From: an uncultured Synergistales bacterium | GTDB taxonomy: Bacteria > Synergistota > Synergistia > Synergistales > Aminobacteriaceae | DNA length: 54,097 nt | NCBI GenBank assembly: GCA_937897575.1 | Contig: CALCQG010000124.1 | Coordinates: 1-54,097, forward strand | Reading direction: 5' to 3' | Shown here: in pieces, positions 1 to 54,097 of the stretch | How positions within the stretch are numbered: position 1 is the stretch's first letter | Layout: each line of letters begins with the position of its first letter | Translations under genes and position numbers: made by a program | Notes under the pieces: model-generated | Seen by the model: the letters and a program-made list of their open reading frames with translations, nothing else | Database searches by the model: none | Told to the model about the DNA's origin: nothing

Positions 1-1262
1 TGGGCCGAGCGCCTTTTCTCCAAAAGGGCGCTGAGTTCATGGGGGAAGATACCCAGGGCGGCGGCGATCGCAGGGAGGTAGGGGGCCACATCCACAGGTG
101 AGAGAAGGCTCAGGCCCGCGAGGATGTCGTCCACGGCTTTCTTTCTCTTTTCCGGCTCTCGGAGCAGGGGGGCCCTCAGATGAAGGTGGTGCAGGAGCAG
201 CGGGCGGGCCTCCTGCAGGGCCCTGGTGAACAGCTCCGCCCCGTCGGGCAGGGAGAGCAGATCGTCGGGGTCCTTCCCCGCCGGGAGTTCGACGACGTGC
301 ACAGTGAGCCCGGCCTTCTGGAGGGTGTACATCCCCCGGATTGCGGCCTCCTGTCCGGCGAGGTCGGAATCGTAGCATATGTAGCAGTTGTCCGTCAGCC
401 GCTTGATGAGGTGGGCCTGCTCCTCGGTGAGGGACGTTCCGAGGGATGCGGCGGTCTCGGTAAACCCGCCGACATGAAGGCGAATGGCGTCCATATAGCC
501 TTCGACAAGGATGAGTCTGTCCCTGGAGCGGGCGCTCTCCTTGGCGCGATGGAGCAGGTAGAGGTTTCTTCTCTTGCTGTACAGGGTCCCCTCGGGGCTG
601 TTGATGTACTTCGCTCCCTCTCCGTCGACGAGGCGGCCGCCGAAGGCGAGGAGCCTGCCCGTGATGTCCCGGACGGGGAAGATGATGCGCCCTCTGAACC
701 GGTCGTAGAGCCCCTTCTGCCCTTCGAGGACAAGCCCTGCGTCGAGCGCCTCCTTCGCGGATATGCCCAATGCGTCCAGTTCGCCGCTGAGGGTGTCCCA
801 GGAGGAGGGGGCCCAGCCGAGCTCGAAGATGTCCCAGGCGTCCGGCGGCAGGTTTCGCCGGGCGAGATAGGCTCGGGCGGCCTCACCGCCAGCGCTGCGC
901 AGGGCAGAGCGGTAGACGGACGAGGCGCGCTCCATGACGTCGAAGAGGCTCCTGTTGCGGGCGACGGACCTGGACTCGGCGACGAGGGTAATCCCCGCCC
1001 TCTCGGCCAGGACCTCCAGGGCCTCGCGGAAGGAGAGCCCCTCCTTCTCCATGACGAAGGTGAAGATATCCCCGCCCTGGCCGCATCCGAAGCAGTGGAA
1101 GGTCTGCCGGGACGGGGACACGGAGAAGGAGGGCGTCTTCTCCTCGTGAAAGGGGCAGAGGCCGACAAAGTTCGCCCCCGCTTTCCTGAGGCGGACGTAA
1201 TCCTCTATCACCTCGACGATATCGAGCCGGTCCTTTATCTGACGAACGTTGTCGATGGCCAC
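1..1262 (-). CDS. dnaG: DNA primase (5' part; runs off the left edge of the window)
   Basis: Not in the ORF track because it has no stop in the window. Manual translation from GTG at 1262 gives [61 protein letters not shown], a CHC2 zinc-binding domain. GGAGG lies upstream. Confidence 0.95.
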
Positions 1263-1281
1263 CTCTTTACCTCCCGATACG

Positions 1282-1314
1282 AAAAAAAGGGGAAGGGTTA
1301 TCCCCCTCCCCTTT
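1282..1314 (-). terminator. Intrinsic terminator between hppA and dnaG
   Basis: The minus strand reads AAAGGGGAGGGGGATAACCCTTCCCC then T7: a GC-rich stem plus U tract. Confidence 0.75.
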
Positions 1315-1337
1315 ATTGTACTGCACCGCGTCCTTCG

Positions 1338-3299
1338 TTACACGAAAAGCTGCGCAAGAACGACGGCGATGACGGACATGAGCTTGATGAGGATGTTGAG
1401 GCTGGGGCCCGCCGTATCCTTGAAGGGGTCTCCGACGGTGTCGCCGACCACGGTGGCCGCGTGCTGGGCACTGCCCTTCCCGCCGTAGTTGCCCTCTTCG
1501 ACGTACTTCTTGGCGTTATCCCACGCCCCGCCGGAGTTGGACATGAAGATCGCGAGCATGACGCCCGTCACGATGGAGCCGCCAAGGAGCCCTCCGAGCG
1601 CCTCGGCGCCGAGGCCTAATCCTATGGCGACAGGCGACGCGACGGCAAGCAGACCGGGAACGATCATCTCCTTGAGGGCCGCGGAGGTGGAGATGTCGAC
1701 GCAGCGCTCGTACTCGGGACGGCCCGTTCCCTCCATGATCCCGGGGATCTCGCGGAACTGGCGCCGCACTTCGTCGATCATGGCCTCGGCCGCCCGGCTC
1801 ACGGCCTGGATGGAGAGGGCGCTGAAGAGGAAGGGCAGCATGCCTCCGACGAAGAGGCCGACCATGACCTTGGGGTTGTTCAGGTCGATCGTCGTCAGCT
1901 TCACCGCCTGAGCATAGCCCGCGAAGAGGGCGAGAGCCGTCAGGGCGGCAGAGCCGATGGCTAGGCCCTTCCCCATGGCGGCCGTGGTGTTTCCGACGGC
2001 GTCCAGCTTATCGGTGATGGCCCGGATCTCCTTCGGCATATGGGTCATCTCGGCGATGCCGCCGGCGTTGTCGGAGATGGGGCCGTAGGCGTCCACGCTG
2101 AGAGCCATACCCGTGATGGAGAGCATCCCGACTGCAGCACAGGCGATTCCGTACAGGCCGCCGAACTGATAGCTGACGAGGGTCGCGACACAGATGAGCA
2201 GCACGGGAACAACGGTGGACTTCATCCCAACGGCGATCCCCGACAGAATGACCGTCGCGGGGCCCGTCTGGGATGCCTCGGCAATCTGTTTCACCGAGGA
2301 GTAGTCCCCTGACGTGTAGAGCTCCGTGATGAAACCGATCAGGACGCCGACGGCCACGCCCGACAGAACGGACCAGAACAGCGTCAGGGAGCCGAGCATG
2401 ACCATCGTGATCACGAATGCCCCCGCGATCATGACGGCACCCGTCACGAAGGTGCCTGTACGAAGGGCCTTGGCCGCATTGCCGCCCTCCTTGACCTTGA
2501 CGAAGGAGGTCCCGATCAGGGCCGCGACGATGCCGAACCCCGAGATAACGAGGGGATAGAGCACTCCGTTTATGCCGTAGGCCGCGATTCCTATTGCCAT
2601 GGCGGCAAGGATCGAGTTGACGTAGGACTCGAAGAGGTCCGCGCCCATGCCCGCGATGTCGCCCACGTTGTCTCCCACGTTGTCCGCGATGACGGCGGGG
2701 TTCCTCGGGTCGTCCTCGGGGATGCCGGCCTCAACCTTGCCCACGAGGTCGGCGCCTACGTCCGCCGCCTTGGTGTAGATACCGCCGCCGACGCGTGCGA
2801 AAAGGGCGATGGTGCTGGCGCCCATGCCGAAGCTGGCGATGACGTTCGCATCCTTGAAGATAAGATAACAGACGATGATGCCGACGATGCCGATCCCAAC
2901 GACGGACATGCCCATGACGCTCCCTCCGCGGAAGGCCATGGACAGCGCGCTGTTCATACCGTGGGTGGCCGCGAAGGTCGTTCGTCCGTTGGACCGCGTG
3001 GCGACGACCATGCCCGCGTACCCTGCGGCGGCGCTGCACAGGCCGCCGATGACGAAGGAGATCGAGGAAGCCGGGCTGATCATGAACCAAAGCGCAACGC
3101 CTACGATCAGGAGGAAGGGGATCAGCCAACGGTACTCCCTGTACAGGAAGGCCATGGCACCCTTATGTATGATCTCCGACAGTTCGACGATCTTCTCGTT
3201 CTCCACCACGAACGCCTTGATTCGCCCGTAGGAGTGAAACGCATAGCCAAGCGCCAGGACACCTGAAACCGCGACGAGCAACAACCACACCAAATCCAT
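1338..3299 (-). CDS. hppA: Membrane-bound ion-translocating pyrophosphatase, K+-dependent, likely Na+-pumping
   Basis: [26 protein letters not shown] and [10 protein letters not shown] motifs; many TM helices; ATG 3299 lies 8 nt from GGAGG. Confidence 0.95.
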
Positions 3300-3381
3300 G
3301 ACCACGACCTCCTCGTATAATTACTGACAAGACGTGTTAATTCAACAATAGATGTGCATTCACAAAACAATAGCAACAGCC

Positions 3382-3410
3382 ATTATAGTGATCTGTTGTT
3401 CGAAAAACAA
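3382..3410 (-). promoter_or_regulatory. Putative sigma70 promoter of hppA
   Basis: TTGTTT-17 nt-TATAAT on the minus strand. Confidence 0.55.
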
Positions 3411-3447
3411 GCATACTGCCCGGATCACACACGTTCCGGCAAACCCG

Positions 3448-4578
3448 TTATGTCGGAGGGGGCTGCGCGGTGGTCGTCGCTTGCTGCTTTGAAAGGGACG
3501 ATTTCCAGAGCGTCCGGTAGCTCTCCAGGAGAAACATGAAGAGGCTGATTACCACAGGGCCAAGGAAGAGCCCGATGAAGCCCCAGGCGGCCAGGCCCCC
3601 CAGCACGCCGATGAAGGTGATCAGCGTGTGGACCTTCGTCCCACCCGATATGAAGACGGGACGGACGAAGTTGTCGATCATGCTCACGACGAGAACACCC
3701 CACAGGAGGAGGGTGATGCCCGCCACCATCTGCCCCGAGAGGAGGAGATAGATCCCTCCGATGCCCCAGACCACCGGGGTCCCGACGAAGGGGATCATGG
3801 CCAGGATCATCATGAGCGCCCCGAAGAACACCGGACTGGGAAGGCCGACGTACCACCATCCGATGCCGCCGAGAAAGCCCTGGAGGGAGGCCGTCAGAAT
3901 CACGCCGTAGAGGACCGCTTGGAGGACCTCCTTCGCCTGACTGAGAAAAGCCTTCTTCTCCTCCGGAGGAAGGGGGGTGATGTCCATCAGGTAGTTCACG
4001 ATCAAATGCCCGTCCCGGAGCAGGAAAAAACTCGTCATGATGATGATGATCATGGAGTAGGCGATGGTGAACGTGCTCTCTACGATCGCTTTCGACGTCG
4101 CGATCGCCGTCGTTCCTATCCAGCGTCCGGTCTGATTCAGCAGGTCCCCTATGATGGGGTACTCCTGCATCCAGGGGGTGAGCTCCTTCATGATGACGTC
4201 CGGCAGAAGTGCCGCCAGGATGGATTCCCCCGTTTTGCTGTCCAGGGTCGCCAGGGTGTCCGCAATCGTTCCGTAGAGACGCAACCCCTCCCTGGCGGCG
4301 ACGTAACCGCCGAAGACGGCCGGGAGCGCGAGGAGCACGACGATGAGCGCCGTCGTCAGCAGGGCGGAGAGGTTCTTCGCCCGCCCACCGAGGAGGCGCA
4401 TTCGCACCAGTTTATAGAAGGGATAGGCCGAGAACGAAAGCAGCGTCGCCCAGGCAAGGGGTTTTATCAGGGGGAGGGATATCTTGAAGGACAGATAGGC
4501 CATGAAAGAAAGCACCAGGAAGAACGGCACAAGCCACCCCTGGGCCCTTTTTCTTCTGGTTGCGAACGTATCGGGCAT
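3448..4578 (-). CDS. AI-2E family transporter
   Basis: Hydrophobic 376 aa protein with IPFVGT, IDNFVRP and GFIGLFLGP motifs. Confidence 0.85.
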   Translation of the reverse strand: MPDTFATRRKRAQGWLVPFFLVLSFMAYLSFKISLPLIKPLAWATLLSFSAYPFYKLVRMRLLGGRAKNLSALLTTALIVVLLALPAVFGGYVAAREGLRLYGTIADTLATLDSKTGESILAALLPDVIMKELTPWMQEYPIIGDLLNQTGRWIGTTAIATSKAIVESTFTIAYSMIIIIMTSFFLLRDGHLIVNYLMDITPLPPEEKKAFLSQAKEVLQAVLYGVILTASLQGFLGGIGWWYVGLPSPVFFGALMMILAMIPFVGTPVVWGIGGIYLLLSGQMVAGITLLLWGVLVVSMIDNFVRPVFISGGTKVHTLITFIGVLGGLAAWGFIGLFLGPVVISLFMFLLESYRTLWKSSLSKQQATTTAQPPPT

Positions 4579-4627
4579 CCTGGTTCTCCTCCCCTCTTCG
4601 AGGCCGTCGACGAAGCCTCGGTATGCG

Positions 4628-6160
4628 CTACTCCCACTCGATGGTTGCCGGCGGTTTCCCCGTCACGTCGAGGGTGACCCTGTTGATCCCCTGGACCTCG
4701 TTGCATATTCTCCTGGCCGTTCGGTCGAGGATGTCGTAGGGAACGTGCACCCAGTCGGCCGTCATGCCGTCGTGAGAGTGAACGGCGCGGAGGACCGCCG
4801 TCTCGGAGTAGGTCCTGGAATCGCCCATGACCCCCACGGTCCGCACGGGCAGGAGCACGACGAAGGCCTGCCAGATGGACGGATAGTCCTCCCACTTCGC
4901 GATCTCCTCGCGAAAGATCGCATCGGCGGAGCGGAGCGTTTCGAGGCGCTCGCTGGTGACCTCCCCCAGGCAGCGCACCGCGAGCCCGGGCCCGGGGAAG
5001 GGCTGCCTCGAGATGATATCCTCAGGAATGTTCAGCATGCGCCCCGTGCCCCGCACCTCGTCCTTGAAGAGATCCCGAAGGGGCTCGAGGAGGGCCAGGT
5101 CCATGTGTTCGGGAAGCCCTCCCACGTTGTGGTGGCTCTTGATCACCGAGGCCCCCTTTCCCTTGTGCCCGCTCTCGATGACGTCGGGGTACAGGGTTCC
5201 CTGAAGGAGCCACTTCGCACCGTCGATCTTTCGTGCCTCGCTCTCGAACACACGGATGAACGTCTCGCCGATGATCTTCCGCTTCCGCTCGGGGTCCGTG
5301 ACGCCCCGCAGAGCGCCGAGAAAGGCATCGCTGGCGTCGACGTAGTGGACGCGGAGGTTCAGCCTCTTGTACTGCTCCAGGACGTGATGCTCCTCATGGA
5401 GCCTCAGGAGGCCGTGATTCACGAAGATGCAGTCGAGCCTGTCCCCTATGGCCTTCTCGGTCAGCACGGCCGCCACGGAGGAGTCCACTCCGCCCGAGAG
5501 GCCGCACACCACCCTGTCCGTTCCGACCTGTCTTCGGATCCCCTCCACGGTCTGATCGATCCAGTTGCCCAGATCCCAATCCGGTGTGCAGGAGCAGATG
5601 GCAAAGAGGAAATTGGAGAGGATCTCCGAGCCGTATTGCGTGTGCACGACCTCGGGGTGGAACTGCAGGCCGTAGAGCGGCCGTGTTTCATGCTCCATGG
5701 CGGCGAACACGCCGTTCCCCGTCTTCGCCGTGCAGCGGAAGCCGTCGGGGAGACGCTCTATCCTGTCGCCGTGGCTCATCCACGCCTCGAAGGAGGCGGG
5801 TACTTTCCCTGTGAAGAGGGGGGATCGACCGTCCGTGAAAATGGCGGTCCGTCCGTACTCACGCGACGTGCCGCTCGTGATGGAGCCGCCCATCTGCTTC
5901 GTCATGAGCTGCATGCCGTAACAGACGCCGAGGATCGGGACCCCCATTGTAAAAAGCGCGTCCGGGACGGACGGGGCGTCCTCATCCGTCACGCTCTGGG
6001 GACCTCCGGAGATGATCACGCCCTTGGGGCCCGCTGCCTGGATGACCTCGAAGGCGGTATCCCAGGGAAGGATTTCGCTATGGACCTTCTGCTCCCGAAC
6101 TCGTCGTGCAATGAGCTGGGTGAATTGGGAACCGCAGTCGAGAATAAGGATGTTGTCCAA
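4628..6160 (-). CDS. guaA: GMP synthase (glutamine-hydrolysing)
   Basis: GSQFTQLIARR, GVCYGMQ, QFHPE, SGGVDS, IKSHHNVGG, KPPATIEWE. Confidence 0.97.
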   Translation of the reverse strand: MDNILILDCGSQFTQLIARRVREQKVHSEILPWDTAFEVIQAAGPKGVIISGGPQSVTDEDAPSVPDALFTMGVPILGVCYGMQLMTKQMGGSITSGTSREYGRTAIFTDGRSPLFTGKVPASFEAWMSHGDRIERLPDGFRCTAKTGNGVFAAMEHETRPLYGLQFHPEVVHTQYGSEILSNFLFAICSCTPDWDLGNWIDQTVEGIRRQVGTDRVVCGLSGGVDSSVAAVLTEKAIGDRLDCIFVNHGLLRLHEEHHVLEQYKRLNLRVHYVDASDAFLGALRGVTDPERKRKIIGETFIRVFESEARKIDGAKWLLQGTLYPDVIESGHKGKGASVIKSHHNVGGLPEHMDLALLEPLRDLFKDEVRGTGRMLNIPEDIISRQPFPGPGLAVRCLGEVTSERLETLRSADAIFREEIAKWEDYPSIWQAFVVLLPVRTVGVMGDSRTYSETAVLRAVHSHDGMTADWVHVPYDILDRTARRICNEVQGINRVTLDVTGKPPATIEWE

Positions 6161-6238
6161 AGAAGAGATACCTCCCGAAACAGAAAGTGGTCACAACAGA
6201 ATATCTTATCAGAAATAATATCAGCATTCCACGGTGTT

Positions 6239-6260
6239 CCGTATCGAGAGGACGATCTTT
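6239..6260 (+). repeat. Left 22-bp direct repeat (target-site duplication)
   Basis: CCGTATCGAGAGGACGATCTTT, identical to 7353-7374 and abutting the left inverted repeat. Confidence 0.9.
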
Positions 6261-7352
6261 TGTAGGTGTTCAATACATATGTTACAGATAGGGAGAGTAA
6301 GATAGTAGTGCTCTGATCTCGGGGAAGGGTTGGCGGACCGCAACGCTCTCTGGTACTGTGAAGTCACCACAACAAACACAGACTGGAGGTCTCGATCCGC
6401 CATGAACAGCGTAACACAAGATATGCTCTACAGACAGTCCCTGGTTCGCTATGCTCTGCGACATGGCGTTACAAAAGCAGCTATCAAATACAGGACAAAC
6501 AGGCAATTCATCTACCGATGGATGAAGCGCTACGACGGCTCTCCTCAATCCATGGCCTTCAGGTCCAGGCGGCCACATAATCACCCCAACCAGCACTCAG
6601 AGGAGGAGATCGGACACATCAGGAGGATGTATCGCAGGAACAAGAGAGACGGGCTCGTGGTGTTGTGGGTGAAACTGTGCAGAAGAGGCTATTCCCGATC
6701 CATTTCCTCTCTCTACCGGGTACTTCGGCGTCTGGAGCTCTTCCGTCTCAAGACGAAGAATCCGAAGAGGCGTTCCACTGTCCCCTTCGACCCTGCCCTC
6801 TTCCCCGGACAGAGAGTGCAGGTGGACGTGAAGCATGTCCCGGGGAGCTGCATCCGGGATGTGGTTCCCGGGACAAAGTATTACCAGTATACGGCCCTGG
6901 ACGAGTACTCCCGATTCCGGTATGTGGAGGCCTTTGACGAGGTGAATACCACGAACTCGGAACGTTTTCTTCTGCATATGCTCCGTTTCTTCCGGTTCAG
7001 GGTGTTCTGTGTTCAGACGGATAACGGGTGTGAGTTCACGAATCGGTTCACGTCCCATAGAGGACGATTGAGTTTGTTTGAGAAGGCGTTGAAGAGGTTG
7101 GGTATTGCCCATCATCTCATTCGTCCCTACACGCCGCGGCATAACGGGAAGGTGGAGCGTTCCCACCGGAAGGACAATGAGTATTTCTATGGGAGGCACA
7201 GTTTCCATTCACTGGAGGATTTTTCACGGCAGCTGAGAGCGCACAACAGACGGTACAACAACTTTCCCATGAGACCCCTGGGGTGGAGGTCTCCGAGAGA
7301 GACGCCCATGAACTACTTGAATCCCATGTAACATATGTTTGATAAACCAACA
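6261..7352 (+). mobile_element. IS481-family insertion sequence (1092 bp)
   Basis: TGT...ACA termini; 26-bp imperfect inverted repeats at 6261-6286 and 7327-7352 (20/26 matches, inner 12 bp perfect); single DDE transposase; more AT-rich than the flanks; flanking direct repeats. Confidence 0.92.
6402..7331 (+). CDS. IS481-family DDE transposase
   Basis: N-terminal HTH (IYRWMKRY..SRRPH); catalytic QVDVK, QTDNG and NGKVERSH; GGAGG at 6385. The stop codon lies inside the right inverted repeat. Confidence 0.92.
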   Translation: MNSVTQDMLYRQSLVRYALRHGVTKAAIKYRTNRQFIYRWMKRYDGSPQSMAFRSRRPHNHPNQHSEEEIGHIRRMYRRNKRDGLVVLWVKLCRRGYSRSISSLYRVLRRLELFRLKTKNPKRRSTVPFDPALFPGQRVQVDVKHVPGSCIRDVVPGTKYYQYTALDEYSRFRYVEAFDEVNTTNSERFLLHMLRFFRFRVFCVQTDNGCEFTNRFTSHRGRLSLFEKALKRLGIAHHLIRPYTPRHNGKVERSHRKDNEYFYGRHSFHSLEDFSRQLRAHNRRYNNFPMRPLGWRSPRETPMNYLNPM

Positions 7353-7374
7353 CCGTATCGAGAGGACGATCTTT
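7353..7374 (+). repeat. Right 22-bp direct repeat (target-site duplication)
   Basis: Identical to 6239-6260 and starts immediately after the terminal ACA. Confidence 0.9.
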
Positions 7375-7458
7375 TGACATGCCTCGTTCCGAAGGGTCAC
7401 CGGAGCCTCTTGCGGCAGGCCTGTTTCTGTCCCGGATTCACGGGAAGAAGCCACCGAC

Positions 7459-7494
7459 AAAAAAACAGCCCCCGGTTGTAACCGGGGGCTGTTT
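7459..7494 (-). terminator. groEL intrinsic terminator
   Basis: AAACAGCCCCCGGTT/AACCGGGGGCTGTTT inverted repeat with a U tract on the minus strand. Confidence 0.85.
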
Positions 7495-7509
7495 CTCAGC
7501 GCTGAAGCT

Positions 7510-9156
<1,647 letters not shown>

Positions 9157-9172
9157 CTAGTGGATTGGACTG

Positions 9173-9463
9173 CTACTTCTCGATGATCGCGAGCACGTCG
9201 CGCTCGCTGAAGATGACAAGCTCATCGCCGTCAAGCTTGACTTCGGTCCCGGCGTACTTGCTGAAGATGATCCGGTCGCCCACTTTGACCTCGGGCGGCA
9301 GTTTCTGGCCGTTCTCAAGCACCTTGCCCGTTCCGACGGCGAGCACTTCGCCCTCCGTCGGCTTCTCCTTGGCGGTGTCGGGAAGCACGATGCCTCCCTT
9401 TGTCTTCTCCTCGCGGTTGATGACCTTGACTACTATTCTGTCTCCCAACGGTTTCAAATTCAT
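9173..9463 (-). CDS. groS: Co-chaperonin GroES
   Basis: [12 protein letters not shown]...[12 protein letters not shown] 9463 with a GGAGG RBS. Confidence 0.97.
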
Positions 9464-9495
9464 TCCCCAATCCCTCCTATTTGTTCTACAAAGTA

Positions 9496-9522
9496 CTAGC
9501 ACTCAAAGAGCGCGAGTGCTAA
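9496..9522. promoter_or_regulatory. CIRCE element (HrcA operator)
   Basis: CTAGCACTC-N9-GAGTGCTAA, one mismatch from TTAGCACTC-N9-GAGTGCTAA, upstream of groES. Confidence 0.93.
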
Positions 9523-9535
9523 ATGACCGAGTACG

Positions 9536-9564
9536 ATGATACGAAGGACCAAGGAGAATATCAA
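9536..9564 (-). promoter_or_regulatory. Putative groESL promoter
   Basis: TTGATA-17 nt-TATCAT immediately upstream of the CIRCE. Confidence 0.65.
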
Positions 9565-9659
9565 CCAACGTGAATCAGAACTATCTTAAATTTTTAGCTC
9601 TAAATAACTACATTCTCTTAGAAACGTCGAATATCGAGCTTTTTCACCCTCGTGCCTCT

Positions 9660-10679
9660 TCACCAGAGCTGCCATGACGGGTCGGCGACGATCGTGCCTG
9701 CGGGGCCCTGCCTCCGGTATGCGGAGTACCCGGCTGCGGCAATCATGACCGCGTTGTCCGTACATCGGTTCAGCGGGGGCAGGTAGACCCTCCAGTTCTT
9801 TTGTCCCTGCAGAGCCTTTCGCAGGGCGCTGTTGGCCCCTACCCCTCCGGACAGCGCGACGGTCCGCACGCCCGTTTTCCGCACCGCCAGATCGACTCGA
9901 TCCATGAGCGACCCAACGACCGCCCTCTGGAAAGAGGCGCAGAGGTGTTCCACCTGCACTCCGGCGCCCATCGCCCGCTGTCTGTGAATCTCCGTCACCA
10001 CGGCCGTTTTGAGTCCGCTGAAACTGAAGGATATCTCGGGTCGTCCCTTCATCGGCACGGGAAAATCATGGGCGCGGGGATCCCCCGAGGCGGCGAGGCG
10101 ATCGACGATCGGCCCGCCGGGATAGCCCAGTCCCAGCTCCTTCGCGACCTTGTCGTAGGCCTCCCCAGCCGCGTCGTCCCTCGTTCCGCCGAGAAATTCG
10201 TACTGCCCCAAGTCCCGGACGAGAACGATCTCCGTATGCCCCCCCGAGACGATAAGACACAGGAAGGGCGGTTGAAGGTCTGGATGGGAGACGATGTTGG
10301 CGAAGAGGTGCCCCTCCAGGTGGTGAACGCCGACGATCGGTTTGTTCCACGCCAGCGCAAGGGCCTGCGCGGCCGTGACGCCCACGGCGAGGGATCCTAT
10401 GAGCCCTGGTCCTGCCGTTACGGCGATGAGCCCGATCTGCTCTCCCGGTGCGTGAATCCCTGCCTCGCCGAAGAGGCTCTCCACGAGCGGGAGGAAGGCT
10501 TCAAGGTGTTTACGGGCCGCGTACTCCGGAATGACGCCCCCGAAGGGTGCGTGGTCGCCTATCTGGCTGGCGAGCAGCTCGGCGACGACCGTTCGCTGCC
10601 CTCTGAGAAGGGCGACGCCCGTATCGTCGCAACTGCTTTCCATGCCGAGGGTGAGCAGTTCGTCCTTCGATCCGTTCAT
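9660..10679 (-). CDS. tsaD: tRNA N6-adenosine threonylcarbamoyltransferase
   Basis: LGMESSCDDT, HHLEGH, VSGGHT, DDAAGEAYDK, CTDNAVMIA. Start trimmed from the track ORF; GTG 10685 is an alternative. Confidence 0.95.
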   Translation of the reverse strand: MNGSKDELLTLGMESSCDDTGVALLRGQRTVVAELLASQIGDHAPFGGVIPEYAARKHLEAFLPLVESLFGEAGIHAPGEQIGLIAVTAGPGLIGSLAVGVTAAQALALAWNKPIVGVHHLEGHLFANIVSHPDLQPPFLCLIVSGGHTEIVLVRDLGQYEFLGGTRDDAAGEAYDKVAKELGLGYPGGPIVDRLAASGDPRAHDFPVPMKGRPEISFSFSGLKTAVVTEIHRQRAMGAGVQVEHLCASFQRAVVGSLMDRVDLAVRKTGVRTVALSGGVGANSALRKALQGQKNWRVYLPPLNRCTDNAVMIAAAGYSAYRRQGPAGTIVADPSWQLW

Positions 10680-10681
10680 CG

Positions 10682-11215
10682 TCACGGTGTCTTCAGCTCC
10701 GCGGAATAGGCGTCTACGGCGATCGGAATCCTGTTGCCCTTCACGGCGGACGCGGGGATGGCCACGGTGAAACTGGCCGCGAGCCCTGGCGGAACGTCCC
10801 CCATGGGGACATAGGCCTTGTTCGTCAGGATATCCTCCCACGTCAGGACATGGGACCCTATGGTGATCATGGACGGATCGAGGTGAAGGTTCTTGTTCGT
10901 CTCCACCCGTATGATGAACAGCCTCTTCTTCCGGGCGAGGTCCGTCCCGTAGGCGCCGGTCCCCTGCTGGATCCACTCGGGCGTCTCCGGGTCCTTCCAT
11001 GCCTGTTCCGTCAGTTTCCCGTCCACGTACACGAAGATGAACTTCGCCCGGGACCCGAGGACGAGCCCCTCGAAGGTCTGCCCCTCGTACCAGATTGTGG
11101 CGGTCCTCTTCTCCAAAAGGGATCGAAGGGGCTCCGCCGCTCTCCCCTGCCCGCACAGCACGATCAGTACGACCAGTGCAGCCAACGCCCTACCTGCTCT
11201 TTTCCAAAGGGTCAT
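10682..11215 (-). CDS. Hypothetical exported protein
   Basis: 177 aa with a signal-peptide-like N-terminus; ATGA overlap with murJ and abutting tsaD. Confidence 0.75.
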   Translation of the reverse strand: MTLWKRAGRALAALVVLIVLCGQGRAAEPLRSLLEKRTATIWYEGQTFEGLVLGSRAKFIFVYVDGKLTEQAWKDPETPEWIQQGTGAYGTDLARKKRLFIIRVETNKNLHLDPSMITIGSHVLTWEDILTNKAYVPMGDVPPGLAASFTVAIPASAVKGNRIPIAVDAYSAELKTP

Positions 11216-12798
11216 GAGCGATCATCCTTTCCTGTTTCTCTCTTTCCACCGACCTTGCGGACACACGCGTCCTTCAGCCACCGCCACTCCGGAAAACGCA
11301 GCAGCGCCGTCGTCGCCGCATAGGCACAGGCCACAAACAGCAGTATGCCACCCGTCCAGAACACCCGCACGATCAAGGGCGCTTCGGGAGCGTAGGGCAG
11401 AAAAGTCTTCGCCGCAACGGTAAGCCCCGAAACCCCGAGGAGAGCGCTTCCCATCTTGCTCATCCAGGCCGGAGAGAACACTCCGAGCGTCGTGCCCAGG
11501 GACCGGGAAAGCAAATGTATGCCGTACAGTCCGGAGGCCGTGAAGGCCAACGACGTCCCGAGGGCGAGCCCTCCGTAGGAGAGGGGCTTCATGAGGAGAA
11601 AGGAGAAGAGGGCCGTCCCGATCACGCTCGAGAGGGTGACGTACAGGGCTGCCCTCGGCATGCTCCGTGCGTAGAGCCCCCGCATGACGACTGTGGAGCA
11701 GGCCATCCCGGGCAGCCCCAGGGAGTACATGGCGAGCGAGTATGCCGTCCCCTCCCAGGCCCAGCGGTTGAAGGCCCCCCTGAAGAAGAGAAGATGCACG
11801 ATCTCCGACGACAGGAGGACCATGACGGCGGTTACGGGAAGGACGACGAAGAGAGCGAATCGAAGGGCGTCGCGCATGAGGTCCCGAAACTCCTCCTTCA
11901 TGTCGAGGGGGCACCGGGCAAGTTGGGGCAAAACAGCCTGGGACACGGCGATGACAAAGAGCCCCAGGGGGAGCTGTATGACGCGATTGGCGTAGTTGAG
12001 CACCGATATGGCTCCCTCCTGGAGAAAGGACGCGAACATCCGGCTTATGACGGGGTTGACCTGGTTGAGGGAGAGCCCGGCGGCATACGGCAGAAAGAGC
12101 CTCAGCATGACCCGGAGATCGGGGTCTCCGCGGTCGGGTTGGTCCGGGACGAGGGGCACGCCGAGGTGGGCGCTCCACAGCCACTGGAGCAGAAACTGGG
12201 CCGCGCCGCCTGCCAGAACGGCGGCGACGAGGCCCCAGGCCCCGTATTTTGACGAGAAGAGGACGATGATGATAATGTAGACCACGTTACTGAGTGCCGG
12301 CGCCAGTGCAGGGATGAAAAAAGAGCCCATGCTGTTGAGGACACCCATGGCGAGCGCCGCGAGGGAGACGAAGAGGAGGAACGGGAACATGAAGCGGGTC
12401 ATCGCGACGGCAAGCCCCGCCTTCGCCATGTCGACCCCCGGCGCCATGATTGCGACAAGCCACGGCGAGAGGACCATGCCCGCCGCGACGACCGCCGACG
12501 TGGCGAGAAGCAGGACGAACAGGGTTTGTCGGGCCAACCGGGCGGCGGCCTCCTTCCCCTTGGCGGCGAGCACCCGTGAAAAGACGGGGACGAAGGAGGC
12601 GGACAGAGCCCCCTCGGCGAGGAGCTGTCGGGCAAGATTCGCCAGCGTGAACGCCACGTTGAAGGCGTCGAGCAGGCCGCTCGCCCCGAAGAGCGCCGCC
12701 GTGAAAATCTCCCTGGCGAGCCCGAGCACCCTGCTCGCCAGTGTTCCCACCATCATGGTGAGCGCGTGTCGGATCATGGTCGACGTTCTCTGCACCAC
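11212..12798 (-). CDS. murJ: Lipid II flippase MurJ
   Basis: SRVLGLARE, LLAEGALSASFVP, YANRVIQLP; GTG 12798 lies 8 nt from GGAGG. Confidence 0.93.
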   Translation of the reverse strand: MVQRTSTMIRHALTMMVGTLASRVLGLAREIFTAALFGASGLLDAFNVAFTLANLARQLLAEGALSASFVPVFSRVLAAKGKEAAARLARQTLFVLLLATSAVVAAGMVLSPWLVAIMAPGVDMAKAGLAVAMTRFMFPFLLFVSLAALAMGVLNSMGSFFIPALAPALSNVVYIIIIVLFSSKYGAWGLVAAVLAGGAAQFLLQWLWSAHLGVPLVPDQPDRGDPDLRVMLRLFLPYAAGLSLNQVNPVISRMFASFLQEGAISVLNYANRVIQLPLGLFVIAVSQAVLPQLARCPLDMKEEFRDLMRDALRFALFVVLPVTAVMVLLSSEIVHLLFFRGAFNRWAWEGTAYSLAMYSLGLPGMACSTVVMRGLYARSMPRAALYVTLSSVIGTALFSFLLMKPLSYGGLALGTSLAFTASGLYGIHLLSRSLGTTLGVFSPAWMSKMGSALLGVSGLTVAAKTFLPYAPEAPLIVRVFWTGGILLFVACAYAATTALLRFPEWRWLKDACVRKVGGKRETGKDDRS

Positions 12799-12854
12799 TT
12801 CGGGAGCCTCCTTGCCATGGGCACGCATCAGACGACGGAATCGAGGGTGATGAT

Positions 12855-13325
12855 ATGGAACGGGCGACTATCTGGTGTATCGGGAATCCTCTCATGAGCG
12901 ACGACGGCGCCGGCCCCGCCCTTTTCCGCCGCCTTGCCGGTTCGCTCCCCGCGGGGATCAAGGCGATCGACTGCGAGACGACGCCGGAGAACTGGCTCGC
13001 TCCTCTCAGGAAACACCCTCCCCGGACGCTCGTCGTCGTCGACGCCGCGGAGATGGGCACAGAGCCGGGCGCAATCCGGCGCATCCCCCTTGCCATGACG
13101 GAGGAGGTGCACTTCAGCGCCCACGGGCTTCCTCTGTCCCTGTTGCTTCATCCCTTCCAGGACACCGTCGAGATAGTCGTCCTCGGCATTCAGCCAAAAC
13201 GCCGGGGCCTCGGGACGGAGCTCTCCCCCGAGGTCCGAAGCGCCGTCGAGACTGTCGCCGACGCCATCACGGAATGCCTGTGGGAGAACTTCCTCCCCTA
13301 CCAGGAGAACTTCTCTCCAAGATAG
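12855..13325 (+). CDS. Hydrogenase maturation protease (HycI-like)
   Basis: CIGNPLMSDDGAG, ETTPEN, VVDAA, SAHGLPL and LGIQP motifs. Confidence 0.85.
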   Translation: MERATIWCIGNPLMSDDGAGPALFRRLAGSLPAGIKAIDCETTPENWLAPLRKHPPRTLVVVDAAEMGTEPGAIRRIPLAMTEEVHFSAHGLPLSLLLHPFQDTVEIVVLGIQPKRRGLGTELSPEVRSAVETVADAITECLWENFLPYQENFSPR

Positions 13326-14023
13326 AACTTTCGCGCGACCTCGCTCTCCGCAACCTCCTGAGGAGGCCCCTCGATCAGGATCTGCCCCTGATGGATCAGA
13401 TAGGTCCTGTCGGTGATGGCGAGCGTATCGCGGACGTTGTGGTCCGTCAGAAGAATGCCGTACCCCTTGGAGCGCAGCGTGAGGATGATCTGCTGGATAT
13501 CGTACACGGCGATGGGATCGATGCCGCTGAAGGGCTCGTCGAGAAGCAGAAAGTTAGGGAGGATCACCAGGCTCCTGGCGATCTCCACTCTTCTTCTCTC
13601 GCCGCCGCTCAGAGCATACCCCCGGACATCGGATATGGCTCGAAGGCCGAAGTCGTCCATCAGCCGGTCGATCAGAGCCTTCGACTCCTCGTTGGGCGAC
13701 GGGTTCTCCTGCAGGACGAGCTCGAGGTTCTCCCTGACCGTGAGATTCCGGAAGACCGAGGCCTCCTGGGGCAGATAGCCCACGCCCAATCGGGCGCGGC
13801 GAAAAACGGGCAATCCGGTCAGGTCCGTCTCGTCGATGGCGACGGAGCCGGAGTCAGGCCGTATGAGCCCGACGATCATGTAGAAAGTCGTGGTCTTTCC
13901 CGCCCCGTTCGGGCCGAGAAGTCCAACGATCTCGCCCGTCGATACGGTCAGGTCCACATGATCGACGACGGTCCTGCCCCTGTAGGATTTGCAGAGCGCC
14001 TTGGCGTGGATGGTCTTCTTCAT
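13298..14023 (-). CDS. lptB: LPS export ABC ATPase
   Basis: GPNGAGKTTTFYM, YLPQEAS, LSGGERRRVEIAR, DEPFSGIDP, TDHNVR. The real start is MKKTIHAK, with an ATGA overlap. Confidence 0.93.
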   Translation of the reverse strand: MKKTIHAKALCKSYRGRTVVDHVDLTVSTGEIVGLLGPNGAGKTTTFYMIVGLIRPDSGSVAIDETDLTGLPVFRRARLGVGYLPQEASVFRNLTVRENLELVLQENPSPNEESKALIDRLMDDFGLRAISDVRGYALSGGERRRVEIARSLVILPNFLLLDEPFSGIDPIAVYDIQQIILTLRSKGYGILLTDHNVRDTLAITDRTYLIHQGQILIEGPPQEVAESEVARKFYLGEKFSW

Positions 14024-14775
14024 TTCTTCTCTTGCTGTTTCTTTTCGTCCATGGTGAAGACGAGCTGCGGTTTTCCCGTCGCCTCCACCGTATTCTGCAC
14101 CGTGTGGTATATGAGGTTGTTCGCCTTGAGGGAGCGCCCTTTCTGCAGCGCCGTCACGTTGCCCGTGACGACGAGCTGCCCCTTGCTCCTGGAGTATACG
14201 GCCTTGTCTCCCTTCAGATCCGTCGGGTTCCCCCCATCCTTGGGGGTGAAGACCACATGCACGTTCCCCAGTGCCGTGAACGAAGCTATGGCACCATTTT
14301 CGATCATCCCGTCCAGGGTGTTGCACGAGAGCACGTACCCCTCGACCTTGTCGGCGTAGCGCCTGAGCGAACGGGCGGCGAATTTGTCGCCCGTCATCTC
14401 CATTCGGTCGGTGTCCACATCCCGCGCTCCCCAGCTCCCTTTGACCGCGCCCTCCATGAAGTACGCCCGGATGTCGCCGAACTGCCCCGACAGCACATTG
14501 CCCTTCATGTCGATGGGCTCGTTCATCCAGGTCCCGAAGACATGGACGGAGTCGAGCATGGTGAAGGTCTTGGAGTTCATGTTGCCCTCCGCCCGCTTGG
14601 AGGTGGCGCTGATCGTTCCCCGAGTCACCTTCACGTTCTCGTCGGCCCAGAAATTGCCGGTCTCTGAATCGTATCGCATTTTTTCGGAGGTGAGCCGGAG
14701 CTCCTCGGCCGTCAGAGGGACCGCCTGGGCAAAAAACAGACAGAGCGCGAGAACGAGTATGCTGAACCGCTTCAT
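14020..14775 (-). CDS. LptA/OstA-like periplasmic protein
   Basis: Signal peptide, beta-rich GNV repeats, directly upstream of lptB. Confidence 0.7.
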   Translation of the reverse strand: MKRFSILVLALCLFFAQAVPLTAEELRLTSEKMRYDSETGNFWADENVKVTRGTISATSKRAEGNMNSKTFTMLDSVHVFGTWMNEPIDMKGNVLSGQFGDIRAYFMEGAVKGSWGARDVDTDRMEMTGDKFAARSLRRYADKVEGYVLSCNTLDGMIENGAIASFTALGNVHVVFTPKDGGNPTDLKGDKAVYSRSKGQLVVTGNVTALQKGRSLKANNLIYHTVQNTVEATGKPQLVFTMDEKKQQEKK

Positions 14776-14797
14776 CGCAGGGCCCCCTTTGCGGATG

Positions 14798-16261
14798 TCA
14801 TCGAACGCACCCCAGAAAAACCTCGGAAAGGGCGCTGGCGGCCTTGTCCATGTCCCTCGAGGCGACGATGCAGGCCATCACCGTCGACGCGGCGGCGATC
14901 ATGTCGATGTTGATCTCCTTCGACGCCAGGACCGTGAACATCTGGGACGGGATCGACGGACACCCCGCAAGGTGCTCCCCCATCAGCCCCACCTTTGCCA
15001 CGTCCGTATCGAACGTCACCCCCTGGGACTGAACGACGGAGGAGAACTCCGTGCAGATCGAGATGGCCTCCTCCAGGCGGGATTTCTTTATGATGAAGGC
15101 GATGTCGTTGGTCTCGCCCCTCATGACGCTCTGCACGATCATCTCGGCTCCGACGTCCCTGGCCGCAAGGCTCGAGAAAAGACGGGCCGCTATCCCGGGA
15201 ACGTCGGGAACGCCGAGCACCGCTATTTTCGCCACATCAGGGTCGGAGATGACCCTCTCCACGACGCAGTGCCCCGAGGGGTCCTGTCCATAGCCCATAG
15301 GAATTCCACTCCCTTTCCCGAGAAGCAGGCTGTCGCGCCTGTCCTCGCCCAGTTTGACGATCTTGGCGCCTTCGGCGCTCTCGGACAGCACAAAGAAGCG
15401 CGACCGGACGTTATACCGGGAGAAAATAGAGCACATGAGCTCCGCCACCACGTGGGCATCGTGGGACGTGAAGGCGAGCATGCTCGGTCCCGATCCGCTG
15501 ATGGCCACGCCGGCGCACTGGGGAATTTTCCGGACCTCCTCGAGGATCGCCTCGCCACCGGGGAAGAGCCTCGCCCTGAAGGGCTGGTGCAGACGGTCGT
15601 CCATCGCCCAGGGGAGGTTGTCCCAGTTTCCCATCGCCCAGGACGCCGCCAGGAGGGCCGACCGGCTGAGGTTATAGACGGCGTCTTGCAGCGGAACCTG
15701 CTGCGGGAGCGCCCGTCTGGCCTCGGTGGTGCTCAGCTCGACGGCCGGGACGGCCACGACGGCCATCATGCCGGAGGGCAGCGGCGGCATCCGGACGAAG
15801 CGCAGCTCCTCGCCGTTCCAGCAGCTGACGACCATCCCGCCGAGACAGCAGGGGACCACGTTGTCGGGGTGCCCTTCCATGGACACGACGAGAGGAAGGA
15901 GCTCCTCCTTGGGGCGAGGGGTCCTGCGAAGCGCATTGGCGATGACGACGCCGCCCACGATTGCCGACGAGGAGCTGCCGAGCCCTCTCTTCAAGGGGAT
16001 GACGTTGAGCATTCGAAGGCGGAGGCCGGGAGCGGGCTCGCCCCAATGGCGAAAGGCGGCCTCGTAGCTTGTGACCACGCTGTTTGTTTCCGTCTCGAGC
16101 GCCTTGCCACCCTCTCCGTGGACTTCGAGTTCATACCTGCCCGACGGGAGGACGTCCAGCACATCGAAGAAGTTATACAGCGACAGCGACAGCCCTACGG
16201 TATCGAATCCGGACCCGAGATTTGCACTCGAGGCGGGAACCTGAACCCGAAAGGGGATCAC
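14798..16261 (-). CDS. thrB: Homoserine kinase fused to an aspartokinase-type ACT-ACT domain
   Basis: PASSANLGSGFD, PLKRGLGSSSS, EGHPDN, DRLHQPFR and SGSGP; the C-terminal ~165 aa contain VPDVPGIAARLF and INIDMI. Confidence 0.88.
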   Translation of the reverse strand: MIPFRVQVPASSANLGSGFDTVGLSLSLYNFFDVLDVLPSGRYELEVHGEGGKALETETNSVVTSYEAAFRHWGEPAPGLRLRMLNVIPLKRGLGSSSSAIVGGVVIANALRRTPRPKEELLPLVVSMEGHPDNVVPCCLGGMVVSCWNGEELRFVRMPPLPSGMMAVVAVPAVELSTTEARRALPQQVPLQDAVYNLSRSALLAASWAMGNWDNLPWAMDDRLHQPFRARLFPGGEAILEEVRKIPQCAGVAISGSGPSMLAFTSHDAHVVAELMCSIFSRYNVRSRFFVLSESAEGAKIVKLGEDRRDSLLLGKGSGIPMGYGQDPSGHCVVERVISDPDVAKIAVLGVPDVPGIAARLFSSLAARDVGAEMIVQSVMRGETNDIAFIIKKSRLEEAISICTEFSSVVQSQGVTFDTDVAKVGLMGEHLAGCPSIPSQMFTVLASKEINIDMIAAASTVMACIVASRDMDKAASALSEVFLGCVR

Positions 16262-17304
16262 AGAGGAAGCACCTCGGAGAGGGCGTCCCAGGAGCTGTCG
16301 ATCTCGATCGGCCGGGCGATCGTCTGCACTGCGGCGTCGGGGTCCTTCAGGCCGTTCCCGGTCAGGACGAGGACGACTCGAATCCCTTTGGGCAGCGTCC
16401 CCATCTCCTTGAGCCGGACGAGCCCTGCGAGGGGGGCACAGGATGCCGGCTCGGCGAAGAGCCCCTCCTGGGAGGCCAGCCTCTTCTGCGCCTGCAGAAT
16501 CTCGTCGTCCGACACGGCCAGAAATTCTCCCCCCGTCAGCTCGACGGCCCGTCTCGCCTTGTCGGCGCTCACGGGATGGCCTATGCGTATGGCCGTGGCG
16601 ACGGTCTCGGGCTCGTCGACGAAGACGCCCCGCACCATCGGAGCGGCACCCTCCGCCTGTACGCCGACAAGGCGAGGCAAGCGGCTGATGCGACTGAGTT
16701 CTTTATACTGCTCCAGCCCGGCGCAGTACGCGCTGATGTTGCCCGCGTTTCCGACGGGCAGAACGATCCAGTCCGGAGCAGCCCCGAGCTCGTCGCATAT
16801 CTCCCAGGACGCGCTCCTTTGGCCGTACAGGCGATAGGGGTTGACGGAGTTGACCATCGCCAGGCCGCGCTCTGCGGACGCCTGTCGCGCCATCTCCAGC
16901 GCGCTGTCGAAGTTCCCCCGCACGGCGATGACCTTCGCGCCGTAGATGAGTGCCTGAGCCAGCTTCCCCAGGGCGACCTTGCCCGCCGGAAGAAGGACAT
17001 AGCACGGGATGCCCGCCACGGCCCCGTACGCCGCCGCCGAGGCGGACGTATTGCCCGTCGAGGCGCAGATCAACGCCTTTGCGCCCTCTTCGACCGCCTT
17101 CGAGACGGCCAGCACCATCCCCCTGTCCTTGAAGGACCCCGTGGGGTTGAGCCCGTCGAATTTGCCATAGAGATCGACACCCAGCTCTCTGCCGAGACGT
17201 TTCAGAGAGACCAGCGGCGTGTTCCCCTCGCAGAGGGAAAGGCGCGGCGTGCGCTCCGTGAGAGGAAGGAGCGTTTCGTAGGTGGTCAGAATTCCTTTTC
17301 TCAT
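16258..17304 (-). CDS. thrC: Threonine synthase
   Basis: EGNTPL, NPTGSFKDRG, ASTGNTS, NSVNPYR, PVGNAGN, TGNGLKD; ATG 17304 with GGAGG. Confidence 0.95.
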   Translation of the reverse strand: MRKGILTTYETLLPLTERTPRLSLCEGNTPLVSLKRLGRELGVDLYGKFDGLNPTGSFKDRGMVLAVSKAVEEGAKALICASTGNTSASAAAYGAVAGIPCYVLLPAGKVALGKLAQALIYGAKVIAVRGNFDSALEMARQASAERGLAMVNSVNPYRLYGQRSASWEICDELGAAPDWIVLPVGNAGNISAYCAGLEQYKELSRISRLPRLVGVQAEGAAPMVRGVFVDEPETVATAIRIGHPVSADKARRAVELTGGEFLAVSDDEILQAQKRLASQEGLFAEPASCAPLAGLVRLKEMGTLPKGIRVVLVLTGNGLKDPDAAVQTIARPIEIDSSWDALSEVLPL

Positions 17305-17419
17305 TCTTGTCCTCCTGAAAAGACCTGCTTCACCCTGAAGAGCCGATGCAGGCAATGCAAACGACGACACAATAACAGTGCAGGATGAGCAGACAGTGCT
17401 CTCCTGCTTGATTCTCTCT

Positions 17420-17448
17420 TATATACCCGCCGACGGGAAAAGTGTCAA
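17420..17448 (-). promoter_or_regulatory. Putative thrC promoter
   Basis: TTGACA-17 nt-TATATA on the minus strand. Confidence 0.5.
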
Positions 17449-17702
17449 GTAAAGGAGTCCCGGGCGTCGGGGAACGGAGGTCGTATTCCGATCGGAGCGG
17501 GGGAAAGAGCGCGGGGCTCGTAAAAAGGAGCATTCCTGATCCGATGAAGAGGGCGGAGAGAATGAGTGGCGAGAACGTCCTGGAAAACCGACGGTCGCAG
17601 GACGAGGTCGTATCGGCATGAAACGCACCCCGGTTCGGACGCTTTGGCGAAGGGGTGCGTGGAGCGTCTGCGGGGCGCCGCCGGCGGCGCGTCTTTCAGC
17701 TG

Positions 17703-17732
17703 TTGACACCGGGCCGTCCTCCGTGCCATGAT
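17703..17732 (+). promoter_or_regulatory. Putative rlmN promoter
   Basis: TTGACA-18 nt-CATGAT with a TG extension. Confidence 0.45.
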
Positions 17733-17771
17733 AGACGGCGAACGGCAGAGAATGAGACCAGGAGGCGCTTT

Positions 17772-18833
17772 ATGACCGAACCCCTGAACGCCCTCGACCT
17801 CTCCTACGAGGAGTGGATCGACGTAAGCACCCGACGCTGGGACCTCCCGAGATACCGGGCGGACCAGATATGTCAGTGGATCTACCAGAAAAAGGTCTTC
17901 GATGTCCACGAGATGACGAATCTGTCCAAGGAGCTCCGCCAGAAGCTCCTTTATGATCTGTTGATCCTTCCGCCGGTGCTCGTGCGCGAGGAGACCTCCC
18001 GCGACGGCACGAAGAAATTCCTCTGGCAGCTTCAGGACGGGGAGCGCATCGAGACGGTCCTCCTCTCCCATGGGAGCCACGCCACGGCCTGCCTCTCGAG
18101 CCAGGTGGGCTGTCCCCTGAGCTGCTCTTTCTGCGCCACGGGCGCATCGGGCTTCGTGCGGAACCTCTCGGCCGGGGAGATCGTCGGACAGCTTCTCGCC
18201 ATGGAGCGCAGAATGGGCGCCAACATCGAGAATGTGGTCTACATGGGGATGGGCGAGCCCTTCCTCAACATCGACGCCCTCTTCAAATCCATCTTCATCC
18301 TGAACGCCCCGAAGATGCGAAACATGGGCGCCCGTCACATCACCGTCTCCACCTCGGGCGTCGTACCCGGCATCCTTGCCCTGGCCGACCTCTCCATCCC
18401 CGTGCGGCTCTCCGTGTCCCTCCACGCTCCGAACGAACGTCTCAGGACCAAACTGATGCCCGTGAACAGACAGTACTCCCTCAGTGCTCTCATGAAGGCC
18501 CTGAAAACCTATCAGGACAAGACCGGAGAGCGCATCACCCTGGAGTACATCATGATCCAGAAGGAGAACGACCACCCGGAGCTCGCCTACGAACTGGCGG
18601 CCCTCCTGTCCGGGCTTGGCGTCTACGTGAACCTCATCCCGTACAACCCTGTGGACGGACGGTACGAACGATCCGAACCCGAGCGGGTCCGGGCCTTTGC
18701 CGATGTCCTCACCCGACTCGGCATCGAGAACGAGATCCGTCGTGAAAAGGGAACGGACATCAACGCGGCCTGCGGCCAGCTTCGGTTGCGGACGGCGGAG
18801 CGGCAGGCCGGCACGGAACCCTCCGGGACGTAG
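17772..18833 (+). CDS. rlmN: 23S rRNA m2A2503 / tRNA methyltransferase (radical SAM)
   Basis: SSQVGCPLSCSFC, MGMGEP, SLHAP, INAACGQL; ATG 17772 follows AGGAGG. Confidence 0.95.
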   Translation: MTEPLNALDLSYEEWIDVSTRRWDLPRYRADQICQWIYQKKVFDVHEMTNLSKELRQKLLYDLLILPPVLVREETSRDGTKKFLWQLQDGERIETVLLSHGSHATACLSSQVGCPLSCSFCATGASGFVRNLSAGEIVGQLLAMERRMGANIENVVYMGMGEPFLNIDALFKSIFILNAPKMRNMGARHITVSTSGVVPGILALADLSIPVRLSVSLHAPNERLRTKLMPVNRQYSLSALMKALKTYQDKTGERITLEYIMIQKENDHPELAYELAALLSGLGVYVNLIPYNPVDGRYERSEPERVRAFADVLTRLGIENEIRREKGTDINAACGQLRLRTAERQAGTEPSGT

Positions 18834-18850
18834 CGCGGCATTGCAGAGCA

Positions 18851-18887
18851 AAGGGGGGATGGGGCCCGCCGGCGTCCATCCCCCCTT
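18851..18887. terminator. Hairpin between convergent rlmN and panF
   Basis: GGGGGATGG...CCATCCCCC inverted repeat. Confidence 0.6.
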
Positions 18888-18924
18888 ATCGTGTGTTGTG
18901 TTCCCCGGCTGGTTTAGAGAAGAG

Positions 18925-20391
18925 CTAGGGCCTGAAGAAGAGGTCCACGATCTCCTCCTTGGGCTTGGGGGTGAGCAGGCTGACCACCACGAAGGCGATC
19001 AGGGAGAGAAGCAGCGTCGGCACGACGGCGTTGACCCTCGGGCCGAGGAGGGCGATCTTCCACTGGCTGATCGTCACGTAGGTCCCCACGCCGACGATCA
19101 TGGATGCCAGGGCCCCCGTTGCGTTGCCTCTTCTCCAGTACAGCCCGAGCACCGTCGGCCAGAGGAAGGCTGCCTCAAGGCCGCCGAAGGCGAAGAGGTT
19201 GATCCAGATAAGCAGGGGCGGCGGGTTCAGGGAGACCATGAAGACGACGACCCCGAGCAGGGCTGTGAAGGCGATGCTCAGCTGCATGAGCCCCCTCTTT
19301 CCGGCGTCGGGGTTGATGTAGTTCAGGTAGAGGTCCTTGACGATCGCCGCCGACGCCAGGATGAGCTGCGAGTCGATGGTGGACATGATGGACGCCACGG
19401 GACCGGCGATGAAGATCCCGGCGATCACGGGCGGCATGACCTGAAGCACCATGGTCGGGACCACCCTGTCCCCCACCTCCAGGCCTGGGATGATGGCCTG
19501 GCCTATGGCCCCGGTGAAGTGCATCACGAGAAGGATGAAGCCGAGGGAGACGGTGGAGTACACGATCCCCCGGTGCAGGGATTTGGAGTCCCTGTAGGCC
19601 ATGCACCGGACGGCCGACTGGGGCAGCCCGATGACGGCGAACCCCACGAGGACCCAGAAGGAGAGCAGGAAGGGCTTCGTGATGAAGCCGTCGGGGCCGA
19701 AGGGGGTGATGAGCCCGGGGTCCGTCTCCTTCAGCCTCATGATGATGCTCTCCATGCCGCCCCCCAAGTTCACGATGCCGAAAAGGGCGATGACCACCCC
19801 CACGAGCATGACCACGCCCTGAATGGCGTCCGTCAACGCCACGGCTCTGAACCCCCCGATAGTCGTATACGCCACGACGGTCACGGCGAAGATGGAAAGG
19901 CTCCAGCGGTAGGGAACGCCCATCAGAACTTCGAACAGCCTCGCTCCCCCTATGAACTGGGCGCTCATGGCGGCGCTGAAGAAGGCCAGGACACAGAGCG
20001 CGCCGAGGATGACCACGGTCTTGCTCTCGTATCGTCGTCTCAGGAAGTCGTTCAGCGTGACGGCGTTGATCCGGCGCCCCACGATGGCGAACTTCTTGCC
20101 CAGGACGCTCAGCGTGAGGACGGCCGTCGGAAGTTGAATCATGGCGAGGAACACCCATCCGAGCCCGTACCTGTAGGCCGCTCCCGGTCCTCCCACGTAG
20201 CTGCTCGCGCTTATGTAGGTCGCCACGAAGGTCATGGCCAGAACGAAACCGCCGAAGGATCTGCTGCCGATGAAGTACTCCTCCATGAAGGTTTTTTCGT
20301 CCTTCGGGGCGGTCCTGCTTGCGTAGAACCCTATACCGAACACGACGACCAGGTAGAACGCCACCGGAACAAGGATCGTCCAATCAGGCAC
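18925..20391 (-). CDS. panF: Sodium/pantothenate symporter (SSS family)
   Basis: EYFIGSRS, ATYISASSYVGGPGAAY, GGFRAVALTD, MSTIDSQL; preceded by a yhdT-like gene; GTG start at 20391. Confidence 0.88.
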   Translation of the reverse strand: MPDWTILVPVAFYLVVVFGIGFYASRTAPKDEKTFMEEYFIGSRSFGGFVLAMTFVATYISASSYVGGPGAAYRYGLGWVFLAMIQLPTAVLTLSVLGKKFAIVGRRINAVTLNDFLRRRYESKTVVILGALCVLAFFSAAMSAQFIGGARLFEVLMGVPYRWSLSIFAVTVVAYTTIGGFRAVALTDAIQGVVMLVGVVIALFGIVNLGGGMESIIMRLKETDPGLITPFGPDGFITKPFLLSFWVLVGFAVIGLPQSAVRCMAYRDSKSLHRGIVYSTVSLGFILLVMHFTGAIGQAIIPGLEVGDRVVPTMVLQVMPPVIAGIFIAGPVASIMSTIDSQLILASAAIVKDLYLNYINPDAGKRGLMQLSIAFTALLGVVVFMVSLNPPPLLIWINLFAFGGLEAAFLWPTVLGLYWRRGNATGALASMIVGVGTYVTISQWKIALLGPRVNAVVPTLLLSLIAFVVVSLLTPKPKEEIVDLFFRP

Positions 20392-20653
20392 GGGGGTCCA
20401 CCTCGCCCTCATCGTCCAGCGGGATGTCCGTGAAGAAGAACGACACGACGAACCATGTGACGGCGGAAAACAGGACAAATCCGGCCACGCAGCTCCAGAA
20501 GAACCAGGCAGGCAGACCGAAGACGTAGGTGTAATTCTCCGGGTCGCCGGACCCCAGCCCGTACCCGAAACCGTACCACCAGAGAAAATATCCGACAAAG
20601 AGCGCCACGCCAAAAAGCGCCTCGCGTCGTGCGCACGCAAATCTGTCCTTCAC
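20384..20653 (-). CDS. YhdT/DUF997 family small membrane protein
   Basis: ARREA...GLPAWFFWSC...FTDIPLDD; overlaps the panF start. Confidence 0.85.
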   Translation of the reverse strand: MKDRFACARREALFGVALFVGYFLWWYGFGYGLGSGDPENYTYVFGLPAWFFWSCVAGFVLFSAVTWFVVSFFFTDIPLDDEGEVDPRA

Positions 20654-20765
20654 GGCATAGCCCCCTTCCTGCCTCTGCGACCGTTCTTTTCCCGACTGAG
20701 AAAAGTATATCATCCGCAGAGAGGGGGACAACCCCGGCATCGAATCCCCGCGTCGACGCCCATGA

Positions 20766-20795
20766 AAAAGCGGAGGCCCGAATCCGGACCTCCGC
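20766..20795 (-). terminator. Terminator after fhs-folD-fchA
   Basis: The minus strand reads GCGGAGGTCCGGATTCGGGCCTCCGC-TTTT. Confidence 0.7.
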
Positions 20796-20825
20796 CCTCT
20801 GAAGACCATCGTCCGTTTCCTTCCG

Positions 20826-21461
20826 TCACCCTTCGATCTGGGCGATCACCTCGCGCAACACCGTAGACTTCAGGATGCGGCCCTCCTCCTGCATCTCCTG
20901 GACTTCGTTGGCAACTTCCTCCACGTAGGAGGCGTCCTTTATGGACGGAAGGTTGATCAGCACGTTCATCGCCGCTCCCTCGAGCCCGGCGAGCGCCTGG
21001 GTCGCCCCCACGCCGATGTCGCTTATGGCGTTGACGTTCACCTTCTCCACGATGAGGGCACAGAGCCGGAGGGTCTCCAGGCAGTGCTGGGCCGTCTTCC
21101 TCGGGGATTCACAGGCCCCCCGGAAGGCCGTTTGGATCGCGGCGCTCCGTGTCGCCTTCTCCTCCTCCGTCCCCTTCGGCAGGGCGAAAGCCTCCATGAC
21201 TCTGTCGAAGGCTGCAGCATCGACGTCGATAGCCTTGATCAGGCTGTCACGAAGGGCCTCGGACCGTGGCAGGACGGACTGCATCTCCCCCTCGAACTGT
21301 TCGTACCCCTTCTTGCCCACCGTCAGGCGGCAGACCATGGAGACCAGGGCCGCGCCAAGAGAACCGGACAGCGCGGCGGCACTCCCCCCGCCGGGAGAGG
21401 CTGAATTGGCCGCGAGACGTTCAACGAAGACCTCGAGTGACTCTTCTCTGAGCAATACCAC
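20826..21461 (-). CDS. Cyclodeaminase/cyclohydrolase family protein (FchA-like methenyl-THF cyclohydrolase)
   Basis: SPGGGSAAA, MVCRLT, DAAAF, NAISD and NVLINL; follows folD. Start is GTG 21461 or TTG 21482. Confidence 0.85.
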   Translation of the reverse strand: MVLLREESLEVFVERLAANSASPGGGSAAALSGSLGAALVSMVCRLTVGKKGYEQFEGEMQSVLPRSEALRDSLIKAIDVDAAAFDRVMEAFALPKGTEEEKATRSAAIQTAFRGACESPRKTAQHCLETLRLCALIVEKVNVNAISDIGVGATQALAGLEGAAMNVLINLPSIKDASYVEEVANEVQEMQEEGRILKSTVLREVIAQIEG

Positions 21462-21485
21462 CGGATCGACTCCCTTCCGCAAAGA

Positions 21486-22337
21486 TCACGCCTCAGGCTT
21501 ACGAGCCTGATGGAGCGTGTTTTCAAGCAACATGGCGATGGTCATGGGCCCCACGCCCCCTGGGACGGGGGTGATCCAGGACGCCTTCTCCGAGACCGGA
21601 CCGTAGTCCACGTCGCCCACAAGCCCCTCGTCCAGACGGTTGATCCCAACGTCGATGACCACGGCCCCCTCCTTCACCATATCGGCGGTCACGAAACGCG
21701 GTTTGCCGATGGCCGCCACGAGGATATCGGCCCTCCGGGCGTGGGTCGCCAGATCGCGGGTTTTGCTGTGGCAGATCGTGACCGTGGCACTCTTCGACAG
21801 CAGCATAAGGGCGACGGGCTTCCCCACTATGTTACTGCGGCCGATGATCACCGCCTCCTTCCCCTCGATGGGGAGCCCCGTCTCCTCGAGCAGGCGCATG
21901 ATCCCCTTCGGAGTACAGGGCTCACAGCAGGGCAGCCCCGCCATGAGACGACCAACGTTCACGGGGTGGAACCCGTCCACGTCCTTCTCGGGCTTGATCG
22001 CCGCGATGACCATGTCCGGGTCGATCTGCGGGGGCAAGGGCAGCTGCACCAGGATGCCGTGGACCGACGGATCGCCGTTGAGTCGCTCGATGAGCCCGAG
22101 AAGCTCCCCCTGGGGCGTCGACGCCGGAAGACGGTGCAGGAAGGACGCAAACCCCGCCTCCAGGCATGCCTTCTCCTTCTGGCCGACGTAGACCTTCGAG
22201 GCGGGATTATCCCCAACAAGGACCACGGCAAGCCCAGGAACCGTGCCCGTGGTGGCCTTCATCTCGGCGACACCCTTTTTCACCTCGACCCGTATCTCGG
22301 CGGCCAGCTTCTTTCCGTCCAGAATATGCGCCGTCAT
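21486..22337 (-). CDS. folD: Methylene-THF dehydrogenase/cyclohydrolase
   Basis: [41 protein letters not shown]. Confidence 0.97.
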
Positions 22338-22345
22338 GGGAGCAC

Positions 22346-24019
22346 CTAGAAGAGCCCCGAGATCCGGCCGCTCTCGTCGATGTCGATGGTCAGCGCGGCC
22401 GGTTTCTTCGGCAACCCCGGCATGGTCATGATCGAGCCCGTGATGGCCACGAGGAACCCGGCGCCCGCCGAGAGGCGGACCTCCCGCACGGTGACGGTGA
22501 ACCCCTTCGGCCGGCCGAGCAGCGCGGGGTCGTCGGACAGAGAGTACTGAGTCTTGGCCATGCAGATGAGCAGATCGTCCTTGCCGAGCTCATGGATCTG
22601 GGCGAGGTCCTTTTCCGCCTGGTCCGTGTACTTCACTCCGTCCGCCCCGTAGACCCTCTTCGCGATGGTCTCGATCTTCTCCTTCGGGCTCATGGACGCA
22701 TCGTACAGGGGGGCATAGCTCGACGGTCTGTCGCAGGCCGCCACCACCTTCTCGGCGAGGTCGACGCCGCCCTCCCCGCCCTTCTCCCAGACCTCGGAAA
22801 GGGCGACGGTGGCTCCGAGCGTGTTGCACTTCTCCTCCACAAGGGCCAGCTCCGCCTCCGTGTCCGTGGGGAACCGGTTAATGGCCACAACGACGGGCAG
22901 GCCGAAGGACGTCATGTTCTCGATGTGCTTCTCCAGGTTCGGCATGCCCTTGCCCAAGGCCTCCAGATCTTCCTGGGCAAGCTCGTTCTTCTTTCGTCCA
23001 CCGTGCATCTTGAGCGCCCGAACCGTGGCGACGATGACCACCGCCGAGGGTTTGAGGCCGCCCATGCGGCACTTGATGTCCAGGAACTTCTCCGCCCCGA
23101 GGTCGCCGCCGAAGCCCGCCTCCGTCACGAAGTAGTCCGAGAGCTTGATCCCCAGCCGCGTGGCCTGGATGGAGTTGCAGCCGTGGGCTATGTTGGCGAA
23201 GGGGCCGCCGTGAATGAAGGCCGGGACACCTTCGAGGGTCTGGACGAGGTTCGGTTTGACGGCGTCCTTGAGGAGGACTGCCGCCGAGCCCGCCGCGCCG
23301 ATATCGCCCGCCGTGACGGCTTTTCCGTCGTAGGTGTATCCGATCACGATCTTTTTGATCCGTTCCTTCAGGTCCATGAGGTCCGTGGCGAGGCACAGGA
23401 TCGCCATGATCTCCGAAGCGACGGTGATGTCGAACCCGCTCTCCCTGGGGACGCCGTTGGCTTTCCCTCCCAAACCGATGATGATGCTCCTGAGAGCCCG
23501 TTCGTTGAGGTCCATCACCCGGCGCCAGGTTATCCGCCTGGGGTCGAGGTTCAGCTCGTTCCCCTGCTGAATGTGGTTGTCCACCATGGCGGAGATGAGG
23601 TTGTGGGCCGTCGTGATGGCGTGCAGGTCGCCGGTGAAGTGGAGGTTGATGTCCTCCATGGGGATGACCTGACTGTACCCACCGCCCGCCGCACCGCCCT
23701 TGACACCGAAGCTGGGACCAAGAGACGGTTCACGGATGGCGAAGCATGCCTTTTTCCCTATTCTGGACAGGGCCTGGGCGAGTCCTACGGTGGTCGTGGT
23801 CTTCCCCTCGCCGGCAGGGGTCGGCGTAATGGCCGTGACGAGGATGAGCTTCCCGTCCTTATTGTCCTTCACCCGCTGCCACACTTTCGGAGAGACCTTG
23901 GCCTTATACTTGCCGTACAGTTCGAGCTCGTCCTCCCCGATGCCCAGCTTCGACGCTATCTCGACGATGGGTTGCAGCTTCGCGCTCTGCGCTATCTCGA
24001 TATCGCTCGGTACCCTCAT
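22346..24019 (-). CDS. fhs: Formate--tetrahydrofolate ligase
   Basis: [36 protein letters not shown]; start [11 protein letters not shown]. Confidence 0.97.
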
Positions 24020-24491
24020 AGAACACGTCCCCTTCTTATGCGAATTATTCCTGTCTTCCTCCGTACCGCTCTGCTGTTGTCTCGCACTCATACGACACTA
24101 CGCGAACGGGGCACTGAAATCAAGCGCACCACACTTTCCGACCTTGATAGGATGTGCCCACACCAGTATCATATCAAACAGGACGAGAAAAGAGAGTACA
24201 ATCTCCTTTCCAACATACAATCAATGCTTCGAAGATAAATCCTGTCTCTGCAGTACACAACCTTTTCGGAGAGACAAGCTGTGGTCGATTCATTCTTTGC
24301 ACAAGACACTCTCCCCATGGGTCATACAGGGACACGTACATACTTCCTCCCGGTCTGCGAACCGATCGCTGAGATCAATGCAGACTCTTTTTTACGAAAT
24401 TATACGCTTCACCCTCTCAAAGTATACGCATGAGTCGATCGATGCCACGCATTGACGCTTTTTCAGTTCAAGAAACTGCATGATCCCCCGT

Positions 24492-25961
24492 TCATCCCAG
24501 AAGCCCCGTCCGTCTGTTGAAATCGTCGATCCGTTCGTCGATGGCGTCGGCCATCCGATGGATGCCAGCCCAGTATCCATCGTCGTACCACTGGGCGTTC
24601 AGCTCTTCGGAGGTCTTGCCCTGCTGTTCCACCCACGTGTAGTACTTCAGGTTGTGTATCCGCTTCTTTTCGGTGTAGGAAAGCTCCAGGAGGTTATCCG
24701 TCCGCACACCCAGGACGTGACGGGCATGATCCACGGCGGCGTCCCGCTCGGAGTAGGGGCGCCCCCGCTCCTCACCCATCTCGCGAAGCCGCGAGCCGTA
24801 CATCTCCATGGAGTCGGTGAACACGGTAAGTACCACGTCTCGTGACGTCAGTTCGTAGTACTTGGCCATCTTGACGGCCATGAGGACGTTGGCGGCGCCC
24901 GAGATGCCCATCAGGGGCAGCTGGTCCAGGCAGTCCTTCTCAAGGCCCAGGGATTCGAGGTACCGCACTCCCTCGGGCTCGTTGCACAGACGGATGAACC
25001 CCATGCTGTCCTCGTCGTCCACGGCGATGACCATATCTGTGTTCTTCACGTTGTGGACCCACGGCACATGTTTGTCGCCGATGCCCTCGATGCGGTGGGA
25101 TCCAAAGCCGTTCTCCAGAAGGGTCGGGCACTGGAGCGCCTCGCCGACGGCCAGCTTCGCCGTCGGGAAGACCTCCTTGAGATAGTCGCCACAAGCTGTG
25201 GTCCCCCCCGATCCGGAGGTGACCGTCACGCCTGCGAAGCGGTCTCCTGGCCCGAGGACCTTGTGGAGAAGGTCCTCCATGGCGTGCCCCGTCACCTCGT
25301 AGTGCCAGAGATGGTTTCCCATCTCTTCGAACTGGTTGAAGATCATGACGTCGTCCCTTGTACGACGCAGCTCCCAGGTTTTGTCGTAGATCTCCTTGAC
25401 GTCGCTCTCCGTCCCCGGCGTAGCGATAATCTCGCCCGCCACCGTCTCGAGCCACTCGAACCGCTCGCGGCTCATGCCCTCGGGCAGGATGGCGATGGAG
25501 TCGCACCCCAGAAGCTGGGCGTTGTACGCCCCACCCCGGCAGTAGTTTCCCGTGGAGGGCCAGACGGCCTTCTGGCGGGTGGGGTCAAACTGTCCGGTGA
25601 CGAGGCGGGGGACGAGGCACGCGAAGCTGGCTCCAACCTTGTGAGCGCCCGTCGGGAACCATTTGCCCACCAAGGCGATGATGCGGGCATCGACGCCCGT
25701 GAGGGCCGACGGCAGTTCGAGGGCATTCACCGGGCCGAAGAGGCCACCCGTCTTCGTCGGCTCGTTCTTCCACGTGATGCGGAAGAGGTTGGCGGGGTCC
25801 ACGTCCCACAGCCCCGTCGCTCTCAGCCGCTCCTTCATGAAGGCCGGGGTGCATCGTTCCGGGTCCTTCATCTGCCGGAAGGTCGGGATGACCACATTCC
25901 GGCGCCTCGCCATCTCAACGGCGCGTTTCAGATTCGCCTCATTCATGGTGAGATCGATCAT
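24492..25961 (-). CDS. PLP-dependent enzyme, fold type II, function unknown
   Basis: FPTGAHKVGA (PLP lysine), STGNY, GSGGT, HRIEGIG. Confidence 0.8.
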   Translation of the reverse strand: MIDLTMNEANLKRAVEMARRRNVVIPTFRQMKDPERCTPAFMKERLRATGLWDVDPANLFRITWKNEPTKTGGLFGPVNALELPSALTGVDARIIALVGKWFPTGAHKVGASFACLVPRLVTGQFDPTRQKAVWPSTGNYCRGGAYNAQLLGCDSIAILPEGMSRERFEWLETVAGEIIATPGTESDVKEIYDKTWELRRTRDDVMIFNQFEEMGNHLWHYEVTGHAMEDLLHKVLGPGDRFAGVTVTSGSGGTTACGDYLKEVFPTAKLAVGEALQCPTLLENGFGSHRIEGIGDKHVPWVHNVKNTDMVIAVDDEDSMGFIRLCNEPEGVRYLESLGLEKDCLDQLPLMGISGAANVLMAVKMAKYYELTSRDVVLTVFTDSMEMYGSRLREMGEERGRPYSERDAAVDHARHVLGVRTDNLLELSYTEKKRIHNLKYYTWVEQQGKTSEELNAQWYDDGYWAGIHRMADAIDERIDDFNRRTGLLG

Positions 25962-25985
25962 GTCCCGTATCGCCTCCTTGCTTCG

Positions 25986-27245
25986 TTATTCAAGCCCCGG
26001 GTAGAGCGGGTATTTCCCGCAGATCTCGTGGACCTCCGAGGCGATCCGTCCGAGTTCTCCGTCGTCCCCGACACTCCGTACGGCGCGGTCGATCCACCGG
26101 GCGACGGTCTTCATGTCGTCGGTCCCGAATCCCCTCGTGGTGACCGCCGGCGTCCCTATCCGTATGCCGCTCGTGATGAAGGGGCTCTGGGTATCGAAGG
26201 GCACGGCGTTCTTGTTCACCGTGATGCCCGCTTTGCCCAGGGCGGCTTCGGCGTCCTTGCCCGTGACGCCCAGCTCCGAGAGATTCACGAGGATGAGGTG
26301 GTTGTCCGTGCCGCCCGAGACGAGGTGATGTCCCAAGGCGAGGAGCTCCTCCGCCAGAGCCTTGGCGTTCGTGACAATTTTCCGCTGGTAGTCGGCGAAG
26401 GAGGGCTCGAGAGCCTCCTTGAACGCCACGGCCTTCGCCGCGATGATGTGCATCAGGGGACCGCCCTGCATGCCCGGGAAGATGGCCTTGTCCACCCCTT
26501 TGGCGTATTCACCGGTGGTCATGATCATGCCGCCCCTCGGGCCGCGCAGGGTCTTGTGGGTCGTCGTGGTGAGAAAGTGACAGAAGGGGACGGGGTCCTT
26601 GTGGCACTTCGCCGCTATGAGCCCCGCGATATGGGCGATGTCGAACAGGAGAAGGGCTCCCGCCTTGTCCGCTATGGCCCGGAAGCGCTCCGCATCGATC
26701 TCTCTGGGGTATGCGGAACCGCCGCAGACGATGAGCTTCGGGCGATGCTCCAGAGCGAGTCGCTCCACCTCGGCGAAGTCGATCCGCTCCGTGGCCTTGT
26801 CAACACCGTAGGGGACGATGTTGTACAGCTTTCCCGAGAAGTTGACCGGGGAGCCGTGGGTCAAATGCCCGCCGTGGGCCAGATTCATGGCGAGGATTGT
26901 GTCCCCGGGCTGGAGCACGGAGAAGTAGACGGCCATGTTCGCCTGGGAGCCCGAGTGGGGCTGGACGTTGACGTGTTCGCAGCCGAAAAGTTTTTTCGCC
27001 CGCTCCTGAGCCAGGACTTCAGCCTTGTCCACCACGTGGCACCCGCCGTAGTACCGGGCGCCGGGGTACCCCTCGGCGTACTTGTTCGTCAGAACCGACC
27101 CCGCGGCCGCAAGGACGGCTCGGGAGACGAAGTTCTCCGACGCGATGAGCTCGATCCCCTCCCGCTGTCGGACCAACTCCTCCGACACAATCGAGAATAT
27201 CTCCGGATCGGTACTCTTCAGGAACTCCTGCCCTTTGTCAAGCAC
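25986..27245 (-). CDS. glyA: Serine hydroxymethyltransferase
   Basis: [39 protein letters not shown] 27245 has better RBS spacing than GTG 27251. Confidence 0.97.
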
Positions 27246-28482
27246 ATGCACCCTCTCCTTTCAGTATGTTCGTCAATTCCTCCAGCGACGGGGACACCAC
27301 CAGGGGGTCTCCCACCGATTTGCGGGCGCTTTGCACGTCCTTCAATCCATTGCCGGTGACCACGATGGCCACCCGTTCTCCCGCGAATGCGCCGCCCCGG
27401 GACGCCTTCCTGAACCCCGCGAAGGCCGCTGCGCCGGCGGGTTCTGCGAAGACCCCACAGGACCTCGCCAGTTCGGGGATCGCCGACAAAATCTCCTCGT
27501 CCGACACGGCGATCATGTCGCCCTGGGAGGAGCGAACCGCCCGGAGCGCCTTGGCCCAGTTACGGGGTTCGCCCACGGATATGCTGTCCGCCACCGTGTT
27601 CGCAGGGCCGAAGGCCACGAAGTCCCGTCCGGAGCGAACGGCATCGTACAGAGGACTCGCCCCCTCGGCCTGAACGCCGACGATTTTAGGGATGGACCGG
27701 ACGAGCCCCATCCGCAGGAGCTCCCAAAATCCCTTGTACAGACCGCTGATGCAGCATCCGTCTCCGACGGCGATGAAGATCCTGTCCGGGACGTCCCATC
27801 CCAGCTGCTCCGCGATCTCCAGCGCGCAGGTCTTCTTCCCTTCAACGAGGTAGGGGTTGATGGCACAGCTCCTGTTGTACCACCCGTAGCGCTCTATGGC
27901 CGCCGCGGCGAGGGCGAAGGCATCGCCGTAATGGCCCCGGACGAGGATCACCGTGGCCCCGTACACCAAAAGTTGGGCGACCTTTGCGGCGGGTGCGCTT
28001 TCAGGGACGAAGATGACGCTTTGCAGCCCCGCCACGGCGGCGAAACCGGCCAAGGAGCTGGCGGCGTTCCCCGTGGAGGCGCAGGCGACGGTTCTCTTCC
28101 CGGCGGCGAAGGCTCTGGCGACACCTACGGCGCTCGCCCTGTCCTTGAGGGAGCCCGTCGGGTTCCGTCCATCGTCCTTGACCCAGACCTCCGCCGCGTC
28201 GTACCGCTCCGACAGGGATGGAGCGCTGTAGAGGGGCGTCCAGCCAACGGACAGCGGTGGGATGTACGCGTCATCTTCCACGGGGAGGATCTCCCTGTAG
28301 CGCCAGAGATCTCTCCGTCGGCCCCGCAGGGAGTCCGGCGTGAGGGTCCGAACCGCCTCGCCGTAGTCGTACAGGATATCCAGAGTGCCGTCGGGACCGC
28401 AGGCCGGGCAGGTATACTCCACCGACCCCGGGTCGTAGACACTGTCGCAGAGGACGCACCGCAGCTCAGTCACCCGTCCCAT
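27238..28482 (-). CDS. Threonine synthase-like PLP enzyme (second paralog, with N-terminal Zn ribbon)
   Basis: CVLC...[34 protein letters not shown]. Confidence 0.85.
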
Positions 28483-29695
28483 ATCCACCCCTCCCAATGT
28501 CCTCTTTATTCTCCAGAAGGCTTCGCATCATGGCGTAGTACCCTCTGCAGGCCGACAGAAGATCCTCGACCTCGACGTATTCGTCCATCCCGTGGACCAT
28601 CTCCCGGCCCGAAGGGCCGTAGACCGCCGTAGGGATGCCCATCTCCGCGGCGTACCAGCAGCCGTTCGTTCCGAACCCGGGGGTGGAAGAGAGCTCATGA
28701 GGCAGGCCGGCGCCAGCCAGAGCGCGAGACAGGGTGCGCAGAAGGGGGGCATCGGGCGGCAGCGCCCACCCGGGTGCATAACGGTTGCCTCTGATGGGGG
28801 CTCCCGTATAGCATCGGTCCTCCATGACGGGAATGGAGACCTCCGCCCGGAGGCCTGGAATGACGCCCTCCGCCTCCCGGACGATCTCCTCGATCTGCAT
28901 CAGCACGCCAGAGGCGCTCTCTCCGGCGAGAAGACGCCGGTCGAAGAGTGCCGAGCACCGCTCCGGTACCATGCCGCTGTTCATGATGGGTGTCGTGTGC
29001 AATCCGGTGAGGACGAGGATGCCATCGCCGAGAAAGTCGTCGTGGGGCGGCTGGAACTTCTCTCTCAGCAAGGCCAGGAGGGCCGTCATGGTATCGGCCG
29101 CATTGATGCCCAACTCCGGGTGGGAGGAGTGCGCCATGGCCCCGAAGGTGTCGATCCGAATCTCCGCCCGACCCCGCTGACCTCGTTCGATGGTGAGCTC
29201 CGACGCCTCGCCCACCACCACGCAGGAGGGGGCAACGGCCTCGCCTATGGCGCGGGAGGCAACGCCCTCGAAGGACTCCTGATGGACGGCGGCGGCCACC
29301 GTCACGTCGCCGCGGAGTTCGTCTCCTCCGGTGGCCTTGAGCATGGCGCCCGCAAGCATCATGGCCGCAAGGGCACCCTTCTGGTCCGAGGCGGCCCGGC
29401 CATAGATCCGACCGCCCTCCAGTTCGGCGCCGAAGGGGTATCGGGACCACTCCGCCACGTCACCGGTGTCCACGTGATCCATCTGAGCGACGAAAAGGGG
29501 CCGCTCGCCCCGGCCGGAAAGGGTGATCCTGCCCAAAACGCTGCCGTAGGAGTCCACCGTCACGGAGTCATACCCCATGGAGCGCATGGCGTCCGAGACG
29601 AACCGAGCCACGTCCCCCTCGCGTCCCGACGTACCCGGCCGGCGGATGAGCTCCCGCGTCAGATGGATCAGGTCGTGCTTTTCCGGTCGCCACAT
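28466..29695 (-). CDS. M20 family metallo-hydrolase (YgeY/ArgE-like) with atypical active-site residues
   Basis: IYGRAASDQKG, GEAS, AHSSHPELGINA, HGMDEYV. Confidence 0.8.
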   Translation of the reverse strand: MWRPEKHDLIHLTRELIRRPGTSGREGDVARFVSDAMRSMGYDSVTVDSYGSVLGRITLSGRGERPLFVAQMDHVDTGDVAEWSRYPFGAELEGGRIYGRAASDQKGALAAMMLAGAMLKATGGDELRGDVTVAAAVHQESFEGVASRAIGEAVAPSCVVVGEASELTIERGQRGRAEIRIDTFGAMAHSSHPELGINAADTMTALLALLREKFQPPHDDFLGDGILVLTGLHTTPIMNSGMVPERCSALFDRRLLAGESASGVLMQIEEIVREAEGVIPGLRAEVSIPVMEDRCYTGAPIRGNRYAPGWALPPDAPLLRTLSRALAGAGLPHELSSTPGFGTNGCWYAAEMGIPTAVYGPSGREMVHGMDEYVEVEDLLSACRGYYAMMRSLLENKEDIGRGGYGTGD

Positions 29696-29756
29696 GGCGA
29701 ACCCCCCTTTACTTGATACGATACAACAAAGACACTATTCGATTCAAGAAAGAAAA

Positions 29757-29784
29757 AATGATATCATTGATAAATAAAAACTAT
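29757..29784. promoter_or_regulatory. Putative LysR operator region
   Basis: Perfect palindrome AATGATATCATT at 29757-29768 and ATA-N9-TAT (T-N11-A) at 29770-29784, between divergent genes. Confidence 0.5.
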
Positions 29785-29801
29785 AACATCCGGAGGATGA
29801 C

Positions 29802-30701
29802 ATGAATCTGCATCAGCTTCTCGTCTTTCGCACCATAGCGGAAGAGGGCTCCTTCCGGGGAGCGGCGGACAAACTCTTTCTCTCCCAGCCATCGGTGAGC
29901 CAGCAGATCGCGGCCCTCGAAAGAGAGTACGCCGTCCGTCTCTTCGACCGAAAGGGTCGGACCATCGCGCTCACCCCCGAGGGACGGGCTCTCCACATCC
30001 TGGCCGACGATCTCCTGCGCGCGGCCGACGAGATTCCGGTCCGCTTCAGGGCGCTCAAAACCCTGCAGGCGGGGCGAATCAGCATCCTCTCCTCATCCTT
30101 CGGCGCAAACGTTCTCCTCCCCCACCCCGTCGTGACCTTTGCCAGAGATTTTCCCTCCATCGCCCTGTCCATCACGACGATCGCGGCAGACCGCATCACC
30201 GCTGCCATCAAGGAGGGCGGAGCGGAACTCGCCGTGCTCGGACGCCCCTTTCTCGACTCAAGGGACCGGGACATAACCTATAGGACCCTCGGCCGCGACC
30301 GGCTCGTCATGGTGGCGAGCCCCCTCCTCCTTCGGAACGGCGAGTCGGAGCTCGCGACGGAGGAGGAGACCTTTATACGCTTCGCCCGAAACTGTCAGCC
30401 TGTGGACCACGTGGACGAGTTTATCCTGAGACATCGGATCCGCTTCGGGGCCTCCATCGAGGTGAACGAGATCGAGACGGCGAACAGGCTGGCTGCCGAA
30501 GGGGCGGGCATCACCATCACGAGCCTCCTCTCCGTTCGTGGTCGGCTCGACGCCGGAGACCTCGCCATCATTCCCTTCCCCGACGGAGAAGAGCTCTTCT
30601 GGGAGGTTCAGTGTCTCTTCCCGGCGTACAGGGGGCTCTCCCATGCGGGGTGGGAGATGGTGAAGCGCATCGAAGCCCACTGCGCCGCCACTCTGTCCTG
30701 A
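29802..30701 (+). CDS. LysR family transcriptional regulator
   Basis: GSFRGAADKLFLSQPSVSQQIAALE HTH; 299 aa. Confidence 0.93.
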   Translation: MNLHQLLVFRTIAEEGSFRGAADKLFLSQPSVSQQIAALEREYAVRLFDRKGRTIALTPEGRALHILADDLLRAADEIPVRFRALKTLQAGRISILSSSFGANVLLPHPVVTFARDFPSIALSITTIAADRITAAIKEGGAELAVLGRPFLDSRDRDITYRTLGRDRLVMVASPLLLRNGESELATEEETFIRFARNCQPVDHVDEFILRHRIRFGASIEVNEIETANRLAAEGAGITITSLLSVRGRLDAGDLAIIPFPDGEELFWEVQCLFPAYRGLSHAGWEMVKRIEAHCAATLS

Positions 30702-30730
30702 TAGGCCACTGCCGCCGCGACAGGAAAATC

Positions 30731-30758
30731 TTGACAGCGGGGGTGTGAAGGATATAAT
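30731..30758 (+). promoter_or_regulatory. Consensus sigma70 promoter of the TAXI-TRAP operon
   Basis: TTGACA-16 nt-TATAAT. Confidence 0.75.
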
Positions 30759-30831
30759 GCTTTCATGCATTTCCCCAGCTCATTGCTTTTTCAGACCTGT
30801 ACCACATACTTTTTTTCAAGGAGGTTTTCAC

Positions 30832-31818
30832 GTGAAAAGATTGTTTGTTCTCTGCCTCGTGCTGACAGCCCTTCTCTCGGCTTCGGTCGTGGGCGCCGAC
30901 ACGCCGGCGCAGCTCCGCTTCATGGCGGGCCCTCCGGGCGGCAACTGGTTCGCCCTGGGCGGCGCACTGGCCGACCTCTGGACATCGAAGCTCATCCCCA
31001 CGACGAGCATCACCGGCGGTGCAGTCGCGAACATCATCAACGCGGATAAGGGAAAGGGCGAGCTCGGCTTCTCCAACACCTCCATGGTCGCCGTAGCCCA
31101 GAAGGCCGGCGGCGATCCCTTCAAGGAGCCGTCAAACAACGCCACGATCATGGCGAACCTCTATACCCAGTACACCTACTTCATCGCCCGGAAGGACTTC
31201 GTCGAGAAGAACAACATCAAGTCCGTGGACGACATCGTCGCCAGGAAGATCCCCACCCGCTTCGCCACGCTGAAGACGGGAACGGGCTCCGAGTTCGTCG
31301 TCAACGCCGTGTTCAAGGACGGCTTCGGCATCGACTACCGCAAAGACTTCAAGGACTGGGGCGGTTCCGTGGAGTACGCCTCCTACTCCGGCGGCGCGGA
31401 CCTGATCGCCGACAAGCACCTTGACGTCTTCGCCTTCTCCGTCGGCAAGATCGCGTCCATCGTCATGCAGATCGAGAGCCAGACGGACATAGTCATCCTT
31501 CCGCTGGAGCAGTCGACCCTCGACAAAGTCAGCGAGGCCGTCGGGACGGTCACCTTCACCGTGGACCCCGGGATCTACAAGTCCGTGACCGAACCGGTCA
31601 AGGTCGTCGGGGACTACACCTGCATCGTGGTGCGCAACGATCTCGACGAGAAGCTCGTGTACGACCTCTGCAAGGTCATGCACGAAAACCAGGAGAGCCT
31701 TGCCGCCGCCGTTGTGGATATGAAGGAGCTCGACCCCGCCACGGCCATCCCGGCTTCCCCCATCAAGAGCCATGCCGGAGCGATCAAGTGCTGGAGCGAG
31801 GTCGCACCGAAGAAGTAA
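30832..31818 (+). CDS. TAXI family TRAP transporter solute-binding protein
   Basis: Signal peptide, GPPGGNWFALG, GGAVANI, HAGA; GTG 30832 follows AAGGAGG. Confidence 0.88.
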   Translation: MKRLFVLCLVLTALLSASVVGADTPAQLRFMAGPPGGNWFALGGALADLWTSKLIPTTSITGGAVANIINADKGKGELGFSNTSMVAVAQKAGGDPFKEPSNNATIMANLYTQYTYFIARKDFVEKNNIKSVDDIVARKIPTRFATLKTGTGSEFVVNAVFKDGFGIDYRKDFKDWGGSVEYASYSGGADLIADKHLDVFAFSVGKIASIVMQIESQTDIVILPLEQSTLDKVSEAVGTVTFTVDPGIYKSVTEPVKVVGDYTCIVVRNDLDEKLVYDLCKVMHENQESLAAAVVDMKELDPATAIPASPIKSHAGAIKCWSEVAPKK

Positions 31819-31850
31819 CGTTGCCGAGGCACGGTTGAAACGGTCAGCCT

Positions 31851-31878
31851 GAGGGGCGGGCGCAAGCCCGCCCTCTTC
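31851..31878 (+). terminator. Intercistronic hairpin (stabiliser or partial terminator)
   Basis: GGGCGGGC-GCAA-GCCCGCCC between the binding-protein and permease genes. Confidence 0.5.
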
Positions 31879-31934
31879 ATCCATGGAAATACACGCTCGT
31901 CGTACTTTTTATTTTTCCGAGAGGGGTTCGTTTC

Positions 31935-33818
31935 ATGAGAAAACTTGACGGCATTGTGGCGAAAGGGCTCTACCTCTACGTCCTCGCCATGGGACTCTTT
32001 CACATATACACGGCGGTCTTCGGATCCTTCGAGGCCTACCTTCAGCGGGCGATCCATCTCACGTGGGTTCTGCCCATGTGCTTTATCCTCTACCCCTTCT
32101 CCCAGAAAAAAGGGGAACCGGCCGAGACGGAAGTGCCTTGGTACGACTGGATATTGGCGGGACTCTCCCTCCTTCCCGGCCTCTACATCATGATGAACTA
32201 CGACGATATCATGATGCGCATGCAGGGCGTGGACGAGATCACAACGATCCAGCTCATCCTCGGGACCATGCTGATCATCCTCCTTCTGGAGGGCACGCGG
32301 CGCATCGTCGGCCTTCCCATCGTCATCGTGGCCGTGACCTTCACGGTGTACACCTACATGTGCGACGCCTCCTTCCTGCCCCAGATCCTGCGGGGGGTCC
32401 CCACGGAGTACGCCAGGATCATCGAGGGCATGTACCTCACCGACGAGGGGATATTCTCGTCGTCCCTGGGCGTCTCGGCCACCTTCGTCATGATCTTTCT
32501 GATCTTCGGAGGCTTCCTCGAGAAGAGCGGCGTGGGCGAGTACTTCATGGAGTTTGCCCAAGCCTTCACGGGGACGGCGCCCGGCGGGCCGGCCAAGATA
32601 GCGGTGGTCAGCTCCTGCCTCTTCGGGTCCATATCGGGCTCGGCCGTGGCGAACGTCTACGGGACGGGGACCTTCACCATCCCTCTGATGAAGAGGATCG
32701 GATACCCCGACTACTTCGCCGGAGCCGTCGAGGCCGTGGCCAGCTCGGGAGGCCAGATCATGCCGCCCGTCATGGGGGCCGGCGCCTTCGTCATGGCGGC
32801 CTTCCTCGGCGTCCCATTCAACAAGATCATCGTGGCAGCCATCTTCCCCGCTCTGCTCTACTACGGGACGGTGCTCCTCATGGTGCACCTCGTGGCCCTC
32901 AAGGACGGACTCAAGGGCCTTTCGCCGGAGGAGTTGCCGAATAAGAAGTCGGTGATCAAGAGGCTCTACCTCATGTCCCCCATCGTCCTTCTGGTCTACC
33001 TGCTCCTCGTCGGCTACACGCCCATGTACAGCGCCATCGCCGGCATCATCACGGCCTGGGTCATGTCCCTGTTCAACAGGAAGACCAGGATGGGGCCGAA
33101 AAAGATACTGGAGGCCATCCACGACGGTTCCGAGAACATCCCCATCATCTGCACGGCCTGCGCCACGGCCGGGCTCGTGGTCGGCTCCGTCGCCCTGTCG
33201 GGCATCGGCTTCAAGTTCGTCGGCGCCGTGCTGACCCTGGCGCGTGGGATTCCGTTCCTCGGCCTGTTCCTCATCGCCGTCGTCGCCCTGATCCTCGGCA
33301 TGGGGCTCCCCGCCACGAGCGCCTACATCCTCGGCGCCGCATTGGGCGTCCCGGCTCTCGTGAAGATGGGTTTCATGCCTCTGGCGGCCCACCTCTTCGT
33401 GTTCTACTACGCCATCATCTCCAACATTACGCCGCCCGTCGCTCTGGCGGCCTACGCCGCGGCGTCCATAGCGGGCTCGAACCCGAACAAGACGGGGTTC
33501 GCCGCCTGCAAACTGGGCGTGTTGGCCTTCATCGTCCCCTTCGCCTTCTGTTACGACACGGGACTTCTTCTGCAAAGTTCCTTGACGGGGAACATCGTCT
33601 CCATCATCAGCGGCATCGCCGCCCTCTGCGGGATGGGCTTCTCTCTCGTGGGGTACGCCAGAGGGAAGCTGCCCCTGTGGCATCGGCTGGCCTTCGCCGT
33701 CGCCGGGCTCACCGCGCTGCACCACACGCCTCTCTTCTCCATTGCCAGTGCTGCAGCGGTCATCGTCCTCTTCGCCCTTTCAAAAAAAGACGGCCCGGTG
33801 GTCAGGCCGTCCGTATAG
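31935..33818 (+). CDS. TRAP transporter 4TM/12TM fused permease
   Basis: GGPAK, SGSAVAN, GGQIMPPVMGAGAF, GMGLP, ITPPVA. Confidence 0.92.
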   Translation: MRKLDGIVAKGLYLYVLAMGLFHIYTAVFGSFEAYLQRAIHLTWVLPMCFILYPFSQKKGEPAETEVPWYDWILAGLSLLPGLYIMMNYDDIMMRMQGVDEITTIQLILGTMLIILLLEGTRRIVGLPIVIVAVTFTVYTYMCDASFLPQILRGVPTEYARIIEGMYLTDEGIFSSSLGVSATFVMIFLIFGGFLEKSGVGEYFMEFAQAFTGTAPGGPAKIAVVSSCLFGSISGSAVANVYGTGTFTIPLMKRIGYPDYFAGAVEAVASSGGQIMPPVMGAGAFVMAAFLGVPFNKIIVAAIFPALLYYGTVLLMVHLVALKDGLKGLSPEELPNKKSVIKRLYLMSPIVLLVYLLLVGYTPMYSAIAGIITAWVMSLFNRKTRMGPKKILEAIHDGSENIPIICTACATAGLVVGSVALSGIGFKFVGAVLTLARGIPFLGLFLIAVVALILGMGLPATSAYILGAALGVPALVKMGFMPLAAHLFVFYYAIISNITPPVALAAYAAASIAGSNPNKTGFAACKLGVLAFIVPFAFCYDTGLLLQSSLTGNIVSIISGIAALCGMGFSLVGYARGKLPLWHRLAFAVAGLTALHHTPLFSIASAAAVIVLFALSKKDGPVVRPSV

Positions 33819-33820
33819 CG

Positions 33821-33853
33821 AAGAGGCCCCTCCCGACCTGGGAGGGGCCTCTT
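33821..33853. terminator. Bidirectional terminator-like hairpin
   Basis: AAGAGGCCCCTCCC/GGGAGGGGCCTCTT between convergent genes. Confidence 0.7.
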
Positions 33854-33854
33854 A

Positions 33855-35663
33855 TTATCGCTTCAGCAGCTTCCTGAGGAGGGCGAGGCGCTCTCTGAAG
33901 GTCCCAAGCGCCGTCTCCACGGGGACGGGCGTGGCCATGTCCACCCCCGCCTCCCTCAGTATATCCAGGGAGTACGCGGAGCTGCCCCTCGAGAGGAACT
34001 TCAGGTACCGCTGCCGGGCCTCCTCGTCGCCCGAGAGGATCCTCCGGGCGAAGGACTCGGCCGCCGAGTACCCGGTGGCGTATTTGTAGACGTAGAAGGC
34101 CGAGTAGAAGTGCGGAATGCGGGCCCACTCCACATCCAGAGCGTCGTCCGGGGTCATGTCGGGGCCGTAGTATTGGATGTTCATGTCATGCCACAGGCCG
34201 TTCAGCACCTCCGAGGTCAGAGGGTTTCCCCCCTCGGCCAGGGCGTGGGTCGTCCGTTCAAACTCGGCGAACATGACCTGCCGGTAGACCGTCGTCCGGA
34301 CCTGGTCGAGGGAGTAGTTCAGGAGGTAGGCCTTCTCGTCGTCGGGCACCCGGGTCAGCAGGTCCTCCAGCAGCAGGGATTCGTTCGTCGTGGAGGCCAC
34401 CTCGGCCAGGAAGATGGTGTAGTCGGCGTAGACCTGGGGCTGTGTCCGGTGGGAGAACCAGGTGTGCAGAGAGTGCCCCATCTCGTGGGCGATGGTGAAG
34501 ACGTCCCGCAACGTCCCGTTGTAGTTGAGCAGGACGTAGGGGTGGGTGCCGTAACTCCCCCAGGAGTAGGCTCCCTTTCGCTTGCCCTTCGTCTCGTACA
34601 CGTCGATCCAGCCGGACCGAAACCCCTGCCGGAGCGCCTCTCCGTACTCGGGGCCCAGGGGGACCAGCCCGCGGATGACCGTCTCAACGGCGTCCTCGTA
34701 GGGAATAACGCCCTCGGGCTCCCGGGCCAGGGGGACATTGAGGTCGTACATGTGGAGCTCGTCGAGGCCGAGGACGTCCTTCCGGAGGGCCATATAGTCG
34801 TGCAGAGCGTCCAGGTTGCCGTGCACGGCGTCAATCGCGCCGTCGTACACCGACGGAGGGATGTTGTCCCCCTCCAGGGAGGCCTCGAGGGAGGAGGGGT
34901 ACTTTCGCGCCCTCGCATAGAAGATGTCCGATTTGACGCTCCCGGAGTAGAGGGCTCCCATGGTGTTCTTGAACCGGCCGTAGGTTTCGAAAAGGCCCGT
35001 GAAGGCGTCCCGGCGGACCCGGCGGTCCTTCGACCGGCTCAGAAGATAGTACCGCTCCTCCGAGAGTTCCGTCTCCCGCCCCTCCTCGTCCAGGACGGCG
35101 GGGAAGACCATGTCCGCGTTGGTCAGCAGGGAGAAGGCGTTCTCCGCCGTCCGCGCCACCTCGGCTGACCGGGCGAGGAGCTCCTCCTGCTCCGGGGGCA
35201 GCACATGGTCCCGGGACCGGAGAAGGTCGTCGAAGAAGTGCCGGTACGGCGCCAACCCGGGGCACCCCTTCACGGCCTCGGCGATCCGCTCCTCTCCCGC
35301 CGCCAGGATCTCGGGCCGGACAAAGGACAGGGCAGCCGAGTAGGAGGACGCAAGGGTTCCCGCCCTGTCGGCCAACCCCTGAAAGTGGGCGTCCGCCGTG
35401 TCCTCGTGGCTCTTCATCACGGCATAGGCGTACACCTTGCCGAGGCGTTCAGACGTCTCCTCCTCGCTCCGCAGAAAGCGAAGCGGCGAGTCCGAAGACT
35501 CGAAGAGACGCCCCTGCCATCGGGCGAGCTCACCCGTCGCCTCCTCCACCGCTTTGAAGGACGCCTCCCAGGCCTCCTCCGAGGGGAAGATGGCGTGCAA
35601 GTCCCAGAGGTACTTCTCCGGGATGTCGCACCGAGCCGGGACGGCTCCCCGGGAGGGCGCCAT
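33855..35663 (-). CDS. pepF: Oligoendopeptidase F
   Basis: WDLHAIF, WIDVYE, GAYSWG, HEMGH, AEVAST, WARIPHFY. Start is uncertain (ATG 35663 or GTG 35741). Confidence 0.93.
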   Translation of the reverse strand: MAPSRGAVPARCDIPEKYLWDLHAIFPSEEAWEASFKAVEEATGELARWQGRLFESSDSPLRFLRSEEETSERLGKVYAYAVMKSHEDTADAHFQGLADRAGTLASSYSAALSFVRPEILAAGEERIAEAVKGCPGLAPYRHFFDDLLRSRDHVLPPEQEELLARSAEVARTAENAFSLLTNADMVFPAVLDEEGRETELSEERYYLLSRSKDRRVRRDAFTGLFETYGRFKNTMGALYSGSVKSDIFYARARKYPSSLEASLEGDNIPPSVYDGAIDAVHGNLDALHDYMALRKDVLGLDELHMYDLNVPLAREPEGVIPYEDAVETVIRGLVPLGPEYGEALRQGFRSGWIDVYETKGKRKGAYSWGSYGTHPYVLLNYNGTLRDVFTIAHEMGHSLHTWFSHRTQPQVYADYTIFLAEVASTTNESLLLEDLLTRVPDDEKAYLLNYSLDQVRTTVYRQVMFAEFERTTHALAEGGNPLTSEVLNGLWHDMNIQYYGPDMTPDDALDVEWARIPHFYSAFYVYKYATGYSAAESFARRILSGDEEARQRYLKFLSRGSSAYSLDILREAGVDMATPVPVETALGTFRERLALLRKLLKR

Positions 35664-35715
35664 CCCGTCCCCATCCGCGACGGGGCGGGCACCGATGTCC
35701 GCAAAGGGGCAACCG

Positions 35716-36288
35716 CTACTGCTGAAATTTTTTGCCCGCACTGTAGGCCCTCCCGACCTCTCCGCCGAGGGCGTAGTACGTCGCCCGGCGGGGAGCGAAG
35801 ATCAGAGGCCGCACCTTGACGGGGTCCGGGGACCCTGTCCCGTCGAGGCAGTCCTCCTGCGCCCAGGTCTTCACCACTTTTCCGACCAGAAGGGTGTGGG
35901 AGCCAAGATCCGCGCTGTGGACGACCTCGCACTCGAAGGAGATGGGAAACTCCTCGATGAGCGGGGCGTCCACCAGATCGCCGCGCCGGGGTGTCAGCGC
36001 CGTATCGGCGAACTTGTCCCTGTCCCTTCCCGAGGCGAGGCCGAAATAATCCGCCTCGGCCAGGTACTGCTCCGATGAGATGTTCACCGTGAAGGCCCTC
36101 CTCGCCATGATGCCACCGAGGGTGTGCCTCGTCTTCGCCACGCCGATGGCGATGCAGGGCGGCTCGGAACAGCACACTCCGCCCCAGGCGGCCATGAGCC
36201 CGCACGCCCTACCCTCCTCGTCGTAGGCTGCCACGACGAAGCAGGGCGCCGGATAGACGGGCAGAGAGACGCCAATGTCCTTTTTCAT
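35716..36288 (-). CDS. Flavin reductase family protein (flavoredoxin-like)
   Basis: AAWGG, FTVNI, ADYFGLASGR..DKF, GSHT. Confidence 0.87.
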   Translation of the reverse strand: MKKDIGVSLPVYPAPCFVVAAYDEEGRACGLMAAWGGVCCSEPPCIAIGVAKTRHTLGGIMARRAFTVNISSEQYLAEADYFGLASGRDRDKFADTALTPRRGDLVDAPLIEEFPISFECEVVHSADLGSHTLLVGKVVKTWAQEDCLDGTGSPDPVKVRPLIFAPRRATYYALGGEVGRAYSAGKKFQQ

Positions 36289-36463
36289 GCTATGCACTCC
36301 TTTCGTTCCTTCCCCGCCTTCGGCGGGGTCCTTCGGACAGCCGTATTGTACTCCATAGGACGATTTCATTTCAAAAAAGAATGAATACGGACGAATGTAT
36401 GAGCTTAAGGGCAAGATGAGCAAGAAATCAGAGATAAAACGGTCGGACGCATTGTCAAAAAGC

Positions 36464-36519
36464 TTGTCTGACTAATGCTGATGAATATAATTAACAGTGA
36501 TTGGTCAATAAAAATCAAA
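36464..36519 (+). promoter_or_regulatory. hsp20 promoter and CtsR-box-like repeat
   Basis: TTGTCT-16-TATAAT at 36464-36491; GGTCAAT-AAA-AATCAAA at 36503-36519. Confidence 0.6.
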
Positions 36520-36533
36520 TTTGGAGGTGCGCT

Positions 36534-37010
36534 ATGGTACGAAGATTTTTGGCGATACGGCCCAATGACGGAGCACAGCCCATGGAGGCGTTCTCCTCGG
36601 TGGACAGAATGATGCGGGACATGCTGAGGGCCTTCGGCGACTTTTCGTCGGAGGTGCGCTCCAGCGAGGCGGAGGACACCATCGCGATGCCCAGAGGGGA
36701 CTTCTATCGGAAGGACGGAAAGTTTGTCGCCGAACTGGAGATTCCGGGCATCGACCCTGAAAAGGTCGATCTGAAGGTCTACGAGGACCGGATGACCCTG
36801 TCGGCGGAGAAATCGGACGAGCGAGCGGTCGATGAGGGGAACTTCTTCCGGACGGAACGGCACTACGGGACGATCTCGCGGTCCGTTCAGTTCCCGGCGG
36901 AGGTGGACCCCGATTCCGCGACGGCCTCCTTCAAAAACGGCGTCCTCACCGTAGAGGTGGCCGAGAAGGTGCAGGTCGAACGGATGAAGAAGGTGGACAT
37001 TTCGGCGTAG
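36534..37010 (+). CDS. Small heat shock protein (Hsp20)
   Basis: EIPGI, ERHYG...R, ASFKNGVLTV; ATG follows GGAGG. Confidence 0.92.
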   Translation: MVRRFLAIRPNDGAQPMEAFSSVDRMMRDMLRAFGDFSSEVRSSEAEDTIAMPRGDFYRKDGKFVAELEIPGIDPEKVDLKVYEDRMTLSAEKSDERAVDEGNFFRTERHYGTISRSVQFPAEVDPDSATASFKNGVLTVEVAEKVQVERMKKVDISA

Positions 37011-37027
37011 CTCCTGCCGGATGGACC

Positions 37028-37058
37028 AGGGGGAGCCTCGGGACCGAGGCTCCCCCTT
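37028..37058. terminator. Hairpin between convergent hsp20 and tupA
   Basis: GGGGGAGCCTCGG/CCGAGGCTCCCCC. Confidence 0.7.
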
Positions 37059-37076
37059 CGCGTTCGGCGGACCGGA

Positions 37077-37910
37077 TTACCGTCCGGCGTTCGGAAAGAA
37101 GAGCTGCTTGCCCAGAAGTTTGAAGTCGGCGATGGCCCTCTGGGTGGACGACGAGGTCAGCCAGTCCATATAGGTCAGGGCGAGGTCGTAGCGGATGTTG
37201 TCCCACTTGGCCGGGTTGACCGCTATGACGCTGTACTGGTTCTTCAGGGCATCGTCTCCCTCCACGACGATGACGAGGTCCGATTGCCCCTTGCGCGAGT
37301 CCTCGAACTTGATGAAGGTCCCCCGGTCCGTGAGCACGTACGCCCCGCGCTCGTCGCCCACCGTGAGCGTCTCGAGCATCCCTTGCCCCGTCTGGATGTA
37401 CCACTTCTCCTTGTCGGGCTGCTGCAGACCGGCCTTGTCCCAGAGGGCGAGCTCGGCCATATGGGTGCCGGACTTGTCCGCCCTGCTTGCGAAGGGCACA
37501 CCCGAGGCGGCGATCTTCTTCAGGGCCTCGAAGGCCGGAAGACCCCGGGTCTGTGCCGGGTCCTTCGACGGTCCGACGATGATGAAGTCGTTGTACATGA
37601 CCTGCCGCCTGTTCACCCCCGAGCCCTCGGCCACGAACGCCTCCTCCGATTTGGGGTCGTGCACGAGCACCACGTCCACGTCACCGTTCCGGCCATACTC
37701 CAGGGCCTTGCCCGTCCCGACGGCGACCCACTGAATCTCGATCCCCTTCTCCTCCAGGAGCTTCGGGGCAAGATAGTCGAGCAGCCCCGTGTTGTCCGTG
37801 CTTGTGGTGGTCGCCATACGAAGCACCTCGGCCGCCGACCCCTGCGAGCACCCTGCGGAGAGAAGCAGGATCACGACGAAAAAAACGCTCAATACCCTCC
37901 GAATTCTCAT
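37077..37910 (-). CDS. tupA: Tungstate ABC transporter substrate-binding protein
   Basis: MATTTSTDNTGLL (TTTS motif), VGTGKAL, VH, MYNDF, SRADKSGTH, TGQGM. Confidence 0.9.
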   Translation of the reverse strand: MRIRRVLSVFFVVILLLSAGCSQGSAAEVLRMATTTSTDNTGLLDYLAPKLLEEKGIEIQWVAVGTGKALEYGRNGDVDVVLVHDPKSEEAFVAEGSGVNRRQVMYNDFIIVGPSKDPAQTRGLPAFEALKKIAASGVPFASRADKSGTHMAELALWDKAGLQQPDKEKWYIQTGQGMLETLTVGDERGAYVLTDRGTFIKFEDSRKGQSDLVIVVEGDDALKNQYSVIAVNPAKWDNIRYDLALTYMDWLTSSSTQRAIADFKLLGKQLFFPNAGR

Positions 37911-37954
37911 GGTTCATCCTCCTCCATATTCCGGCGTATCCGCCGTCCGACATG

Positions 37955-37988
37955 AAAAAACCGCCCTCGACGCCGCGTTCAAGGGCGG
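37955..37988 (-). terminator. Premature terminator in the tupA leader (riboswitch expression platform)
   Basis: CCGCCCTTGA...TCGAGGGCGG-TTTTTT about 45 nt upstream of the tupA start. Confidence 0.8.
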
Positions 37989-38008
37989 CACGCTCTCTCG
38001 TGCCGAAT

Positions 38009-38108
38009 CCCTCCTTTCCAAACCGGGAGGCCCGTCCGTTTCCCGACGAACCCATCGGCCCGGCGCCATGGATCGGAAACGATCCGAAGGCGGACGGGCT
38101 CGGAGAGT
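38009..38108 (-). ncRNA. Moco/Tuco riboswitch (MOCO RNA motif)
   Basis: The minus strand reads CTCCGAG...CCTTCG..CATGG...GGGT...GAAAC...GCCTCCCGGTTTGGAAAGGAG, matching the recalled consensus, and lies upstream of a W/Mo transporter gene. Confidence 0.88.
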
Positions 38109-38325
38109 TGTACAATAATATCATACTGAAAACCACCGGAGGCCTTCGTAGGGCGTTGACAGGACCTGCGGGCCAGTTTATATTAGTTGTTACATTACAT
38201 TTCTTTCACGCCGATCTGCGAGGGGCCGCCAAAAACGAGTGCGGCCGTCCGGTGTACGCGTTCTATCCCGGTTTTGACCCCGGGCGCACGACCATACATC
38301 ACAGAATGCAGAAGGAGGAACGAAG

Positions 38326-38823
38326 ATGTCGACAAAAACCATGAAGGGTCTGGCCGAGGCCTTCGCCGGTGAATCCCAGGCCAACAGGAAGTACCTCGCC
38401 TTTGCGGCTCAGGCGGAAAAAGAGGGGTACCCTGCCGTAGCGAAGCTCTTCAAGACCATCGCCGAGGCCGAGACGCTCCATGCACTCGCCCATTTCAAGA
38501 CCATGGGCGGAGTGAAGACCACCGCGGAAAATCTGAAGGCCGCCCTTGAGGGCGAGACCTACGAATTCTCCGTGATGTATCCGGAGTTCATGAAATTCGC
38601 CGAGGAAGAGGGACAGAAGGCCGCCGCCGCCGGCTTCCACTTCGCCAATGAGGCGGAGAAGGTCCACGGAGCTCTGTACGAGAAGGCCATCGCCTCGCTC
38701 GAGAAGGGGAAGGACTCCACGTTCTACCTCTGCCCCGTGTGCGGGTATGTGGAGGAGGGGCACGCCCCGGATCTGTGCCCCATCTGCAAGGCGAAGAAAG
38801 AGGTTTTCAAGGTCGTGGCGTAA
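38326..38823 (+). CDS. Rubrerythrin
   Basis: AFAGESQA, ETLHA, GETYE, EKVH and C-terminal CPVC/CPIC. Confidence 0.93.
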   Translation: MSTKTMKGLAEAFAGESQANRKYLAFAAQAEKEGYPAVAKLFKTIAEAETLHALAHFKTMGGVKTTAENLKAALEGETYEFSVMYPEFMKFAEEEGQKAAAAGFHFANEAEKVHGALYEKAIASLEKGKDSTFYLCPVCGYVEEGHAPDLCPICKAKKEVFKVVA

Positions 38824-38836
38824 AGGAAAACGATCT

Positions 38837-38866
38837 CGGGGCCCGCGCTGCGGGCCCCGTTTTTTT
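38837..38866 (+). terminator. Rubrerythrin terminator
   Basis: GGGGCCCGC-GCT-GCGGGCCCC followed by T7. Confidence 0.85.
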
Positions 38867-38891
38867 CTCCTTCGTCCCCCCTGAAACCCTC

Positions 38892-38919
38892 TTGCTTTTC
38901 ATCGCAAAAAGCCTATAAT
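38892..38919 (+). promoter_or_regulatory. Putative promoter of the ATP-grasp/kamA cluster
   Basis: TTGCTT-16 nt-TATAAT. Confidence 0.6.
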
Positions 38920-39064
38920 CCGCACCAGCAAGGGCCCTCGTTCTTGCCGGGGCACGCTCGTCAGAAGGACCCCGGCTCGGAGTCCGGGCAGGAAGAACAC
39001 TGATCCTATGAAACACCGCGCCATGCGCGGTATCTTTTGCCCGAATTCGCTGGAGGGAGCCACG

Positions 39065-40177
39065 ATGAGCGAAGAGTACTGCCAAGAACCCGAAGTTCCG
39101 TTGCAACCCATTTCCAGGATATCCCTCGTCTACAACCTCAAAAAACCTGTCGAGTCCAACGAGCCCGACGACAAGTACGAGGAGTACGACCCCTTGTCCA
39201 CCGTCGAGGCTCTGGCAAAAACCGTCGCCTCCTTCGGCTTTCACGTCGCCCTCTGCGAACAGGATGATTCCTTTCACGCACGGCTGGAGAGCCAGGCTCC
39301 TCAGTTCGTCGTGAATATCGCGGAAGGACGGGGCACCGCCCGGGGACGGGAGGCTCAGGTTCCATGCCATCTCGAAAGCCTCGGCATCCCCTTCTGGGGC
39401 TCCGATTGCATCGCTCTCTCCGTCGCCATGGATAAATGGCTCACGGGGAACATTCTCTCCGGCGACGGGATTCCCGCCCCCCGCTCGGCCTCCTTCCGGA
39501 GCGGGGAGGACCTTCGTCGCCTCGAGACGCTGTTCGGCGAATGCGACCGATTCGTGGTGAAACCGCGTTACGAAGGGTCTTCCAAGGGAATTTTCTCCGA
39601 CTCCGTGGCCCATACGCCCCATGAGGCCGCGGAGAGGATACGGCGAGTCTGGGAGCGATACAAGCAGCCGGCTCTCGTCGAAGAGTACCTGCCCGGAGAG
39701 GAGATCACCGTCGGCATCGTGGGTTGCTCCCATCCGTCCGTTGTGGGAATGATGCGCATCCGCCCCGTCGAGCCCAGGGGCGAATTCCTGTACTCCCTCG
39801 AGGAAAAGAGGCAGTATCTGGAGCGCATCCGGTATGAAGGGCAGGACACCATCCCCTCGGGTCTGCGGGACCAGATAGCCCGGTTCGCCCTTCAGGCCTT
39901 CAGGGCGCTGGAGCTTCGGGATCTGGCGCGAGTCGACTTCCGTCTCGACGGAGACGGAGTTCCCAGGATCATAGACATCAACCCGCTGCCCGGGCTCTCG
40001 CCCGAGTACAGCGATCTTCCCATCCTCCACCGCCTGAACGGTGGAGCGTATCCGGCGCTGATCCGGTCCATCCTGGAGAGCGCGCTGGCCAGAAACGGGC
40101 TGGCAGCGCCCCGGACGGGAAACGACCCCGACATGTCATCACCGGAGCTCGTCGGAATAGGACTGTCCCAGCGTTGA
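39065..40177 (+). CDS. D-Ala-D-Ala-ligase-like ATP-grasp protein 1
   Basis: NIAEG, REAQVP, MDKWL, VKPRYEGSSKGI, EEYLPGEE, RVDFR, DINPLPGL. Confidence 0.85.
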   Translation: MSEEYCQEPEVPLQPISRISLVYNLKKPVESNEPDDKYEEYDPLSTVEALAKTVASFGFHVALCEQDDSFHARLESQAPQFVVNIAEGRGTARGREAQVPCHLESLGIPFWGSDCIALSVAMDKWLTGNILSGDGIPAPRSASFRSGEDLRRLETLFGECDRFVVKPRYEGSSKGIFSDSVAHTPHEAAERIRRVWERYKQPALVEEYLPGEEITVGIVGCSHPSVVGMMRIRPVEPRGEFLYSLEEKRQYLERIRYEGQDTIPSGLRDQIARFALQAFRALELRDLARVDFRLDGDGVPRIIDINPLPGLSPEYSDLPILHRLNGGAYPALIRSILESALARNGLAAPRTGNDPDMSSPELVGIGLSQR

Positions 40178-40314
40178 GTGCGATTCTCCAAGTTCTCTTG
40201 CAGTACCCCTCGTTCCAAACGGATTGGGTCCCTGTTCAACACGGTCTATAGGGACGGGGACAGACCGCCGGGGAGCGGGAGCCACCCGGCATCATAAAGG
40301 AGGCGAGTGACGAG

Positions 40315-40785
40315 ATGCGACGAACGGACCGCGAAGTATCAGACCGAAAGTGGCAAGAGCAGGTGTTGCACGACGCCACGGTGCTGGAGCTCGGCATGGT
40401 TGACCTGGAGGGGAAAGCGTACGTCGTGCCCATGAGCTTCGGCTACAAGGATGGGACGATCTACCTCCACGGGGCGTTTGAGGGGAAGAAGAAGGATTGT
40501 CTGGCGGCGAACCCCGCCGTCTGTTTTCAGGTCTGCATCACCGGCAAGGTCATCGCCAAACCGGGCGGCACGTCCTTCACCGTGGAGTACCGGAGCGTCA
40601 CGGGGTTCGGCACGGTGACGGACATCACCGATCTGGACGGAAAAAACAAGGCGCTGGAGGTCGTGGTGAACCACTACCACTTCCCCTATATTCCGATCGA
40701 CGAGTCGCGAAAGGTCTGGGTGGCGCGCCTAGACATCGAGCACATGACGGGCAAGGCCAACCCTCCCCCCGAGCTCATGTCGTGA
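40315..40785 (+). CDS. Pyridoxamine 5'-phosphate oxidase-like (NimA-type) flavin-binding protein
   Basis: MRRTDRE, YVVPMSF, YLHGA..G.K, YRSVTGFG, MTGK. Confidence 0.85.
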   Translation: MRRTDREVSDRKWQEQVLHDATVLELGMVDLEGKAYVVPMSFGYKDGTIYLHGAFEGKKKDCLAANPAVCFQVCITGKVIAKPGGTSFTVEYRSVTGFGTVTDITDLDGKNKALEVVVNHYHFPYIPIDESRKVWVARLDIEHMTGKANPPPELMS

Positions 40786-40979
40786 TCCGCACACCGAAGC
40801 TGTCGTCCGAGGATGGATGTTCGAGTGACAAAGCCCGGGGTTCGCTTCATAGGAATGCTCAGAAAAACTGACGATCACCTCGGCGACCTGAACGGCCGAG
40901 GTGATGGACCGCTCGTCCGGTTCGTCCTGCAGGGCGCGCTCATTCAAAACGGGTCCCTCTTTCCCCGGAGGGGACGCCG

Positions 40980-42020
40980 GTGACCATGTTTTTTTCTGCG
41001 GGAACCCCGAAAGGGACCGTCGTCGCCATCCCCGTGGCCCTGGAGCCCGATGCGAGGCCCGACGTGGCGGACGTCGCCGTGGCCCGCGACTTCGTCACCG
41101 AGGCACTGCGGCTGCTGGGGCACACCCCCGTCCCTCTGGACATCTCCCCCGACCTCCTGCGAGACCGCGAACGCCTGGATGCCCTGCTTCGTTCCACCGG
41201 GGCCGGCTTCGTCTTCAACCTCTTCGAGGGATTCGGCGACGACAGCGCCGCCGAGGCGGCGTTCTGCTCGGCCGTCGAGGTGTCGGGCATCCCGTACACG
41301 GGCAACCCGGCCCATGTCCTCGAGCTCTGCCGGTCGAAGGGGGACACGGCCCGCCTCCTGCGGAGCGCCGGCCTCCCCGTCCCCGACGGAGTGGCGCTCT
41401 TTCCAGGGTGGGAGAGGCGCGCTCTCGACGGCGTGGCGCTGCCCATCTTCGTGAAACCCCTGTGCGAGGACGGAAGCGTGGGCGTGCACCCCTTCTCCCT
41501 CGTCCGAAGAGCGGACGAACTGGACGGGACCCTTGCGCGCATGCTGGACCTCTTCCCTGAGGGCGTCTTGGTGCAGCCCTTTCTCCCGGGGCGGGAGTAC
41601 TCCGTCTCCTGCATCGGCAACGGGGCGTACCGCGCGGTGGGTGTCTCGGTCATCGATTACGACGCAGAGGGGGAAACCATCCCCTTCCGCGACTATGCGT
41701 CGAAGTGGGACCCCGCGTGCCCGCTCTACCCTCTCACCCCTGCCCCGGCCGGGGCGAAAGACGGTGAGAGGGCGTCGATGTTGGCCCTCCGCGCAGGCGA
41801 GGCCATCGGTTGCAGGGGCTATTTCAGGGTGGACCTCAGGGAGAAGGACGGAACGCTCTTCATCCTGGACGTCAACCCCAACCCCGACATGACCCCGGGC
41901 GGAGGGTTCATGCGGCAGTGCCGGGAGGGCGGCATCCCGGGAGAACGGGTGGTCGCCCATCTTCTGGAGCTGGCCCTCGAAGAGCACGGGAGAAGGAACA
42001 GCCGATGTCGAGCGTCCTGA
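40980..42020 (+). CDS. D-Ala-D-Ala-ligase-like ATP-grasp protein 2
   Basis: VFNLFEG, IPYTG, VKPLCEDGSVG, FLPGREY, YASKW, RVDLR, DVNPNP. Confidence 0.85.
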   Translation: MTMFFSAGTPKGTVVAIPVALEPDARPDVADVAVARDFVTEALRLLGHTPVPLDISPDLLRDRERLDALLRSTGAGFVFNLFEGFGDDSAAEAAFCSAVEVSGIPYTGNPAHVLELCRSKGDTARLLRSAGLPVPDGVALFPGWERRALDGVALPIFVKPLCEDGSVGVHPFSLVRRADELDGTLARMLDLFPEGVLVQPFLPGREYSVSCIGNGAYRAVGVSVIDYDAEGETIPFRDYASKWDPACPLYPLTPAPAGAKDGERASMLALRAGEAIGCRGYFRVDLREKDGTLFILDVNPNPDMTPGGGFMRQCREGGIPGERVVAHLLELALEEHGRRNSRCRAS

Positions 42021-42484
42021 TGGAGCAGTGCATGGCCGCGGCCTCCGCGACCGGAGCCTTCACCCCCGATGAACTGGACGTCCTCCGGGAGGTCCTGACG
42101 GAGTGGTCCCTCCACCCCGACGGGAACTACAGGCTGCTCACCGAGGAGCGCGACGGAGCGGCGGTCGCCTTCCTCATCTATGGGCCCACGCCCATGACGG
42201 CGTTCGCCTACGACCTCTACTGGATTGCCGTGGACCCGGCGCATCAGAAAAAGGGCCTCGGCGCGCACCTGGAACGAAGAATGTGCGCCCTTTTGCTGAA
42301 AGGGGCGAAGCGGGCCGTCCTCCGCGTGGAGACGGCAGGACGGGACGAGTACGCCGGACAGCGCTTCTTCTACCTGGCCTGCGGGTACACGGAGTGCGGG
42401 CGGATACCGAACTTCTATTCGGAGGGTGATGACCTTGTCTTCTACTGCAAAGAGATCGGCGAAGGAACCGAACAGGGGACCTGA
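42005..42484 (+). CDS. GNAT family N-acetyltransferase
   Basis: DLYWIAVDPAHQKKGLG, VET, FY...GY, NFY..GDD; ATG 42005 overlaps the upstream gene. Confidence 0.87.
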   Translation: MSSVLMEQCMAAASATGAFTPDELDVLREVLTEWSLHPDGNYRLLTEERDGAAVAFLIYGPTPMTAFAYDLYWIAVDPAHQKKGLGAHLERRMCALLLKGAKRAVLRVETAGRDEYAGQRFFYLACGYTECGRIPNFYSEGDDLVFYCKEIGEGTEQGT

Positions 42485-43835
42485 GGCGTCGAAGGACCTC
42501 CCGGAGGGCGAAAAGCCCCCCTCGTCGAGGACGAAGACGCCCCTTCTCCATGAACCCGGCAGGGCCGGATACATCCCCGCCCTCCGTTCCGCCGTCGGCG
42601 AAGAGCACTGGAACGATTGGCGCTGGCAGCTCCAGTCGAGAATAACGACGGCCGAGGAACTCGGGCGCGTCCTGCCTCTCTCCCGAAGCGAATCCGTCAC
42701 GCTGCGCAAGAGCCTGAACACGCTCCGCATGGCCATAACCCCCTACTATGCGTCCCTCATCGACGGAAAGGACCCTCAGTGTCCCATCCGGAAACAGGCC
42801 ATCCCGTCCCTCCAGGAGACGCTCATCGCTCCGTCGGACCTCCTGGACCCTCTCCACGAGGACGTGGACTCCCCCGTCCCCGGGCTGACGCACCGATACC
42901 CGGACCGATGCATCCTCCTCGTCACCGATCAGTGCGGCATGTACTGCCGGCATTGCACCAGGCGCCGGTTCGCCGGACAGAACGACCAGGCCAGATCTCC
43001 GGAGCAGATCGACGCCTGCATGGACTACATCGCCCGGACGCCGGAGATACGCGACGTCCTCGTCACCGGGGGCGACCCGCTGACCCTCTCCGACGACCGG
43101 CTGGAGGCCGTTCTCTCGCGGCTCCGGGCCATCCCGACGGTGGAGATCATTCGCATCGGCACCAGAATCCCCGTCGTGCTCCCCATGCGGATCACCGGCG
43201 AGCTCTGCGCCATGCTGAAAAAGTACCACCCCCTCTGGATCAACGTGCAGTTCAACCATCCGAAGGAGCTCACACCCGAAGCGGCCGGGGCATGCGCCAT
43301 GCTCGCCGACGCGGGGATCCCCCTCGGCAACCAGTCCGTCCTCCTGAAGGGGATCAACGACTGCCCATACATCTTCAGGGATCTCAACCGGAGGCTGCTC
43401 GGGATGCGGGTGCGCCCCTACTACATCTACCAGTGCGACCTCTCGAGGGGCATCGAGCACTTCCGCACGGCCATCGGCAAGGGCGTGGAGATCATCGAGT
43501 ACCTGAGGGGGCACACCTCCGGTCTGGCCGTCCCGACCTTTGTCGTCGACGCCCCCGGCGGCGGCGGAAAGATCCCCGTCATGCCGAACTACGTCCTGTC
43601 GAGCTCCGACCGGAAGACCGTCCTCCGGAACTTCGAGGGAGTCCTCTGCGTCTACTCGGAACCCGAGGACAACCGAAGCCGGTGCCTCGGGTCCTGCAAG
43701 GAGCTGTGCCGGCGGTCCGCCCCCGAGGACAGGGAGGGCATCCCGCGGCTCTTCGAGGGCAATGCCCTGTCCATCGAGCCGAAGGAGCTCCACAGAGACC
43801 GGCGCCGGACTAAATGGCGGCGGGACGGCGAGTGA
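42429..43835 (+). CDS. kamA: Lysine 2,3-aminomutase (radical SAM/PLP)
   Basis: WNDWRWQ, THRYPDR, CGMYCRHCTRRR, YQCD, VDAPGGGGKIP and a C-terminal Cys cluster. Start is uncertain (42426, 42429 or 42435). Confidence 0.93.
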   Translation: MTLSSTAKRSAKEPNRGPEASKDLPEGEKPPSSRTKTPLLHEPGRAGYIPALRSAVGEEHWNDWRWQLQSRITTAEELGRVLPLSRSESVTLRKSLNTLRMAITPYYASLIDGKDPQCPIRKQAIPSLQETLIAPSDLLDPLHEDVDSPVPGLTHRYPDRCILLVTDQCGMYCRHCTRRRFAGQNDQARSPEQIDACMDYIARTPEIRDVLVTGGDPLTLSDDRLEAVLSRLRAIPTVEIIRIGTRIPVVLPMRITGELCAMLKKYHPLWINVQFNHPKELTPEAAGACAMLADAGIPLGNQSVLLKGINDCPYIFRDLNRRLLGMRVRPYYIYQCDLSRGIEHFRTAIGKGVEIIEYLRGHTSGLAVPTFVVDAPGGGGKIPVMPNYVLSSSDRKTVLRNFEGVLCVYSEPEDNRSRCLGSCKELCRRSAPEDREGIPRLFEGNALSIEPKELHRDRRRTKWRRDGE

Positions 43836-43878
43836 CGCCGGAGCGGCCGGGTTGAGAACGACGACATACCAGCATGAC

Positions 43879-43905
43879 AAACGGGGCGGCCAGACCGCCC
43901 CGTTT
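43879..43905. terminator. Bidirectional terminator-like hairpin
   Basis: AAACGGGGCGG/CCGCCCCGTTT between kamA and the MFS gene. Confidence 0.7.
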
Positions 43906-43918
43906 CCCTTTGTCCGAT

Positions 43919-45109
43919 CTACTTGGCGTCTTGGAAAGTTTTGGTGAACAGCATGGGGAGACAGAGAAGCGGGAGGAGGGCGACGATGAGGAGGATGGCA
44001 TCCACCCCGAAAAGGTCCCCCACTTTGCCGAAGGGGCCCATGAGCATGTTGGCGATGCCCCATGAAAGACCCATGACGACGGAGCTCGCCATGCCTCTCG
44101 AGTTCGGGGTCAGCTCCTGTGCTATGGCCGCCGTCACCGGCATGGTGGCGTTGATGGCGGCGGTCCCCAGAGCGAAGAACAGGATGGCCCCCCAGCCGCT
44201 CAACATCCGCCCGGCGAGCAGGAGAACGGGAGTCCCCATCATGGCGAAGACCAGCACCCTCTTTTTTCCCCATCTGTCCGCCGCTCTGCCCATGATCACC
44301 ATGCTCACGGTGCTCCCAGCCATCAGAAGGAAGAGGGCGGTCCCTATGAAGGCAAGATCTCGCCCCTCGAAGGCGAGGCGGAGGGGGAGAAAGATGCGCA
44401 CACCCTGGCTCACCGCATCCCGGATGGTGGAGATGATCCACACGGGGTAGATGACGGAGAACACCGACGTGAGCGTGGCGAAAAGCCCCTTTTGCGGGAC
44501 GACGGCCTCCTCGCCCTCCCGGGAGATGGACGGCATGGTCCGCCAGATGTACCACCCCAACAGCGCCACGGGAATGAAGTTCACCACGGGCATAAGCTTC
44601 AGTCCCACCGTCTCGGCGAGCCCAACGGCAAGAAGGGGGCTCAGCGTGGTCCCGGCGGTCCCGGCCACGGCGAAGACGGCCAGGGAGACCGTCAGGCGCT
44701 CCCGGGGCACCACGTGCCCCACGCCGCCGTGCCCCTGGGGGTGAAACATGGCGCTTCCCAGGGCCCAAATGGATACGAAGAGCAGCCCCGCCCCATAGGT
44801 CGGGGACAGGGGGATCAGGCACGCTCCGAGACATGTGAGGATCGGCCCGAAAATGATGAGCCAGGGGTTCGACGACCGGTCGGAGAGATAGCCCACTACG
44901 GGCTGGAACACGATGTGAATGGCGCCGAGAAGGGTGCTGAAGAACCCCGCCTGAGCCATGGACAACCCCAGACGCGTCACCAGCCCCGGGAGGAACGTGG
45001 GAAAGAAGGAGGCGTAGAGGTCGTTGAAAAAATGCCCTATGGAGAGCAGCGAGAGCTTGAACCATGGGCGTTCCGTATATGCACCGCTATACCGGAGCGT
45101 GGGCGGCAT
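43919..45109 (-). CDS. MFS transporter (Fsr-like)
   Basis: GHFFNDLY, QPVVGYLSDR, FHPQG, GRAADRWG. Start is uncertain. Confidence 0.85.
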   Translation of the reverse strand: MPPTLRYSGAYTERPWFKLSLLSIGHFFNDLYASFFPTFLPGLVTRLGLSMAQAGFFSTLLGAIHIVFQPVVGYLSDRSSNPWLIIFGPILTCLGACLIPLSPTYGAGLLFVSIWALGSAMFHPQGHGGVGHVVPRERLTVSLAVFAVAGTAGTTLSPLLAVGLAETVGLKLMPVVNFIPVALLGWYIWRTMPSISREGEEAVVPQKGLFATLTSVFSVIYPVWIISTIRDAVSQGVRIFLPLRLAFEGRDLAFIGTALFLLMAGSTVSMVIMGRAADRWGKKRVLVFAMMGTPVLLLAGRMLSGWGAILFFALGTAAINATMPVTAAIAQELTPNSRGMASSVVMGLSWGIANMLMGPFGKVGDLFGVDAILLIVALLPLLCLPMLFTKTFQDAK

Positions 45110-45217
45110 GGGGTTTTCACCTCGAGTATCGGGATTCGTCACTACACCTCATACCATAGAGCACCGCAGCGCTTTATGCAAGGTGTATTGCATACACCGA
45201 AAATGCTGCAACGCCCT

Positions 45218-45577
45218 TCAGCCTCTCGGCGAAAGAAAGAGCGCGAGCCAGAGGCACGCAGGGTCCGACGACGTGTGGCTCACCCTGTGACGAAGGCCGG
45301 CCGGCAGAAGGACCCAGTCCCCCTGGTGGAGCCGCTCCCTCCGGCCGCCGTCGAATTCGATCTCTCCTTCTCCCTGGAGCACCGCCACCCACTCGTCCTC
45401 GTCCTGATCGTACCAGAAACCGGGGGGAGAGACATGCCCCCGGGAGAGGATCGTCTCGAGGCGAAGGCCCTCTCTCTCGAGAATCCCCAGCGTCCGCTCT
45501 CCTTCACCATGAAAGGGGGGGAAGCCCGTGAGGCTTCCCCGCACAACGTCTCGTTCTCTCTCCTTCGGTGCGGCCAT
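45218..45577 (-). CDS. Cupin domain protein
   Basis: WYDQDEDEWV, GDWVLLPAGLRHRV, WLALF; starts 3 nt after the clpB stop. Confidence 0.82.
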   Translation of the reverse strand: MAAPKERERDVVRGSLTGFPPFHGEGERTLGILEREGLRLETILSRGHVSPPGFWYDQDEDEWVAVLQGEGEIEFDGGRRERLHQGDWVLLPAGLRHRVSHTSSDPACLWLALFLSPRG

Positions 45578-45580
45578 GGC

Positions 45581-48187
45581 TTATCTCTTCGCCGAGAGGG
45601 CGAGGTGCCCGTCCCGTTCGTCCACGGTGATGACGGACCCCTCCTCCGCCTCCCCCGACAGGATCATCTTCGCCACGGGCGTCTCCACGTTCCGGACCAT
45701 GAATCGCTTCAGCGGCCGGGCGCCGTAGACGGGGTCGTACCCCTCCCGGGCAATGAACTTCTCGCCCCGCTCCGTGAGGTCCAGGGTGATGTTCCGCTCC
45801 GCGAGCCTCTTCTGAAGCCCCTGCACGAGCAGCCGCACGATATGTCCGATCTCCTCCATGGTGAGGGGCTTGAAGAGGACCACGTCGTCGACCCTGTTCA
45901 GGAACTCGGGGCGGAAGTGCCTTCGCAGCTCCGCCATGACCTCCTCCACCGTGCCCTCCCGCAGCTCCCCTTCGGGCGTTATGCCCTCGAGGAGCAGGGG
46001 TGCGCCGATGTTGCTCGTCATGATGATCACCGTGTTCTTGAAGTTCACCACGTGCCCCTTGTTGTCGGTGATCCGCCCGTCGTCCAGGATCTGGAGCAGG
46101 ATGTTGAAGACGTCAGGGTGGGCCTTCTCGATCTCGTCGAAGAGGATCACCGAGTAGGGCTTGCGCCGGACGGCCTCGCTGAGTTGGCCGCCCTCGTCGT
46201 ACCCAACGTACCCCGGGGGCGCTCCCACCATGCGGGACACGGAGTGCTTCTCCATGTACTCCGACATGTCGAGGCGGATCAGATTCTCCTCGCTGTCGAA
46301 GAGCGCTTCGGCGAGGGTCTTCGCGAGCTCCGTCTTCCCGACGCCCGTGGGCCCCAGAAAGATGAAGGAGCCGATGGGCCGCTTCGGGTCCTTGATGCCG
46401 CTTCTCGCCCGAAGGACGGCATCGGCCACGAGCTCCACCGCCTCGTCCTGCCCGACGACCCGCCGGTGCAGGATATCCGCCAGCTTCAGCAGCTTCTCCC
46501 GCTCGCCTTCCATAAGCTTCGTCACGGGGATGCCCGTCCACCGGCTGATGATCTCCGATATCTCGTCCTCCGTGACCTCCTCCCGGAGGATCTTCTGCCC
46601 CTCGCCGCCCTGGATGCCCTCCTCCTTCGCTCTGAGCTCCTCCTCGAGCCGGGGAAGGGTCCCGTGCTTCAGCTCGGCGGCTCTGTTCAGGTCGTATTCG
46701 CGCTCGGCCTTCTCGATCTCCCGCTGCGTCGTTGCGATTCGCTCCCGGAGAGCCCGGACCTCCCCTATGCCCTTTTTCTCCGACTCGTACCGCTCACGCA
46801 GGAGCCCCTGCTCATCCCTGGCCTCCTCCAGCTCGTCCTGAAGGGCCTTCAGGCGCACCGCACTCGCCGGGTCCTTCTCCTTCTTCAGGGCGGCCTCCTC
46901 GATCTCGAGTTGCATCACCTTGCGCGAGACGCCGTCCAGCTCCGACGGCATGGAGTCGATCTCCGTCCGGATCATGGCGCAGGCCTCGTCCACAAGGTCG
47001 ATGGCCTTGTCGGGGAGGAAGCGGTCGGTGATGTACCGGTTGGAGAGCACCGCCGCGGCCACGAGGGCGTTGTCCCGGATCTTCACGCCGTGGAAGACCT
47101 GGAAGCGATCCTTCAGGCCCCGGAGGATGGAGATGGTGTCCTCCACCGTGGGCTGCTCCACAAGGACGGGCTGGAAGCGCCGCGCGAGGGCCGCGTCCTT
47201 CTCGATGTGCTTCCGGTATTCGTCCACCGTCGTGGCGCCGATGCAGTGCAGTTCACCCCGCGCCAGCATGGGCTTGAGCATGTTGCCCGCGTCGATGGCG
47301 CCCTCGGCGGCGCCGGCGCCCACGATGGTATGCAGCTCGTCGATGAAGAGGATGATGCGGCCGTCGCTCTCCCGAACCTCATTGAGCACGGCCTTGAGAC
47401 GCTCCTCGAACTCGCCGCGGAACTTCGCCCCCGCCACGAGGGCTCCCATGTCCAGGGCGAAGATGGCCCGGTCCTTCAGCCCCTCGGGGACGTCCCCCTT
47501 CACGATCCGGTTCGCGAGGCCCTCGACGATGGCCGTCTTGCCCACGCCGGGGTCGCCGATGAGGACGGGGTTGTTCTTCGTCTTCCGGCTCAGGATGCGC
47601 ACCACGCGCCGGACCTCCTCGTCCCGTCCGATGACGGGGTCGAGCTTGCCCAAGCGCGCGAGGGCCACGAGGTCCCGCCCGTACTTCTCCAGAGCTTCGT
47701 AGGTCTCCTCGGGGGCATCGCTGCTGACCCGGGTATTGCCCCGCATCTCCGTGAGGGCGGTGAGAAACTTCTCCTCCGTCACGCCGCTCTCGGCAAGAAT
47801 TCTGCCCGCGGCGGTCGCGGTGCCCTCGTCGATGAGCGCGCCCATCAGATGCTCCACCGAGACGTACTCGTCCTTCATCTGCTTCGCCTGGGCCTCCGCC
47901 TTCATGAGAAGACGCGAAAGCCGCTGGGACAGATAGATCTTCCCCGGCTCGACGCCCGGCCCCGAGACCCGGACCCGCCGGGTAAGCTCCTCCTCGACTC
48001 TGCGGGCAAGTCCTGCAGGGTCGATCTCCATCTTCCGGAGCAACCGGGGGACAAGACCGCCCGTCTGCTCCGTCAGGGCCAGCAGCAGATGCTCCCCGTC
48101 CACCTCCCTGTGACCGTAGGTGACGGCCCTGTTCTGCGCCTCGGACAGGGCTTCCTGGGATTTCTTCGTCAGTTTCGACAGGTCCAT
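45581..48187 (-). CDS. clpB: ATP-dependent chaperone ClpB
   Basis: Two AAA modules (GDPGVGKT and GPTGVGKT), a long M-domain coiled coil, and GARPL; ATG 48187 follows AAGGAG. Confidence 0.97.
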
Positions 48188-48199
48188 GGCACTCACTCC

Positions 48200-48252
48200 T
48201 TATTGACCAATATTAACCAATTTGATTATATCTGCTTTACTCTTCGATTCAA
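48200..48252 (-). promoter_or_regulatory. clpB promoter and CtsR-box-like repeats
   Basis: TTGAAT-16-TATAAT (48252-48225) followed by AATCAAA-TT-GGTTAAT-ATT-GGTCAAT. Confidence 0.65.
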
Positions 48253-48639
48253 AGAGAGAATGGGCGGTATATTGTCCATAAGTGCGTTGTACTTCATCTT
48301 TTCTCTCTCTTTCGCTCTCATTCTTCGTGAATCATCTCTCTCCTCCCCTCTCACAAGGCGCTGACATGTCCGATCCCGGAGCGCTCTCGGACGTCCGCCC
48401 CAGGAGGGCTCGAACCCGCATCCGGCTACGAAAGCGGCGGCGGTTCTTCGGCCGGATCATCAGGGAGGGTCTTTCCCACCCCGAGGCAGGAGACGCCGTG
48501 CTCTGAGTGTCCACGGCGTTTCCCGAGATGGGAGCGAGAGGAGCCATCCCGGCTCCCATCCTTTTTCATCGAGCCGGTTTATGATATATACTTGATCCGT
48601 AGAGCTAGGGAACGAACAGCATAGGGGAGGAGATCACTC

Positions 48640-51600
48640 ATGAAACGTCTGCTTCTGATGGTTCTCGCGGCGCTGATTCTTTTCGGCGGGGTCGGAGGCG
48701 TGGAGGGCGCCGTTCAGGACGGCGAGTTCTCCGTCGCCACCTTCACCCCGCAGGGGATAGTCAAAGGAAAACCGGCCGTCACCGTCGTCTTCTCCCAGCC
48801 TGCGGCTGCGAAGGAGTCCGTGGGCAGGCCTGTCGCGGCGGACAAGCTCCCCCTGACCTTCTCGCCCCGCCTTCGCGGCGAGGGAAAGTGGACCGACGAG
48901 AAGACCTTCGTCTTCACCCCGTCAAGCGCGCTGCCCCAGGCGACCCTCTTCCGCTGCACCGTGTCCGACGCCCTCCGGGACCTTCAGGGGCGCCGGCTCT
49001 CGGGCAGACAGACCTTCGAGTTCTCCACCGAGGCGTTGAAGCTTCTCTCCGTCCGGCAGTCCGACTTCTCGAACGACCGGGCCACGCTCGACCTGAACTT
49101 CAACCTTCCCGTGACCCCGCAGCGTCTGAGGGGCTTCCTGACGATCCTAAACGAGCAGAAGGGGACGGTGGAGTACACGGTGTTCGGCAACGCGCCGGCG
49201 TCCATGGTCCAGGTCGCCTTCTATCCGTCGGACGCGAGCAAGTTTACGGCCGTCGTGGCCCCCGGGCTGACCAGCGACGCCGGCCCTCTCGGGACGACGA
49301 CCACCGGCCAGTTCCCCGTCACTGTCACGCGGCAGATCGAAATAACCAGCCTGTTCGCCCAGAGCCGCTCCGCCGATCAGGGGGTCATCCGGGTCTCCAC
49401 GTCCGTGGGGGCGGATCTGGCGTCGGTCCGGCAGTATGTCGAGCTCTCCCCGGCCGGCTCCTTCACCGTGGAGCCTGAGTACAACGGCTTCTCCATCGTG
49501 GGCGATTTCGCGCCGAGACAGCGGGTCACGGTGACCATCAAGAAGGGGCTGCCCTCCTCCTACGGGACGGCTCTGGCCCGGGACTTCACCCAGGCGGTGA
49601 TCTTCCCGGACATGGAGCCGGGCGTCACCTTCCCTACCGGCGGCTCCGTCCTGTCCCCGGCGGGCGATCTCAGGATCCCCATCGAGACGATCAACACCGA
49701 CGAGATATCCCTCAACCTCTGGCGGGTGTACGAGAACAACATCCCCGTGGCCATGTCCGGATACTCCGTCCCGAGGGAGCTCGCCCGGCTGGTGGCCTCC
49801 AAGAAGGCCTACCCTCAGGGCAAGCTGAACGAGGCGGCCCGGAGAGCCATCGACCTCCGCGAGTTCGCGGGCGACGCCAAGGGCGTCTTCCTGCTCACGG
49901 CCAACCTGGGTGATGGCGAGTACTGGAGCGAGGTGGAACAGCTCGTTGCCGTGACGGACCTCGGCGTCGTGGCCCGGGTCTTCCCCGACGGGATCACCGT
50001 CTGGGTCAACTCGATCCTCGGCATGAAGCCGGTGCCGGGAGCCACGGTCCGGGTCTACTCCAAGAGCAATCAGGTCCTGATCTCGGGCGAGACGGACGAG
50101 TCCGGTCTGTGGGCCTGGCGCGGCACGAGCGATTGGGACAGTCAGCTCACCCCGTGGCTCGTCACCGTCGAAAAACGGAACGATCTCTCCTTCCTCCGCC
50201 TGGAGAACGACCTCCTCGCCGACAACAGCTTCGACACGGGCGGTCGGGCCTGGAAGAAGGGGTACGACGCCATGCTCTTCGCGCCGAGGGGTGTGTTCCG
50301 CCCCGGCGAGACGGTGGACCTCTCGGCCATCGTCCGGAACGAAAAATGGATGCCCCCCGAGGCCTTCCCCCTGCTCTTCGTCGTCCGCTCCTCCATGGGG
50401 CGCGAGGTGGCCAGAGGCACGGCCATGCTCACGGCCGAGGGGATGGGCAGTTTCGCCCTTCCTCTGGCGGCCGCCGCACCCACGGGAAAGTACAGCGCCA
50501 CCGTGGAGCTTCCGGGCGGCGAGGTCCTCGGGCGGACGGAGTTCTTCGTCGAGGACTTTGTCGCGCCTCGCCTCGAGGTGAAGGCAACCTCGGACAGGGC
50601 GGCCCTGGCACCGGGCGAGGAGCTGACGGTGAACCTCTCCTCCCTGTACCTCTTTGGCGCGCCGGCCGCCGGGCTCCCCTTCGAGGGGGAGATCATGGCC
50701 AGGGCCATCCCCTTCCAGCATGAGAAGTGGCGGGCCTTCGTCTTCGGCGACAGCACGAAGACCTTCGAAACGGTATCCGAGCCCCTCGACGGCGGCACTC
50801 TGGACGGAGACGGCAAGGGTACCCTGTCCTACGAGCCTCCCGAGGGGTGGGCACCGCCCTCGGCCGTCCGTCTCACTGTCCTGACGAGGGTCATGGAGGA
50901 GAGCGGGCGGTGGGTCAACGCGTCCCTGAACATCCCCTTCAACCCCTACCCCGTCTACCTCGGGATTCAGTCGCCCGAGGGCGAGCGAAACACGGGCAAG
51001 GAGACGGCCGTCCGCGTGGCCGCCGTGACGCCCGAGGGGCAGCCCTCGGATCTGGAACGCGTCACCGCGTCCCTCTTCATGGTGCAGCGGCACTACAACC
51101 TGGTCCGGACGGGCAACCAGAGCCGGTATCAGGAGCAGAAGGAGTTCGTCCCCCAGACCGAGGAGGCCGTCAATCTGAAGGAGGGCGTCGGCACCTTCTC
51201 CTTCACGCCGAAGAGCCAGGGCGAATATCTGCTTCGGTTCACCGACGAGGCGTCGGGGAGCACGGCCTCCACGACCATGTTCGTCTGGGCCCCCTACGGA
51301 GCCCAGGAGAGCTCGGGCTCCTCTCTGCCGGACAGAGTGACCATAGCGTTGGACAAGGAGAAGTACGCCCCCGGCGACAAGGCCGCCGTGACGCTTCGCA
51401 GCCCCTTCCCGGGGAATCTGCTCATCACCGTGGAGACGGACCGGGAGCTCTTCCGGAGCGTCGTAACGCTGGACAAGGGCAGTGCGACCGTCGAGATCCC
51501 CGTGACCCAGGAGATGGTCCCCAACGGGTACGTCACCGCCTGGGTCGTCCGTCCCGTGGTGGCCGGCGAGCCCTGGGGCAGCCACCGGGCGATCGGCATC

Positions 51601-53958
51601 GCACCCATCTTCGTGGAGCAGGGACAGAAGAGGCTCTCCGTGGCTCTGTCGGCGCCTGAACGCACCCAGCCCGGCGAACCCCTCACCGTTCAGGGGACGA
51701 TCACCGACGGGTCCGGGGCACCCAGAGCAGGCGAAGTGGTCCTGTTCTTCGTGGATGAAGGCGTCCTCGCCCTCACGGGCTTCGCCACGCCCGACCCCTG
51801 GGAGTTCTTCATGGGCCGGAGGGCCCGAAGCGCCTCGGGCTACGACCTGTACGACAACCTTCTTCCCCTCGAGGGGCGGGACACGCCGCTCCTGAAGGCG
51901 GGCGGAGGCGCCGCCGCCATGGAGGCGGCCCTGCGGATGGGCATGTCGCCCATGGCCGCCCGGTCCTTCGTCATCCTCTCCATCGTCTCGGGACGTTTCA
52001 CCGCCGACGACAAGGGGCAGTTCTCCGCCACCCTCTCCATCCCCGAGTTCACGGGCAAGGGACGCCTCATGGCCGTCGCCGCCTCGAAGGACCTCTTCGG
52101 CAAGGGCGAGGCGCAGGTCACCATAGCCCGGGACGTCACGGCGGAGCTCTCCCTCCCGAGAGCCGTCTCGCCGGCGGACGCTTTTGAGGCGCCCCTGAAG
52201 CTCTTCTCGTCGTCCGACGAGGAGAGGCAGGTCACCGTGACCATTGCGGCGGACGGAGCCCTCGGCCTTTCGGGCGAGAAGACCTTCTCGGCCACCCTGC
52301 CGAAGCGGGGGGACAACGCCCTGTTCCAGGTCCCCTTCACCGCCGCCGGCGAAGCCGGGCGGGGAGCGGTGACCGTCACGACGGAGTGGAACGGCGGCCG
52401 CTCCGTGCAGACCCTCGACCTTCCCGTTCGGCCCGCCTACCCGAGAATCAGCCGCTCCGGATCGGGGACGGCGAAGGCGAACGCTCCCGCCACCGTCACC
52501 ATCCCGAGGGAGTGGTTCCCGGGGACGGAGGAGGGGCGCCTGGTCCTCTCGGGCCTTCCCTCGCTCCAGCTCCTCGGCGCAGTGTCCTTCCTGCGGCAGT
52601 ACCCTTACGGCTGCCTCGAGCAGACCGTCTCGGGCGCATGGCCGCTGCTCGTCCTTCCGGACATACTGGCCGACGTGGACCCCGAACTCGTGAACGAGGA
52701 CAGCCGTTCGGCCGCCCTTGCGACGAGGATTCGCCAGATATCGGCCATGCAGCTCTATGACGGTGGCTTCGCCTCCTGGCCCGGAAACGCCACCGCCTAT
52801 CCCTGGGGCTCCGTCTACGCCGCCCATCTCCTCGTGGAGGCGAAAAAGAGCGGCGCGGCCCTGTCCGACGACCTGGTGAACAACGCCCTCGGCTATCTGC
52901 GTCGCCTCCTGCCCCTGGCGCCCGAAGGCGACGGAGAGGCCGCCCTCTCGGAGAACCTGACGGTGAAGGCCTACGCCTCCTACGTCCTCGCCCTGGCCGG
53001 CGATGCACCCCTCGGCTGGATGGCCTACATCAAGGAGAACGATGCCCACCTCAGAAGCTCGGGGGCCATCTTCCTGGCCGGCGCCTACGCGCTGGCGGAG
53101 AACTCGCCCGAGCCGTTGAAGGCTCTGGGCACGGGCGCGCCCGGTCTTCAGGGCGGGGAGACGACCTTCGAGACGGCCTCCCGGACAAACGCCCTGAAGC
53201 TGCTCATGTGGACCGCCGTCGACCCCCTCTCCTCCGCTGCGGCACAGCTTGCCCAGGGGCTGATCGGCGAGGCGTCGGCGAACCGATGGAACACCACGCA
53301 GGACAACGCCATGGGCGTCCTGGCCCTCGGACGGTGGCTCGTCAAGACGAGGGATGCCCGAAAGCCCTTCACCGGCCGGCTGACCGACGGTGCGGGAAAG
53401 GATGTGGCGTCCTTCACCGACGAAAAGGCCGCCTCCGTGGAGCTCAGGAATCTGCCGGCGGGCGATCTGACCCTCACCATCGAGGGCGAGGGTTCGGCCT
53501 ACTACGCGTGGACCTCGTCGGGCGTTCCTCTGAAGGCACCCGCTCCGTCGAACAACGGCCTGACGGTCAAGCGGGCGTGGCAGGACACGAAGGGCAAGGC
53601 ACTGACGCCGGGGACACCCATTGCCCACGGCACCCGGGTTGAGGTCACGCTGACCGTCAGACCCGCCGCGCCCATGCGCAACATCGTGGTGGTGGACATG
53701 CTGCCGGGCGGCATGGAGATAGAGAATCCGCGGCTCACGGGGGGCGGGGACGACGAACCCTCCGGCGGCATCCGCTCCGAGATGCGGGACGACCGGCTCA
53801 TTCTCTTCATCGACTTCGCCGATGGCCCCGTGACCTACAAGTACCTCCTCCGGGCCGTGAGCAGGGGGACCTTCGTCCTTCCGCCCCTGGCCGGCGAGGG
53901 GATGTACGCCCCGGACATCGCCTCCGTGACCGCGACGGGCAAGATCGAGATCCGGTAG
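48640..53958 (+). CDS. Bacterial alpha-2-macroglobulin
   Basis: 1772 aa with a signal peptide, FRPGETV, VDEGVL, thioester PYGCLEQ (52612-52623), TQDNA, DMLPGGMEIEN and MYAP. Confidence 0.93.
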   Translation: MKRLLLMVLAALILFGGVGGVEGAVQDGEFSVATFTPQGIVKGKPAVTVVFSQPAAAKESVGRPVAADKLPLTFSPRLRGEGKWTDEKTFVFTPSSALPQATLFRCTVSDALRDLQGRRLSGRQTFEFSTEALKLLSVRQSDFSNDRATLDLNFNLPVTPQRLRGFLTILNEQKGTVEYTVFGNAPASMVQVAFYPSDASKFTAVVAPGLTSDAGPLGTTTTGQFPVTVTRQIEITSLFAQSRSADQGVIRVSTSVGADLASVRQYVELSPAGSFTVEPEYNGFSIVGDFAPRQRVTVTIKKGLPSSYGTALARDFTQAVIFPDMEPGVTFPTGGSVLSPAGDLRIPIETINTDEISLNLWRVYENNIPVAMSGYSVPRELARLVASKKAYPQGKLNEAARRAIDLREFAGDAKGVFLLTANLGDGEYWSEVEQLVAVTDLGVVARVFPDGITVWVNSILGMKPVPGATVRVYSKSNQVLISGETDESGLWAWRGTSDWDSQLTPWLVTVEKRNDLSFLRLENDLLADNSFDTGGRAWKKGYDAMLFAPRGVFRPGETVDLSAIVRNEKWMPPEAFPLLFVVRSSMGREVARGTAMLTAEGMGSFALPLAAAAPTGKYSATVELPGGEVLGRTEFFVEDFVAPRLEVKATSDRAALAPGEELTVNLSSLYLFGAPAAGLPFEGEIMARAIPFQHEKWRAFVFGDSTKTFETVSEPLDGGTLDGDGKGTLSYEPPEGWAPPSAVRLTVLTRVMEESGRWVNASLNIPFNPYPVYLGIQSPEGERNTGKETAVRVAAVTPEGQPSDLERVTASLFMVQRHYNLVRTGNQSRYQEQKEFVPQTEEAVNLKEGVGTFSFTPKSQGEYLLRFTDEASGSTASTTMFVWAPYGAQESSGSSLPDRVTIALDKEKYAPGDKAAVTLRSPFPGNLLITVETDRELFRSVVTLDKGSATVEIPVTQEMVPNGYVTAWVVRPVVAGEPWGSHRAIGIAPIFVEQGQKRLSVALSAPERTQPGEPLTVQGTITDGSGAPRAGEVVLFFVDEGVLALTGFATPDPWEFFMGRRARSASGYDLYDNLLPLEGRDTPLLKAGGGAAAMEAALRMGMSPMAARSFVILSIVSGRFTADDKGQFSATLSIPEFTGKGRLMAVAASKDLFGKGEAQVTIARDVTAELSLPRAVSPADAFEAPLKLFSSSDEERQVTVTIAADGALGLSGEKTFSATLPKRGDNALFQVPFTAAGEAGRGAVTVTTEWNGGRSVQTLDLPVRPAYPRISRSGSGTAKANAPATVTIPREWFPGTEEGRLVLSGLPSLQLLGAVSFLRQYPYGCLEQTVSGAWPLLVLPDILADVDPELVNEDSRSAALATRIRQISAMQLYDGGFASWPGNATAYPWGSVYAAHLLVEAKKSGAALSDDLVNNALGYLRRLLPLAPEGDGEAALSENLTVKAYASYVLALAGDAPLGWMAYIKENDAHLRSSGAIFLAGAYALAENSPEPLKALGTGAPGLQGGETTFETASRTNALKLLMWTAVDPLSSAAAQLAQGLIGEASANRWNTTQDNAMGVLALGRWLVKTRDARKPFTGRLTDGAGKDVASFTDEKAASVELRNLPAGDLTLTIEGEGSAYYAWTSSGVPLKAPAPSNNGLTVKRAWQDTKGKALTPGTPIAHGTRVEVTLTVRPAAPMRNIVVVDMLPGGMEIENPRLTGGGDDEPSGGIRSEMRDDRLILFIDFADGPVTYKYLLRAVSRGTFVLPPLAGEGMYAPDIASVTATGKIEIR

Positions 53959-53964
53959 AAGCGC

Positions 53965-54097
53965 GTGGACAGACTCCTCCGCCGTCTTGCGGTCCTGGGT
54001 CTCGTCGCAGCCCTTGCCGTCGGAGGAATTCTCTTCTGGGCCTCGTCCGTCCCCTTTTCGGCCCAGCGGCTGACACAGTGGAACACCTCCCCCGTCC
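53965..54097 (+). CDS. Probable penicillin-binding protein 1C (N-terminus only)
   Basis: GTG start giving MDRLLRRLAVLGLVAALAVGGILFWASSVPFSAQRLTQWNTSPV, a membrane anchor. The identity is inferred from the usual A2M-pbpC pairing. Confidence 0.5.
   Translation, partial: MDRLLRRLAVLGLVAALAVGGILFWASSVPFSAQRLTQWNTSPV

Follow-up and report, generated by a model that had tools for sequence, protein, structure and literature searches.

What does a lysine 2,3-aminomutase supply when its gene adjoins genes for two ligases resembling Ddl and an acetyltransferase? This arrangement occurs on contig CALCQG010000124.1 of an uncultured Synergistales bacterium (Synergistota; assembly GCA_937897575.1), in a window, the whole stretch of DNA analysed, of 54,097 nt. 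The features concerned are as follows.

38892–38919, + strand: likely sigma-70-type promoter, TTGCTT-16-TATAAT, recognized by sequence and kept upstream of relatives
39065–40177, + strand: ligase 1, a Ddl-fold ATP-grasp enzyme that is not Ddl (PF07478)
40315–40785, + strand: pyridoxamine-5'-phosphate-oxidase-like (Nim-like) flavin-binding protein (PF12900)
40980–42020, + strand: ligase 2, a second Ddl-fold ATP-grasp enzyme (PF07478)
42005–42484, + strand: small GNAT with a RimI fold, distinct from AblB (PDB 2R7H family; PF13508, PF00583)
42426–43835, + strand: KamA/AblA-type lysine 2,3-aminomutase (radical SAM, PLP; TIGR03820, 2A5H)
43879–43905, no strand assigned: 11-bp hairpin between kamA and a convergent MFS gene

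The five open reading frames are co-oriented in the order ligase 1, flavin-binding protein, ligase 2, GNAT and kamA, as a sequence-only reading of this DNA had described. The overlap that it saw among the last three genes also holds: ligase 2 and the GNAT share 16 nt, and the GNAT and kamA share 50–59 nt, because the only in-frame kamA starts upstream of the conserved core (42426, 42429 and 42435) all fall within the GNAT gene. Its bounding promoter and terminator fare less evenly. Of 20 upstream regions aligned from relatives, 13 retain the promoter arrangement, and the hairpin has a fold z of −3.4 (1/200 shuffles equally good), making it a possible bidirectional terminator, but neither element was called by scans: a consensus promoter scan made no call at 38892–38919, and an intrinsic-terminator scan called none behind kamA, where the hairpin has no extended U run. 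In other public runs, contigs span the gene arrangement, flavin gene included (for example, X6 record 17 over 38700–43439 and X8 record 26 over 39865–41214), and it is therefore not an assembly artefact. The leader has no Rfam match, shows no excess of folding over shuffled sequences (z −1.1) and does not align with the leaders of relatives beyond the promoter. A short pattern derived from it matched this genome only, among 268; its 119 metagenome loci are chance-like, none having cassette genes, and were discarded.

Among 268 Synergistota genomes, in which kin are not independent, ligase 1 is found in 69 and the GNAT in 65, all within those 69. This survey of neighbourhoods, together with gene fusions, bears out the expectation that the linkage is conserved, although not for every gene first assigned to the cluster. 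kamA is present in 63/69 cassette genomes versus 12/199 others, but lies directly behind the GNAT, overlapping it, in 34/69; in the other 29 of the 63 it is, by coordinates, 3.5–6 kb away (7 genomes) or unlinked or on another contig (22 genomes). Six ligase-1 genomes have no kamA match, two of them being >90% complete. The invariant core is ligase 1–ligase 2–GNAT, with kamA a looser partner rather than a fixed operon member. Several genomes carry kamA in a separate operon that also encodes an M20 deacylase together with either a sodium symporter or an NhaC-type transporter, where kamA may therefore do another job. The flavin gene, also counted as a cluster member at first, is present in 0/37 related loci (18 + 19 examined) and is a local insertion outside the cassette; a paralogue (37%) is located on contig C171.

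KamA passes the TIGR03820 cut-off (577.6 versus 525.4 bits) and falls under those of the glutamate, arginine and EpmB families (TIGR04368, 483.7 versus 650; TIGR04468, 397.7 versus 600; TIGR03821, 228.5 versus 369.3). It matches the Clostridium subterminale enzyme 2A5H with an E value of 7e-169 and has the motifs CxxxCxxC (170–177), YQCD (335–338) and VVDAPGGGGK (373–382), the PLP lysine motif being included. The last two are unchanged in 2A5H and contain the two aspartates that had been noticed in the initial reading, which we take to be the lysine side-chain binders. KamA is thus assigned by family as a lysine 2,3-aminomutase, and would convert L-lysine to β-lysine.

The ligases share 27% identity and carry the automatic name D-alanine–D-alanine ligase. 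Their Pfam match and fold would fit true D-Ala–D-Ala (or D-Ala–D-X) ligases of the cell wall: the ligase 1 model (pLDDT 92) has DdlA as its best fold match (Z 31.5, rmsd 2.5, 301 aligned), and the Atlas model of ligase 2 has a pTM of 0.89. This assignment is nevertheless largely refuted, and we give it almost no credence. Against NF002378 (Ddl), ligase 1 scores 126 bits and ligase 2 94 bits, far below the cut-off of 243, and both are well under every Ddl and Van cut-off, whereas the canonical ddl of the same genome, on contig C5, scores 307 bits. Neither ligase matches the N-terminal domain PF01820 or is located in a cell-wall cluster. In a quick tree, calculated without bootstrap, both fall in a 41-row clade apart from Ddl (SH-aLRT 98), and the D-Ala pocket residues His63, Glu68, Tyr216 and Leu282 of Ddl are replaced by E/R/R/D in ligase 1 and E/A/W/G in ligase 2. 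Judged by tree, active site and scores, both ligases are distinct from true Ddl, as the sequence-only reading had suspected. Its proposed D-x-N signature stands for this locus (D304-I-N306 in ligase 1, D297-V-N299 in ligase 2) and fails for the family, being ruled out by glutamate at the first position in most relatives (26/27 diverse ligase-1 domains and 85/135 ligase-2-type domains). The replacement of His63 by Glu, found in both ligases, is by residue comparison the better clade marker.

The residues for ATP/Mg and the oxyanion (DdlB K97, K144, E187, K215, R255, D257 and N272) are all retained in both ligase families. With the shared Ddl fold, the same acyl-phosphate chemistry is therefore expected. 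Differences lie in the substrate pocket, whose positions are carried over from Ddl by sequence alignment only, and where we take Ddl His63, Val18 and Leu282 to be pocket positions. Ligase 1 has acidic residues E40, D42, E87 and D317 and retains R289 and G310; E87 is conserved in 114/114 sequences, D42 in 113/114 and 27/27, and D317 in 114/114 and 27/27. Ligase 2 has E83 (110/110), W243, N301, D303 (103/110) and G309. The conserved acids in both pockets point to cationic substrates. Roles of Ddl Glu15, Gly276, Arg255, Lys215 and Ser150 follow the accessible part of PMC5717164. The ligase 1–ligase 2 co-fold scored 0.00, in a run made with no controls, and is neutral on the suggestion of a heterodimer.

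If KamA makes β-lysine, where does it go? KamD (PF09043) was not found in this genome, nor as a full-length match in any of the 268, in a search that matched no control genome; partial matches in 14/268 genomes (positions 145–505 of 508, ~150 bits) are presumably the related ornithine aminomutase. EpmA (TIGR00462) has no match over its cut-off in five genomes tested, and the modified position of EF-P is Arg in 29/30 genomes, with or without the cassette, which rules out EF-P as a β-lysine target. AblB (TIGR03827) matches neither the GNAT nor anything else in this genome, and was not found in the five genomes tested, its control matching in 6/14 genomes, two of them above the cut-off. The absence of known β-lysine routes that the initial reading had observed thus extends to these searches; with no full KamD, AblB or EpmA and with Arg in EF-P, β-lysine is left without a known outlet here. 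The portion of PMC6544042 consulted describes EpmA and EpmB as using aminomutase-made β-lysine as an acyl donor on EF-P, which is the role proposed for β-lysine in the cassette; by contrast, EpmA is a lysyl-tRNA synthetase paralogue, which is not found here, KamA is not of the EpmB type and EF-P has Arg.

The GNAT matches 2R7H over its whole domain (profile E 4.9e-46). 2R7H is labelled 'Putative D-alanine N-acetyltransferase of GNAT family', and our literature search found no functional test of it; the D-alanine in this label probably echoes the adjoining Ddl-like genes. The closest named family is RimI (31 bits, below the cut-off of 86).

An acetyltransferase beside a TIGR03820-family aminomutase is also the arrangement of AblA/AblB, which, as far as PMC11337218 and PMC3543383 were available, makes the osmolyte N-ε-acetyl-β-lysine. 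The GNAT might accordingly be a non-orthologous AblB that makes this compound first, with the ligases turning acetyl-β-lysine or β-lysine into a neutral or zwitterionic peptide-type solute. The lack of AblB in the five genomes would leave room for another acetylase, three cassettes have OpuAC as a neighbour and five have MscS no more than a few kb away, and the available text of PMC11337218 places an MscS-like gene of 'Ca. Methanoperedens' with kamA–ablB. We regard this osmolyte route as rather unlikely. The GNAT has 159 residues against the 266 positions of the AblB model, which it does not match, and belongs to another family; it tracks ligase 2 rather than kamA, ligase 1 being present in 65/65 GNAT genomes, and 12 kamA genomes have neither ligase 1 nor the GNAT. 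GNAT fusions, likewise, are to ligase 2, and the acidic pockets would be a better match for free amines than for a donor that is already acetylated. On what these two papers give, AblAB needs neither of the two ATP-grasp ligases.

Alternatively, the ligases could attach β-lysine to a protein, lipid or cell wall, as RimK and LysX do on proteins, with the GNAT acetylating the adduct; RimI, the family nearest the GNAT, is a protein acetylase. Protein-modifying ATP-grasps do have the fold of ligase 1 (ArgX/LysX, Z 23.5–23.7; RimK, Z 22.4), but small-molecule Ddl enzymes are much nearer (Z 28–31), and PylC (4FFL) gives Z 18.2. EF-P, the known β-lysine target, has Arg at its site, and no carrier or target gene recurs next to the cassette at 39 loci. 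Ligase 2–GNAT fusions in archaeal clusters argue against peptidoglycan. Modification of a macromolecule is therefore unlikely.

The loose attachment of kamA raises a further alternative, that the ligase 1–ligase 2–GNAT trio acts on some other amine or diamino acid, with kamA just a frequent neighbour. Consistent with this, 22/63 genomes have kamA unlinked or on a different contig and 6/69 have no match to it, and on a Thioflavicoccus plasmid a related ligase shares its operon with genes for diaminobutyrate and diaminopropionate, kamA being on the opposite strand. However, kamA follows the ligases phylum-wide even when unlinked (63/69 versus 12/199), and besides overlapping the GNAT in 34 genomes it overlaps a lone ligase-1-clade gene on a viral contig (L244), which has no match to ligase 2 or the GNAT. 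We consider a different substrate improbable, and β-lysine quite likely to be the ligase substrate.

The reading that we prefer, to which we give about an even chance, is that the cassette makes a small, positively charged β-lysyl amide, most likely to a polyamine or lysine-type amine, that is acetylated by the GNAT. KamA would convert L-lysine to β-lysine. Ligase 1 would activate the β-lysine carboxylate as an acyl phosphate, with the Glu at the Ddl His63 position holding the β-amine, D42 holding the amine of the side chain, and D317, at the Ddl Leu282 position, selecting a cationic acceptor. Ligase 2, with its pocket opened (Leu282 to Gly) and acidic (Gly276 to Asp), may form a second amide, and the GNAT would then acetylate a terminal amine, neutralizing or capping the product.

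As the acceptor we tentatively suggest spermidine or a polyamine related to it. An acetylpolyamine amidohydrolase-like gene, whose product could undo the GNAT acetylation, adjoins the cassette at 2/39 loci, with a remnant at a third (best match E 3e-70), and has no match in this genome; speD lies directly behind the GNAT at 1/39. Osmotic neighbours are equally common. speE is found in 49/49 cassette genomes among 184 near-complete ones, and the cassette in 0/20 genomes without speE, but because speE occurs in 164/184 this co-occurrence says little. As cassette genomes all have speE, replacement of spermidine synthesis is ruled out. A tRNA- and NRPS-independent route to β-lysyl-spermidine-type amide polyamines with an acetylation–deacetylation cycle, in use among many anaerobes, both bacterial and archaeal, and partly phage-borne, is conceivable but doubtful.

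The outline has parallels. In pyrrolysine synthesis a radical-SAM enzyme, PylB, rearranges lysine and the ATP-grasp enzyme PylC joins the product to another amine; the cassette shares this radical-SAM and ATP-grasp logic, as well as the PylC fold match noted above, but differs in having the PLP-dependent aminomutase KamA, two ligases and a GNAT; no pylD, pylS or pylT was noticed in its neighbourhoods. In the β-arginine branch of blasticidin S an ATP-grasp ligase joins a β-amino acid from a KamA-family 2,3-aminomutase, which likewise supplies an amide ligase. The cassette KamA, however, belongs to the lysine family (TIGR04468 is not reached), and the cassette is compact, is spread through anaerobes and has no nucleoside or secondary-metabolite genes. 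Ddl and Van enzymes (DdlA/B, VanA/B) have the fold and ATP, Mg and oxyanion residues of the cassette ligases, from which they differ in clade, in the His63-to-Glu change and in other pocket residues, several of them now acids.

We found no description of the cassette in a literature search that lay outside most subscription journals and supplements. These ligases, misnamed 'D-alanine–D-alanine ligase', occur in about a quarter of Synergistota genomes (69/268) and in clusters from many other phyla; the His63-to-Glu marker would let annotators tell the clade from cell-wall and vancomycin-resistance ligases. Since the three textbook β-lysine outlets were not found here, the cassette would add a fourth way of using β-lysine, pointing to an unknown metabolite of anaerobes.

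Viral searches found no ligase 2 relative, 0/16 viral kamA loci have a ligase or GNAT match, and phage records give weak Ddl-level matches only. No ligase 2 was found on the plasmids searched, on which GNAT relatives stand alone. The breadth of the cassette beyond Synergistota is drawn from protein names, Atlas clusters and fusions, the neighbourhood counts being those of Synergistota. Among 143 representatives there are 17 ligase 1–ligase 2 fusions, 8 fusions of ligase 2 to the cassette-family GNAT, and 8 of ligase 2 to a second GNAT type. Ten proteins scored as ligase 2–ligase 1 fusions actually have a third Ddl-like subtype ahead of ligase 1 and are uncounted. One GNAT of the second type, searched against the PDB, is weakly nearest to aminoglycoside and spermidine acetyltransferases (E 5e-11 to 5e-7).

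The five open reading frames that the sequence-only reading placed on the + strand are present in the order that it gave, and the region is laid out as follows.

38837-38859: rubrerythrin terminator (terminator scan)
38892-38919: candidate promoter TTGCTT-16-TATAAT, kept in related upstream regions
39065-40177, + strand: ORF, ligase 1
40315-40785, + strand: ORF, flavin-binding protein
40980-42020, + strand: ORF, ligase 2
42005-42484, + strand: ORF, GNAT
42426-43835, + strand: ORF, KamA
43879-43905: hairpin, 11 bp (fold z -3.4)

The upstream rubrerythrin gene is closed by its own terminator, and the hairpin, identified by folding, lies between kamA and a convergent MFS gene. Ligase 2 and GNAT overlap by 16 nt, and all in-frame KamA starts upstream of the conserved core fall 50-59 nt within the GNAT gene. 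The proposed promoter holds up in that its hexamers and spacing are common to 13 of 20 related upstream regions; it was not called by a consensus scan. Contigs of other public runs span the cassette junctions, and close relatives are MAGs from Synergistota (Aminivibrio, Aminobacteriaceae). Upstream of ligase 1, four genomes belonging to a single family (loci L041, L042, L044 and L045) have a conserved leader in common, about 100 nt long, that differs from the leader in the window. Also in the window are a molybdenum/tungsten riboswitch (RF01055, 37995-38117, - strand, 68.6 bits, above cut-off) that precedes a tupA-like tungstate-binding gene (37077-37910), and a 1772-aa ORF (48640-53958, + strand) whose translation resembles bacterial alpha-2-macroglobulin.

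Ligase 1 (E <= 1e-30) occurs in 69 of 268 Synergistota genomes and GNAT in 65, all within those 69; the genomes include related, non-independent ones, so the counts overstate the statistical case. A KamA-family gene is found in 75 of the 268, comprising 63 of the 69 ligase-1 genomes versus 12 of the 199 others. Read from coordinates, kamA lies immediately 3' of GNAT in 34 genomes; in 7 it is 3.5-6 kb away from ligase 1, and in 22 it is more distant or on a separate contig. Because kamA is often non-adjacent yet co-occurs with ligase 1, the fixed core is ligase 1-ligase 2-GNAT, and kamA is a near-obligate partner for which adjacency is not required. The linkage first proposed for the whole run is thus conserved for the core and relaxed for kamA. 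The scattered copies would fit a kamA that is incidental to the cassette, a reading that the co-occurrence makes improbable. The flavin-binding gene does not belong to the cassette, being absent from 18/18 related loci and from 19/19 further cassette loci, in which ligase 1 directly adjoins ligase 2; it is therefore a local insertion.

Among 20 kamA loci examined, unlinked copies often lie beside an ArgE/DapE-like M20 enzyme and a sodium:solute symporter, and others beside NhaC-type transporters. The kamA-M20-symporter genes are consecutive at L195, L196, L197, L200, L205, L206 and L211, and the run is found also in Synergistota genomes without the ligases. At locus L178 (5942-8389) of genome G256, ligase 2 is interrupted by an opposite-strand 410-aa ORF that looks like an insertion sequence and also adjoins both kamA copies of that genome.

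A profile run against 1.84 billion representatives returned 4694 proteins (E <= 1e-30), a count that may contain other Ddl-like enzymes. Among 143 new proteins within the best 150 of these, 17 fuse ligase 1 to ligase 2, 12 carry a third Ddl-like subtype fused with ligase 1, and 8 each fuse ligase 2 to the GNAT family of the cassette or to a second GNAT type; a separate search gave two further ligase 2-GNAT fusions. The third subtype is N-terminal to ligase 1, with no ligase 2 behind, in P0248, P0256, P0261, P0270, P0284 and P0285, and the same architecture recurs in P0290, P0299, P0307, P0325, P0338 and P0361. Look-alike Atlas clusters carry automatic labels, with few members each, of Omnitrophota, Chloroflexota, Gemmatimonadota, Planctomycetota, Acidobacteriota, Myxococcota and archaea. 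On a viral contig (L244:3181-5302) kamA is overlapped by a ligase-1-clade gene, and a T4-like major head protein gene lies nearby; the 11 kb covered gave no match to ligase 2 or GNAT, so this is a phage with half of the cassette.

Both ligases have the Ddl fold. The predicted model of ligase 1 (pLDDT 92) best matches DdlA (Z 31.5, rmsd 2.5, 301 residues), and a true Ddl pair would explain this fold. That explanation is very improbable: the two proteins, 27% identical to each other, each score below 55% of the Ddl cut-off, the canonical ddl of this genome is on another contig (C5), and a quick maximum-likelihood tree (62 rows including E. coli DdlA, DdlB, VanB, other plasmid and Synergistota Ddls, and RimK; SH-aLRT, no bootstrap) places both in one clade outside Ddl (SH-aLRT 98), as the earlier reading had supposed. 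Ligases of this non-Ddl clade also occur fused to a methyltransferase-like domain (641 aa; L274:660-2585, genome G001, of a basal Synergistota family) and on a Thioflavicoccus mobilis plasmid (L050:5659-11140), in one run with diaminobutyrate transaminase, SbnA and SbnB-like genes and with kamA convergent to it.

Both ligases look catalytically live from their sequences, because K97, K144, E187, K215, R255, D257 and N272 (mapped onto E. coli DdlB) are kept almost invariably in both families. The D-x-N motif proposed as a signature proved to be local: the Asp is present in 114/114 close ligase-1 relatives, and Glu replaces it in 26/27 diverse ligase-1 domains and 85/135 ligase-2-type domains, which include some third-subtype halves. 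At sequence level, the better marker for both ligases is an N-x-x-E-G motif in which Glu takes the place of His63 (114/114 and 110/110 in the close sets; under a strict pattern, 24/27 and 112/135 among the diverse sets), and this Glu was seen in none of the canonical Ddls examined. Ddl His63 presumably lines the D-Ala methyl pocket; since the beta-amine would sit there, Glu would be well placed to hold a beta-amino acid. Ligase 1 further fixes E40, D42, R95 and D317, the last aligning with Leu282, which we take to be an acceptor-pocket residue of Ddl. Ligase 2 fixes W243, N301 and G309 and mostly D303, which replaces Gly276. According to PMC5717164, Glu15, Gly276, Arg255, Lys215 and Ser150 of Ddl bind the first D-Ala together with its phosphate. 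GNAT residues E23, D70, E109 and D142 are present in 25/25 rows, and the acidic pockets of all three enzymes point to multi-amine substrates.

KamA scores above the cut-off for lysine 2,3-aminomutases (577.6 against 525.4 bits), falls below the cut-offs of the glutamate, arginine and EpmB models, and aligns with C. subterminale LAM along 400 residues; by model score it is of the lysine rather than the glutamate type, as proposed. In line with the lack of kamDE and epmA noted in the sequence-only reading, the known outlets for beta-lysine were not found: 268 Synergistota genomes yielded no full-length KamD (nor did any control genome match), and five genomes yielded neither EpmA nor AblB at cut-off. 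Partial KamD-model matches near 150 bits in 14/268 genomes are presumably ornithine aminomutase. By model search the GNAT is not AblB. The sole solved structure of its family is PDB 2R7H (E 4.9e-46), labelled 'putative D-alanine N-acetyltransferase' and, we assume, a Desulfovibrio structural-genomics target; a literature search on 2R7H and on locus tags presumed to belong to it turned up no paper on its function.

We judge that a macromolecule is unlikely to be the target of the cassette. EF-P is ruled out for beta-lysylation because its modified position is Arg, in 15/15 cassette genomes and 14/15 others (L309, on contig C50 of genome G000, and 28 more loci).

The scheme that we consider most likely, at about an even chance, has KamA supplying beta-lysine, which ligase 1 would activate and couple to a cationic amine; ligase 2 would add a second amide and GNAT would acetylate a terminal amine. 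Family assignments, residue changes and genomic ties are its observed basis, and every chemical step is inferred. A polyamine is a candidate acceptor. A GNAT-deacetylase gene neighbours the cassette at 2/39 loci (with a remnant at a third), its best structural relatives being acetylpolyamine amidohydrolases (E 3e-70), and speD is immediately 3' of GNAT at 1/39, but such neighbours are rare. Among 184 near-complete genomes, speE is in 49/49 with the cassette and the cassette in 0/20 without speE, but speE is near-universal there. The one protein examined of the second fused GNAT type weakly resembles spermidine and aminoglycoside acetylases. Osmotic genes are as frequent near cassettes as the polyamine-related neighbours (OpuAC 3, MscS 5), as an osmolyte route, which we hold possible but doubtful, would have it.

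PylB/PylC and the beta-arginine branch of blasticidin biosynthesis feed the product of a radical-SAM rearrangement to an ATP-grasp ligase, and the cassette resembles both in this respect. On a defining test of each, it fell outside AblAB, lysine fermentation, EpmAB and Ddl/Van. Listings and abstract starts from an open-access library gave no account of it, and the cassette is a real, conserved and apparently undescribed pathway of known enzyme kinds with a putative product.
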